A DNA stretch of 64,000 nt, the filler included, from Porpidia crustulata (Eukaryota): assembly GCA_964255105.1 (NCBI GenBank). It is 11 parts of 11 records of this genome, joined end to end, with 100 filler letters (N's around TTAATTAATTAA, not from the genome) between each part and the next. Parts side by side here need not be neighbours in the genome. Positions count along the whole stretch, not along the records: positions 1 to 5,767 come from CAXUWE010001704.1; 10 more parts are not named here. One strand, written 5' to 3'. The notes under the pieces are model-generated. The model was given only the letters and a program-made list of their open reading frames with translations, was not told the origin of the DNA and searched no databases. Both the position numbers and the translations under genes were made by a program. This document shows positions 1 to 64,000 of this stretch, piece after piece (position 1 is the stretch's first letter; the number at the start of each line of letters is the position of its first letter).

Positions 1-703
1 CCCCCCCCCCACGGGAATTCATTTGGGCTCGTTGGATTCCACTCGTACTTACCTTCCTTAATCAAAGCGTTCCTCAAAGGTGTCCAACTTGAATGTTTCT
101 TAAGCCAGTTTCAGTCACCAGGTGGCCCATCTTGATGCACCTCGTCTCCTTATGGTACAGCCAATCCCAATTCCCCGTCTTGCCTGTGTCGTGTGCGAAA
201 GACCCCGAACCGAAAAGGGGGGGCGAACTTGAGAGCACGCTGTCCCCAACCAATCGACTTTGTAACCAAAATTCCACCCGGCCGAGCACGTGAACACGTG
301 TTGAACGCATATGGATATTTTCGAACACCGCGTGTTCGGTCTCTTCCAGGTCAGTTCCAAAAACCGCTACAAGATTAAGAGTGGGGCATTTGGAACTGCA
401 GCCAAGCAGCAGCGTGCTGCTCAAGGCTGGGGTATGGGCAATGACTCAAAGATGTCTCTTGCATCCGTTCTTCTTTCACCGGACAAGTGATCTGTCAAAG
501 GCCGCCTTGCTTTGACTGACCAAAATGAGTGATCCTTCTTCAACTTGTTTTACATTCCTGTTCTCGAGCTTGAAGACGAGTTCTCTTCGAATACAAGATT
601 GCGGCTCTCTACTATTTTCAATATAAACTCTTCTCCGGTCCGAGGCCCGCAAACAGAAAAGAAAATCGGGTTTGAAGACATTGAATCCATCTCATCACAA
701 GAC

Positions 704-1235
704 ATGAGCAGGCTTTTCTCAGTCGCCGCGAGGGCGGCCGCAAGACTCGCTTGGACGCTCCGTGGTACCACGCAGAATGCGGATGAAGCTTTAGAGGCGG
801 TCGAGAAAGCTGTGAATGCGGTACCTGACCTCGCCGCAAAGGTGAACAAAGGCTTGATCAAGTAAGGCCTCCTCGATATTTTACAAATAATAAGCGTAAC
901 ATTCTAACTCGGCTTCGACATGAAGCGGAGATCCGCATCCTACCCCGTATGCCGATGGCACTGTGGATGAGCTTCACTATTCAGGTGTTCTAGGCAAGGG
1001 AAATCTGAAAAAATCTAATAGGGAGACGTCTTTTCACTATTATCCGAGGACTGGACATATAACATTCTCGAACGTGAGATACCCATCAGTACGTGTGGCC
1101 ATGTCCGGCGCTCAAGGCGAGCAACGGTCTTCTCAAGCTACTCAACCAGCAGCTGAAGAATCAAATGTCGGAGACACCAGATGGAACCCCGAGACCGAAA
1201 GGGTCGAGACGTTCAATGGATTTGACTGGGTCTAG
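704..1235 (+). CDS. Small two-exon hypothetical protein (~155 aa)
   Basis: ATG at 704. Intron 862-925 (GTAAGG...CTAAC...AAG) joins ORF 545..865 in frame to ORF 963..1235, giving ...KGLINGDPHPTPYADGTVDELHYSG...SFHYYPRTG...FDWV*. No family recognised. Confidence 0.6.
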
Positions 1236-1460
1236 TAGCAGTTCAGCAAGCGATCATCTCAGATCATGGGCCTGCATGTTTCACTTGTGAGGAGCCTTTC
1301 AAGTGTGTGTTCAAGTCGCTTGATGTACGGAGCCACTGTCACTATCAAAGTATAGGAAGTAGTTTTTCTGGCAATTATGAGGTCGTAGTCTATGGAATCC
1401 CTGGGATCCATGCAGAGCGTTGTTAAGTGCGAACTTCTCTTTCCTGACCAAATATAGTCA

Positions 1461-3053
1461 TTAGCCAGGTAATGGAGTTAGCCATGGATCTTCAAGGAGT
1501 TCCTTCGCACTCTTTCGGTCTTCCGGCAACCATTGAAGCATCTTTCTCGCAAAGTTAAGGAAGAGCCGTTTATTTTCCCCTCCCAAGGACCGGACCGTAT
1601 CCTCTAGTCTGACCCAGCTTGGAATTAGATCCTTGTGCATGAACGCACCTGAACTCGAGAAGTCAGTGTTTTGGTTTATTCGCGGGTGCAGCCAATTAGA
1701 CTGCCAACTTCGAGGAAGCTCACCTTCGGAATCGAAGAAGGGCCCTCCGTAGTACTCGTGAGTGTTGTGACAAATTTTGCCATCAGCATTTTGAACAGCG
1801 TACTTCCATTTGACATTGCCCCACCGTGATTCTTGCTCAATAAGCTTCATTGGTGGAGGGCCTAGTAATGCAATCATCTCCGCAAGATGTGCTCGACCAC
1901 TATAAGTGCCTTGGCTGGAGCGAATATTTCTGAACAAATCTTCGTTCTCCATTAGGTTCCAAATCTGCGTAACACGCCTCGTCAGCAAAACTCCTGTGTA
2001 GACGAAAGACGTTGAAGCACACCAGAACGCCGAGGTTCCAAATGTCCGCTTTGTACGTCCACCCCGTGCCTAACAGGACTTCTGGAGCATGGTAAAGAGG
2101 AGGCTGGATGGGGTGCCTCAGTGCTTCCGAACCATCTCCTGGTTGTGCTAAACCAAAGTCCCCTATCTTTGGGAGTGTACGGAATGACTTGAGTCGCCCG
2201 AAATCATTGCATGATTGAAAGATTGATCGGCCGTCTTCGATTTTTCGAGGCACTGGGGTTTCGGCTTGCTTTTTGACAAAATCTTTGATCACGGATGGAT
2301 CCTCAAATCCCACCAAAATATTGTCTGGTTTAAGGTCTCCCGTAGAACGCGTCTCAGTCAATATCAACGTCAGGTAGAGTCTTAAACCCACCTGTGTGAA
2401 TGATGTGGCATTCCGAATGAAGATAGTTGAGCCCTTGCAAGAGAAATTTCAAGTATACTTTGAGAAGACTCGGTGGAATTTTATTATCCTCCCAGCGCTG
2501 CTGAAATCGCCAGAGAGGCTCTCTCATTGGCTCATAAACCAGGCATAAGTGCGTGCCATCTGGTCCCGCAGCTTCGAAGTTGTCGACGACGGTCCTTACA
2601 TATCGGAAACCTTCGTGGAATGGATTCCTCATAAGGCGTCGCGCTATGTTCAGCTCATGTTTTGAAGCATCTTCGTCGACGAAGTCGGAGACGGTGATCT
2701 TCAGAGCTACGTAACGGTCTGACTTCCACCACCAGCTATGGAGAAGTCAGCAAGTATCACACATCACGTTGAGCTATTGCGTACACTCGAGTATCTTGAG
2801 CCAGCCATACGGTAGAGGAAGCGCCCCATCCAATCTTGGCCACTATCTTATATTTGTTGTGGAAGATATCCCCTAAATTGACTGGCAAGAAATGCTTGGC
2901 ATTGTAACCTGGATTTCCCTCTTCCTCTATAGGGACTTCAGCCGAGAGGATTGTAGGTGACTGACTTGCGGTCATGATGACGCGTCTTGAAGTAGCAAGC
3001 GGTTGTCGAAGGAGTCGGACAGCGTAAGACGGCGCGAATCTTGGCGCCAACAT
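1461..3053 (-). CDS. SRPK/CMGC-family Ser/Thr protein kinase, 5 exons
   Basis: Spliced ORFs give KIGWGASSTVWLA, YVALK, HLCLVYEPM, IIHTDLKPDNIL, IGDFGLA, YHAPEV, ADIWNLG and RKMLQWLPEDRKSAKELLEDPWL. Four GT-AG introns with CTGAC/CTGAG-type branch points. Confidence 0.92.
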
Positions 3054-3434
3054 GATAGAAGATTTCTGGCAACTGCTTCAGAGGTGAATGACAAGCCATG
3101 GAGTGGTGGCGCTCGTCTGTGCACCAGTGAGCGACAATCTCCAACGCTCAAATCACTGAAAGAATATCGCTGTATTCAATATTCTGGTCCCGATTTCAGG
3201 ATTTAGCGAATCCCATTGAAAAAAGAAGCAAATCTGCTAAATTTGCTTTGCATCGCGTCTCGCAACTCAGACACTGAGTAATTTGATGATCTGAAGCGAT
3301 AAAATAAACTCATCTTGACTATATTTGAAAACTTCTACTTTCGACAGTAGTACGATCGCGCGATAATAAGGGTTTTCGATTCTACGTGATATACAAAGTG
3401 CTTACCTGGATCACGTATGGAGGAAAAGAGCGCG

Positions 3435-3452
3435 AAAAAAATTTGAAAAAAA
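3435..3452 (-). terminator. RNA polymerase III oligo-T terminator of tRNA-Asp
   Basis: Two T7 runs on the minus strand starting about 5 nt after G73. Confidence 0.75.
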
Positions 3453-3456
3453 TAAC

Positions 3457-3577
3457 CTCCCTGACGGGGAATCGAACCCCGGCCATCCGCGTGACAAGCG
3501 GATATCTGTTATTGTTAGCGTATCCATGTAATTTTTTCAACATTTTGTAATTACCATAACCACTAGACTATCAAGGA
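3457..3577 (-). tRNA. tRNA-Asp(GTC) with a 49-nt non-canonical intron (3506-3554) between nt 23 and 24
   Basis: Exons 3577-3555 and 3505-3457 join to TCCTTGATAGTCTAGTGGTTATG|ATATCCGCTTGTCACGCGGATGGCCGGGGTTCGATTCCCCGTCAGGGAG (72 nt). Acceptor stem TCCTTGA/TCAGGGA, anticodon stem TCCGC/GCGGA, GTC anticodon at 3495-3493, T-loop TTCGATT, G73 discriminator, intact A and B boxes. Confidence 0.93.
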
Positions 3578-3606
3578 CTTCACTTTTGAAATGTGCGAAA
3601 TACTAC

Positions 3607-3614
3607 ATTATAAA
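3607..3614 (-). promoter_or_regulatory. TATA-like element ~30 nt upstream of tRNA-Asp
   Basis: TTTATAAT on the minus strand at -30 to -37, the usual TBP/TFIIIB position. Confidence 0.45.
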
Positions 3615-4119
3615 CCCAAAATTTTTGAATCTTAAATCTACTCGTAACTAAGTGATGCTGGCTTTAAGCTTTCAAAGCACTAGAATCACCGATAGCTTAA
3701 GCGACTATATAACTATCTTAATCACTAATATCTATAAACTCTAACACTCTCTCTTATTTACTTTAGATACTGGTAGGCCGTCTCCGGTAGAGAGTCCGTT
3801 GGCCACCGTGCTTCCTAATGCTTCGCTAACCTAGTATCCGTTCCTGACTAGGTGGGTAAGAAAGATCTGCTTTAGGCCTAATACCGACCCCTCAAGGTAG
3901 CAAAATCGAAAGAAGTGTTATAGACCCTCCGAAGATCTTACCATCTCTGTATTTCGGAGTCGATTCCTGTTAGAAAAGCGAAGCCATTCCAGACCGAGCG
4001 AGATCGTCCAACTCTTTGGAATCGGAATACTCAGCTCGAGCTTGAGTTTGAATCTCCTATAACTTGTTTGTATTGTCTAAGTCAGGTTCTTCTCCTTCGA
4101 ATCCAATGTCAAAACAGAA

Positions 4120-4772
4120 ATATCGGCCTTTGTTGTCTACTCTCCTATTCTCCTACTTCTCCACAGTCATGACAATCGACAACTTCTCTCCAACGATCGC
4201 CTTAATCTTCGCCGGCTATATCAGTACCTAGCCCAAAGCGAGTGGCGCCACCTCAATCGCCGCTCGCGCAAATAATTCAGACATATTGCTAGCGGCGACG
4301 GTATCAGGCCCGCTCACTATGTGGGGTTAGCCTATTGAGTTCGCTTTCCAACAAAAGGATCTCTCAAGGCTACACGAAGAATACTTCCGCACCTACTTCA
4401 TCAGCTCGTGCTCCACCGACGTCAAGCCCAGTCATGCTGGCGGTTACAACCGCTACTTCCCTCCTCTCCGTGACGATTCCTACGTCAGCGCCTGGCAACA
4501 ACAACGATAATAACAGCTTTTCCACAGGTACGAAAGCGGGCATAGGAATCGGCGTTGCAGTGATAGCAATTCTTCTACTAGGGTGTGCCTTCTTCCTACT
4601 CTGGAGAAGAAGGCGAAGGTCCCGTCCTGAAGAGGAGCCGGAGCCTGTCAAGATGTTCAGCGACTCGAACGAGAAAGAGGGAGAGATAGAGAAAGAGAGA
4701 ATTTTCTTCCCCGACGAAGCACAAGTGACATCACAACTTGCGCAACCTGAGCATCTGCCCCTCGGAATTTGA
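4120..4772 (+). pseudogene. Degenerate Ser/Thr-rich single-pass membrane protein
   Basis: The frame from 4169 reads ...YIST*PK...MWG*PIEFAFQQKDLS with TAG at 4229 and 4328. It then shifts frame into an S/T stalk, a TM helix (AGIGIGVAVIAILLLGCAFFLLW) and RRRRR. The 5' boundary is approximate. Confidence 0.55.
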
Positions 4773-5767
4773 CTCGAGTGCTAGACTGGAAATACTTGAT
4801 CAACACATCGATATACTCGTCGCTGAGATGGAGTCGCGAGAGCATCTGCCTTTGAAACCTTCGGCTAAATGACAAGAGTAACCCCGATGGTTTTCAAGAG
4901 AAGGGACCTTTACCAAGGAGTGTCATGGCTTCTATGTGCCTGTTCGCCCATTGCGCAGTAAAAGCCGAGGAGTGGTGGAAGAGGGTTTGCGCGAAAAAAG
5001 ATTTCGGCGGGATAGATAGACCTGGGCGAGAGAAGATGAGGAGGGCAGGTAAGGAGAGCGCGACCGTAATCGCTCGAGGAGAAACGCGTGCCTCTATATA
5101 AAAGCCGACCTGACTGGCACGACGCTATTAGGCACTGCGGTATCGTAACACTGCCTTGGATAGTATCGTCGTTAAAACTTAACGATTCTCGCATCGATGG
5201 TAGGAATGGAATTATAGGTTTTGGTTTAGGTCTCTGGGGGACCTTTTTGAGATACGTGGCCACGTGGCCTACGGCTCACCCAGCCGAGGTGAGCGTGGGT
5301 GAGTGCACGTGACGCGACTCACACAAAAAGCAGCGAGCTCAATTGCTTGAACGGATCAGGTTGAGGGCCTGCGCAGGTACAGCTTCGGGTTAAAAAACAA
5401 TAAAACAACAAATGAACAAAAAGTGCAACATAGACCGACGACCACCGTCCGACAACGATTCTTTTCGGGAACTCCGGTTGCGTATTTCACCATGTCATAC
5501 ACCACCTCACCTTGTGACGACGAGAAACAATTGAACTTTTTCTGGAGCACCGGAACACAAGAGATGAGCTGGCCTGCGTTTTGTAGATACTCGTGTTGTG
5601 TGACACCGCACTCCACACTTTCTGCTGAACGTATGCGTGCATTGCAGAATTACCACGTCGTGAAACCCCGAATGCGAGATCTATGCAACCGCAAATGCCC
5701 AGTATCGACTGCAAACCCCTGCGGAAAAAGACCGTCTTCCCTCCATCCAAACTACCCTCCGCACCCC

Positions 5768-5867
5768 NNNNNNNNNNNNNNNNNNNNNNNNNNNNNNNNN
5801 NNNNNNNNNNNTTAATTAATTAANNNNNNNNNNNNNNNNNNNNNNNNNNNNNNNNNNNNNNNNNNNN
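5768..5867. other. Artificial contig spacer N44-TTAATTAATTAA-N44
   Basis: Six-frame stop linker flanked by Ns. Confidence 0.98.
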
Positions 5868-6214
5868 TCACATTACGCCTCATGAACCACGTCCAAACTT
5901 AGAAGCATTGTAGTCTCTATTCAGCAGCATACGTACTGGCCTCATATCCTGGTCATTGGATCTTTGAGACCTCACATACGCTTGGGCCTGCTGCCTACCG
6001 CCAATGTCATGTTAATTACTGCGCCGCCTCCGAAAGGTCGACAAGTGGCCTAAGCGTCCGTAACAGGCGACACTGATCAGACTCATCGCCTTTTCTTCCT
6101 TCATTCAGTCATGAAATCTTGGGTCTGGCCTGTAGTTGTCGCTCTTGATACTAAATTCAATTCTCGCTGAACATGTTACGTGCTCTGAGAAAGATCAACT
6201 AACCCACAGTTCCA

Positions 6215-9122
6215 ATGGTCAAACGTAAGCCAGTCAGTCCTGGCCTAACCCGGCCTTCAACCGGCCTTCCATACTCTGTTGCTTCGATTTCTTCACAGGA
6301 ACCAATAAGAGCAGCTCCGTTACTTCCTTCGGGGGCAGAACGATTTCAAGTTCAAGATTCAAGCACCAGACTACCGTCAAGCGTGAGCAGATCTGACATG
6401 GCCAATTCAACGAACGCATGGGCGAATGATGACGAGTTTCATGGTGAGAAAAGGATTGAGCTACCGCCTGTACTGAGGGTTGGAAAGGAGAAAGTACTGG
6501 CCGAAAGGGGTCAGAAAGAGGAGTTATTACCAGCGCCACTTCGGCTGGGACATCGGGCTGACACGCCAAGATCCTCTGAAGAAAGTCTCTTTGGTGTACA
6601 ACCAGGCATTAATAAAGGAGAAGATCGAGAAGTAAACTCGAACGGTCTCAATTCGAAAATACAGGGCCATCACTCAAACAATCCGTTCCTTCGCATGAAA
6701 CATATAGATGGACTAGAATCACGAGGGGGTAAGATTAATGAGGGCAGTAGTGTGGATATATGGGCCAACGGAACGGCAAGCCCATCATCACAGACTCCCG
6801 AATTACAATTCTCCAGTTGGTCGACCTACCTCTTGTAGCGAATCGTTGGATTTTGAAGCTGACACTAGCTCCAGATACAGCTTTAGATCTTGAAACTTCT
6901 GGAACGTCTGGTGGCCTCTCGGAGAAGTCGCCGTTTGCTGAACCCTGGGTCGAACCAACATCATCTCCTAGGGAAGATCTTCAAGTGCACAATGTATCCT
7001 CTGAGTCTACCAGAAGTGAACAAGAGTATCGTGATCTAGTAAGTAATCCGTATCTCGAAAATGGCTTCGAAAGCCCTCATCCTAGATCATTCGACGCTAG
7101 CTATCCTACACAAAGTGGTATATACAATGAACGGCCTTTTGGAGAAGCATTAAAATTACAACGATCAGAAGGGGCAAAAGGTCTCCTAGATTACATGAGT
7201 ACGCCTAAGAAGCTTCCAACAGCGCCTCTTCGTGGCGAGACCGAAGAATCCGAACTATGGAGACAAGGATCGCAAAAAGCTGTTAAGTCTCCCTCACTAA
7301 GGCCTCTACAACCTGACGCACAGCCCGATTCTCTCTTATCTGGACATGCAAACCCAAATAATGGTGAATTTCAGCTATCGGAAGCAGAGAAGCAGCAGAA
7401 TAAGACCACAAAGCAGAGGAGCGAGACCTACCAGATCAGACTCGTGAACTGGTACGATGCTTCGTGCTCTAACAACCCTCGGAGGTCACCAATAATGGTT
7501 CAAAATGCTAATGGTCCCTGCCCACTACTTGCGCTTGTTAATGCTCTCGTGCTCTCAACCCCAGCGAGTGTCGACACTGCCCTTGTAGAGACTCTCCGAG
7601 TTCGCGAGCAAGTCAGCTTGGGTCTACTGCTTGACGCGGTTATCGATGAGCTCATGTCTGGGCGGAGAGGCAATGCAGCCCAAGCACTTCCTGACGTCAG
7701 TGATCTTTATGCATTTCTTGTCACACTTCATACTGGTATGAATGTCAATCCGCAATTTGTCCCGTCATGGTCTAGTGCCTCAAAGTTTATGGATGCCCCA
7801 GCTTCTGACTCTCCAATCACTGCTCGACAATCTCCAAAGCCAGGTGGATTTGAAGATACCCGCGAGATGAGATTATATAGTACGTTTGCTATACCACTGA
7901 TTCACGGATGGCTACCACCTAGGAACCATGCCGCCTTTGCGGCATTACAACGGTCGGCCAAAACATACGAGGATGCTCAAAATCTAATGTTCATGGAGGA
8001 GGAATTAGAGGATAAGCTTCAACGACAAGGGCTTGATCCACAGGAGCAGCTATTGCTGGAGGACGTTGCTAGTGTCAAATACTTCCTCTCATCCTCTGCT
8101 ACGCAGCTTACAGGATATGGTCTGGACACTATCATGGATATGCTTCCTGCAGGATCGATTACTATACTTTTCCGGAATGATCATTTCAGCACCCTTTATA
8201 AAAACCCCCAATCTGGCCAGCTTTTCACCCTTGTTACTGACATGGGATATGCCGGACATGACGAAGTAGTTTGGGAATGCCTTGTTGACATCAGCGGAGA
8301 AGGTTGCGAGTTCTTCGCTGGAGATTTCCGATCCGTGGGTCACAACACAGGAAAGCAGTCCTCTCAATCAAATGGGGTTGCAACGTCCGACGATTCTCCT
8401 TGGACCACTGTTTCGCGGAATAGTCATAATGAAACACAGCAACCGTCAAGATCTAGTGACTCAAGAACGCAGAACGCGGGAGACTCATCTAACCCATTTC
8501 CACAATTATCGTTACTATCTCTTGACGACGCTAGAGAAACATCAAAGTCCTCGAACACCGAACAAGAAGACCATGACCTTGCTTTGGCTTTGCAACTCCA
8601 AGAGGAGGAAGAAGATCGTGAGCGCCGTGAGACGGCAGCTCGCCGCCGTGAAGACGAGCTTTCCCAAGCCTACCTCGAGCAACAAGGGCCATCTGCTCGG
8701 CGTGGCCCGGTTCGCGCATCAGAAGTCCGTCCCACCGTTCCTCCTCGAGGGAAGAAGCAGCCTACCACTGGAGAAGACGCTCCTCCCCCTACCTACGAGC
8801 AGGCAGCGAAAGTTCCTGCCTATTATCCACCCGAGGATAATCCTCCAGCACTTCGCGGCAACAATAACAATTCAATAAGATCCCAAGGGACGCATCAAAG
8901 GCAATCCAGTGCTTATAGTCAGAATACTGCAGTGTTTTCAGGGTCTCCTTCGGCACATCACGTGAATGTCGTAGGGTCGCCGATGCGCGGGAACACCNNN
9001 NNNNNNNGGGGGGGAGGGCGGGCGGGTTTGACGGGGGTCCTGGACCGTCTCAGAGAAGAAATGGACATCAAGGATCAGAACCAGTAGCAGAGGAGGATCG
9101 GAAAGACTGCGTTGTTATGTAG
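6215..9122 (+). CDS. MINDY-family (DUF544) deubiquitinase with C-terminal CaaX
   Basis: Catalytic QNANGPCPLLA and FRNDHFSTL, plus MIU-like EDHDLALALQLQEEE. Intron 6816-~6868. After the N10 gap (8998-9007) another frame ends EEDRKDCVVM* at 9122. Confidence 0.9.
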
Positions 9123-10028
9123 GTGCTTGGCAGCTGTCAGACTGTGGATGATTAGGAGTACGATGGAACTTGGCATTTGGAAGTGCCAGCACTGTGACTT
9201 TGTGATACCTCGGGCTGCAGCAGCAGCAAAGCTCTTACTGGTCCATCGTTCCAATGATCTTGCTTCGATGTACCTAAATAACTATATATTGAAGCTCTAA
9301 AAGTTGATCACTAGGACTTTGATGTTATCTTCCCTGAATTATATGCTATACCTTTCCGTAGTCGCACCTCATTCGCTGCTTTTTCGGCTAGTCCGGATGA
9401 CTAACGCCATATGAGCATCAAAGCTTGGCTTGTCAACTTTCTCACCACTTCCTACGCTCAACATCTTTGAAGAACCCATACTCTAACAATCTACACCAAC
9501 TGCAGACGCATCTGTCCAACAGCAGACTGTGTAGATTGACTATAGAGCGGCCTGGAATTTTCCTTGGCTATGAGCTATTCAGCTATGCCTGGCTGTCCAG
9601 CACAGTGGCGCTCTTGCAGTCCCAGACTCGACGGCTGTTCTCGGCAACAGAGTTAAGCCAAGGCTCATGGCTCTTCCAGACTACTTATCACGGACCGTTT
9701 GAAGAAGATACCTGCAATCTCAGTCAATGGGACCTCAGTGCCCATATTGGTTGAGATGCGACTTGAACTGCTCAGTCTGGGTCCTAGTCCGAATTCGCCC
9801 TAGCGGGCTTCTATCCTGAGCTTAGCGAAAACATGCGGACAGCCGACACGCCCGACAAGTCAAAACAATCCAACGCCTTGCCATCCTCCAACTTATGTTA
9901 TCACCACGCAAAATCTTCGACAATCGCTTCATCCTCGCCACAACGTCACGTTAATCTCTCAAGCATCAAATACGGTCGCGTATATTCAAATTTCACCGTC
10001 AACCGATTAAACCTCAAAAAATCCAACC

Positions 10029-10825
10029 ATGCCAGGAGGAAAGGGTAAATCTACTGGCGGGAAGGCAGGTCCGAAGGAGGTAGCAGGCAAGAGCCAAAAG
10101 TCAACCAGTGCAAAAGCTGGCCTACAGGTCAGTAAATCCTGGCTCAGAATCGTCTGTCTGGATAAAAAGTACACTCGATTCGAATCTCCTACACCAACCT
10201 CGCGCCATCCATGAAATGGAGAAATAATGAAAGACGCATCCGAAGACCATCAGACGCGCCTGACGTGCTCACGATGTTGTCGCCACATATTCGAATTACG
10301 GTGTCCATTCTCACGCGCGATCGTGCGTGATTCACGCATGACGGCTTCGACTCGATTTGGAGCCTAATCCTTGAATGTTGAAGCTAACACGCGGTGTATC
10401 CTTAGTTTCCTTGCGGACGTATCAAGAGATTCCTGAAGAACAATACCCAGAACAAGATGCGCGTTGGCCAAAAAGGTCAGCCCCTAATCCCTCATCTCAC
10501 CCGGCTACAACCCATCTCCATTCCCGCAACCCCACCTTCAACCCTCCACGAAGACCTCAACTAATCGCTCTCTCCCACAGCCGCCGTGTACGTAACGGCA
10601 GTACTCGAATACCTCACCGCCGAAGTCCTCGAACTCGCCGGCAACGCCGCCAAAGACCTCAAAGTCAAGCGCATCACGCCGCGCCACCTCCAACTCGCGA
10701 TCCGCGGCGACGAGGAGCTGGACACGCTGATCCGCGCCACAATCGCGTTCGGGGGCGTGCTCCCACACATTAACCGCGCCTTGTTGCTCAAGGTCGAGCA
10801 GAAGAAGAAGGGCAAGGAGGTGTGA
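10029..10825 (+). CDS. HTZ1: Histone H2A.Z (137 aa, 3 exons)
   Basis: Exons 10029-10127, 10406-10475 and 10581-10825 give [18 protein letters not shown]...[65 protein letters not shown]. Confidence 0.97.
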
Positions 10826-11633
10826 GGGGGAGACGAGAGTGGAAGAAGGGTATTTTTTCGGAGCGGAGGGAGGGTGCTGCAGGGGGGGCGTGGATTTGGT
10901 AGTTTGAGAGGCAGGGACGGTCAAAGGAGCGGATATGGGCTATTGCAAACATCTAGCTTCCCAGCTCAGCGGCTCCGCCCTCGTGTGATCTTCTGTCAAC
11001 GGAAAAAGCCCCATTTTCCTAGCGAACAAGCTTTAATCTATCTGTAAGGTGCATATTGATCTCTCTTAAAGGAATCGCAGGCGTTTCGCCCCCGTTGTTC
11101 TGAGTTGTAAGATCGTGATCATTTGTTTCAGTGACTTTTCAGCGAGGTCTTGGCGTTTCCGCTGCTCCTCTTCCCTATCTACTCTATCTACCCCATAATT
11201 GATTTGAATTTGAATTTTTTGCCGGTTTGAGTGGTGGTGCTAGCGGTTTGAGATATGATGTGATACAATAATCTTTGATAACATGCGAAAAAAAAAAGTG
11301 GTTGTGATGATTTAGTCGGTTTTTGAGCTGTGTTTGCTGTTTTTCGCTGGAGCTGGACTGAGGAAGGGGTGGAGGGAGGCGGTGGAAGGGTTGTCATCGG
11401 CGTGGGAAGTTTGATATCGGATTTCCATTCCCAGAGTGTGGCTACGTTGGGGCTTGCGATCTCCCTTTTCTCATCTCTCTCCCTCCCTCTTCTTCTTTCT
11501 CTCCCTCTCCCTCTCCCTTCACACCAGCACTCTTTTCCCCCGACCCCACCGAGTGTTTTTTTTTTCTCCGCTTGGTTTAGTATACTGATCTGGCTGGCTG
11601 GGCACTTGGGTACTTGGTGCTAAGTTGGGGTGG

Positions 11634-11733
11634 NNNNNNNNNNNNNNNNNNNNNNNNNNNNNNNNNNNNNNNNNNNNTTAATTAATTAANNNNNNNNNNN
11701 NNNNNNNNNNNNNNNNNNNNNNNNNNNNNNNNN
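11634..11733. other. Artificial contig spacer
   Basis: N44-TTAATTAATTAA-N44. Confidence 0.98.
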
Positions 11734-14700
11734 TGTGGCGGCCCTCCCTAGGCAAAATAGTGCCAGTCTGACAAAAAGTGCGGCGGCAGGCTTGAGCACG
11801 GGACTGATACAGCTGGGCAGGTCCAACCTGTTAGGTATGTTGCTAGGTACCTTACCGCGCCAACAGCTTTCTATCACCTGCTACCTTCTCGTTTTCTGAG
11901 GTCATAGAATTGTCGACGGCCAGCTGTGTAAATGCAGACGTGCGAATGAGCCATTTCTGAACAAACGACAAACGTTAGCATCTGCCAGGTGATAGGCCGG
12001 GGTTGAAAGCAACATGGGGGTTCGTGATGGAAAGGTAAAGCGCTGTAGGTGGTCGTGAGGTAGTTTGTCGAAGAAGGTAGGTACTCACGTACTGTATTAG
12101 GTACCTAGTCCGGCTATTCTGCCTCCCTGCAGAGTGCTGCGCGCAGAGCTGGTGGCGATGGTAGTCTCCACCAAAATCTTCCTAGTTCCCACGCTTTAGC
12201 AGTAGTTCAATTTCGATAGTGAGGTACTCATAGGCAATTCGAATCCATCAACAGCGCTGTAATAAGCTTGGCTCTTAGGTCGTCCCTTGAATGTTACTGA
12301 AACCACGTCTACGGTTGTATTCTGATCAGTATGAGTACTGGGATTGCGTGCACGATGAGATGCGAACACTTTTCAACCCTAATGTATGTATGTACCGAGC
12401 AGCAGCCAACAGCATTGAGGTTGATGCAACTGCTTACACATGTAGGTCACTCATTTTGTGATTTTCGACTGTGATGTCGGGATGATCTGACCCGAAATGA
12501 GGCAATTTATGCATGTTTTTCACGTGCATACTACTAGACGCTGTTGAGTAGTCGTAGAAGTAGTATCAAATTATTCGTGGGTTGGAAAGACTACTACTTG
12601 AAAACGATAGGTACCTAACCTCCTTTTCATTAGGCCTGATCTGGCATGTACTAGTTAGCAAATGAGCACACTCTTGCTACATAAACGAGGTGCTTTTATG
12701 ATTAGATAGTCTGCTGTTGGTATAGGATCACTTTGAAGTGTGATGGGAAAGTCACTTGCTCTAAAAGCCGAATTATAAGCTTCGCACTGCCCGTCAGTCG
12801 TCACCCTGGTCGCAGAGTCATCAAGGTACGACGGGGGAGGACTCTTGGTCGAGGCCATCGAATTCAGATACTGGCTGACTGGCTGGTTTCAATGGAAGCC
12901 AGTCTTGCCAGTCTAAACCCTCTGCGACCGAAATCCGGGGTCAAGTGTGTTTCTCAAAGACGACCGACTCGTGTCTTGCATGTTGTATCCGCACCGGGGC
13001 CCGTCCTGGGTGGCACACTTGTCCCGATCCTGATTCGGCCTGCCCGCCCACGTCGTTATTGGACAAGCTGGAGCCAAGCAACGTGCAGTGGATCCATGCT
13101 CTGTGCGTTTGGCTCCTGCGAACGGACCAAGGCAGCCGCTGGTCATTTGTTGACCTGGTGGACCACAGCAAAATTGCAAGAGTTCCGAGGACCTTGATGG
13201 CGATCATCTTCAAAGGCAATCACTTTTCCCATCGCTTGCCGACTATCCTGAACTAGATATTCCAATAATCTCTTTCTCTGGCATGAATCAAAATTACGAG
13301 TACTTCGTCCCGAGTACATACTACTACCGTTAGTCGACCATCTAGTGAGAAGTATCTAGTACATACCCACCCGCATCTAGGAAAGTTAATCGCGATGCCT
13401 TGAAATGAAACCCAATGCCATGAAGGACCCTTGTTTTCCTCGCCTTCTGAGCTGTTGCGGTCTGAAGTCCAAGTCTTGGCTGCCTTGCAGCCCTCTCAGA
13501 TAGCCTATGCCGATTATCCATCCGAGGCACATCACGTGGTTCTCAAAATTATTCCAAATCAAATTACAAGCAAAATGGAATCTATGCCGTACTCAGGTGG
13601 ATTAAGAGAATGTAGAAGTTCATGTCGGCTAGCGATTGATTGATGAGACCAATGCCAAGTCTGCAGGTACAGACGACTGAAGACTTCAATCTCATCATTC
13701 CGCCTGCAACGTCCGTTCCAATAGTTGATTGATGATTTTAATTGATACGACAACAGTGGTAGATTATGAACGGAGATCAAGCCAATGGTAAACACCTTTC
13801 GTCATACGGCACCGCGGCACCATTATGCTGTATAATTCGCTGCGAGTCATTGGCATTCTTATTCTACTTTCCGATGATAAGTCTTGCCGTTGGTATCGGC
13901 GGCGCCGCCACTACTAAGAAACAAAGTCTAGAATGAAGGCATTCGTAAGTTCTGATTGGTGTCGAATCGCTCTTCCTTGCTTACAGCCGCAGCGTTCGGC
14001 ATCGACTGTCCACTGAACTTCATGCGCAGCCACAAGAATTGGCCGTCTGACGCAACAGATCCAGCCTTTCTCATCGGCCTGGTTGGACGATCCGAAGCTG
14101 GCCAAATCGGCTATTGATTCATAAAGCTCAGATAGGGACACGACACAAAGACGACTTATGCTGCGAGGTGATGCACCCGCGCATCTGCAATCAATAAACA
14201 TCATGATTTAGAACGATTGCGGTTGGGTGCTTCTCGCAGCCCACTTGGCGTGAACTCTCATCATCCCACCTGTCACCCCACTTGGCGCTGTTTCCCTCCA
14301 TGCATATCGATAACGATAAAATGGCCCTTGAGTCCACGAGTGCAGCCCTCCTTGAAATAATATGTGATGGCCTTGCCTTGGTGGGGCGGAAGTGCTTTGG
14401 AAAGGGTGGAACAAGCTGTTGCCATGAATACTTGCAAGTACTGCAAGATGTACTGATCAAATCTCACGGGAAGTTTGAGAGTGTACTGCCCAATTCTCGA
14501 AGCAACAAAGCTAGCCGACTTCTTGAGTTCCTAGCTTTGATAGAATCGATGACAGGGCCAGAGTGAAGCCTCACGTCTTCGTCAGATTTGCCACAGCAGT
14601 ACTACCTGCCAAGTAGGAGGACAATGGTCGTTATGGTGGCAGCAGGCATTCAGATGAGGCAACTATAATGACCAGGGTTTATATTGATGTGGATGGTATG

Positions 14701-17497
14701 GAGGAGAAAGGGGGCTCCGAGGTAAAAACTCTGCAGCCCGGCTAGCCTGTTAGGGTCAGGAATTAATGACCAACAAACGAACAATGCTAGAAATGCCAGC
14801 AGCATTCAAAATGAGTGTGGAATGCCAACAGAGGATCCGACGACCCATCCCATGACCAAGATTTCGGCGGTACGAGTACGAGAATTGAAGATGACGGTCA
14901 TCACTAGGACGCGGGGAGGTAAGAGACGGATCACGGGCGATACCCCTGAACCGCCGCTTTCCGCTCGACTCTCGAAGAGATATTGCTCCGAAACTTTGAG
15001 ACATTCTGCAAGCCGAGCGGGTATCGATCAATTTAGGTAACTTGTTCATCGGGACGTCGCTTTCTTCGGAATTCGAAATAGAGCTTCTGGAAGCCGAATA
15101 TGGTACTCGGTCAGCTCTGCCGCTACTTATGTAGAAAACCCGAAATGACAGTCCAGGAGTCTCTATTTGTCAAGACTTGGGTTTTCCTGTCTCAAGGCTA
15201 CAGCATTGATATCTGGAGTAAGCTTTCGATCCCCTCAAATTCCCCCAAACGCTGTGGTGCTGCAACATTGTAAGTCTCTCGCTTTGACCCAATCTCCGCA
15301 GCAAGGACAAGCAAATCTCACCAAAGTACATCGAGTGTGCAAAGAAGGTACAGAACTTAAGTTCCGACTATTCCCCGAGTATGTCCTTTTTCGTCAGTAT
15401 CAACATATCTGCTACTCTTTTCGGAGCCATTCGGTAAAGCTTTGTTCTCATCCACTCATTGTTTGTGCTTATATCAACTTGCCTCTGCAAATGTAAGTAC
15501 AAAGCTTGCGTTTGGGCCTCTGGGAATTGAGACTTTATTTACTGGTGTGATTGAAGGTGCGAAGCTATGCTCGAGCCTCGAGCCTCGAGCTCCTGATACT
15601 GTGGCTCTCTCCTAAAATTCTATCCATGGCCTGATATCACACCAGTAGGCATTCGAATCAATCAGAATGGGTCGTATCAACCAGGAACTTTCGTGTCAGA
15701 GGACGTTTGATGCGGAAATTGACTTTATCTACTTGATGCTTTAGCTTCCTATTTACTCACTAGTCGAGTCCAGCACGTTCCTATTTACTGTGCAGCTTTA
15801 ATCTTTGAAATAGCTAGGCCTTCAATATTTTGAGCTTGGCATTGGCTACTCTTCTTCTTCCACTCGTAGGTCGAGATATCTCAACCAAATAGGGATATTC
15901 AAAACGATCTTCTCTCGCCGTTCCAAGGGTTTGGAGAAGAAACCATAGCAAGGCTCCAGGTACCCCGATAGTATGCTGCCATGCATTTTATGTCCGAGCG
16001 ACTATTTAGACTGCTATTCCGTCGATTCTCCACAAGACCTTCGATCATAGCTGGCTAGATTCGAAGAACATCGGAATCCTAGTCCCTCAACCTTCGAGAG
16101 CGATGATTCAAAATCGGATTTTTAAGTCATCACTTCATTCCGTCTGTACTAATTCACCGCTTTCTTATACATAACTCTTATCGTGTTCTCCTGCGGCAGG
16201 CTCCGAAACTGAAGTCTGCTGCCTATTGCTGTTTTTTTTTTTGGAAATTAAACGAAGTACCCATTTAAAACCGGTGAAACGCCGATGATTATAGTAAAGA
16301 CCGCGAAGGAAGTTAAACGCTTGACTCCCTGAATATTTGGATCTCTTTCTTAATCGATGTCTTTCATCTGCTCGATATTTCACCCACCATCCAGCTTCTT
16401 CATCGTACAAGCATGCGTTACATACCACTCGGTGTCTGAGTATGGCTAGCGAAAACGCTGCAATACTATCGATAGGTCATCAATCTAAAGCAGAACTGGC
16501 TTTTTACAAGATATCAAAGCCAATCTTCAACAATAGAGGTGTCTGAAAAGCGACATGAGCCATCATCTCGTTCGTGCGTGATACAGATGGTGGTCGTGGT
16601 ACTTGACTAATGAGACGGCAATGATGAGAATGCTCGACACGTCACTGTTTAAAAGGCTGCGGATGCGGAACACCTCGGGGTCCTACACGGGCTGCAACTG
16701 TTATCTACATTCAAGAGAACAACAGATTACTTCCATTTCGTCTATCCAAAGACCCCTAATCGGCACGATCGGATAGGGGATTTCCATCACAAGGACCATG
16801 AAACTGGATCCGAGGAAACAGACCCACGGCAAAACAGCTTTTTGCAGGACGCATGGTTCAAACCTTCAAAAGAATCATGCCGACTGAATTGGCGCTCACG
16901 GAGTAAACAATTACTCGTATTTCCGATTAAAACTTATCAACCCCCGCCGAACTCTAAGCTCAAAACAACAGATCTCAACCCACACGAGAAAAAAAATGCA
17001 ACACAATCCTTACTCCCTAAAAACCATACCATACCATTCAACTTTTCGCAGCGCTGCCTACCAACCCTGACACCACTTCCCATACCGCCAAGAAAACTCA
17101 CTAAAAATTCTTCTTCGTTCTTCGACAAAAGGGGAGGAAGAAAACCAAATTGCGGGACTCGAATCCGTTCCAAGCTTCTTCTATCACCCGAAATCCCACT
17201 CACTCCCCACCATATCTAAACCCAGCTAAATGCGTTCACTACCTACATCGTATACTGACGCCATAAAATACCCGCATCCTGCGTTGGCGTGCGTGCCGGC
17301 CTCCGAAATCCCTTTTCACATTTTACTATTGTGAAAAGCGAGGAAGGGAGGAAGGAAGATACCAGCTTACTGCCGAAAACATGGCCTTTGCAGCCCTTGG
17401 CAAAGAAGAAGACTTGCTGCGTTGTTATTATTTATGCGTCTCATGCAAAGTGAAAATCCCCCACGCCAAAAAAATTCCATGAAGCACGATCGAACAT

Positions 17498-17597
17498 NNN
17501 NNNNNNNNNNNNNNNNNNNNNNNNNNNNNNNNNNNNNNNNNTTAATTAATTAANNNNNNNNNNNNNNNNNNNNNNNNNNNNNNNNNNNNNNNNNNNN
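17498..17597. other. Artificial contig spacer
   Basis: N44-TTAATTAATTAA-N44. Confidence 0.98.
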
Positions 17598-18073
17598 GGA
17601 TGGTGGCTTCGATTTGGGTCTTGGGGGAGATGGGGGATTGGATGTAGGTGAGGATGGTGGCTTTGATGTGGGGGAAGGGTGGATGGGAGGTAGGTATGTA
17701 ATGGAAGTTGAAAAGAGTAGACGTATTTTCCTGCACGGCTTTCACGCTGTTTCCATGGGATTTTAATACCCTCGACATCCGCCCTGGTACCCCAACGCTG
17801 GAGCGAATATAATGGCTCTCGTCCACAAAACTCTAGCATCCATACCGTGGGAAAATCCTCCTTGAAACCCCCCCAAAAGCAAATATGCCAAAACTCCCCC
17901 AGGATCAACGAGGGAAGCTCCCTCCCCGCTACCCATGCGCGCACAACTTCGTACTCGTAACCATGCCAACGACGCCAGAGGCAGCAACCATGGTATCTCG
18001 CAACATGATAACAGAAAAGTACAGAACAGCAGCTTACATCAAGCCTTGAATAATAATTGCAAGCCCAAGAGAT

Positions 18074-19948
18074 CTAATTCAAGATACTCGCCATTTTGGG
18101 CGGCGTGGTGGTCGGCGAGACAATCTCCACGCTCATGCGTTTCAATCGATCCGGAGCCTCTGGGGTTGACTCCGGGGGGTCCGGGGGCGGATCCGAGGCG
18201 TCTACATGCTTCAGGAGATTCGGGAAGAGAGGTTTTGGGGGCTGGGAGGAGGTAGTCGGATTCGGACGCAAAGGGCCGTTGTTGCGCGCGGCTTGCGGGG
18301 AGATGGGCGCCATAGCTTTGTAGAGCTCATTGTCGCTGGTGATGGGGGTCGCGGGAAATTTCTTTTTCTCGGGGATTTGCGGGGCCTTGGTGACTTTAAA
18401 GGACATGTTGATTTTGGCGGTTAGGGACTGTTTTGAAGATTTTGCGACGGCCGCTTTGCTAGTTTGCTTTTTGGGATCGGCTTTTGGTCTTCCAGCTTTC
18501 GTGATGCCTTTGATCGTCGAGGTATCTTTCCCCTGCATCGGTTTGGGACCTTTGAGTCTGAGGAGGATCTTTGGCTTTGGACGTGGGCTTGCGGCTGGAG
18601 TGAGCAGGGCGTTGGAGAAACGCTTTTTCGTTGGTGATTGAATAATCACTTCCACCTCACTCTGCTGTTTGGCGCTTTCGGCCTCGGATTCCGTGCAATT
18701 CTTGTGGTCAATGCCATTATCATTCCACTTCCTCATCTTCGCATGATCCGCAACTTTATCGCAATCCCCCTCCACAATCAGATCCCAGCAATTCTCAAAC
18801 TCCTTGCCCACAGGTGGCGGTCCACGGTTTATCCATACCGCCAGACCATCTTTCCTTCCCCTTACGACACCACACATCTCCCTTACTATCCTCCTGACAC
18901 CTGGAATTTTCATGCTCGTTCCCACTACGATGACGGCGTCTGGTCTAGTCCGGAGGTCCGCACTCACAATATTACCGATGGCTTCCTCGTCTGGATTGTG
19001 CTCATTGTAAAGGACAATCCTTGGCCGGAGTCTACCAATGCCATGACTTCGCTTGCCAGCATGATCAGTGCGCACTTTGTCCATTTCAACGCACATTCTA
19101 CACAGAGGTGGTACAGGACCGTTGAATAAGGCGGGTTCGAAGTCCGATAGGATATTGCACTTCGAACAAACCATTTTCTCAAGACCTCCATGCAATTGAA
19201 TTGTTCGTGGCCATGGTCCTTTGCCGCTGAGGGGCACGCTAGTTTCCAATGGTGGCATTGAGGTATCAATTCCATCCACATTCTGTGTGTATAATCGCAT
19301 AAGTCGGCCTTCACTAGCAAGTGCGGCTAGCATGTGATGGAAAGCTGTGGGCTTGGCGTCGCTTACGAGCTGCGAAAGCGAGCGTACCATATCATGAAAC
19401 GAGGAAGTCGAGGAATCTGTCTGGTAGACCGACGCATCGAATAGATGCTTTCCCGAAGCCTTGAGCTTATGCTCACTCCTCAGGCTAGTGAAGAGGCCGG
19501 TAGATGATCGAAAGTCTGGTACTGTGGGATATCAGTCATGCTTAATGCAGTGGGAAATCCAATCACACGTACTACCGGCAGAAACAGATATACCGGCTCC
19601 TGCAATTACCACAATTTTTTGCCGTTTTTGCAATACTTTGAGCAGGAGATTGAGCTGCGCTGATTGGGCAGGTGCAGAATCACCCAGAGAAGAATGTAGG
19701 TAGAGATGCTCGGTCGTTCTTAGCTTGGCTTCAACTTTCCTTCTCTTCTTTGTTGGGGGTGCATCTTCGGGTTCCCGCGATCGTTTCCGGGATGGCGGTT
19801 GACTTGCTGGTGTGCTGCTAACGTAATCTTGAGAAGAGACTGGCGAGGGATAATCGGCCGGTGGAGGCGACAGAGATCCCACCGAACTCAAGTCAGAGGA
19901 CAGATCAGACGAGCTGACGCTGTCCCTGGTCGCGAAGGCCGAAGTCAT
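18074..19948 (-). CDS. HST4: NAD-dependent deacetylase, Hst3/Hst4 sirtuin class (~607 aa)
   Basis: GAGISVSAG|IPDFRS across intron 19522-19572, LYTQNVDG, QLHG, CxxC...CxxC, LRPRIVLYNE and VVGTSMKIPG. Confidence 0.9.
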
Positions 19949-20760
19949 GTTTAGACTAGAATAGGATTGCATTCCTATGGCGAAGCATGTGGCATTGAAA
20001 AGAGATGTTTTGGCGAGATCTTCATAAGGATGTTGGCGCAGCAGATAACGATTCCAAGATTGGTGAAGGTGTTGTTTTGGAGAAAGTGAATAGGTAAGTG
20101 GGTCAATAGTAGGAGAGGTTGTGGGTTGTGGATGGTTTGCGGTACCACGTTCGAGAATGGCGGAGACAATGGAGGCTGCTGTGGCTAGCCTATCCGGCGC
20201 GACAAGGTAATTAATGTCTAGGTAGGCCCAGGTACGCAGATCTGTTGTATGATTGAGCAGCGTCACGGCGGGTGAATCGGCTGGGGATTCGCCGAGACCC
20301 TGAAAACTAGCTCAAAGTTTCATATTGTTTGTTTACACCTCCTCATCAAGAGCTAACCCTTTACAGACATTTACGAAGTTGAAGTGGTTTCTGCTTACCT
20401 CTACAAGTTTTGATATTCTTACGACTATCTATCCACAAATTCATCGTCAACCTCTACAAACGGTAGCCCTGGCGAATATACCGGATTCCAGTCCAGGTAT
20501 TTTGCTTGAACCCCCAAAGACGGAAAACAACATGTGAAAACGATGGCTTATTTCAACAACAATGTAAAATGTGCTTAGTTTGAGTTTATTCTATTTCATT
20601 TTCCTCAAAATCAATGGATTGAATAAGTAGACGAAGACAAGCTCTCTATTCATTTTAAACTTTCGCTACTTCAACTATGCTTCATACGTAGCATGTGTTT
20701 TGACTCGTTATTGTGCTTGAAAAAAACCTTTACGTTCAATTTGCTTTAATACTGATTATT

Positions 20761-23361
20761 ATGCCCATGATGATGGACGACCTCGACGACCTGTTTGGTG
20801 ATGCTCAACCGTTACAAACTACTTATTCTCAACCAAAGGGCCTACTGCAGTATGAAGACAATACTCGGCTTAGTGGCTGCTGCCAGTACGTTCTATGTCA
20901 TCAATGTATATTTTGGCTAAACTCGTCCTAACATTTTCCAGGAAAGTAGCTTGGTCCAAGTCTGGGTGCATAGCCTATATGACTCAGGAAGGACGCTCTG
21001 TCAATCTACAGCATCTAGCATGCAGTCCACAAGATGGTCAATGGGGTTTAGGTACACCCCATACGGCCGAGACAGTCTCCACAATGCATAGTGACCATCA
21101 ATTGGTTCACCTGTGCTGGAACCATTCCGGAATGGAATTGGCGATCGTCGATGTTTTCGGTCGGATATCTATCTTTATGATCACAAGTGCTCTCAATCGG
21201 ATTGCCGCTATCAGACGATGTGTACTCGATCCCGAAGATAATACAAGCGCCGTAATTGGACTCATGTGGCTGCATACCGAAAAATCGGTAGAACTTTGCT
21301 AGGACCTAGAAGCAGATACTGATGGCTGACGTATATCCTAGTATACATTGTATCGTCCTGCAACAAAGAAAGAAGGACAATGGGAGTACTCATGCTCTCA
21401 GCACAAATTGATGGGGCCGCACAACCCCAACAGCAACAAGCCTGCCTTGGTAGCTGTTACGAGAAGCGGCCTCATAAAGCTCCTCTTCCAGAACCAAGGC
21501 GGGCAGTGGCAAGACACTAGGACTGAGTTTGATGGCGTCTCCGCCTTTTCTGGACTGCTCACTCATGCATCACTGTGCGCGGATAAAGGTATAGATGTGC
21601 TGCAAACCTTCAAAGTAGACGCTGATGCGAGACGTTAGACAATACGCTGCTACTCGCAACACATTCATTCGATGAAGAGCTCCGGCTATATCGAGTCGGC
21701 ATTGATTTCACTGAGCCGACATTCAACATCCAACATGTGAAGACCGTGGAGGACTGCTCCCCTGTGGATGTAGATAGCACTCAGATCACGCATTTAGAAT
21801 TGGTCCCTCCGGGACCAGAGACTCGAAATAGGGGACCGACGCCTCCATACATACTTGCGGCTTTCTCTCGTGCTGCGGATCAATTTCAAGATATACAAAT
21901 CCAAGAGGAATCGGTAAGCGTGCTTGCGAGATGGGAGTTGGGCACTCTGAAACCAACATTACACCCAACTTTTACACAACTAGTTTCGAAGAGACCGAAC
22001 ATCACTCCTGCTGCGGATCTGCCGGTAAGGCCCTTCCGTGCTTCCACTGCGGCCAGCCCCTGACAAGAACCTTAGCCTGAGGTAGTATATCTGAAAAGAG
22101 TGAATGATGTATCCGTTAACAGGATTCTCGTTTCCGTTCAGCAAATATGCTTAAGTACCGTCCTGGTCTTGACATACAGCGATGGCGTTATAGAGTTCCG
22201 GGATAGGATCAGCATGGAGGTTCTCCCTCGAGATGAGACAATGGACCAAGTGTCAAGCCTTGGTCAGGTTGGATTCGACTTCCCTGAAACAGGGCCTCGT
22301 GAGTTTTCTATGACACAGCATCTTATTCTACAGAAATTACTGACGCTAAGGTAGACTTACATAGCGCCTTATCGCCAAATGGATGTGCGGTTGTTGCTCT
22401 TAACAAGACCAATGACCTAAAGTTAGGATTAATGCAAATACCAAATGAAAGCACTGCTGAAGTTCTGGATAAATGTCTGTGACTAGTCCTCGGACCAAAA
22501 TGCATTACTGATCGACTCTAGCGGTTATCGAAGCTATCACCGAAGCTTTTGTCTTGCAATTCTCAATCGCCAGCACAAACCACGGTAACCAACAGGATGA
22601 CCTTCTGGCAGTAATGCAGCTATTCTCCAAACATCACAGCCTTAACCCGCTACAACTCAATAAGACTGCCAGCAATATAGATCACACTTTCCTATACGAA
22701 ATGTATAGAGTTCTCGGCACGAATGTGGACTATTCGTTGGAATCCAACATGGAGTCTTTGTTTAGAAACCAGATGATCCAACGCTTCCTGAGCATGCAAG
22801 TGTCTCTCAGCTACGCAGGAGAAGAGAAACATCGATCTTTGCCGGCGAAGATTGCCTGGACGATTCTCAATCTACGTTTCATTGCGTTGTGCTTTACCTT
22901 TGTCTTCAAGAAACCTATCGGACCAGGACCAGCACCACCCGGTACCGAGAACGATCCTAAACAGCCAGGTACGTTTTGGCTTACCACGTTGATAACTCAT
23001 CTTCTCATTCGAATTGTAGATTCCATTCGGTCTTTGTCCGGTATCTGTTCCTGGACCATGATGCTAATCAACTTTATCGTCGATGATCTCCTCGCTCTCA
23101 TTCCTCTCAGCGAACGTTCAACTCCCCTGACTCTCGCTTCGCTTTCTGCTAAAAGTATACCTTCCGCATCATCCCATCCTACCCCAATCATAGTGTAGAA
23201 ATATATCTGCTAATAACGGTTTCCACATCAAAGTCCACACCCTCAACACCCCCTGCCTTTCACTCCTCCTCACCTCCTCCGCCCGCCAGTTCCTCAAATA
23301 TAACACCCGCTATATGCGCTCTCTCTCCGACCAAGCTCACAACCCCGCCACCCCCCACCCG
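20761..23361 (+). CDS. MED16: Mediator subunit 16 (Sin4), multi-exon, 3'-truncated
   Basis: MPMMMDDLDDLFGD...GCCQ|KVAWSKSGCIAY, HLCWNHSGMELAIVDVFGRISI, GPHNP...ALVAVTRSG, THASLC and YSDGVIEFRDR. Several canonical introns. Confidence 0.85.
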
Positions 23362-23461
23362 NNNNNNNNNNNNNNNNNNNNNNNNNNNNNNNNNNNNNNN
23401 NNNNNTTAATTAATTAANNNNNNNNNNNNNNNNNNNNNNNNNNNNNNNNNNNNNNNNNNNN
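23362..23461. other. Artificial contig spacer
   Basis: N44-TTAATTAATTAA-N44. Confidence 0.98.
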
Positions 23462-23805
23462 GTTGGTGGGTGTGGGTTTGGTGTATGTGTTTGAGACGGA
23501 GGGCCCGGGGGAGAGCTGTGGGTGGTTTTGCGAGAGTGGCCACGTTTTACCTCCAATGGGCTGAAGGGCTAGCTATGGTTAGAGAACGGAATTTTCTGGC
23601 CTCTCGATGGCGGTGGATTTCTTCTTCTGCGCTTAAGAATTCCTTGCATTGTGAAATCCGTGGGATTGACGGGAGTCGATGATCGTAGAGGAGAGGTATT
23701 GGAAGGCTCTTCTACTGAACGGGAACGCCTGCTCCGTGCCTCTGAACAGTAGTCATGAAAGCTTCCAGTCCGAAAGCAGTATCGCAAAATCCTGCATCAT
23801 TGATT

Positions 23806-26800
23806 TCACTGAACTTTTTCGATATGTGACCCAATAGCATCACACTTCTCAATCAACATCGAAGCAACCTGCAGGTTCTCCGCACTACTCAGCGCTTTCG
23901 TGATCATAGCTTCGCTCTTCTCGTGGAGCAGCCGCCTAAGCGCTCTGACCAAGAATCCCGAGACCAGGTCTACCGACCACGACTCAGGAATGAGCTCGAG
24001 CACTTGTCGCACGTCGTACCACGATCCGAATCGCTCAAGAAGCTCGCTGGTACGCTCGAATCTATCGCTAGCATCCTCTATACGGAGGAACTCGGACAGT
24101 AGATGGTCGAATAAATTCGCTTGTTCGTCTCGCGAGGGAGCAGCAATCGCAGCCACGGGCCCTGATATTGGGTGGAAGATACTAGCTCCGCCCAGGAGAC
24201 AGTAATTAATGGCGGTGTGGTAATCCCCTAACCCGTGGGTAAGTAACCGTAGAGCTTGCTGGTGACGACCTTGACGGCCGTCGATGATGATGGATTCAGG
24301 GACAAGGTCTTCTTCAAACGGCTCGATGCGAGCCAGAATCTTGCCGACATCGTAAGAAAAGTCTGCACCGTGGCTACCTCCAAGGAGCTCGAGGAGACGG
24401 AGACGGTCGTGCCACCATGTGACGGGGGCTTCGTTTTCGATGATGAACTGGCGATATGTCGGCTTAGGTGGTCGGAGAGCTCGGTAAGATTCGTATGTTT
24501 GTGCGAGAATAGCTCGAGCGTCGTTGGAGCTACTCAAAACTGCAAGCACGTTGTCGAGATAGTAGGATATGAGATCGTTTGCATACAGGACGTTCTTCTT
24601 GCCAAAGACGAGATGCTCGAGGTAAACCTTTACAGCGTCCGGGGCTTGTCGTTTGAGCAGCTGTACCACCTCGTGAGGCTCCATTTTGACTCTACTGGTA
24701 TCGTCCGTGAAAACCTGGACTCCAAGCTTTGGATTCCGCTTGGCAAGCCAGGTGGCATATTCGTGGAGTAGGTTGATATCTTTTATCTTCCCAAGATATT
24801 TACGAACTTCGTTCTCTCCGTCCCTTAACTCGCCGCCGCCGTCATCTCTCTCACCGTCAGTAATTCTTCGCCATGTTTCGAGAACTTTCCCGGACATCTT
24901 GCGGCTCTGGTACAATCTACTGAGTAGATAAAGACGGTGGTAAGTTTCTAAAAGTGTAACCGCGCGATCAAAGCATTCGACACCAGAATCCACGAGTGCA
25001 TATAGCTCTTTTCGGGCTGAGGATGGTACGGAAGATTTTCTTGTGTTCTGCCTATCCTGTTCGAGTAGTACACGCAGTAGGGTAGCATCAACAGTCTGGA
25101 AGACTTGAACTTCGTCTGCTATGCTACCAAATCCTTTGCGATGTCGCCAGGCCAAAAGATACCTCTTGATAAAATTCGTAATCTCTGAATTGCCTTGGTC
25201 ATGCCTTTCTCCCACCTCTGGGCTGCCAGACATTAGGGACCAATAGTGCTCCAAAATATAGATTAACCCTGTATGTATCCAAACTCCTCTGGGACCTTCG
25301 ATGATTTCTTTGCGTAATTGGGGTATCAAGGAGAGCATCACACGTGGGTCTACGCCACTTTCCATCATCAGATCTTCCGTAATACGCTTATCCGCGCCTT
25401 CTATGGTAGTCATGATGGATGGTCGAGCGAGGAGATCAGCAAATAGTATCAGACTTGATTTTTGACGTATGTATTCCAGGCTTAAGAATCCTGTCTCCGT
25501 GCTTGGTTCTTGGCCTCGAATGCTGTTCACAATTTTGATGATCTGAAATCGGTCTATAGAAGTAGTAGGACTATTTTCAAGATATGTTTGGATGATGTGA
25601 TTGATGGTGGCATCCAGCCTCATGGCAAGTGGATTTCGGACAGCCCACCAGATTGAGGATCCAGACCAAACCGCAATATGGCTCGTTCTTCCTCCAAGTC
25701 GTCGACCAAATTCGACCTCCTCTTGTATTCTGTTCTTTTCCCATTGCGCCAAGGTTCTTTCAGGTTCTTGTCCTGCTGCTGATGAATTGTCTGCACTATT
25801 ACCAGAAAACCGTACTCGTGTTGCTCGCAAGATCTTGCCCACTTCTGGGAAGGGAACAGTGACTGCAGTCTGGAGCACCCGAAGGTCGACTTTGCTGTTT
25901 GGGGCTGGCTCGTGATCTTTGCCATTTCCCTGCGCATTCTTGGGCGCGGGAATAGTAAGCCACTCTTTGCTCTCGTTACCGTCCATATCCCACCTTTGAA
26001 CTTCTATAACACACTTCTCTGTTTCTCCTTCTGCCTGCATCATGGCAGCAAGCACAAATCCTTCATGATCTTGGTCTGCATTACCCACCGAAGGTTCGAC
26101 TTCAATACCGCGGCCGTCTACAACAACGGCACTAGGATAGCGACTAAATTCCACAGTCCCACGAACGACATCACCATCAAGATTAACAAATATACCAACG
26201 CCAGGCTCTGTAGGAGCAGTACCAGTTGTCAGTAGAAACTCTGTAGGTGTCGGGGAGCATATATGTGGCGTCAAACTGTGTTTGGGCTTCTTCAGTGGCG
26301 ATGAATCGCTAGGACCACTGGCTTCGTCGGGGGTTGGTGGCAAAGGTTTTTCGGGGGGTTGGACTGCTCTGTTGGGGCTATCGGCTGCTCTCGAGTCACT
26401 TCTATTGTGAGATGAAGTTCGTGATGGTGAATTGTCCCTGACACTGGGCTCTGGAGTAATGAGGCCCGACTTATCTTGGCCCCTTGCCTGTGGGCTTTGC
26501 TGTCGTCGTTTGAGACTACTCGCAAATGTACCAAGACTCGTAACCCTATTATGGCCTTTCGTGTCCACAGGACCTCCACCAGAAGTAGGACGATTCTGAG
26601 CTCTATCTTGAGAGACAGGGTCATTGGCTGGAGAGATATCTTCTACTTTCCCGCCCCCAGTATTTTGATCCAAGGACGAAATAGGAAAGAGAGATATTTT
26701 TTGCTGGTTGTCAACATCAAGCAGGGCATATGAGTGAGCATCGGCCACACAAGCAAAGTTATCGCGACGAGTAGCCATAAGACATCCAGGATATTCTATA

Positions 26801-27433
26801 TTTCTAACACGGCGAGCTTCATCTCCGATACGAACAAGTCTAATCCGACTTTTGACGCAAATCATGATAGTCTCTTCATCGTTCTGCGCTCCTCCAACTT
26901 CATTCAGATTCGCCCCTCCTACCCAGCTGCAGTTCGAGACCACAGTATTACCGAACGCAGGTGTCAGCTCAGGGAGGCTGTAGAAAGACAGTGTGCCATT
27001 GCATAATATGCAGGCTTTGTCGACTTTGGCTAAAACCAGTATTTGTAGCACTCCGCGTGTTTGAAAATCATCTGGCATTTGGTTGTAGATTGGCTGCAAC
27101 CTAGACGCAAAGATGAAAGTCGGTACGTTGGACTCATCAGTCGGCTCGGGAGGAATAGAGACAAAGTGCAGTATTTCTCCTGCAGATGTGCCTACATACA
27201 GGTTGTCCTCTAGGCATGATTGATATTAGCGGGTGGTGCACTATTTTCTTCGACTCAAGATGCTTAAGAGCAGTATACACATCCTTCCAAAACTGACCAT
27301 AGAGCTCGACACAGGTAATTTGGGCTTCACTCGACTCTCCGTCGGTGGACAGCGGAACTTCTTCAACAAGCTTCCTCAAGACGTAAGAGCCGCACAAAGC
27401 ACCTGAAGATCCAGAGCGTCTTTCCAAAGTCAT
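23806..27433 (-). CDS. VPS3: CNH-domain Vps3/TGFBRAP1-like (Vps39 family) endosomal tethering subunit (~1179 aa)
   Basis: ITCVELY|EDNLYVGTSAGEILHF across intron 27210-27297, GIFVNLDGDVVRGTVEF, a helical C-terminal half and HQQALRLLTHGLGDY. Confidence 0.82.
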
Positions 27434-27725
27434 TGGGAAGTAGGTGGCTGTACCTGGATGTAGTCACCCAGGTCAGAAGTGAGAGTTACATGATGGTGTA
27501 GAGTGGTACGATAGCTGGCGGGCGGGTAGGAGGGGATTGCGTTGTGAGTGGCAGTGCCTGGTCCGGCTCCCGGTCAAAGGATTCCCCGTGTTGACTTCAA
27601 CTTCACTGCTGTCTTGACCAACATGAAGCACATAGACAGCGAGCAAATTTACAGTATTTGAAGATCTTCATGTTCTAAAGCTCATGAATACAACTATTCT
27701 CGCTGACTCGTATTACCAATGAGCC

Positions 27726-29223
27726 ATGGACGTGTCTGCTGTAGCGGAGACTAGGTCATCTAATGACAGTGACCGAGATGATCTCAACCACAGCTCAAAT
27801 ACTACTGATACTACCAAGGATGGGCAATCGATCTCTTCAGCTCCCAGTAATGGGATCTCTAACTCCGCCACCGAGACCAACAAATTCCAGGGCGCTATAT
27901 CGGCTTGGAGGAGTAGGTTATCTATCAATATTCCCGGTCTAGCATGCTAATCTCTTAAACCCCAGATATCGATCTTACCAGGCTCGTACCAGAACTAGAT
28001 AACACCGCGTCAGAAATTGTATCTCAGCAACGAGATGCTCTACTGTCAAGAAAGGACTTGGCGCAGAAAACGAAGGATTTCAGAAAGCTTGACGACGAGG
28101 CAAAGCTCGCGGAGTTCAAGGGCTTGTTAAAAGGTGAAGCATTTTTTGCGGACACACAGCTCTAGTGACTGACTCCGTTGTAGCATACCAGACGTTTATC
28201 GACCTACTCACGAGCCATGGCAAGACGACTTCTGCTGCGTTTCTACAAATATACTCTTCAATTTCCGAAGCCCCGGATCCTTATCCACTTCTCGAGGCGT
28301 CTGTTGATGCTCTGTCCTTATCTGAAGATACTTTACCCAAACTAACATTGGAAAATGAGCACCTCCAGAAGAGCATATCCAGCCTCACGAACCAGCTCGA
28401 GAGCACGGAGCTTCAATTGGAACAGGAACGCGCCGCACGGAAAGAGTTGGAGGATTCCCGAGAACCGAGGTTGAAAGAGATAGAACTGCAGTGGAAGGCT
28501 GTGGTTGGAGAGAAACAGGATAATTGGGAATCCCGAGAACGCAGCTTGGAAGAAAAGGTGGAGAGTCAAGATCGTCTTCTGAACGAGCTTAAAGCGAGCT
28601 ACGAAGTGGCGCAACGACTGGGACAAGCGGGTGACAACGAATCCGAGAGCCCTCAAATCTCCGTTAGCGCTGCAGAATTGGAGATTGTTAGCTCGGACCT
28701 TGACAGGACGAGTCAACGCCTCGCCGAAGTAGAAGCAAGGAACGAACAGTTACGATTAGAGCTCGCGCAAGCTTCCTCCAGTACCCACCGGAAACCAGCG
28801 AACGACGAAGACTCGACAAATGTTCGATTGCGATCAGAAAATTCTTCTTTGCTGAGAAGGCTTGAAGCAAGCAGACTCGAGAGAGATTCGGGCTTAAGAA
28901 AGCAGGAGAGCCGAATTCGCAACCTGGAAAAGGACACAAAGTCGCTGCTACAAGACAAGGAGGAGCTGCGTACGAAATTAAACTCCTGGCGTGATTATCC
29001 AGACATCAAACGAGAACTGGACATTTTCAAGTCCATCGAGTTATCCACTCTTGACGATGATGAGGTGGGAAGATCTGCAAATCTCAATGGCAATCTCGGA
29101 AGTGATCGTGAAATTGTTGAACCTGGTGGACACACCAAAGATGGGAAAGAGACTCTCGAACAGTTATTGCTAGCTCGGAATAAAAAGATGAGTAACGAAA
29201 TGGCTGTCCTCAGAGTCTCCCAC
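27726..29223 (+). CDS. COY1: Golgin Coy1/CASP, 3'-truncated
   Basis: FQGAISAWR|NIDL, SRKDLAQKTKDFRKLD, GLLK|AYQTFIDLLT, SEAPDPYPLLEA, DIKRELDIFKSIE and LEQLLLARNKK. Long coiled coil. Confidence 0.88.
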
Positions 29224-29323
29224 NNNNNNNNNNNNNNNNNNNNNNNNNNNNNNNNNNNNNNNNNNNNTTAATTAATTAANNNNNNNNNNNNNNNNNNNNN
29301 NNNNNNNNNNNNNNNNNNNNNNN
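29224..29323. other. Artificial contig spacer
   Basis: N44-TTAATTAATTAA-N44. Confidence 0.98.
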
Positions 29324-30490
29324 GGTTAGTGAGTTCACAGTGCAGTGGTGTCAGAGGTAAGTCTAAGTGAATATATATGTATTTGTTCTATCTAATATAT
29401 GGTATGTATATGGCAGCGCAGCAAGCAACGACAAAGAACATACCCATCAAGTTGGGCAACTTGAGAGCCTTCGCGACACGTGCCGCCCTTTCCTTCCTCT
29501 CCTCAACTCTCCATGCCGCAGTTGTGGCGGCTGCGACGAGGATGGTGAGAGCAGGCATGATGGGAGATGGCGAGGTGATGATGTGGATGGGTAGAGGGAC
29601 GGTGATCACGGTGATGATATTGAAGATGCTGAATGGCAAGTTTACAAGTGTGCAGATGGTTGTTCAAACGTACAGCAGTTCAGTATACAAAAGCGCGTAA
29701 GAAAAAAAGAGTAAGTTGGGGGGAAAGAGATGATTATTTATACATGAGCAGTGCCAGGAGATTTCTGTAAGGTTGGGTCGCGTTTTGCAAATAAAGCCTC
29801 ATTAGGCATAGTTGAGCGTTCGAAAGTTTGGGTCAATGATGTAAACTGCTCGAGTACCCGCCCACATCCTCTTATCAAGCACTACGCGTTCTTTTCAACA
29901 GAGAAATGGATAATAAGAAAACAACCATAATGATGTAATTGCAAAGATGCTTCACATGCAGACTTCTCTTTGTAGACCAATCGTTCGATCCCCTTTTCCA
30001 GTAGGAAATATCATTGCGCTGAAGAAGAAAATTGCAGACCGGAGGTTTTGGCGACTAGTAAATAGGCTAGGAAGAGTCCCAAAGTATTATGTGACAGTCT
30101 ACAAGTCGAATGGTTGAACAAGTAAACGGCGAAGAAGATATGAAAGGGCACACAAGAGAGACTGCACATGTAGAGAACTCTGTAACAATATACAGTTCCA
30201 TTTGATGTGCAAAGCTCTCAGCAGAAGAGAGAGTGCGAAAAACATACCGAATGAAGCAGAGGCGGGACAAAAAGCGAGGACACCTCAGGATGGAGATACT
30301 CTCCTGTCAAAATGTCGACTTTACCTGCCATAACAATGGCTAACTTCAAAATCAAACAGCTTGGGTATCTTGCGTGGAGCGCATAGCAACTTCTCCCAAT
30401 TGCAACGCCGCGTAAGAAGGAACGATCTAGTCCGCCGCCATCCAACGCCATACGCAAATCCGAGTGTTGTAGTCCACAGTGATGTCCATT

Positions 30491-31076
30491 TCAAGCCGGG
30501 CCTTGGTTGTACTTTTCTGTCGCCGACTTAAACAGCTCCTCTTGAGCCGCTTGTAGCTCCTCGACTGAAAGCCCACTCTTGTCCATTTTACTCGTCTTTT
30601 TCTCTCGCGTCTACAAGAGGTCAGTAGATCCCGCGAGCCCACACCAAATGAATGCTTACCTTCAGTTGTTCCTTATGCTCGCCGGCAACTGTCAAGACTT
30701 CCTGGACGTATTCAGGGAAACCCAATTCTCGAAGTGCTTTGTCGATGTGGTCTGGTGCTATGGTCTTCTTGGCTTCCTTTTCTGCTATTTCGTTGGCTTC
30801 AGAGGATATGAGGGTGATAAATTCGACGCAACAGTCAATGAGAAGATCGCGCGCATCGCGTGCGAAAGTAACACCAGGGGTCGTGAGTATCTCGGTTATG
30901 ATCTTTTGAACGGTGGCTACAGGTTTTGTGTCAGCGTAAGAGTACAAAGTCGGGAGTAATCAGGAGGTTGAAACGATGCAGTTCATCATGAGCCAATACT
31001 CGAATGATATACAGAGAGCGGAGAGCATACCTTTGGGTAGGGAGAGGTCATCGGTGCCGAACTCACGGTCCGACAT
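30491..31076 (-). CDS. NCB2: Negative cofactor 2 beta (Dr1), histone fold, 140 aa
   Basis: Exons 31076-31031, 30916-30660 and 30610-30491 give MSDREFGTDDLSLPKATVQKII...CCVEFITLISSEANEIAEKEAKKTIAPDHI...KSGLSVEELQAAQEELF. Confidence 0.95.
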
Positions 31077-32693
31077 AGTTGGTGACAGTGGACCGTGGAT
31101 GGCCTCGATAATAACGAATCACCAAGTATTCTCGGGTCGAAGTTCTTTCTCCCACCTCTACACGGCTTACACAGACGCTTGTCGATGTCTGGCCAGAATT
31201 AGTCGGGCGAGGTGGATTGTTCTTTCTACTTTTACCCTTGATTATTTCTTACCCGAAGTCATCAGCTGTGAGTTTATTGATGATCGTGGTCTCAAAGTAT
31301 ATTGTGTGGTTCCCTGCTTGCCATGGGTCTGGTCCAAATCCAAACTTCAGTCAGCAGCTTTCAATATGTAAGGAATCATGGCCGTTGTGTCGATTGACGT
31401 CCATTCCACCAATCAAAGCGAGTCATAGCCCCAGTGGTTTGAATGTTTCACTGTTTTACAATACATTCCTAGCGTCGTTTCTTTGATGAAATGAATTCTC
31501 CGGTGAAAAATTGTTCAGTCTTCATTTGCTGTTTTGACTACCTATGGCATTACCACGACAACCAGCGGGCTCTATAGTCATAACAAATCTGATGCAGCTT
31601 CAATCCAAATTTGAAGCGTGACAACAGTGTCTACATCGCATTGATTTGCAAGACCCTGCGGTCACTGGGCACAACAGCCATGAAGTCTCGAAGCTGCTGG
31701 GGGGCTGAATAATGAGCTCCGAAGTATCCAGCGTTGATGTGCTCTACACGATTAGATCCAGGTAACTTTTGAGACAGCACGATGTGTGCCACAGTCTCAA
31801 CGTCGAAGGCAATTTTGTAAGTCATTTTGTTCCTTCACAGGCGGTCGCAAAAGCCATGAAAGCAATCTATTTAAGCGAGGCTCCTCTGTCAAAGTACTGC
31901 CATGACTTTTGCGACCCGCTGGTACTTCATGCTGCTCTCCTCTCCATATTATACCTCAAAATGATGAACTTCGTGTCGCCCCTATCAGACCATCGAGCTC
32001 ATGGCTCTTCTGGTGATCTACCTGTCTTTCCAAACGGACTCTCTGATATCTCGTGAATATGCATTCAGCCCTCTTCTCACTCTCTCTTGTCACCTATTCA
32101 CTGACTCTCAAAAACTAGTTCTATCGGGTACTACTGGGCTTTGCTCTATCTCTCGGCTTCAATTACAATGCCATGAGGGAATTGGTCCCAAATGTGAGAC
32201 GGTAAGAAGGACGCTGTCTTTTATCAGTAATCGTCCTTGATACGCTATGTGATGAACAAACAAATGTACTATCAAATGCTAAGGGCTGCAATTGCGCCTG
32301 ATGAGGAGCAAAATTGGTTCGATTACCTGAAAGCTTATGTTGTTTGCAAATACGTTATGGCTACAATAGATATAAGATGCGGTATGCTGACATCAAGCTG
32401 TAGATATCTACCGGTCGAGCTGTGCCATCCTGAGTCTATCAAAGACGTGATGCAGTAAGCACTCCATCCATTCGTTTACTGTATTACTACAGCATGGCTT
32501 GTGATGCTACAAAATATTTCATGCTAATACTGAGTGTGCATTTGTGCGCATGCGGAAAAACCAAACGAGTCTTTTCATCTTTCACCTGAAGCTACTCTCT
32601 TAGAGAAATTTGAATCTTTCAATTACCTTCATATTCGTGCTAATCGAGAATCCCGAGATTTCTAGGATACTTCGATACTTGGGGCTTTCTTTA

Positions 32694-33593
32694 TCACGAA
32701 TCTTGGAAATCTGCGAGCTCCTTACTATTCCAGCTATCCATTGTCAATAATTGAAACATCCATAGAAAAGACAAGATTACCTTAGGAATTTCCCACTCAA
32801 AGTACTCGGACCGTTCAACACCAATTTTGCCATGACATTACCAGGCTGATCCGGTCTCAATAATTTACCTTCTTTGTACAAGTCACGGAATTGCGCGGTA
32901 TCCGTGTCTCGCATTGCAGAATGCTTTTCGCGCACATCTTTTTGCATCTGCGTATCGACAACGCCTGGTCGAACCGCAATGCTAGTCACGTCGGGCTCTT
33001 CTACAGATAATGTTACGGCCAAGTGGTTCAGTGCTGCTTTGGATGCCCCATAGGCGCCCCAGCTGGTGTATCCATTGAGCGATGCCCCGGATGAAGTCAA
33101 AAGTATGCAGCCCTTCGACTTCCTCAGGGCTGGTAGTGCGGATTTTACCTTCTCAAGGTCAGTCGTTTGATTTAGCGGTTTCTCATCTTGCTCACGAAAG
33201 CGACGGCACTGAAGAAATTGACGTCGAAAGCTTGCCTCCATGCCTCGGCCTCGCTATTTCCCACCGTCGAAGTTGGGTCCAAGACTCCATGATTGACGAC
33301 CAAACCATCTATTCTTCCGTATTCCTTTATGGTCAAATCAACTGTCTCCCGTGCAAGACCGAAGTCTGCCAGGTCGCCTGTAATGAATTGTACTTGCTGC
33401 GGATATCTGGACTTGAGCTCTTCGAGAGGAGCCTTGCTTCGTGCAACGGCCACAACATTATGAGAGTTGCGCAACAAATGGTTTGCGATTGCGAGGCCAA
33501 TGCCTAGATTGTGTCAAACCCATCCTTGATCTACCTTGTTTTGGGCCGTATACCTCTCGATGCCCCTGTTACGATGACAGTCTTTGCACTCAT
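32694..33593 (-). CDS. Short-chain dehydrogenase/reductase (YIR035C/IRC24-like), 4 exons
   Basis: TGASR|GIG, VVNHGVLDP, TSSGA, YGASK and VRPGVVDTQMQ. Ends WNSKELADFQDS*. Confidence 0.9.
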
Positions 33594-33779
33594 TTTCTCT
33601 TTCTATCGTTGTGCTCTGACCGTATGGTTCTAAGAGAATATTGACTAGCGCTAATGAATGTGCGTCGAAAAATTCGTCATGGTGGGGCAGGAATTTTGGT
33701 GAACACCGTTGTCTCGCTTCGGCTCCGCATTGCCTGCCGAGCACACTCATGAAAGTCTCGCCTGGAAGGTCAGACTATC

Positions 33780-35084
33780 ATGGCAACTATCGTAATCGGC
33801 GCAGGCATTATTGGTACTTCCACAGCGTACTATCTGTCCGAATCAGGCACCTCGCCCTCAGAGATACATCTAATTGAGTCGTCCCCTCAGCTGTTTGCCT
33901 CAGCTAGTGGATATGCAGCTGGCTTTCTCGCCCGTGACTGGTTCCCTTCCTCGCTGTCACCTCTTGGAGCCTTGAGTTTTGACCTTCACAAGCGGCTCGC
34001 CGAGACGAACAATGGAGAGGAAACATGGGGTTACAGCACAAGCACAGGCTCAAGTTTGGAAGAGACCATTGGCGAACGAGGTGAGGACTGGCTGTCTGAG
34101 GGTGCTAGCAGGGTCAGAGCCGCAAACGTATCCAGAGTGGTGAATGGGAATGGCCCGGCGTGGCTCACAGATCATGGAAAGCTAAATGTTGTCAGCACGG
34201 GCGAAACTACAGCTCAAGCGTACGTAAGAATATTACACATGAAAGCAAAAGCATTATCGTCTTTCCTACACTGCATCCTTTAACGCGAGAAGTTACGTTG
34301 CCTCACAAACGCTTGAGACGACCTCGTTCCAGTGTCTTGCCAAGCATCAACTAGCTAATTTTCGATTATAGTGATCCGCTTCGCTTGTGCCAATTTCTCA
34401 TGTCTACCTGCCTCGCCCGCGGTGTACAATTACATCAACCCGCTCATGTCCTTGCAGTATCCCGTGATTCTGCCGGCGCTCTTTCCAGCATTCGAATCCA
34501 AAAGTCTAAAGGCGCTGCACCTCAAGAGATCGATATACCTTGTGCACGCTTAGTCCTCGCCGCAGGTGCTTGGACGTCCAAGGTCTTTGCATCGCTCTTT
34601 CCAAAATCCGAAGTCAAACTTCCTATCACTTCACTTGCGGGACATTCTATTTTGTGTCGCTCGCCGCATTGGCCGCCCTCGAATACTACATCTCCTACAT
34701 CAGCGCCGTTCTCGCCAGAGAGAGATGTTCACAGTGGGAACCTTGCAGACCGGACCGTTCACAATGGTCACGTTGTGCACAAGCAAGGCTCACTGGAAAA
34801 TGGTGAAAATGGAATTATTACGAACGGCAACGTCACGGTCAACCACTGCGATATCCCGCCAACACTAGATCATAGTGACCAAGAGCCCGCCGGATTAAAC
34901 AACCAAAAAGAAGACCACTTTCCCTCCGGCTTCTTCATCCCCTCAAAGCTATCCACTTCGCTCTCCTCCACCCCAGCATCCACCACCCACGCTGTCTTCA
35001 CCACCGACCCCGCCGGATACTCCCCTGAAATCTTCTCCCGCCTGCCCCACCACATCTACCTGGCCGGCCTCAACACCTCCACAT
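33780..35084 (+). CDS. FAD-dependent oxidoreductase (DAO family, Tda3-like), 3'-truncated
   Basis: IVIGAGIIG, ASGYAAGFLARDW, LVLAAGAWT, SLAGHS and PEIFSR. One intron at about 34220-34371. Confidence 0.85.
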
Positions 35085-35184
35085 NNNNNNNNNNNNNNNN
35101 NNNNNNNNNNNNNNNNNNNNNNNNNNNNTTAATTAATTAANNNNNNNNNNNNNNNNNNNNNNNNNNNNNNNNNNNNNNNNNNNN
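35085..35184. other. Artificial contig spacer
   Basis: N44-TTAATTAATTAA-N44. Confidence 0.98.
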
Positions 35185-36234
35185 GGGTTGGAGAGGGTGT
35201 TGGGGGAGATGGATAGACGACGTCATGATATTTGAAAGGGGGGGATTTGACGGACTTGGATGTGAGACTGGGACTGGGGTAGCAATATCGATTCTATTTG
35301 ATCATGTAAATTTGCTAGGAATTTTGTACAGATTTGTCTCTGTTTTAAGTCCAAAGGCCAAAGTCTCAAAGATACATGATGGTTGGGAGGCTGGTTATGC
35401 GATTTTATTGTACAGGTGGACCTTGAATTTGATGCTTTGGAGGGTATTCTCAAGTTTGGCTAACCCTAAAGCTAGTCCTGATTGGGTCTCTACATACGCG
35501 AATCTGGTTCCTCGGTTAGCATTGCTGTTTAGGTGCTCACGTACTGTGTGAGGGTGCAGGGATTCCCCCCTCCCTCGGGATCTTACCTTAGGGCTTACGG
35601 GTTCCCAATCGGGATAGTCCCCGCAATCCTCCCCGCCTTTACAAACGTCCGAGGGTCCAACAATAAACAATAATCGAGCATCTCACATAACTCTCACGGA
35701 TGGGACGAGGATGGGACGAGTCGGCGTCTTGCCCGAATACTTTCTTCTTGTTAGCAAATGCAAGATCAACGACGCTATGCTGTGGCTGGCCAGAGTCCGA
35801 GTGGGCCGGATGCAACGTGCTTGTCTGACGTTGCACGAGATGAAGAAGAGATCAAAGAGCTCGTTCCTGTGACCTGCTTACCTGTCTACCTACCTACCTA
35901 CCTCAGGTACTCTGACATGGATGCGGATCCATCTTGCCCTGATTTCAACCCCGCAAACATCTGCACATGATGCAGAAATCAGATGTAGAAGCTTGACAAG
36001 CTTCGTCCTGCATTTAGCAGTAGTGGCACGCCTGTGTGTTGCATCACTATCATGCTACACTACCTTGACAGGGTAGCTATATAGCTTGCTCGAGCTCCCA
36101 GTTGGTCAGCTGTTTGGTCTGTTTTCTTTCCAAAAGCATTCTATACCTTTCACACTGCGATCCGTTGCCCTTGTTCATCTTCTTTCCTCTGACGTGTTGT
36201 GCGACTCACGCTTCGCAAGAAGCAGTCTCTCGAT

Positions 36235-37398
36235 ATGTTCTCACGCTCGAATCTCATAGCCTCGTCGCTCATCTTTGGAGCTATCGCGCAATCGAGTCCT
36301 TTCCAGGAATACACAATTTCTGCCCCCGGAATCAATGCAACCTTTATAGCATATGGTGCCCGACTTACCAAGCTTTTGGTCAATGACAAGAACGGCAGTC
36401 CCCAGGACGTTGCTCTTGGCTACGATAATGGCACGAGATACCTCCAAGATACTGAGACAGACCACACATATTACGGGCCCATAGTCGGCCGTTACGCCAA
36501 CCGCATCAAGAACGGTACCTTTACCATTGACGGCGTCACTTCCCACATCCCCTTGAACAACAACCAGGGCCACAATACCCTGCACGGTGGCTTCGTTGGA
36601 TACGATCAGCAGAACTGGACCGTCGCCAACTTCAATGCAACAACCATCACCTTCGCATTCCTTGATCTAGCGCAGTCAGGATTTCCTGGTAATGTGATGA
36701 ATTATGCCACATACACCGTCTCATCGCACCCTACTGGACCTAGATGGACCTCCAGGTTGATCTCGATTCCTCTTGACGAGCCTACACCCATTATGCTCTC
36801 CAACCATGTCTACTGGAACCTAGGCGCTTTCGTTAGCAAGGAAGGCTCCACAATCCTGAATCACACCTTGACAATGCCTTACGCCGCTCGCTACATTGGC
36901 ATCGACAACATTGAGGTCCCAACTGGGCAACTACTCGCCACTGCCGATACTCCTTACGACTTTACTTCCCCAAAGCAGATCGGAAAGGATATATTGAAAG
37001 CTTTAAACGGTTGCGGTTTCAATTGCACCGGTTACGATAACGCCTTCATCATGGATCGCCCTCGCTACTCTGCACCCGAGGCTACAGACTTGGTCTTACT
37101 TTCCCTGTCTTCCCCCGAGACTGGTATTCAGCTCGATGTTCGGACCAACCAGCAGAGCATTCAGTTGTACACTTGCGATAACACCAGAGGGACAATTGGC
37201 GTTAAAGCCAGCCAGCAGCACGTCAAGGGTCAAGACACAAAGGTGCCTCAGTTTGGATGTATTGTTATTGAGACCCAGCAATGGATTGATGGTATCAACC
37301 ACCCCGAATGGGGCCAATTGCAGTACCAAATCTACACACCCGAAACCCAACCGGCTGTCAACTACGCGCAGTTTGACTTCAGTGTCATAAAGTCGTAG
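36235..37398 (+). CDS. Aldose 1-epimerase (mutarotase), probably secreted
   Basis: GPIVGRYANRIKNG, LHGGF, GFPG, NHVYWNL and GYDNAF. Signal-peptide-like N-terminus. Intronless. Confidence 0.92.
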   Translation: MFSRSNLIASSLIFGAIAQSSPFQEYTISAPGINATFIAYGARLTKLLVNDKNGSPQDVALGYDNGTRYLQDTETDHTYYGPIVGRYANRIKNGTFTIDGVTSHIPLNNNQGHNTLHGGFVGYDQQNWTVANFNATTITFAFLDLAQSGFPGNVMNYATYTVSSHPTGPRWTSRLISIPLDEPTPIMLSNHVYWNLGAFVSKEGSTILNHTLTMPYAARYIGIDNIEVPTGQLLATADTPYDFTSPKQIGKDILKALNGCGFNCTGYDNAFIMDRPRYSAPEATDLVLLSLSSPETGIQLDVRTNQQSIQLYTCDNTRGTIGVKASQQHVKGQDTKVPQFGCIVIETQQWIDGINHPEWGQLQYQIYTPETQPAVNYAQFDFSVIKS

Positions 37399-37666
37399 GG
37401 CGGGCATGAACTACTTCTAATGTGGGAGGGCTACTATTTGATTGTGGTAGGTTAGACTTTGACGCTTTCGAGCATCAATTGAATGTAGATCAATCAAATA
37501 TCATTTCTGGAGTGTTGGGTTCATGTGGACTTTGCCGGAGTTAAAGTCAGCCTTACCGGTTGCTTTGTTGATTGTTTACTTTTATCAACATCATGACCTC
37601 CGACACTCGTGATAAACAGATACACTTCTCGAGGACGTCTCTAATCGCTTCTTTTCAACCTACAAC

Positions 37667-40600
37667 ATGCCCAAAGGCCAGGCAGAGATGATCTCTTCTC
37701 CAGATCCTCTGGGAGTGGCCCAAGATTATCCTCTAATACTTTCACCGTCGAAAGCCAGCGGCAAGTCAACAGCACCACGGAAAGGCTTGAGTGATACGAC
37801 GGGCAATACTATGCGGCTCCAGGACTTCTACCTGACCACTCCTCCTGGACTAAACTATAAGACATCGTCGCCTACTAAAGCGACAATGCAGAGCGAGAAT
37901 CAGCTGAGCCCTTGGCGAATACGTGTGACTGTGGAGGCAGAACAGGAGGACATGGGGATGGGATCGCCTTCCAAGAAGACTTCGCCTACGAAGAGACATA
38001 TGGAACGTACAACAACCACCATTGTACCGTTGAAAGGCGCCGGTGATTCATCACCAGCAGCTGCGAAGAAGGGTAGAGGCAGGCCTAGGAAATCACTAGA
38101 TCCACCAGTCAAGAGAAATGGTACTCCGAAGCCAAATTCCGCAAGTAGACGCAAGACAATGCCAGTTTCAACAGAGGAGATCGACAATGGTCCCTCAGCC
38201 GAAGTCCCACCTTCTAAAGCAGGTAGAGGAAGACCAAGGAAGAGCTTCGAGCCGGTGCCGAAGCCAGTTGAGCCACAAGACGGAGACAAGAATCAGTTCC
38301 AACGAACACCCAGCAGACCAAGAAGCAAGGGAAGAAGAAAGGCAATCACACCCATCAGATTTAGGGACGACTTGGGTGATATCAGCTCTGGTCGAAGCGG
38401 CATAGGACTGGACGTAAACACATTCAAAGCTTCGGTCCAGAAACAATTACTGGAAAATACAGAGCCCAATTTACCCAGTCGGAGCCCATCTATGCGCAAG
38501 ATATTGAACGATTCTCGGCACAATAATGTTCAGGCTGATTTTCAGCATTTGAGTGGATTAGTGGATAAGCCTGATGGTTTTGAGAGCTTGAGAGGTGAGG
38601 AAGCATCATTTCAGGAGTCAATCGCGGATCAACACGACGAACACATGTGGCGATCAATGATCCGTTGGGACAGTAGATCCCCTCGCCAACGAAATGCAGG
38701 CCGCTATGACCAAGACGAGGAAATTGAGAATGACGAGAAGGCAAAGCCGCTGATCTCTGATCCGACCAACGAGCATGACGAGTTTGATTCCATCCTCGAA
38801 AGCGAGGGCTTTAGCATGGTTTCTGTCGAGTCTCTTTCATCCGCCAGACAGCAGCCTGGTAGTCCCCCAGAAACGGAGATGCAGGATGATGATCCTCCGG
38901 CAGCGCCAGTAGCTAGGTTCCCACCAGTCCCACGCCTATTATCTGATAAGAAGCAGAGTCCGGCTTCTTCGGAGAGCTCAAGACTCCGAAGACAGCCTTA
39001 TTCTGGTGGCAAGGTCGATCACTCGGTATCAGTGATGCCATCGTCTCCTCCGCCAATGCCCTATTCCTTAGCACGACTACCAAATCAGCGTCAGACTCCT
39101 TCTATTGCAAAATCATCCCCTACGCTTCCGCCCCCTCTCGCATCGCTCCAGCCTCGCTCATCACCACGGGAAGTAGACAAGCCTTCAAAAGGTACCCCAA
39201 AACTTGTCCGTGTCGTCCGTGCAGGCATTGCGCTTCAGGGTATGCTTAGTCCTAAGGGCGGCAGTGCGACGTCCAGTTCCAATACCAATCCGATCGACGC
39301 AAATCAGGCATCTTCTTCTGTTCCGGACGGAGGATCACCCAGTGAACGACTAGACAACTTATTCAGTGGCTTCGGGGCAGGTACGAGGAGAGAGCTGAGA
39401 GCTGGATTAAGACTTGGAGAAGAGCTTGCAAAAAGGCAACGTGCGCTCGAAGGCCAAGAGCCCTCTAGTGGAGCGGCAGAAGACGACGTCTTGCTCCCAG
39501 AGGCCACTCCTAATTACCCGGCGTTGCAAGGCGCTAGTACCAAGGAGAGCTATAGTATCAATCTGCCGGGCCCTCAACAGAAGGTTGAATATCCAGTACT
39601 CTCGAACAATCAGCTACCAAGTCCTGCGCGAAGCGAGTTGAATGATGACGACGATCGCATGAGCTGGAAGGCAGATACGCCGGCAAAGACAGAAATCCCT
39701 GATCTGGGAATAATCCGTATTAGCATAGATGCTGTGAATCAATCTTTTGACAAGTCTGCCTACTACGATCAGACCATGATGAGGCGGGAAGCTGAGTGGC
39801 AGCGTGAGAGGGAGGCAGTAAGTAAACAGATTGAGATGGCTAGCGCAAGTCAAGTCATAGTCATTGGTAGTGACAACGAGGAAGACGAGCAGGAAGAGGA
39901 ACAGGAAGACGATGGAGAAGATATTTGGCAACTGGAAGCGCAATCCTCGGATCCCGTCGAAGCTCCGGTACCTGAACGACTTGAAGATCTGTTCCCGAAC
40001 GAAGTCATCAAGCCACGTCGAGCCAAATTACCCAGCCCTTGGCGAAAAGATAGTCAGATCGTTTACAGCGATGAGGTTTTACCTGGCGAGGAAATAATTT
40101 ATGATGGTGAGCTGGCCCCTAACGAAGCAGATATGTTCTGGCAGCCAAGCGGCGAAGCTGCAAAAGCTGCGGAGAAACGCGAAGAGAGGATACGGACCGA
40201 GCAAGAGCAAAAGTCATCTGTAGTTTCGGATCGCAAAGCTTTCCGGAACTCAAACGCAAGCATTGGTGACGAGCCAACACTAAGAATACAGCAACCGTTG
40301 GTGTGCATCAGCCAAAACGCACACGCTCAACTTGAAGGGCGTAGCGTTGTCAGGAATGATTTCGAAGAAGACACGTTTTCTACAAACACAGCAGCCTACT
40401 TTGAGAGCAATGAAAAGTCAATCACTGATGTAACATTGGATGAGCGACGAAGCATTCTCGAGGATAGCCGCACAAAGCCCGAGCCAGAAAACCCACAAAC
40501 CCCTCTGAGAACATTCAAGGATATTGAAACCCGGTCTCAGGCTTTTGAGGATTATTCTGGGCATACCTTATCGCACGGACCTAAACTATACTACAAGGAG

Positions 40601-40944
40601 ACCGTATCAGGCTTGGATGATCACAACTTTGTACATGGACATCCATTGGACCAGTCTAGCACGAATCTAGTTGAAGAAACTGTGCGTGATAAGCTACAAA
40701 AGCAAGCTTCGGTCGAGTCTGCCAGCCGAAACCAGATTCGTAAGAAGGTCCAGCGGACCAAGTCGCGAATAAAGCCTGCCGAGCATGCACAGCCTACTGA
40801 GGCCTCACAACTTGCACCATCATCTTGGCTCAACAGCCTTACGTCCTACGTCCCTTTTTTCGGGGTCACCACCCCCACAGCCGACTTCCAACAGCCGAAA
40901 GTCCCCCGAGCACCCAAACCACTGAGCCTCTACCTCCCCTGGAC
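37667..40944 (+). CDS. Large low-complexity AT-hook protein, 3'-truncated
   Basis: More than 1090 open codons. AT hooks KKGRGRPRK and GRGRPRK. Ordered islands LSPWRIRVTVEAE, FDSILESEGFSMVS and FSGFGAGTRRELRAGLRLGEELA. Confidence 0.8.
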
Positions 40945-41044
40945 NNNNNNNNNNNNNNNNNNNNNNNNNNNNNNNNNNNNNNNNNNNNTTAATTAATTAA
41001 NNNNNNNNNNNNNNNNNNNNNNNNNNNNNNNNNNNNNNNNNNNN
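40945..41044. other. Artificial contig spacer
   Basis: N44-TTAATTAATTAA-N44. Confidence 0.98.
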
Positions 41045-42170
41045 ATTGAATTTGTAATTGATTTTTGAAGAAAGATGAAAGTAGTAAAGTGGGGTGTGCG
41101 GGGGACCGGAACGTGCACGGGCCCGGGAATACTCCTACAAGCACGGTCCGACTTTCTTCCCTTCCCTGATCCTCAATAGATATTCCTACGGCGGACAGCA
41201 CCAGCAGAATATACCAACCCCCTATTTGAATCATGCAACACAACATACTCCACGCTGCCCCTCGGACTGAGTATGTATACATGTATGTCGCTATATGTAT
41301 GCAGGTTGTTGTCGAGCAACAAGACCGCTATCGTTTGAAGCCGAATTAGTTCTAGGGCACATGACAGCTAAGTATTTGAATTCTGTGAATTATAATGCAG
41401 AACCAGAACATGTATATAGCAGATTTGTGATCGAGATTGGCCTGATCAATCATTACATTACGGCAAATCTTGAACTTCATTAATTTAATTTGATTCAACT
41501 AGGATATATCTTTCGTCCTGCAGTCTTTCAGATCGCTCCTAGAGTTAACGAGGACATCTTTCAAAAGCGCATCATGGACAGACGTGGTAAGAAAATTTAT
41601 ATAGAGCGCCTCAATCGTCTCGAGCCGGACTTCGTTGTTTATTGGAGCGACGATGTGATTACGGAGGAAGATATCCACACCATATCTAAAGCAACAGGTG
41701 GAAGCATGAGCTACCGAATCCAAGAGTGCTTGCCCAAAGCCTGGAGACGTGCGCCAAACGATCGATTTGTCTTACTGATGAAATACCTAATGTCCTTCAG
41801 GTTTAATCGAATCATTAGCTAGGGGTCGAATCCGTGAATTACTTGTGAACATGCGAAAGTGTCGGTATACACCTTGATAGCGATTTGATCCGAGCTGCAG
41901 GGTCAATGTGTGAATGACACGTCGAGCCCAGTGCCAAAATCCCTTTCCACTTTGTTCTAAGCTCTTCAAACTCTCACTCCTCAAGTAAAAAGCTCTCGTT
42001 TCCCTGTTTCAGCAACTGAAGAGTCGACATTTTAGTAGTTAATCTACATACCCATTTTGTTAATACCCTGTTCGACAACGAGACTTACCTCATCTTTCAT
42101 CTCATTTCTTCTCATGACAATCCTCTATCATATCATCAACGGCAGAAATTCTATTGGACAAAATTACCAG

Positions 42171-43125
42171 ATGTCAAAGGTATATGATCGAGATGGGCTG
42201 CCGCTCCAAAACTCGTACTGGCACTTCTTGCTTGGGTTGGATGGTGGTGGGACTTTGAGGACGAGCAAGGCCAGAAGGGTGAGAGAATCACGACAGGATG
42301 AGAGAATCCCGTCGACGTTGATTTTTGGTTACAGAATTCTGACGATGTCGCGATTTATACTTTATTAGGTTGCTCGAGAACTCTGGGCCGAGAAAGATGC
42401 CAAAGACGCTCAAGCTGCCAAAGACGCCAAAGCTGCCGCCGAAGCCGCTGAGGCAGCCAAGGCTGCCGAAGAAGCCAAAGTTACAGCAGAAGCTAAAGCA
42501 GCTGAAGAGGCCAAGGCCGCCGCTGAAGCTGCCAAATGGTCTGAAGTTGAAGATAAAATGCTCCTCAACCTCAAAAATCTCGATCTTAGCTGGAAAGATA
42601 TTGGTGTCATCATGGGGAAGGATAATGATGCAGTGAAAGCACGATACAAGGAGCTCATTGCCGCCAAAGAAAAGACAGAAGCTGCTGCTGACGCAGGTGA
42701 GAGCGCGGGAAGGAAGTCCGAAGAGAAGAAAGACAAGGAGGGTAAATCGAAGGAGCACAAGCACAAGGAAGATAAGAGCAAAGGGAAGGAAAATAAGGAC
42801 GAGGAGCCCAAGAGTATCTTAAAGAAAGCTGCCAAACACAAAGAGCCAAAGCAGGGTGAGGTGGGTTCCAATGGCACCCCCCAAATCATTAATGTCGTTC
42901 TCGGCGGCGATGATGAATTGAGTACGGAAGATGTAAGTCGCTCAGTCCTCGTCTGCCTGGAGTTACTGATATCCTCATTCGCAGCTGAAGGAGATATTCC
43001 GTATGAACGAGCATTACAATCGGAAGAAGTTTATTGAAATAACTTCGAAGCTCTTCGACAAGACGGGAAAGCGGATTGATCCGGACATTCTTGCCCATAA
43101 ACTCAAGCATGTGCCTACGCCTTGA
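42171..43125 (+). CDS. Myb/SANT-like domain protein (~270 aa, 3 exons)
   Basis: Exons 42171-42278, 42369-42932 and 42985-43125 splice in frame. WSEVEDKMLL...SWKDIG..MGK....VKARYKEL and C-terminal SKLFDKTGKRIDP. Confidence 0.7.
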
Positions 43126-43955
43126 TGAAGTAAATGCATCAGACGCATTTTCTTCTGAGGTCTAGGTTAGGTAGAGATGAAGGAGATTGTGCTGAAGATA
43201 ACGGATACTAAGATGGTAGACCTTGATAAAATTGAAGGCTGCCGGTTCTAGCAAGTTGTGCCTTTCCACCTGCCCATCCTGCCTCTTGTGTATCGTGACA
43301 AGTAGTGACCCGTGACGAGAAATAACTTGGTAGAGTGGAGTAATACAGCCTTATCGGAGTAACTGGCAGAACATACCAATGTCATAAGTAGGAAAGCGAG
43401 GACTTTACATACAATCTCGACAGTTTCATCGGAGAACCGGGTATCAATAAACGCAACTCTATAGTAGTGGAACTTAAACAGGTTGCTGTCATTGTTTGTA
43501 AAGAGAAAGCAACGCGTTCTTGCGGCAGTATTGCACTACATCATTAGACCTTCATATTAATAGCCAGATCGGACGCCTCATAGGATTACCATCCGTATTG
43601 TCTTGAATGATCTGTTGAATCCGAGTTTGCTGCACCAGACAAACCTATCATCCCCCCAATGTCATCTGCCAATCCAGCTGACTCTGGCAATGTCCTATGG
43701 CGACTACATATTTTACAAAAGCCTCTATCGCAAGTCAACCATACTTTCGCTCATCGAATCCAGGTTGAGGGCCATTTACAGCTTATGATATCCTGTGTTT
43801 CAACATACGCTACCGAGTTGCTTCCCGTCGATATGCCATTTTGGTGTATCGCAACAAGCTAATCAGGTACAGCGCCACCGAATCTCATGAGATCAAGTGA
43901 CTAATATGTGTAGCATCAGGAGCACCAATCTGTTTTGCAGCCTCTACAAGCTACC

Positions 43956-44174
43956 ATGTGTCGATACTATCGGTACGCTTGGACTTGTGGCCATCGCCAA
44001 CATGTTTTCGCGTCATTTTGCTCGCACGCGAATTTCACACAGACGCGGTGCACTAGGAAGGATGTTTGGCACGAACTATCCATGGGTGAGGATTGCAGAG
44101 ACTGCTCGACTCCCCGAGTAGGAGGAACATATTCTACAGACTCCAAGGGATATCGCGCACTTGAGTACAAGTGA
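43956..44174 (+). CDS. Small Cys/His-rich putative zinc-binding protein (72 aa)
   Basis: MCx8CGHx8Cx9C...CRDC. ACCATG start context, preceded by a likely 5'UTR intron acceptor (CTAAT...TTGCAG at 43940). Confidence 0.65.
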   Translation: MCRYYRYAWTCGHRQHVFASFCSHANFTQTRCTRKDVWHELSMGEDCRDCSTPRVGGTYSTDSKGYRALEYK

Positions 44175-46406
44175 TGGAACTCTTTGGGTTCCGAGGGATA
44201 ACAACGATAGACGGGCAAGGTACTTGAGGCTAGAGGCAGGATTGTTATTCGCGAGTCGCGTCAAACGAAACCATCAAGATTTACGCCGTCGTGGTTTGGC
44301 AATGAACAACATGATGAGGGGTTGGGGCAGCCGATGGAAAGAATTTATAAATCCTGCTTCGACCAGCTGTTGCTAGCTCCTCACGGTAGTCGCTGAGGCT
44401 GCGATGCTCGCCATGGTATTCTTTTGCAAGTCTCAATCTGGCCAGAGTCGAGGGCAAAAGGGAGCGATGGTTGTGTTCACCGCCTTTTCTTAATTACTGA
44501 AAGGTTTGTACGACTCCAGGCTATTGCGCTAGCCGGGAGTTTATCGAAACAGGCCAAAGTCCTCAAGGTTTGTGGTGCGCTGGCAATCTTCGTTCCACAC
44601 TATGGCCAATATTTGCAGAATGAAAAACAGAGTGTCAAAGGTTAGAAGCGTGGCATTGTCAGGGGATCATGGGGCATCTATCTATATAGAGAACAGCGAC
44701 ACGTGCCACAGTCTGAACCAGCCTGTGCTAGCTTACCAGGGAGCTCCCCCAGCTTCACCCTAAGGATCTCCCCGCCGCCACGATTGCTGCCCTACAAGTC
44801 ACCCCTGCGTCATCTCACTTGTTCCACGCCCAAATCCCGACCAAATCTTAGCATCTTCCTCTAGCATAGTTCTCCCAAACATTCATACCATAAGCCTCAT
44901 CACGAACCCGCGAAGCTTGACCAGAGTTATACTCTATACACGCCTTTCCATCATGCTCTGCTTAGTCGAAGTAACAGCCAAGTGTTCAGGCCCTGTCCAG
45001 ACTATATCTTCCAGCATCTCCGTCCGCGGCCCCCATCTACGTTCAGGTCGAAGATCTCCTAGGCACATAGACCTGGACCAACCCCTTCGGCTATGCAGAG
45101 ATTCGGCACGATGCTAGGATCAGCTCTCGAGGACGATGGCGGTCGATGGTGGACTACGGGCTGCTCAGTGGAGGGAGTCCGTTGTGTCCGTTGTGTATGA
45201 CACGTATGCAAGCTTCATGCAGGACCAACTCAACGCCCGTCCATCAGCTCCCTCAAGCTTTCCCCCAAGACTCTAAAATGCCGCTTGCCTCTTAATGGCA
45301 TTATCGAGGTAAACTGTTTTTCTCGTTTGATTTTTCCTCTCTATTTCTGTTCAACCATCCAATCGCATTTCAATTATCACCATAGTTTTACCTCGATTGA
45401 ATTTCGACATTGCGGCCCATCAGTTGACGAGATTGTGTGCGCCCGCGGAATAGTAGCCCCAGATCGCGTATTATCTAGCCTTGCGGCTCCCGAACTCCCC
45501 TGTTAAATTCCGCACTGCGATCTAGAAAAATCGAAATTTGGAGCTCGAGGTCCAAGCATTGACCAGCTTATCATAATTTCCAGGGAGCTCCTCTCAACTC
45601 AATTGTGTACTCGGAAGATTTGTCAAGACCTGGAAGAAGCTCAATTGAGTCGCAATGCTTCCAAGAATCGTTTCTGTCCAATTGGAAGCATTGCGCTGAG
45701 CCCAAGCATCATGAGCTTCTAGAAGTAGCCACGAGAAAAAGAGCTTGACCGGATTGTACTTTTCTGTAAGCAGCAATATCTTAGTATTAAGACGCACATG
45801 CTTACAACAGTGTAGGTATTCAATTGAAGCTCATCATTTGACGTCGATCTTCGTGATCCCTCTGTACTATAGTACCATAATACCACAAACCTACCCATCC
45901 TTGGACCTTGACGCTACACATTTATACCAATTGAGCCTGGAGGAATACATCGTCACCATAGGCCGGGTATTGTGGCCAATCAAGAAGCGGCTACCTCCGT
46001 AGGAACTGCGAATCACAGGTGTCAAAGATCGTCCTGGCCGCTTATAGGACGGACCAATACATAATTGCCGTTCAGGCCGCGAAAATCACAGGTAAATCGA
46101 AGGAGCGTTTAGTATGCATACGTCTAGCTGGGTGTACAAAAGAGCACACAATCACGATAGAGATTATTGCCTGGTCGGATCCGACACCATTCGACATTGC
46201 CATATGAGTGAAGTAAACTTGGCAGGTGGGTTCTTGCGAATTCACTACTTGCGATATCCGTTCAAGTAAATTGATATGTTGAGGCTAAGTCGCCGATTGC
46301 TCAGTTTCGGACATTTAGCAACTCTCTTAAAAATCCATGCCCATCAACCACCACAGCTAACATGTTGGTATTCCAGAAAACCGGTGACGCGCGGTCGGAT
46401 AGTTTG

Positions 46407-46804
46407 ATGGCCTCTGCGGAGGTGGATCAAAAGTTCCTCGGCCGATTCGCCAAGAGCACCAACGATGCCAACCCATTTCTCTCCTCCATGCTTTACAAAG
46501 TCCTCGGGCTCTCCGTTATCCTCTCCAGATACCTTGCCCGCGCTCGCCGACACCGCAAGCTTGACACCACCCGGGATACCAAATCCCTCCAACTGTACCA
46601 TCGCATCATCTGGCTCGGGCGCGAAGGGGTTATATTGACGGAACAATACATCCTCCAGATGGTAGACGACTTCATCGAGCTCAGAGTCCTCGCCTTCAAA
46701 CTCCGCGCCTCCTTCTACCACATATTCGTCCTGTTCCACAACCAACCCTCCGTCAACCAGACCGCCATCCCCTCCTTCACCTCCTCGACCGCCAAAGGCA
46801 AAGC
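46407..46804 (+). CDS. Divergent fungal 14-3-3-domain-like protein, N-terminal part
   Basis: MASAEVDQKFLGR...KSLQLYHRIIWLGREG...KLRASFYHIFVLFHNQP, recalled as the N-terminus of a Pezizomycotina 14-3-3-like family. Cut by the spacer. Confidence 0.65.
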
Positions 46805-46904
46805 NNNNNNNNNNNNNNNNNNNNNNNNNNNNNNNNNNNNNNNNNNNNTTAATTAATTAANNNNNNNNNNNNNNNNNNNNNNNNNNNNNNNNNNNNNNNN
46901 NNNN
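46805..46904. other. Artificial contig spacer
   Basis: N44-TTAATTAATTAA-N44. Confidence 0.98.
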
Positions 46905-49829
46905 TTCTCATACACCCGTCTCCGCACGATAGCACCCCCATCTTCCTCTCAGCCAAAGTTGCTTCTCCACAAGCCAAGGCAAGGCGTCTTTGATACCGGT
47001 ATCCTCGAAGCTGCGATTGTAGTGCCAGGATGGATCTTTCACGTGTGCAGGGCACGTCGATGACTGGGAGCTCAGTCTTTCTATCCACCCCCTTGATCGC
47101 CATATCTCGCAAGAATGAGGTTTCTATGATTGCTGTGGTTTGGAGGAGTTTAGCTGGTCCAAGGAACCAACTTGGGATGTCATAGATTCGAGATGAAGAC
47201 TTTGCTGTTTTAAACTCCGATGATGACGTCGGAGTGACTGGGAGAGTAACCATGACATTGGCAGGAATCTGGTCTTGCTCACCACCCTCCTCATCATTAT
47301 CATCGCTCTCCATAACCCCACCAACAACATCCCCATCCCCATACCCACTCAAAGCTTCTCCCAAAACCCGAACATCCGCATCACAAGCGTCTAACATCAT
47401 AACCCCCATCGAATCTCCCCTCAAGCAAGCACGCCCTTCTTCTTCTCCTCCACCACCCACGATATCGCTCAACGTATCTTCCACATCTCTCGAACAACCC
47501 TCTCGAACAGCACGCTTGACTGCATAAGCCTTCGTCAACGCGTCCTTCCAAACGCTGGATGATACCGATGGCGGGAGTAAGAGGAAGTCTGGGCTGGGGG
47601 CTGCGGTTGTGGTGTAGAAAGAGAGGATTTTGTTAGGGACAGGTGAGCGATCGGGAGATTTCTTGTATGCTGTAGTTTTGGATTTTTCCAAGCCTGTTTT
47701 GGGAGCCTGCTCGACGGAAGATCCGTAAAGAGGTTTTTCGTCTTCGGCAGGGGTTTTATGCAAAGGGGATTTCGACATGGCTGCTTCGTTGTTTTGGTAC
47801 TCCTCGCCAAAGGGAGTTGTGTGGAGAAGTTTGATGGCGCCGGTGAAGGGTGATATGTTAGGTAAGTCGCAGAGATCAGGCATAGTTGTGAGGGCTATTG
47901 TAGGTGTGATGCGAGCATTGTTGGCAAAAACATCGTCTGGATTGAGGGGTGAGGTTGCTGCCTTCCGGGGTAGGTTCTCCTTCCCGGAAATGGTAGTAAT
48001 TTGATCGTGGCTTTTAACTTGAAGAGCAGGCTCGAGGTCACCCACCGCAATAGTTTCCGCAGGACCACTTAAAGCCACTGAACGAGGGTCCTCTTCGATG
48101 CTCTGATATGCATCGCCATCAGCCGCTAAAATGCCTTCTTGCGCTAGACCAGTATCCCCTACAGCGGTCTCTCTTGATACCGTCGTCTTAGCTTTCTTGT
48201 CAGCCTTCGGTTTCGCCTTTTTGACTGCTTTCCCTTTCTTGGAGTCGTTGGTTCGCGTGAGCAAGTACGAGTCTGGGCTTGGTCCTGAACGATCGGGAGA
48301 GTCGGCTCCTGTCGGACTAGTAGTTGGTGGGTTTGAAGATGTTGAAGACAGATTGTCGGATCTATCATCTAAGTTGGATCTAAGAGAGGTTGGTGGTCGA
48401 GAGATAGGCGTTTCTGATGGAATTTTCTCTGCTGTTGGTAGTGAAGACTCCTTCTGGCGCGGCAGGCGTTGGAGAGTATCCTGGTGCTTTGGAAACAGGT
48501 TTGTAGACTTGGAATCCTCTTGTGCTTTCTCAGTGTCAATGACCAAACTCGATGTAGGCTTGACTTCATATTTTGACATATGGTGCTCATCGTAGCATTC
48601 AGCTTTTGGCGTATCTTTGGGTACTTGCTTTCCGGCGGGAATCTTGGCGAGAGGCTCTGGCTCATCCGACAGAGGAGGGTAATCTCGAAGCTGGGGTGTT
48701 CGGACACTGGGTGCCTCGTTCTTACTAGGGGCCGTGAAAGGAAGTATTATTTCGCTTTGTGAAAGAATGGTAGCATTATCGTGGGTCTTAGCTACCTCGG
48801 TGGACTTCTCAGCAACGGTCTTCCTAGCCTTCTTCTTGATGGTCTTTCCTCTCTTAGTGCTCTTACCTTTCGTCGACAAGTGGGAGAAAAGGCCTGGACT
48901 CGACCCCTCGTTATTGCTTAGGGGCTGAGCGCTTGACTCCTGCGCATGAACTCTAGATGGCTCGTCCAGCTCCTTTGGAATGTGTCTATGCTCAAGGCAC
49001 ACTGGGCCTGAAACAGCGCTTACAGGTGCTTGAGGAGTCTGCTTTGATAGAGGAAGAGACATGTCATCTTGATTTAACGGGATCTTCGACGAAATATCCT
49101 TGTTGGCAAAGGGAAGTATCGTGGGCTCGGATATCTGAGATGTTGTAGAGTTCGGAGCATGATGTGGCTTGATATCCGGTAGAGTTGCGCAGTCATCAAA
49201 TATCATGGCGTGCTGGCTGTCTCCCTGGACATTGCTCTTTGGTGTAGCGGACCTCCACGACCCCCTCTCAAATTTCTGGACCCGTGTATCGACCGCAGCC
49301 CCATCATCAACAATCTTTATCGACTTCGGACGTGAAGGACTCGGGGAAGCTGGCTTACCATATGCCCTTGGATAACCATAAGCGTCGACGAACATTCTCT
49401 GCCGAAGAAAAACATGGTACTCGTCAAGTACAGGATCCAGCTCAACGCGATAATTGGCCAATCGATCTTCCGGGGCCAGCGATGGCAAGACTACACAAGT
49501 CTCAGGGCCTGTGGTACCGATATTACATAAAGTAGCTTTAATACGGTATAGGTTCTTAGTTACTCCATCTTTATCGACGATTAAGTATTTCTGTACTGGT
49601 TTAGCTAGGGATATCACGAAAGTCTGCTTGATGGGGGAAACTTACTTCAGCTTTAGATACGATTTCACACCATGATCCTGGTGCTACATATCCGCGCTGT
49701 CGGTTCACCTGAAAATCAGGATTAGCAAAGCATGATCAAGATAAGCTTCATTGGACATACCAAGATCTCGAGGACTAATGGCTTCCATCCAGAATGAATC
49801 ACCAGTCGGGGTCGAATTTGATATGGCAT
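46905..49829 (-). CDS. Large hypothetical P/S/T/K-rich protein, 3'-truncated
   Basis: A ~900-codon ORF plus two short upstream exons (MPYQIRPRL...LEIL|VNRQ...KAE|KYL) with GTATGT and GTAAGT donors. Confidence 0.65.
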
Positions 49830-50509
49830 AGTATCGATGGTAATACTGCCTAACGGCTACGATGACGATATGATTAGAGAGGTGCAGAGTGTATCTGATT
49901 CAGGTCGAAAGCTTCACTGCGTGACTTCCTATTTCAAGGATTTGTTCTTTTTCTGGAGCTGTTTCTTGATAAAAGTTGCGGATGTTGCTAGCAAGATAAG
50001 CTGCAGAACCTGATTGAATTGGAATAACCTGGAAGAGTTCTGATGATGCGATGTTAGAATGAAAATGAAGATCATGAGTATTTTGATAAGTAAGCGTATA
50101 TATGTCAGATGAAATCGGAAGGAAGTGTCAGACAAAAACGACACAAAAACAAGAAAGTGTCGGGCTCTCGACAATTGCTTCCACGCAAATCCATCCGTCG
50201 ACGTATAATATTTTGCCTGTTGCTGGTACTTCGACACCGCAATAATTCATCTCAACAACACGCTACCAAAGACTTGACACGAATGAAAGATGACTTGGTA
50301 TGGCCGGGGTGAATTGATAAGAACCTATGGATACGAAGTAGAGAAAGAAATAGAAGTACCTAGAGCTGGAATGAGAGACTATGCTTTGGCTAAGAGGTGG
50401 AATATGGGAGGCAGAGACTTGAGTGCAGGGGAAAAAGCAGACCTCAAATCATCTGCAGCTGCAACATCACCTTCAAAAGAAAGGGACATTTGTTGCTAAT
50501 CCTCCTTCA

Positions 50510-52262
50510 CTACAACAAATTAATTCCCACTCCAAACTGTAACCCCTTCCTTCCCTCCTCTCCCCTCCTAAGAACCACTGGTAAAGAAAAGTTGAGTTCA
50601 AATCTTGCAACTGGATGTGCATATACCAGCCCGATCCCAGCTGCCATGCTCGGTAGTCCGTTTCCCAGCTCCGCGATTGTCGAGCTGATACTCTTCCTTA
50701 CTGATTCCGTATCCATACTGCCATCTCTCCCATCGTTGGATGGCGATTTCTTCAACGCAAGAAGTCGGCCCCCGTTGAGAAACGCTTGTAAGCGGAAAGG
50801 TTTATCAGCACCGACACGTGGTACCGGGAAATATAGATTTGCGCTACCCGCGGCGTAGACGTCACCACCAAGAGCATCACCACCGTCCCGGGGTCCCAAG
50901 CCTGATAGACGAAAGCCACGAACATCAGTGGGACCGCCAAGTTGGAAACGATCATTTATACGCGAGGGGAGAGGCTTGGTATCAAAACCGAGGGGAAGAG
51001 GGTAGAGAAATCCGCCACGAAGTCCAGCAGAGAACGAGACTCCACTATCATCTTTAACGCCTGGTATAGGGATAGGTATGGCGGCTTGGGCTTCAGCTTC
51101 AGCTTTGCCAAAAGCTACATCGCCTTGGAGAGGCCCCCAGCCGGCTAATTCTAGATTTGTTTTGTTGTAGTGACCTCGAGTGGCAAGGATAGGGTTATCT
51201 CGTGTGTCGTTCATCCACGTGTGAGAAATACTACTCTTCACGCTATCCCCTGCGTCGCATCTGATTGTGGGGGATGCGTTACTGGCGAGGCCAGTGATCT
51301 GACGCCAGACCCCATTGTAGCCGAGCTCATGTCGGCCGCCTCCGCGTGCAATCCATCGAAGCTTTGCCCAGCCTCCTTTGAGTACCTCTTCATGACTTGA
51401 CCAGCTCTTCTGAGTCGAACTTGCCAGCCCGCCGATTTCTCCGCGGAAGTCAGGGTTACTGAGGAACGGCGTCTCAAAGCTGGCTTGGTACGCGGAGCGA
51501 GTTCGTGTGCCAAGAGATGCGTGAAGATTGAGGCTTTCTGCGCCGCCAAACAAGTTGCGTGCAAGGATATTGGCATATGCCGAACCTTCGGCATTTCCAA
51601 CATCGGTGCCGGTTTTTAGGAGAATGCGCGACTTTTCTCGTACTTTGAGGTAGATGTCAATATCGGTTGGGGTAGACGAAGGATCTGTTCGTGAAGGGCG
51701 GTCTATAAATAGAGAGATCGGCTGATGGAAGATGTCTGTGCGATCTGTCAATTCCCTCTCGTAAATGCAGGACTGAGTTATTGACCAAATCTGTGTAACT
51801 TATCTACTCCAATTGAGGCTTCACTTATGGCTTCTGCAAGTGTATAAGGGCGATCCTGGTTGGCACTGAGTATAGGGTTGAATATGCGCTCAAGGAAATT
51901 TTTCCGCGTATGGTTGGCATTCAGCACCCGTATAGAAGAAATCGTACATGGCAATGTCGAATTGCTTTCAATCTAGGTATTTTGTGAGCCAAATGTAATA
52001 GATATATTCGTAGCTTGGAGCTCGAAGTCCCATGTTGAATTACCTACCAATTCGCTCAATCTCCTTTGCGCCTTTTCATACTGAGCATGCTCTCTCTCAT
52101 ACAAAGCTCTGGCCTTTTCCTCTTGAATCTTCGGATCCACCCGTCTTTGAAGCTTCTCGAAGATTTGCTTCACACAAGGATGTTAGCATGACATTAATGC
52201 ATCTACCCGGGCAGCTCTCAGAATTGACTCACATCATCTTCAGGATCCAATGGTGTTGCCAT
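50510..52262 (-). CDS. SAM50: Mitochondrial SAM complex beta-barrel Sam50/Tob55
   Basis: KTGTDVGNAEGSAY, RNLFGGAE, DRFQLGGPTDVRGF, DALGGD, ARFELNFSLP and terminal GLQFGVGINLL. Short 5' exons from ATG 52262. Confidence 0.93.
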
Positions 52263-52529
52263 TGAACGTGAATTGATGTCTCCAGCGCAAGACCAGCAGC
52301 TCGAAAGTGACTAGCGCCGGATTTAAATGCGACAAGTACCGACCAAGTCTCACAAAGAACAGCAACCTCATCTTGCCTCACAACATCGTTTATCTCAAAT
52401 CAAGAGGCCATGTAGATTTCAAGTAAGCGCTTTCAACATATCGAAGTCTCGGAAATATTTGAGTAAAGACCGAATTTCGACTTATCGGCGAGCTCTCACA
52501 ACCTCGCTCACGCCGGCGCCACCTCCGCG

Positions 52530-52664
52530 ATGGCAACTAGAGCAGCCAACAAACGAGTAACCGCCGCCCCCTCTCACCTTCCTTTATCCCTTTGACTAAT
52601 CCTCGCCTCAACAGCTCACCCGCGAATACCAAACCATCACCGCCAACCCGCCCCCCTACATAAC
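52530..52664 (+). CDS. UBC6: Ubiquitin-conjugating enzyme Ubc6 (UBE2J), 5' fragment
   Basis: MATRAANKR|LTREYQTITANPPPYI across a GTAACC...CTAAT...CAG intron. Cut by the spacer. Confidence 0.8.
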
Positions 52665-52764
52665 NNNNNNNNNNNNNNNNNNNNNNNNNNNNNNNNNNNN
52701 NNNNNNNNTTAATTAATTAANNNNNNNNNNNNNNNNNNNNNNNNNNNNNNNNNNNNNNNNNNNN
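52665..52764. other. Artificial contig spacer
   Basis: N44-TTAATTAATTAA-N44. Confidence 0.98.
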
Positions 52765-52982
52765 AGCGGCTTCAAAGGCCCCCGGATTGGGACGTTCAAA
52801 CACCTAAAAGTAGATACTATTTGTTATACTTTATCTTATTTCTTATTGTTGGATCAGCTATAAAAGCAGTTTCTGTCTATGGGAATGTATATTAGAAATG
52901 CTTCGCTTTCGTCATCTTCGATGCACGCTCTGAAATTCAACACGTCCGCTTCGGACTATGCTAGCATCTATGTCCATCAGAA

Positions 52983-55066
<2,084 letters not shown>

Positions 55067-55399
55067 GTTGAGTGGTTGTAAAACGCTGAATGTCTGTGCA
55101 GACAATGGCGTCAGTAAAAGAAAAGTATGGTTCGATTAACAGAATGATTGATTTCGAGATTCAAATGGGGTAGAGCAAGAGTAGTGGTTGTCGAGAACCA
55201 ACTACCTGCCCCTTGATGCCCCTTGACGGGGTAAATGGTACGTACCTTGCTTGGCTTCCCCACTATTGAGTTGCTGTTGTTGTCACTGTCAAAGCGCACG
55301 GCCTATGATAAGGGTTGAAACGTATGAATAGCTATCGACTATCTTCCATGTATTTGTCTCTTCACCCTGGCTTTGATATGCGCTGTCCGTCACTTTACA

Positions 55400-58300
55400 T
55401 TCACTTATTGTGGAGGGTGGCAGACCGTCTCGGATACTTTCTCTCACGGACAAAGCAGCCTCCACAGATCTTTCGTACGTTGCATGATCAGCTCCCGTTG
55501 CTAATTCAGACATTTGAAGAAATCAAGATTGCGTGCGAGAAGGAGAAGATCTCAGTTGAACAGCAATAATCTTGATTGAAGACCGTGTAAGGATGTGTGA
55601 GACTGACCAACGCGCTCGAGGCGAATTTGGAAGAGTGCCTGCCCTTACCGGATGACTCATTTTTGATAAAAGGGAAGAAGGCCATCAAAAGCATCAAGGC
55701 AGAGAAGAACATCGCTGAAATTCAACGGATTCTTGAGACGTACAAGTCAACCTTGACGCTCTATTTCAGTCATCTTACAGTCATGGCTTCGTCAGGCCAA
55801 AGTCTGCCCGCTGTGACGGCAGAGTCAAATTCTACGAGATCCCTGCAATAAGGGTCAAGCATTTTGTTGGACGGAAATACTTGCTCGATCGCATACACAA
55901 GTTCTTCAAAGAGGGTGCACTAGTCGTCGTCTTGATTGGAATGGGAGGTAAGGCTCCCCGAACAGAATTGGAACCAATTGAGTTCTGCAATTGATATATT
56001 GCAGGTCAGGGAAAGACACGATTGTCGCTTGAGTACTGCAGAGCAGAACGAACAGAAAATTCCATCTTCTGGGTTGACGCGACTTCCATGGGGACGGTCA
56101 ACCGAAGTTTCGAAGGCATTGCCTTGAAATTGGTACCAGGCTCAAAATTTTCGAACCCAGAAGCTGCCCGCACATTCGTATTGAAGAAATTCGAGGACCT
56201 GTCAGATCCGGTCTTGATGATATTTGATAATTATGACAAGCCTACCGAGTTCCCCACCATTCGAGACTATCTTCCGCGTAGTTCCAAGATTATCTTCAAC
56301 AGTCGCCATACGGATGCGAAGAGGTTAGGTAAGGATGTCGAGATTGGCGCTATGACTGCAGAGGTGAGCATACTTCGGAGCGCCTTTTCCCTCGTGAAGT
56401 GCTCTTCACCTGTTGCTAAGACACGCTTGAGTGAGAGAATTGCCAGATTCATAGACTTCAGCCGCTGTTTAGCAGGATGAGAAGGAAAGCTGACCCAGAT
56501 ACTCGCTACAGGAAGGTGTGGAATTGCTACTACTTCAATCTGGGTATGAACGGACTGAGGAAACCGTGGAGGAAGCCCGCAAGATTGTCGAAACCCTTGG
56601 AGGTCTCGCCCTTGCAATTGATCAGGCTGCGACATATATTGGAGCTCGAGGTATACCGTTGAAATCGTTCGCTGAGGTCTTTGCCATACGCAGATCGGCC
56701 ATACTGAAGCACACTTCAACACATTGGGAGTATTCGAAGTCCAGGCTAGAGGAGCGCGACAAGCCCTTATTTGTATTCACTACGTGAGAAATGTCTTTCG
56801 AGCAGCTACAAGTCACTCATTACGAACGTAATTCATTGGTCCATTTATTGACTCCGGGAGCATTCGCAGACACTTGAGACATTAGTGAAGGGCTCTTTAG
56901 CCTTTATGCTCAGCAAGCTAGTAAGCCAAAATGGCTCGAGTATTTCATGGACGGCACGAATTGGGACAGTGAAAATAATCAAGACTCGATCGTTCGTCTC
57001 CTAAGTATCTCGCTCGTGACAAGTATCGATCTAATGGCAACGGATGCCCGCTTTTCGTTTCACCCGCTTATCGCTGAGTGGCTAAAACTCCGTGTCGATG
57101 ACAAAGTCCGAGACGAGTATGTCGAAGAAGCCATCCATGTCGTCCGTCTATTCGTCGACAATGGCGACAAAAAGGAGATGCCAATTCGTGACAAGGGAGA
57201 AATTCTCAGCCATCTGGACGCTGTCATTGCGGGAGATGAATTGCTGCATACAAATGGGCATCAAGTCTCCAAGACGCTTCAGGACGCAATGGTCTCATTC
57301 GGCAGCTTCTACCGCCGCCTAGGCCGGTAAGTACATTTCAGAGTTTTGTCACCAGTTTTGAGGCTTTTTGCGGAATATAAAACACGTTTGGATGATGTGA
57401 AAAGCTTCGGCCAATTTTGTTTCGGTCAACTTATTTTGCAACCACTCAGGATGATATCTCTCGCGATGTATTCTAATTTCAATCTGAGGCTTTGATTTGC
57501 TTTAGCTACCAAGAAACGAAGCATCTGATCGAACGTGCCCTGCAAGGCGATCACGAAGTCACGCCTAAGATCCGCAACGTCCTAGCAAACATGTACTGCG
57601 ACCGAGGCGACCTCTTCGAAGCCGAAAACCTCTACACGCAAATTCTTATCAACCTGAAAGAGACACCCCCAACCAAAGACCCCAATAAACACCTCCATAG
57701 CACCCGCCTCGGCGTCTTCTACTGGACCCAGGACGACAAACTCAACGCCTCGGGCACGAAGCTCGAAGGCGTCCATCCCAGCGACTTTAGCGCCTTCGAC
57801 CCGTGGTTCGTGTCCGCGTTAAGCACAAAGAACGGCCTCGCAATCGCCTACATGAAGGAAGGTCGTCTCTGCACGGCCGAAACACTCTTCAAGCAAGCGC
57901 TCGAAGGTCGTGAAAAAGCCTCTGGCTTCGAAGACCGCAAAACCCTTGAGATCGTCAACCACCTTGGCGCGCTCGAAGTTTTAAAGGGAGATTTTATTGC
58001 TGCGGAACGCCTACTTCTTCGTGCCTTGGCCGGAATCGAGCGGCAATATGGATCAGGCTCTACGAAGACGCAAATGATCTTCTGCAACCTCGGTCTATGC
58101 TATCTCGAATCCGCTCAGTACGACAAGGCGGAACACTATCTTAGCCGCGCAGCCCGCAATCTCGAAGACGCTTTGGGGCCTGCTCACCTCTTCACTCCGA
58201 CCACCTTTCACAATCAAGGCCTGCTGCATCTCAAACAGCATGACTATACAGCCGCTGGAGCGAAATTCGAACGTGCGATTGAGGGCTGGAAGGCCAGTGG

Positions 58301-58515
58301 CGAAGGCGTGGCGAAGAGTGAAGGCGATAGTAAGTATTGTCTCGCTACCATCTATGAGACTCTGGAGGACAAAAGAGTGGAAGCGGAAGCGCTGCTGAGG
58401 GAGCAGGCTTTGAGGAAAGAGCATCCGCAGACTGTGGAGGCGGGGAGGAGGGCCGCTCAGGCCGATATCGATGGAGCTATTTCATGCTCCCCACTGCTGC
58501 AGCACTGCCCTATTA
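55400..58515 (+). pseudogene. Fungal NLR relic: SesA-like N-terminus, NB-ARC, TPR repeats
   Basis: HFVGR, Walker A GMG|GQGKT, Walker B LMIFDNYD, LGGLALAIDQAATYI, FHPLIAEW and kinesin-light-chain-type TPRs. Stops at 55567, 55573, 55588, 56785 and 56875, and a frameshift near 55830. Confidence 0.82.
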
Positions 58516-58615
58516 NNNNNNNNNNNNNNNNNNNNNNNNNNNNNNNNNNNNNNNNNNNNTTAATTAATTAANNNNNNNNNNNNNNNNNNNNNNNNNNNNN
58601 NNNNNNNNNNNNNNN
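58516..58615. other. Artificial contig spacer
   Basis: N44-TTAATTAATTAA-N44. Confidence 0.98.
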
Positions 58616-60557
58616 GGGGTATGTAGGATGGTGGGAATTGAGAAGGGATTGAGATAGACTTACCCCATGTGTATCCTTCGCCATAAGCTTCGGGGCCGTC
58701 GAGTTGGGTGATTTCGTAGCGAAGTCTGTTGTATATTTCCGATAGGTCGAACGCTTCGGCTTCGGAGTGGCTGCTTGGCTCGTGGATTGTCATGTCATAG
58801 ATGCCAAAATGCAATTGTCGCAGATGGAAAAGCGCGTCGTTGACGTGCTTTGTCTTGATGAGGTTCGATATTAATTCGTCGGGTAATTTCTCATCGGGTG
58901 TGGTCTGCCCTTTGGCCTGTTCTCGCCAGGCGGCCTCGTATTCGGGTGACAAGGAGGAGTAATGGTGACTTAAGGCTTTTAGCTGACTAGGCGTCCAGCA
59001 CCAATTCTCTAGCATTTGGCTTGGAGCTTCGACAAAATCGCGGACGGTATTTGTGCCATGGAAGCGGGAATAAGTGGTTCTTGAAACGAGGTCGTGGATG
59101 CCATGGCCGAGTTCGTGGAATAGAGTGACCACTTCGTCGTGTTTGAGGAGACTGGGTTTCTTGGGTGTTGGCTTTGAGAAGTTGCAAACGAGCGCTGTGG
59201 CGGGGTATCTTCGTGTACCATTTTCCTGGATGAAACCTGGTTGAAGATTGAAGTTTGCAGCGTGGCCGTACTTGCCATCGCGAGGATGAAGATCAAGATA
59301 CAGATAACCGACGAATCCCTTACCTTCACCTTCGTCGTCCCATACGCTGAATACTTGCACATCAGGATGCCAAACAATATCATCACCTCTGCCGGTTGAA
59401 GAGATGGATGCACGATCAGATCCGGTAATTTCGACAAAGGACAGTCCAAAGAGCTGTTCGAAAATCTTCAACATGCCCTGGATGGAGGTTTGTATGGGAA
59501 AGTATTCAGCAATAATTTCTTGGTCCAAGGAGTAGTCTTGCTCGAGCATCAGGCGATCGTAATAGCGATGGTCCCAGAGATAGTATTTGCCATCAAAGCT
59601 CTTCTGTTCCTTGCGATCTTCTAGATCCTTTTCTTTCAGCGTCGCAAGTATCTTCTTCTCCGACGCTCCACCTTTTGTAAGTCGCGCCCTTAGATCGCCC
59701 AGAAAGTCGTCCACGGTCTTAGTTGTCTTGGCCATCTTGTCTTCTAGCTTGAAAGCGGCATGATTGGGATATCCTAGCAATCGAGCTGCTTCATCCCGTA
59801 AAAATACGGCTTCTTTGAATAACGGCACATTTTGATTGAGCTTGTTCTCATTTGCGATGAAAACTGTCTTCCGTGTTGCTGGATTGGTTGCGTGTTTCAT
59901 CACAGGAAAGAGATCTGGGTACTTGAACGTCATCTTGATCTTGCCAGTGTTTTCCTCGTCTCCCTTAGCAAAACCTGATAGCACATCCTCAGGTACCCCA
60001 TTGAGTTCCTCTGATGAGAACCACAGGCCTTTGTTCTCCTCATTTAAATTCTTTTGAAATACGATACTGATCTCGCTGAGCCTCTTCTTGATCCCTTTGA
60101 ATCGATCTCGTTTTGGCCCAGCCGGTATTCCCAAGCCATTCCGAATATAGTTCTTGCGTTCTTTCTCTAGCAGCCGTTGAGACTCCGGGTCCAGCTTCTC
60201 GCCCTTGTGGAACACTGCCTCAACAGTATTATACACATCCTCACGCATGGAGGATTCGATAGAGAAGTCGTCCAGCAACCTCTCCGCCTCGGTGGAAGCA
60301 TCTCGTAATGTCTTATCCGTAGAAACTGCTTGATAAAAGCCTATGATATGCGATTCAAGCGCCATAGTATTCTCATCGTAGGCCATAGGAATCATGACGT
60401 TCTTAAAGGAAATCTCATTTTCCGACACCCCAGCAACTTTGTCTTGTACATTTCGTGACTTCTCAATGAGAAGCTTAGTATCCTCAACCACAGATTTAGG
60501 TGTTCCAATAAAGAGCGGTGGAGGCTGTAGGGGGTTCTTGAATGCTTGAGGCGCCAT
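58616..60557 (-). CDS. PRD1: M3 thimet oligopeptidase/saccharolysin, 3'-truncated
   Basis: YLDLHPRDGKYGHAA, LFHELGHGIH (HExxH) and DFVEAPSQMLENW. First in-frame ATG at 60557. A GTAAGT donor lies just before the contig edge. Confidence 0.93.
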
Positions 60558-61100
60558 CGCAGCAGTAGTCAATGGTCTGACCGAAGAGTAAGTCGGCCGT
60601 AAACTTGGCTTCGTATTTGCTTTAGGAAGTTGATGAAAGATTGCTGATACCCTCGAGGTGAATCGGGTAGGAGGAGCCAGGATGAGAGTGATGCCAATGA
60701 GGAGGAAAAGGACGGGGACACAGAGCTGCAAAGGCCGGGAGATAGCCAGCGTGGATGAATAGCTTGCTTTGAAGGAAAGAGATTGGCATCAAGTGTTATG
60801 GCCAGCTATCAACTGGCAATGAATGGTAGAACCAGAAATAAGACGTCTCAGCTTCCGTCACCGTTGCAGCATTACAGCTCTTAGCACTAGAGCGCGGCTA
60901 AAGCTCAGCTATCGATACCAGCGTGCCAGTATTCATTGAATTGACATCAGCCGTTACACTTCAGCTCCAGAAAGCTTGCTAGATGGTATTTTTGGTTTTC
61001 AAGTTCTTCATGAAGCAGTGATCAACAATCTCTTCGATGGTCACCTAGGCAGGCGATGGAATAATTTGTAAATAAGTGATGGGTATCATGCATCCAACCG

Positions 61101-63354
61101 CTAAAACCTTCGAACCCTCTCTGTCTTTCTCATACTCGGCGATACCCCATGCTTCATCACAAAGTCCTCGTCACCAATGCCCTCGTTAATGTCATCCATT
61201 ATATCCACCTCTCTAAGTTCCGGCGAAACGGTCGGACTCAATGCAATTTTTGGCCGACTCTTGAATATACTCGCATAATCTGCTTCTTGCGAAAACAATT
61301 GTTCTGGTGGCGTCGTCTCGTCCACTATTGTCTTGCTAGATTGCTTGTTAGGCGTCTCAAATTGATTCGTTGGATAACTTTTGGATGGTCGAGGCTGATA
61401 CAATGACTTCCTAGATTTAAGAGCCGTGGACGGCATGAGCGACATTGATTGACGAGTGCGTTCTAACAAGGTTGTACTCTTGGTAGTAAGGGACGGCGAG
61501 GAATCAATATTGCTCAGCGGTGGAGTTGGCGGCCGAGCTGGTGGATTGAGTCTGTGGATCTCATCGAGCGCTGTTAAAGTTGAGAATCCCATTGACCGAC
61601 GCGTTCGGTCTGCCAGAGAGCCCTTAGGTTTTGCAGGTGAGAGAGCAGAATTCATTGCTGAGGATGTGATTTCTTGGGCTAAGACTTCGTCTTCGTCGAG
61701 CACTTCTAGTGATATTTTATCTTCCGGGAATCTACTTGCGTTTCTCGTATTAGGGGCATTACCATTGCTGATAGCGGCAAGTTCTTGGGCCTTAGGCACA
61801 GCAACCTCAACGGGCGCGGTAATATCAAATTCTTGGGGTAAAGGATATGATTTCCTTCCAGTCGCCCTTCGCAGTGTATCACTTGCGCTGCTTGCATGGT
61901 GAGACGGATCCTTCGTGCGAGACGGATATGGAGGCCCAGATATACCAGGATCCGTTCCACCTAATTTTAGTGTAGAATCTTCCACCATGATGCTTGACTT
62001 CTTGACCTCATCGTGGTCTGCAAGAGGGACTGGTACAACAGAATTGCGGCTCTTTTCCATGCTTTGGGCGCATTCACGAAATTCCTTATCAGCGTCACTA
62101 AGCTCTACTCGCATAGAGCTCACTAGCCCAGCATACTCGTCTGTCATTTGGAGTGCGCAGCTCCTGTCTGCCGCTATCCGTTTTTCCTCCATCATATTGA
62201 GCTTCTTGGGGTCAAACACAACAGACTCATGTCTACTTAGATTGAGATCAAAACCTCGAGATGTATTTGCATCCTCTATTTTGCTTTTCTTAGATGGTTG
62301 TGGCTTTGACAATCCTAACAAATCATCTCTGATAGCCTTCCAGTGCTCAATTCTTACCTGTTGACTGGCTACTCTTTCCTCCAAATCCTGCAGAAGCCCC
62401 CTTTGGTCGATTGCGGTTGCCTTGTCTCCTTCACCTAGGCTAATCATGGGCCAGATGTCGAGGAAGTAAGTCTCAAGCAATGGGTCGCAAACATCATGTT
62501 CACCCCCTCTTACGATGATATCTAACCATCGAGGGTCCCCTTGCCAATGCATTTCAAATTGTTGTTTTATGGCTTGAGTATGGTGGTTTGGCACAATACT
62601 CGCTGCGCCGATCTCTTCAATTGCCTCTAGTTGCTCGATCTTCCAAGCTAAACCGTGCTCTTTTTCATCAAGAAGACGTTGCAACTCGGAATACCTTGAC
62701 TTGAACTGCTTTCTCCGGCGCAACACTGCTGTCAAAGATGCTCTATGCGCAATAGCGAGAGGTAACATAGACTGCTGGTCTGTTGACGGTACATTTGCAG
62801 CCAGAGCTAGCCGTTTCGCGATGCTTGCATTCCCAACTTTCTCAGCAGCAAGGACCTTTCGTAGCACGATCGTGGAGAACGAGACAAGCACTTCTTCGAA
62901 TTTGTCCCCTTTGCACTCATCAAGCATAGTTTTGCGAATGGCGACATCTCTGCCCAGTGTCCCTTTCTTTTTAAGCTCATTCAAGCACCGATAAAGCGCG
63001 GCGCGTAGGTTAAGGGACTGAAGGGGCTCAAGCGGGGGAAAGAACGGTTGCAGTTTCTACCGAAGGAACATCAGCCCATCGGTATATGATCAGGGTTGGT
63101 AAACTGCTTCTGACATTTCTAGTTTCCTCCAAGTCCCAAAGTTCGAATAGGCGATATAACGCCCACTCCACACAGCGGACGCGGTTTTTCTGATTCTGCT
63201 GCGCATCACTGGTACCGAGACTGCGCAGCGAGGCTGACGGCCAATCATGGTGTTTGTCTAAGTCTAGTAGTCGTAGATTGGTGAGAAAAAGCGAGGTATT
63301 CGAGGTCATATGCCTGGTGTGCGATTGTAAAGCGGATGTATTGAGTTTGCTCAT
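61101..63354 (-). CDS. HAUS6: Augmin/HAUS subunit 6 (~731 aa)
   Basis: LFLTNLRLLDLD, CVEWALYRLFELWD, N|KLQPFFPPLEPLQSLNLRAAL across intron 63057-63114, RKTMLDECKGD and C-terminal DYASIFKSRPKIALSP. Confidence 0.88.
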
Positions 63355-63811
63355 TGGGTAAAGTGAGCTGTGAAGGCATCATGTGGTGGTTTTCGTGTCA
63401 TGAGATTTAAAACATCATACTAATACCCTCACAGTTGGGTATTGATAATGTAGCAAAAGCGCATTCGTTGTTTGTACGTTGGTGGCAGTAGCAGCGGCAT
63501 ACTATCAACAAACCGGCTTAGGGAACAGGCACACAGGCGGAGGGGCTACCTGGAAAGGCCGCTAAAGATCAACAAAATTAGTGGCTTCAGATAAGATCTT
63601 ATCGGTCTCCAGCCACCGACTGACAGCTGCAGCTTGCTGACCCTTGCATTATCGCTTTGTAGACGTGCACACGTGTAGACATAGCAAACAACGAATATCA
63701 CTGACTTTACGCACTATAAAACCCTTCTCCTTCCCCACGATGATTGAAGTGCATAAATCCTATCTCTATCAAGATTGATTCCTCTCCGCAAAGCATCTAA
63801 AGAAAGCTACA

Positions 63812-64000
63812 ATGTCCCCGCAACGCCCAAACATCAAACAGACGCCATCGGTGGTGAACGATAACCCACCATTGACTGATCGACACCTTGGACAAGCCAC
63901 ACCTACACAGTCCTCTTCACAGAAGCAATGGTCCTTAACATCAGGTAACTTTGCCGCTCAATGCTACAACATGAGCCTCTCAGCTCACACTGACACCGAT
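63812..64000 (+). CDS. Probable first exon of an unidentified gene running off the window
   Basis: TATAAA at 63715, ACAATG start context, open frame to a GTAACT donor at about 63945 and a CTGAC branch point near 63990. Confidence 0.4.
   Translation, partial: MSPQRPNIKQTPSVVNDNPPLTDRHLGQATPTQSSSQKQWSLTSGNFAAQCYNMSLSAHTDTD

Follow-up and report, generated by a model that had tools for sequence, protein, structure and literature searches.

The introns of fungal and animal tRNA genes are removed by a heterotetrameric tRNA endonuclease, which according to the relevant passage of a 2023 review acts only between positions 37 and 38 (PMC10485636). In the parts of three reviews from 2023 and 2026 that deal with the subject, tRNA splicing is stated to use neither the spliceosome nor GT-AG borders (PMC10275265, PMC13149111, PMC10485636). 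Introns at other positions of the tRNA, including the D arm, have been described in archaea and in a 2013 study (PMC3728597); they are cut by an endonuclease at bulge-helix-bulge motifs, and the genes that carry them are missed by tRNA finders. Spliceosomal introns are also found in genes that do not encode proteins. An mRNA-type intron interrupts the U6 gene of fission yeast and of other fungi (Tani and Ohshima, 1989, 1991, as quoted in PMC5855946), and the same 2018 review, in the section at hand, lists U6, U2, U5, U1 and rRNA as hosts of spliceosomal introns, tRNA not being among them (PMC5855946). Fungal U3 snoRNA genes carry spliceosomal introns as well, and no tRNA case is reported in the portion of that survey that was available (PMC5832005).

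The locus described here, a tRNA-Asp(GTC) gene interrupted in its D stem, shares certain properties with each of these systems. Like the canonical introns at 37/38 that are cut by the TSEN/SEN endonuclease, its insert is short, lies in a nuclear tRNA gene and has to be removed for a working tRNA to be formed, but both its position (23/24) and its signals differ. As with the archaeal introns and those of the 2013 study, as far as the latter could be compared, the insert lies outside 37/38 in the D arm and its gene escapes the finders; where those introns have a bulge-helix-bulge, however, it is a GT, a branch motif and an AG that are conserved here. The U6 intron is similar in being a short GT-AG insert with a branch site in a small, structured non-coding RNA gene, transcribed by Pol III in that case and probably so in ours, and in having a sequence that is unconserved beyond the splice sites. 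Removal by the spliceosome is established for the U6 intron and is proposed for the present one; furthermore, the host is a tRNA and not a spliceosomal RNA, and the argument for reverse splicing that applies to U6, U2 and U5, which is based on how near they lie to the spliceosome's active site, does not apply to a tRNA. The introns of fungal U3 genes are likewise short, of spliceosomal type and located in a fungal gene for a structured non-coding RNA, within its 5' part, and here it is the class of the host RNA that differs.

Bhattacharya et al. are said to have described, in 2000, introns of spliceosomal type in the nuclear rRNA genes of ascomycetes, both lichen-forming and other. Those introns would resemble ours in being of spliceosomal type, in residing in a structural RNA gene that Pol II does not transcribe and in occurring in the same kind of fungi, but their hosts are rRNA genes transcribed by Pol I, whereas the present host is a tRNA gene that shows features of Pol III genes. 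It is already known that structural RNA genes can contain spliceosomal introns, and it is the tRNA host that is new within the literature searched: none of the full texts covered was found to describe a tRNA gene with such an intron, subscription-only papers being outside the scope of the search. The original prediction, which was made from the sequence of this locus, had likewise known of no such description for tRNAs. Two of its premises, that canonical tRNA introns sit at 37/38 and are cut by SEN and that spliceosomal introns have precedents in non-mRNA genes, are both found in the review passages cited above (PMC10485636 for the former, with the present insert at 23/24 instead; PMC5855946 for the latter, with U6, U2, U5, U1 and rRNA).

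In our opinion the observations are best explained, with a probability of roughly 0.7, by a working nuclear tRNA-Asp(GTC) gene whose D stem is split by a short spliceosomal intron of the U2 (GT-AG) type, which several lichen-type ascomycetes would owe to a common ancestor. The features of the locus are listed in Table 1, in which positions refer to the window, i.e., the whole stretch of 64,000 nucleotides of DNA that was analyzed.

Table 1. The split tRNA-Asp(GTC) gene and its surroundings. Positions are those of the window; counterparts of the upstream element are given as locus and position.
Feature	Position	Strand	Remarks
tRNA-Asp(GTC) gene, insert included	3577-3457	(-)	121 nt unspliced
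Exon 1: acceptor 5' strand, D-stem 5' strand, D loop, D-stem 3' strand to G23	3577-3555	(-)	23 nt
A-box-like TAGTCTAGTGG in exon 1	3570-3560	(-)	
Insert between G23 and A24 (D-stem 3' strand)	3554-3506	(-)	49 nt, spliceosomal-type
Insert donor GTAATT	3554-3549	(-)	
Insert branch motif GCTAAC	3519-3514	(-)	branch A at 3515, 9 nt before insert end
Insert acceptor CAG	3508-3506	(-)	
Exon 2: A24 and T25 of D stem, anticodon arm, T arm, acceptor 3' strand	3505-3457	(-)	49 nt
Anticodon GTC in exon 2	3495-3493	(-)	
B box GGTTCGATTCC in T arm of exon 2	3478-3468	(-)	exact match
Discriminator G	3457	(-)	
T7 run	3452-3446	(-)	likely Pol III terminator; begins 5 nt past tRNA 3' end
Second T7 run	3441-3435	(-)	
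TATA-like TTTATAAT	3607-3614	(-)	30-37 nt upstream of tRNA start
Conserved non-coding element directly upstream of tRNA	about 3661-4147	slightly favours (-)	single-copy
Counterparts of the upstream element	L005:351-650; L014:231-655; L019:2716-2760		

The coordinates and sequence of the two exons and of the insert were as originally claimed, and the donor, the branch motif with its adenosine at the given distance and the acceptor are all present. Once the insert had been cut out by its coordinates, ARAGORN reported a 72-nt tRNA-Asp(GTC) with four arms and an anticodon loop without intron, in line with the predicted cloverleaf split at G23/A24 and with the predicted absence of an anticodon-loop intron. 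The variable loop in exon 2 measures 4 nt. Removal of the insert restores the D-stem pairs G10-U25, U11-A24, and C12-G23. G is the last base of exon 1 and also of the insert, so that the borders of the insert are ambiguous by 1 nt, which leaves the mature sequence unaffected. In yeast the identity elements of tRNA-Asp are the anticodon GTC, the discriminator G and the pair G10-U25, and all of them are present in the spliced form. Signals for Pol III were also found, namely an A-box-like element, an exact B box and a T run past the 3' end, and these presumably function as such. A promoter role of TATA-like boxes is known from the tRNA genes of fission yeast and plants, and the TATA-like box upstream of the split tRNA-Asp may be a promoter element as well.

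Metagenome contigs were scanned for tRNA-Asp(GTC)-like genes in which 39-69 extra bases separate the D loop from the anticodon loop. The pattern demands an insert and covers split tRNA-Asp genes only, intronless copies being outside its scope. A total of 34 loci were returned and sorted by eye: 15 of them proved to be the tRNA-Asp of the window, split at exactly the same 23/24 site, in 14 the first motif came from a neighbouring tRNA gene or from unrelated sequence, and the remaining five (four of rumen type and one other) held different kinds of insert. The search for split tRNA halves in relatives, which had been suggested together with the original prediction, did return the same split gene. 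The 15 loci all belong to a single accession series of metagenome assemblies and the sampling is thus narrow, while a scan of a prokaryote genome collection for the split tRNA-Asp family gave 0 matches. Together with the window, the 15 loci represent eight distinct inserts belonging to five deeply diverged types of 47, 49, 50, 53, and 56 nt. The 47-nt type, hereafter the L001 type, accounts for 12 of the 15 loci, nine of which share a single insert, and L021, L029, and L033 carry variants of it. Each of the other three loci, L005 (56 nt), L014 (53 nt), and L019 (50 nt), has an insert of a very different sequence.

Certain other observations from the scan deserve mention. The 56-nt and the 47-nt insert types were found on two contigs of one assembly (L005 and L006), which may mean that the sample contained two fungi or that a single genome holds two old paralogues. 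The four loci of rumen type (L009, L017, L027, and L028) are tRNA-Asp(GTC)-like genes with an insert of about 48 nt in the 5' strand of the anticodon stem; this insert has no GT start or AG end and looks like another kind of non-canonical tRNA intron. The tRNA-Asp-like gene at L015:1439-1557 apparently contains more than one insert, between the D arm and the anticodon loop and past the anticodon loop.

Comparison of the eight distinct inserts revealed that each of them starts with GTA, contains a YTRAY motif whose branch A lies 9-14 nt before the 3' end, and terminates in CAG or TAG (YAG). The window, L005, and L014 have CTAAC as the branch motif, L019 and the L001 type have CTAAT, and L029 has TTAAT. 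The expectation that orthologous inserts keep GT, branch motif and AG was thus borne out in 8/8 cases, with the branch site conserved as YTRAY and not always as CTAAC. In a MAFFT alignment of the eight sequences (alignment A2), 15 intron columns are invariant; eight of them correspond to the initial GTA, to TAA within the branch motif and to the AG at the 3' end, while the other seven are scattered A/T positions. The rest of the insert has diverged, and the differences in length are due to indels. The exons are almost invariant: exon 1 is identical in seven of the eight sequences, with one change in L005, and 159 of the 160 pair cells of the cloverleaf are paired across the eight variants. The anticodon stem of L019 shows a two-sided compensatory change of C-G to U-A, and the acceptor stem of L005 has one C-A mismatch. 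Judging from the aligned sequences, the exons are under tRNA-type constraint. Signals that are kept, a remainder that is free to change and exons that are frozen make up the pattern predicted for a spliced intron in a working gene.

The flanks and the composition of the inserts were also compared. A T run of at least five is found within 25 nt of the 3' end in all seven variants with enough trailer, the contig of L014 ending too soon. L005 and L014 have A/T-rich boxes similar to the TATA-like one of the window, located around -30 to -35; such boxes are less clear in L019 and L001. The inserts are A-rich, with an A fraction of 0.38-0.49 (0.49 in the window insert), and only 1014 of 17833 window 49-mers reach 0.38. 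No T run longer than four occurs in any variant; the insert of L005 holds a T4 run, and the longest T run of the window insert is 2. Avoidance of T runs was considered as evidence for Pol III and was discarded as not significant, given that 14952 of the 17833 window 49-mers have no T run longer than three. In the predicted consensus fold of the precursor, exon 1 forms a 6-bp hairpin of its own (positions 7-12 with 17-22; window 3556-3571, minus strand), which ends one base short of the donor. In the fold predicted for the window sequence itself, the D region pairs instead with the part of the intron around the branch site.

The combination of GT, YTRAY, and AG is rare by chance. With the branch A allowed at 5-20 nt from the end, it turned up 69 times when the insert was shuffled 200000 times, and 44 of 124826 window 49-mers contain it; with an exact CTAAC the figures are 9 of 200000 and 2 of 124826, respectively. 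The mRNA intron candidates of the window, which were identified heuristically by the bridging of ORFs and without the use of homologues, are mostly 49-64 nt long, and the tRNA inserts with their 47-56 nt are of similar length. In fungi the donor consensus is GTRNGT, with +5 usually a G. Four of the five insert types (GTAATT, GTATTA) have T at position +5, and a G is found there only in the L001 type (GTAAGA). The donor thus departs from the extended consensus GTRNGT and is weak past GTA, which counts against a spliceosomal reading. The original prediction had stated that the insert matches the mRNA introns of the window; this is correct for size, branch site and acceptor, but it does not extend to the donor, where the G at +5 is absent.

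Concerning the organisms that carry the split gene, the closest named homologues of the peptidase M3 encoded in the window belong, among the matches listed, to lichen-forming Lecanoromycetes (72-76% identity). A quick maximum-likelihood tree was built from this protein and 25 of the 120 listed matches, consisting of 16 named ones, with each fungal class named in the list, and nine unnamed ones; the other named rows of Lecanoromycetes and Onygenales were left out. In this one-gene tree the window protein nests in the lecanoromycete clade with a support of 98, apart from Eurotiomycetes, Dothideomycetes, and Candelariomycetes, and the evidence of this one gene suggests placing the window in the Lecanoromycetes. 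In L019 the tRNA adjoins a gene for an SPB1 methyltransferase, whose best named matches, among those listed, are from Endocarpon pusillum (81% and 80%), followed by Phaeomoniella (76%), and no lecanoromycete name appears among the 120 matches listed for it. This neighbour gene appears to be closest to Endocarpon (Verrucariales). L019 and L021 have a neighbouring gene in common, with 82-86% nucleotide identity. On single-gene evidence the split gene would be present in at least two classes of ascomycetes. Such an occurrence would mean that the intron is old or, with less likelihood, that it was gained more than once at this site.

If the gene works as we propose, its expression would begin with transcription through the intron, most likely by RNA polymerase III. 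We propose this polymerase on account of the intact A and B boxes, the TATA-like box at around -30 and the T7 run that closely follows the 3' end. Because of the intron, which contains no long T run, the A and B boxes would be 49 nt farther apart. Subsequently, the spliceosome would recognize the G/GUA donor, the CUAAC branch site and the CAG acceptor, the intron would leave as a lariat and G23 would be joined to A24, by which the D stem is restored; ordinary end trimming and then CCA addition would presumably follow in this order. The intron may have originated by reverse splicing. Certain features count against this reading. Exon 1 and the Pol III leader would together form a very short, uncapped 5' exon of about 30 nt, and the C-A acceptor mismatch of L005, along with the T4 run in its intron, would speak against a functional gene as far as the sequence of that locus goes. 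Finally, the conserved element upstream possibly leaves room for a longer precursor, which could be a Pol II transcript.

The split tRNA-Asp is intergenic in the window. A gene for an SRPK-like protein kinase starts about 400 nt downstream of it on the same strand, and neither the kinase nor the other window neighbours lie beside the tRNA in the related loci, so the tRNA unit is not an intron or UTR of the adjacent kinase gene; the possibility that it is an intron of the kinase transcript was rejected for this reason. The non-coding element directly upstream of the tRNA matches L005 at 90% identity across 301 nt and L014 at 77% across 490 nt, and L019 has 45 nt of it. It has thus been kept in three to four lineages, though the tRNA inserts of those loci have strongly diverged. 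The element is marked by large block indels and by a conserved CATTT..TTCAA..TTTT box at its end, 45-75 nt before the tRNA, and a conserved T4-T5 run and the TATA-like box lie between it and the tRNA. Neither a conserved ORF nor 3-base periodicity was detected in the comparison of loci, and no Rfam family matched the element. Its predicted fold has -134.9 kcal/mol (z -1.29) on the tRNA strand and -101.6 kcal/mol (z +1.54) on the other, both z-scores being weak. The element is absent from the loci of the L001 type (12/15). Possibly the element is an RNA gene that has yet to be described, or else a leader connected with the split tRNA-Asp.

Two further observations concern other parts of the window. 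A match to the C/D-box snoRNA snoU83B at 2611-2684 (minus strand) reached 23.5 bits against a gathering score of 35 and lies inside an exon of the kinase gene; it is probably spurious. Paired blocks of 44 N occur at 5768-5867 and then about every 5860 nt, with further N at 8998-9007; these 890 N in total were masked and are located away from the tRNA.

The upstream element is of particular relevance to an alternative in which the insert is a spliceosomal intron as well, but of a long Pol II precursor that starts in or upstream of this element; the intron would be spliced out co-transcriptionally, and RNase P and RNase Z would then free the tRNA. An analogy is offered by the tRNA-like mascRNA, which is released from MALAT1. 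We regard this scenario as unlikely, although it should be kept in mind. The element is conserved directly upstream of the tRNA in L005, L014, and, over its 45 nt, L019, it has no ORF and it folds better on the tRNA strand; in addition, a 5' exon that is long and capped would probably be a better substrate for the spliceosome than an uncapped one of about 30 nt. However, 12 of the 15 loci, all of the L001 type, do without the element, and the weak z-scores lend little to its predicted folding. The conserved T4-T5 run and the TATA-like box in between look like the border of two separate units, and T runs of at least five directly past the tRNA in 7/7 variants also speak against a long precursor. 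According to a different view, the insert is never removed and the tRNA gene is disabled, being either kept as an element bound by TFIIIC/Pol III or as a tRNA-like RNA, or in the course of decay. A and B boxes may indeed be conserved for TFIIIC binding alone, and the acceptor-stem mismatch of L005 would fit a disabled gene. We nevertheless find this view improbable, as both exons are conserved over their full length across five diverged insert types, with the non-promoter stems included, the anticodon stem of L019 has undergone a compensatory change, and the splice signals have been selectively kept while the remaining insert diverges. A decaying pseudogene would not show such a pattern of full-length exon and signal conservation.

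It could also be argued that the insert is an ectopic intron cut by the tRNA endonuclease at a bulge-helix-bulge, as in archaea and the red alga Cyanidioschyzon, the exons being joined by tRNA ligase. Such a motif requires that the four bases preceding one bulge pair with the four preceding the other, and that this helix has further helices on either side. In the window the exon sequence GTTA, which precedes the 5' bulge, pairs perfectly with TAAC of the intron, which precedes the 3' bulge, and the junctions come to lie in 3-nt bulges 4 bp apart. This central helix, however, is complete (4/4) in the window only and reaches 2-3 of 4 pairs in the other seven variants; the inner helix within the intron is found in 0/8, and the outer helix between the exons amounts to three weak pairs. 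A 4-bp helix of this kind arose by chance in 7444 of 200000 shuffles (3.7%) of the A-rich insert. RNAalifold on alignment A2 keeps the acceptor, anticodon, and T arms, leaves 57/57 intron columns unpaired and predicts no helix that spans the junctions. Moreover, such an intron would leave the conserved GTA, the YTRAY at a fixed distance and the YAG unexplained, and the fungal-type endonuclease is stated, in the passage of the 2023 review mentioned above, to act only at 37/38, whereas the insert is at 23/24 (PMC10485636). We consider this explanation highly improbable. With GTA, YTRAY, and YAG in 8/8 inserts and a bulge-helix-bulge that is not conserved, the evidence favors the spliceosomal type that had been proposed originally. 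A self-splicing group I or group II intron was rejected, the catalytic core of such introns being hundreds of nt in size vs. 47-56 nt for the inserts, and no Rfam intron family matched the window, even at permissive E-values.

The detection of the gene by common tools was also considered. ARAGORN found 0 genes in the unspliced window and nothing was obtained at Rfam gathering scores; at permissive Rfam E-values the T arm was the sole part of the split tRNA-Asp to be matched. When run in intron mode, ARAGORN converted the window gene into a false tRNA-Val(AAC) with a bogus intron. Across the window and the family loci the false identities were Val(AAC), Ile(AAT), Cys(ACA), and Asn(ATT), each with a bogus intron in the anticodon loop. 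It had been anticipated that standard finders may miss such genes, and they did so here. Since ARAGORN and the Rfam tRNA model miss or misname the gene, tRNA-Asp is perhaps absent or wrong in the annotations of these fungi, and automatic annotations may contain phantom tRNA genes. No other tRNA or tRNA fragment was found by ARAGORN or Rfam in the 64-kb window. The sole ARAGORN call in the flanks of the family loci, a tRNA-Arg(CCT) in L021 and L029, was rejected as spurious because its acceptor stem is broken.

Going back to the preferred reading, that of a working tRNA-Asp gene with a spliceosomal intron, a conserved GT-branch-AG intron in the D arm of a tRNA would be an exception to the statement of the reviews on tRNA splicing. 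The non-mRNA hosts of spliceosomal introns (U6, U2, U5, U1, U3, and rRNA) would extend to tRNA, and tRNA introns would acquire a fourth class beside the endonuclease type, group I and group II. Two questions could be addressed in this natural system: whether Pol III transcripts that are short and uncapped, U6 apart, are accessible to the spliceosome, and how spliceosomal introns enter structured RNAs, e.g., by reverse splicing. We would give even odds to the broader claim that nuclear tRNA genes can carry true spliceosomal introns and that in a clade of lichen-type ascomycetes, comprising at least Lecanoromycetes and Verrucariales-like Eurotiomycetes, tRNA-Asp has, from the common ancestor onward, matured only through the action of the spliceosome on a Pol III transcript. 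Should no other gene for tRNA-Asp exist, the decoding of every Asp codon would hinge on the removal of the intron. Taken together with the known rRNA introns, the spliceosome of these fungi would then service transcripts of Pol I, Pol II, and Pol III.
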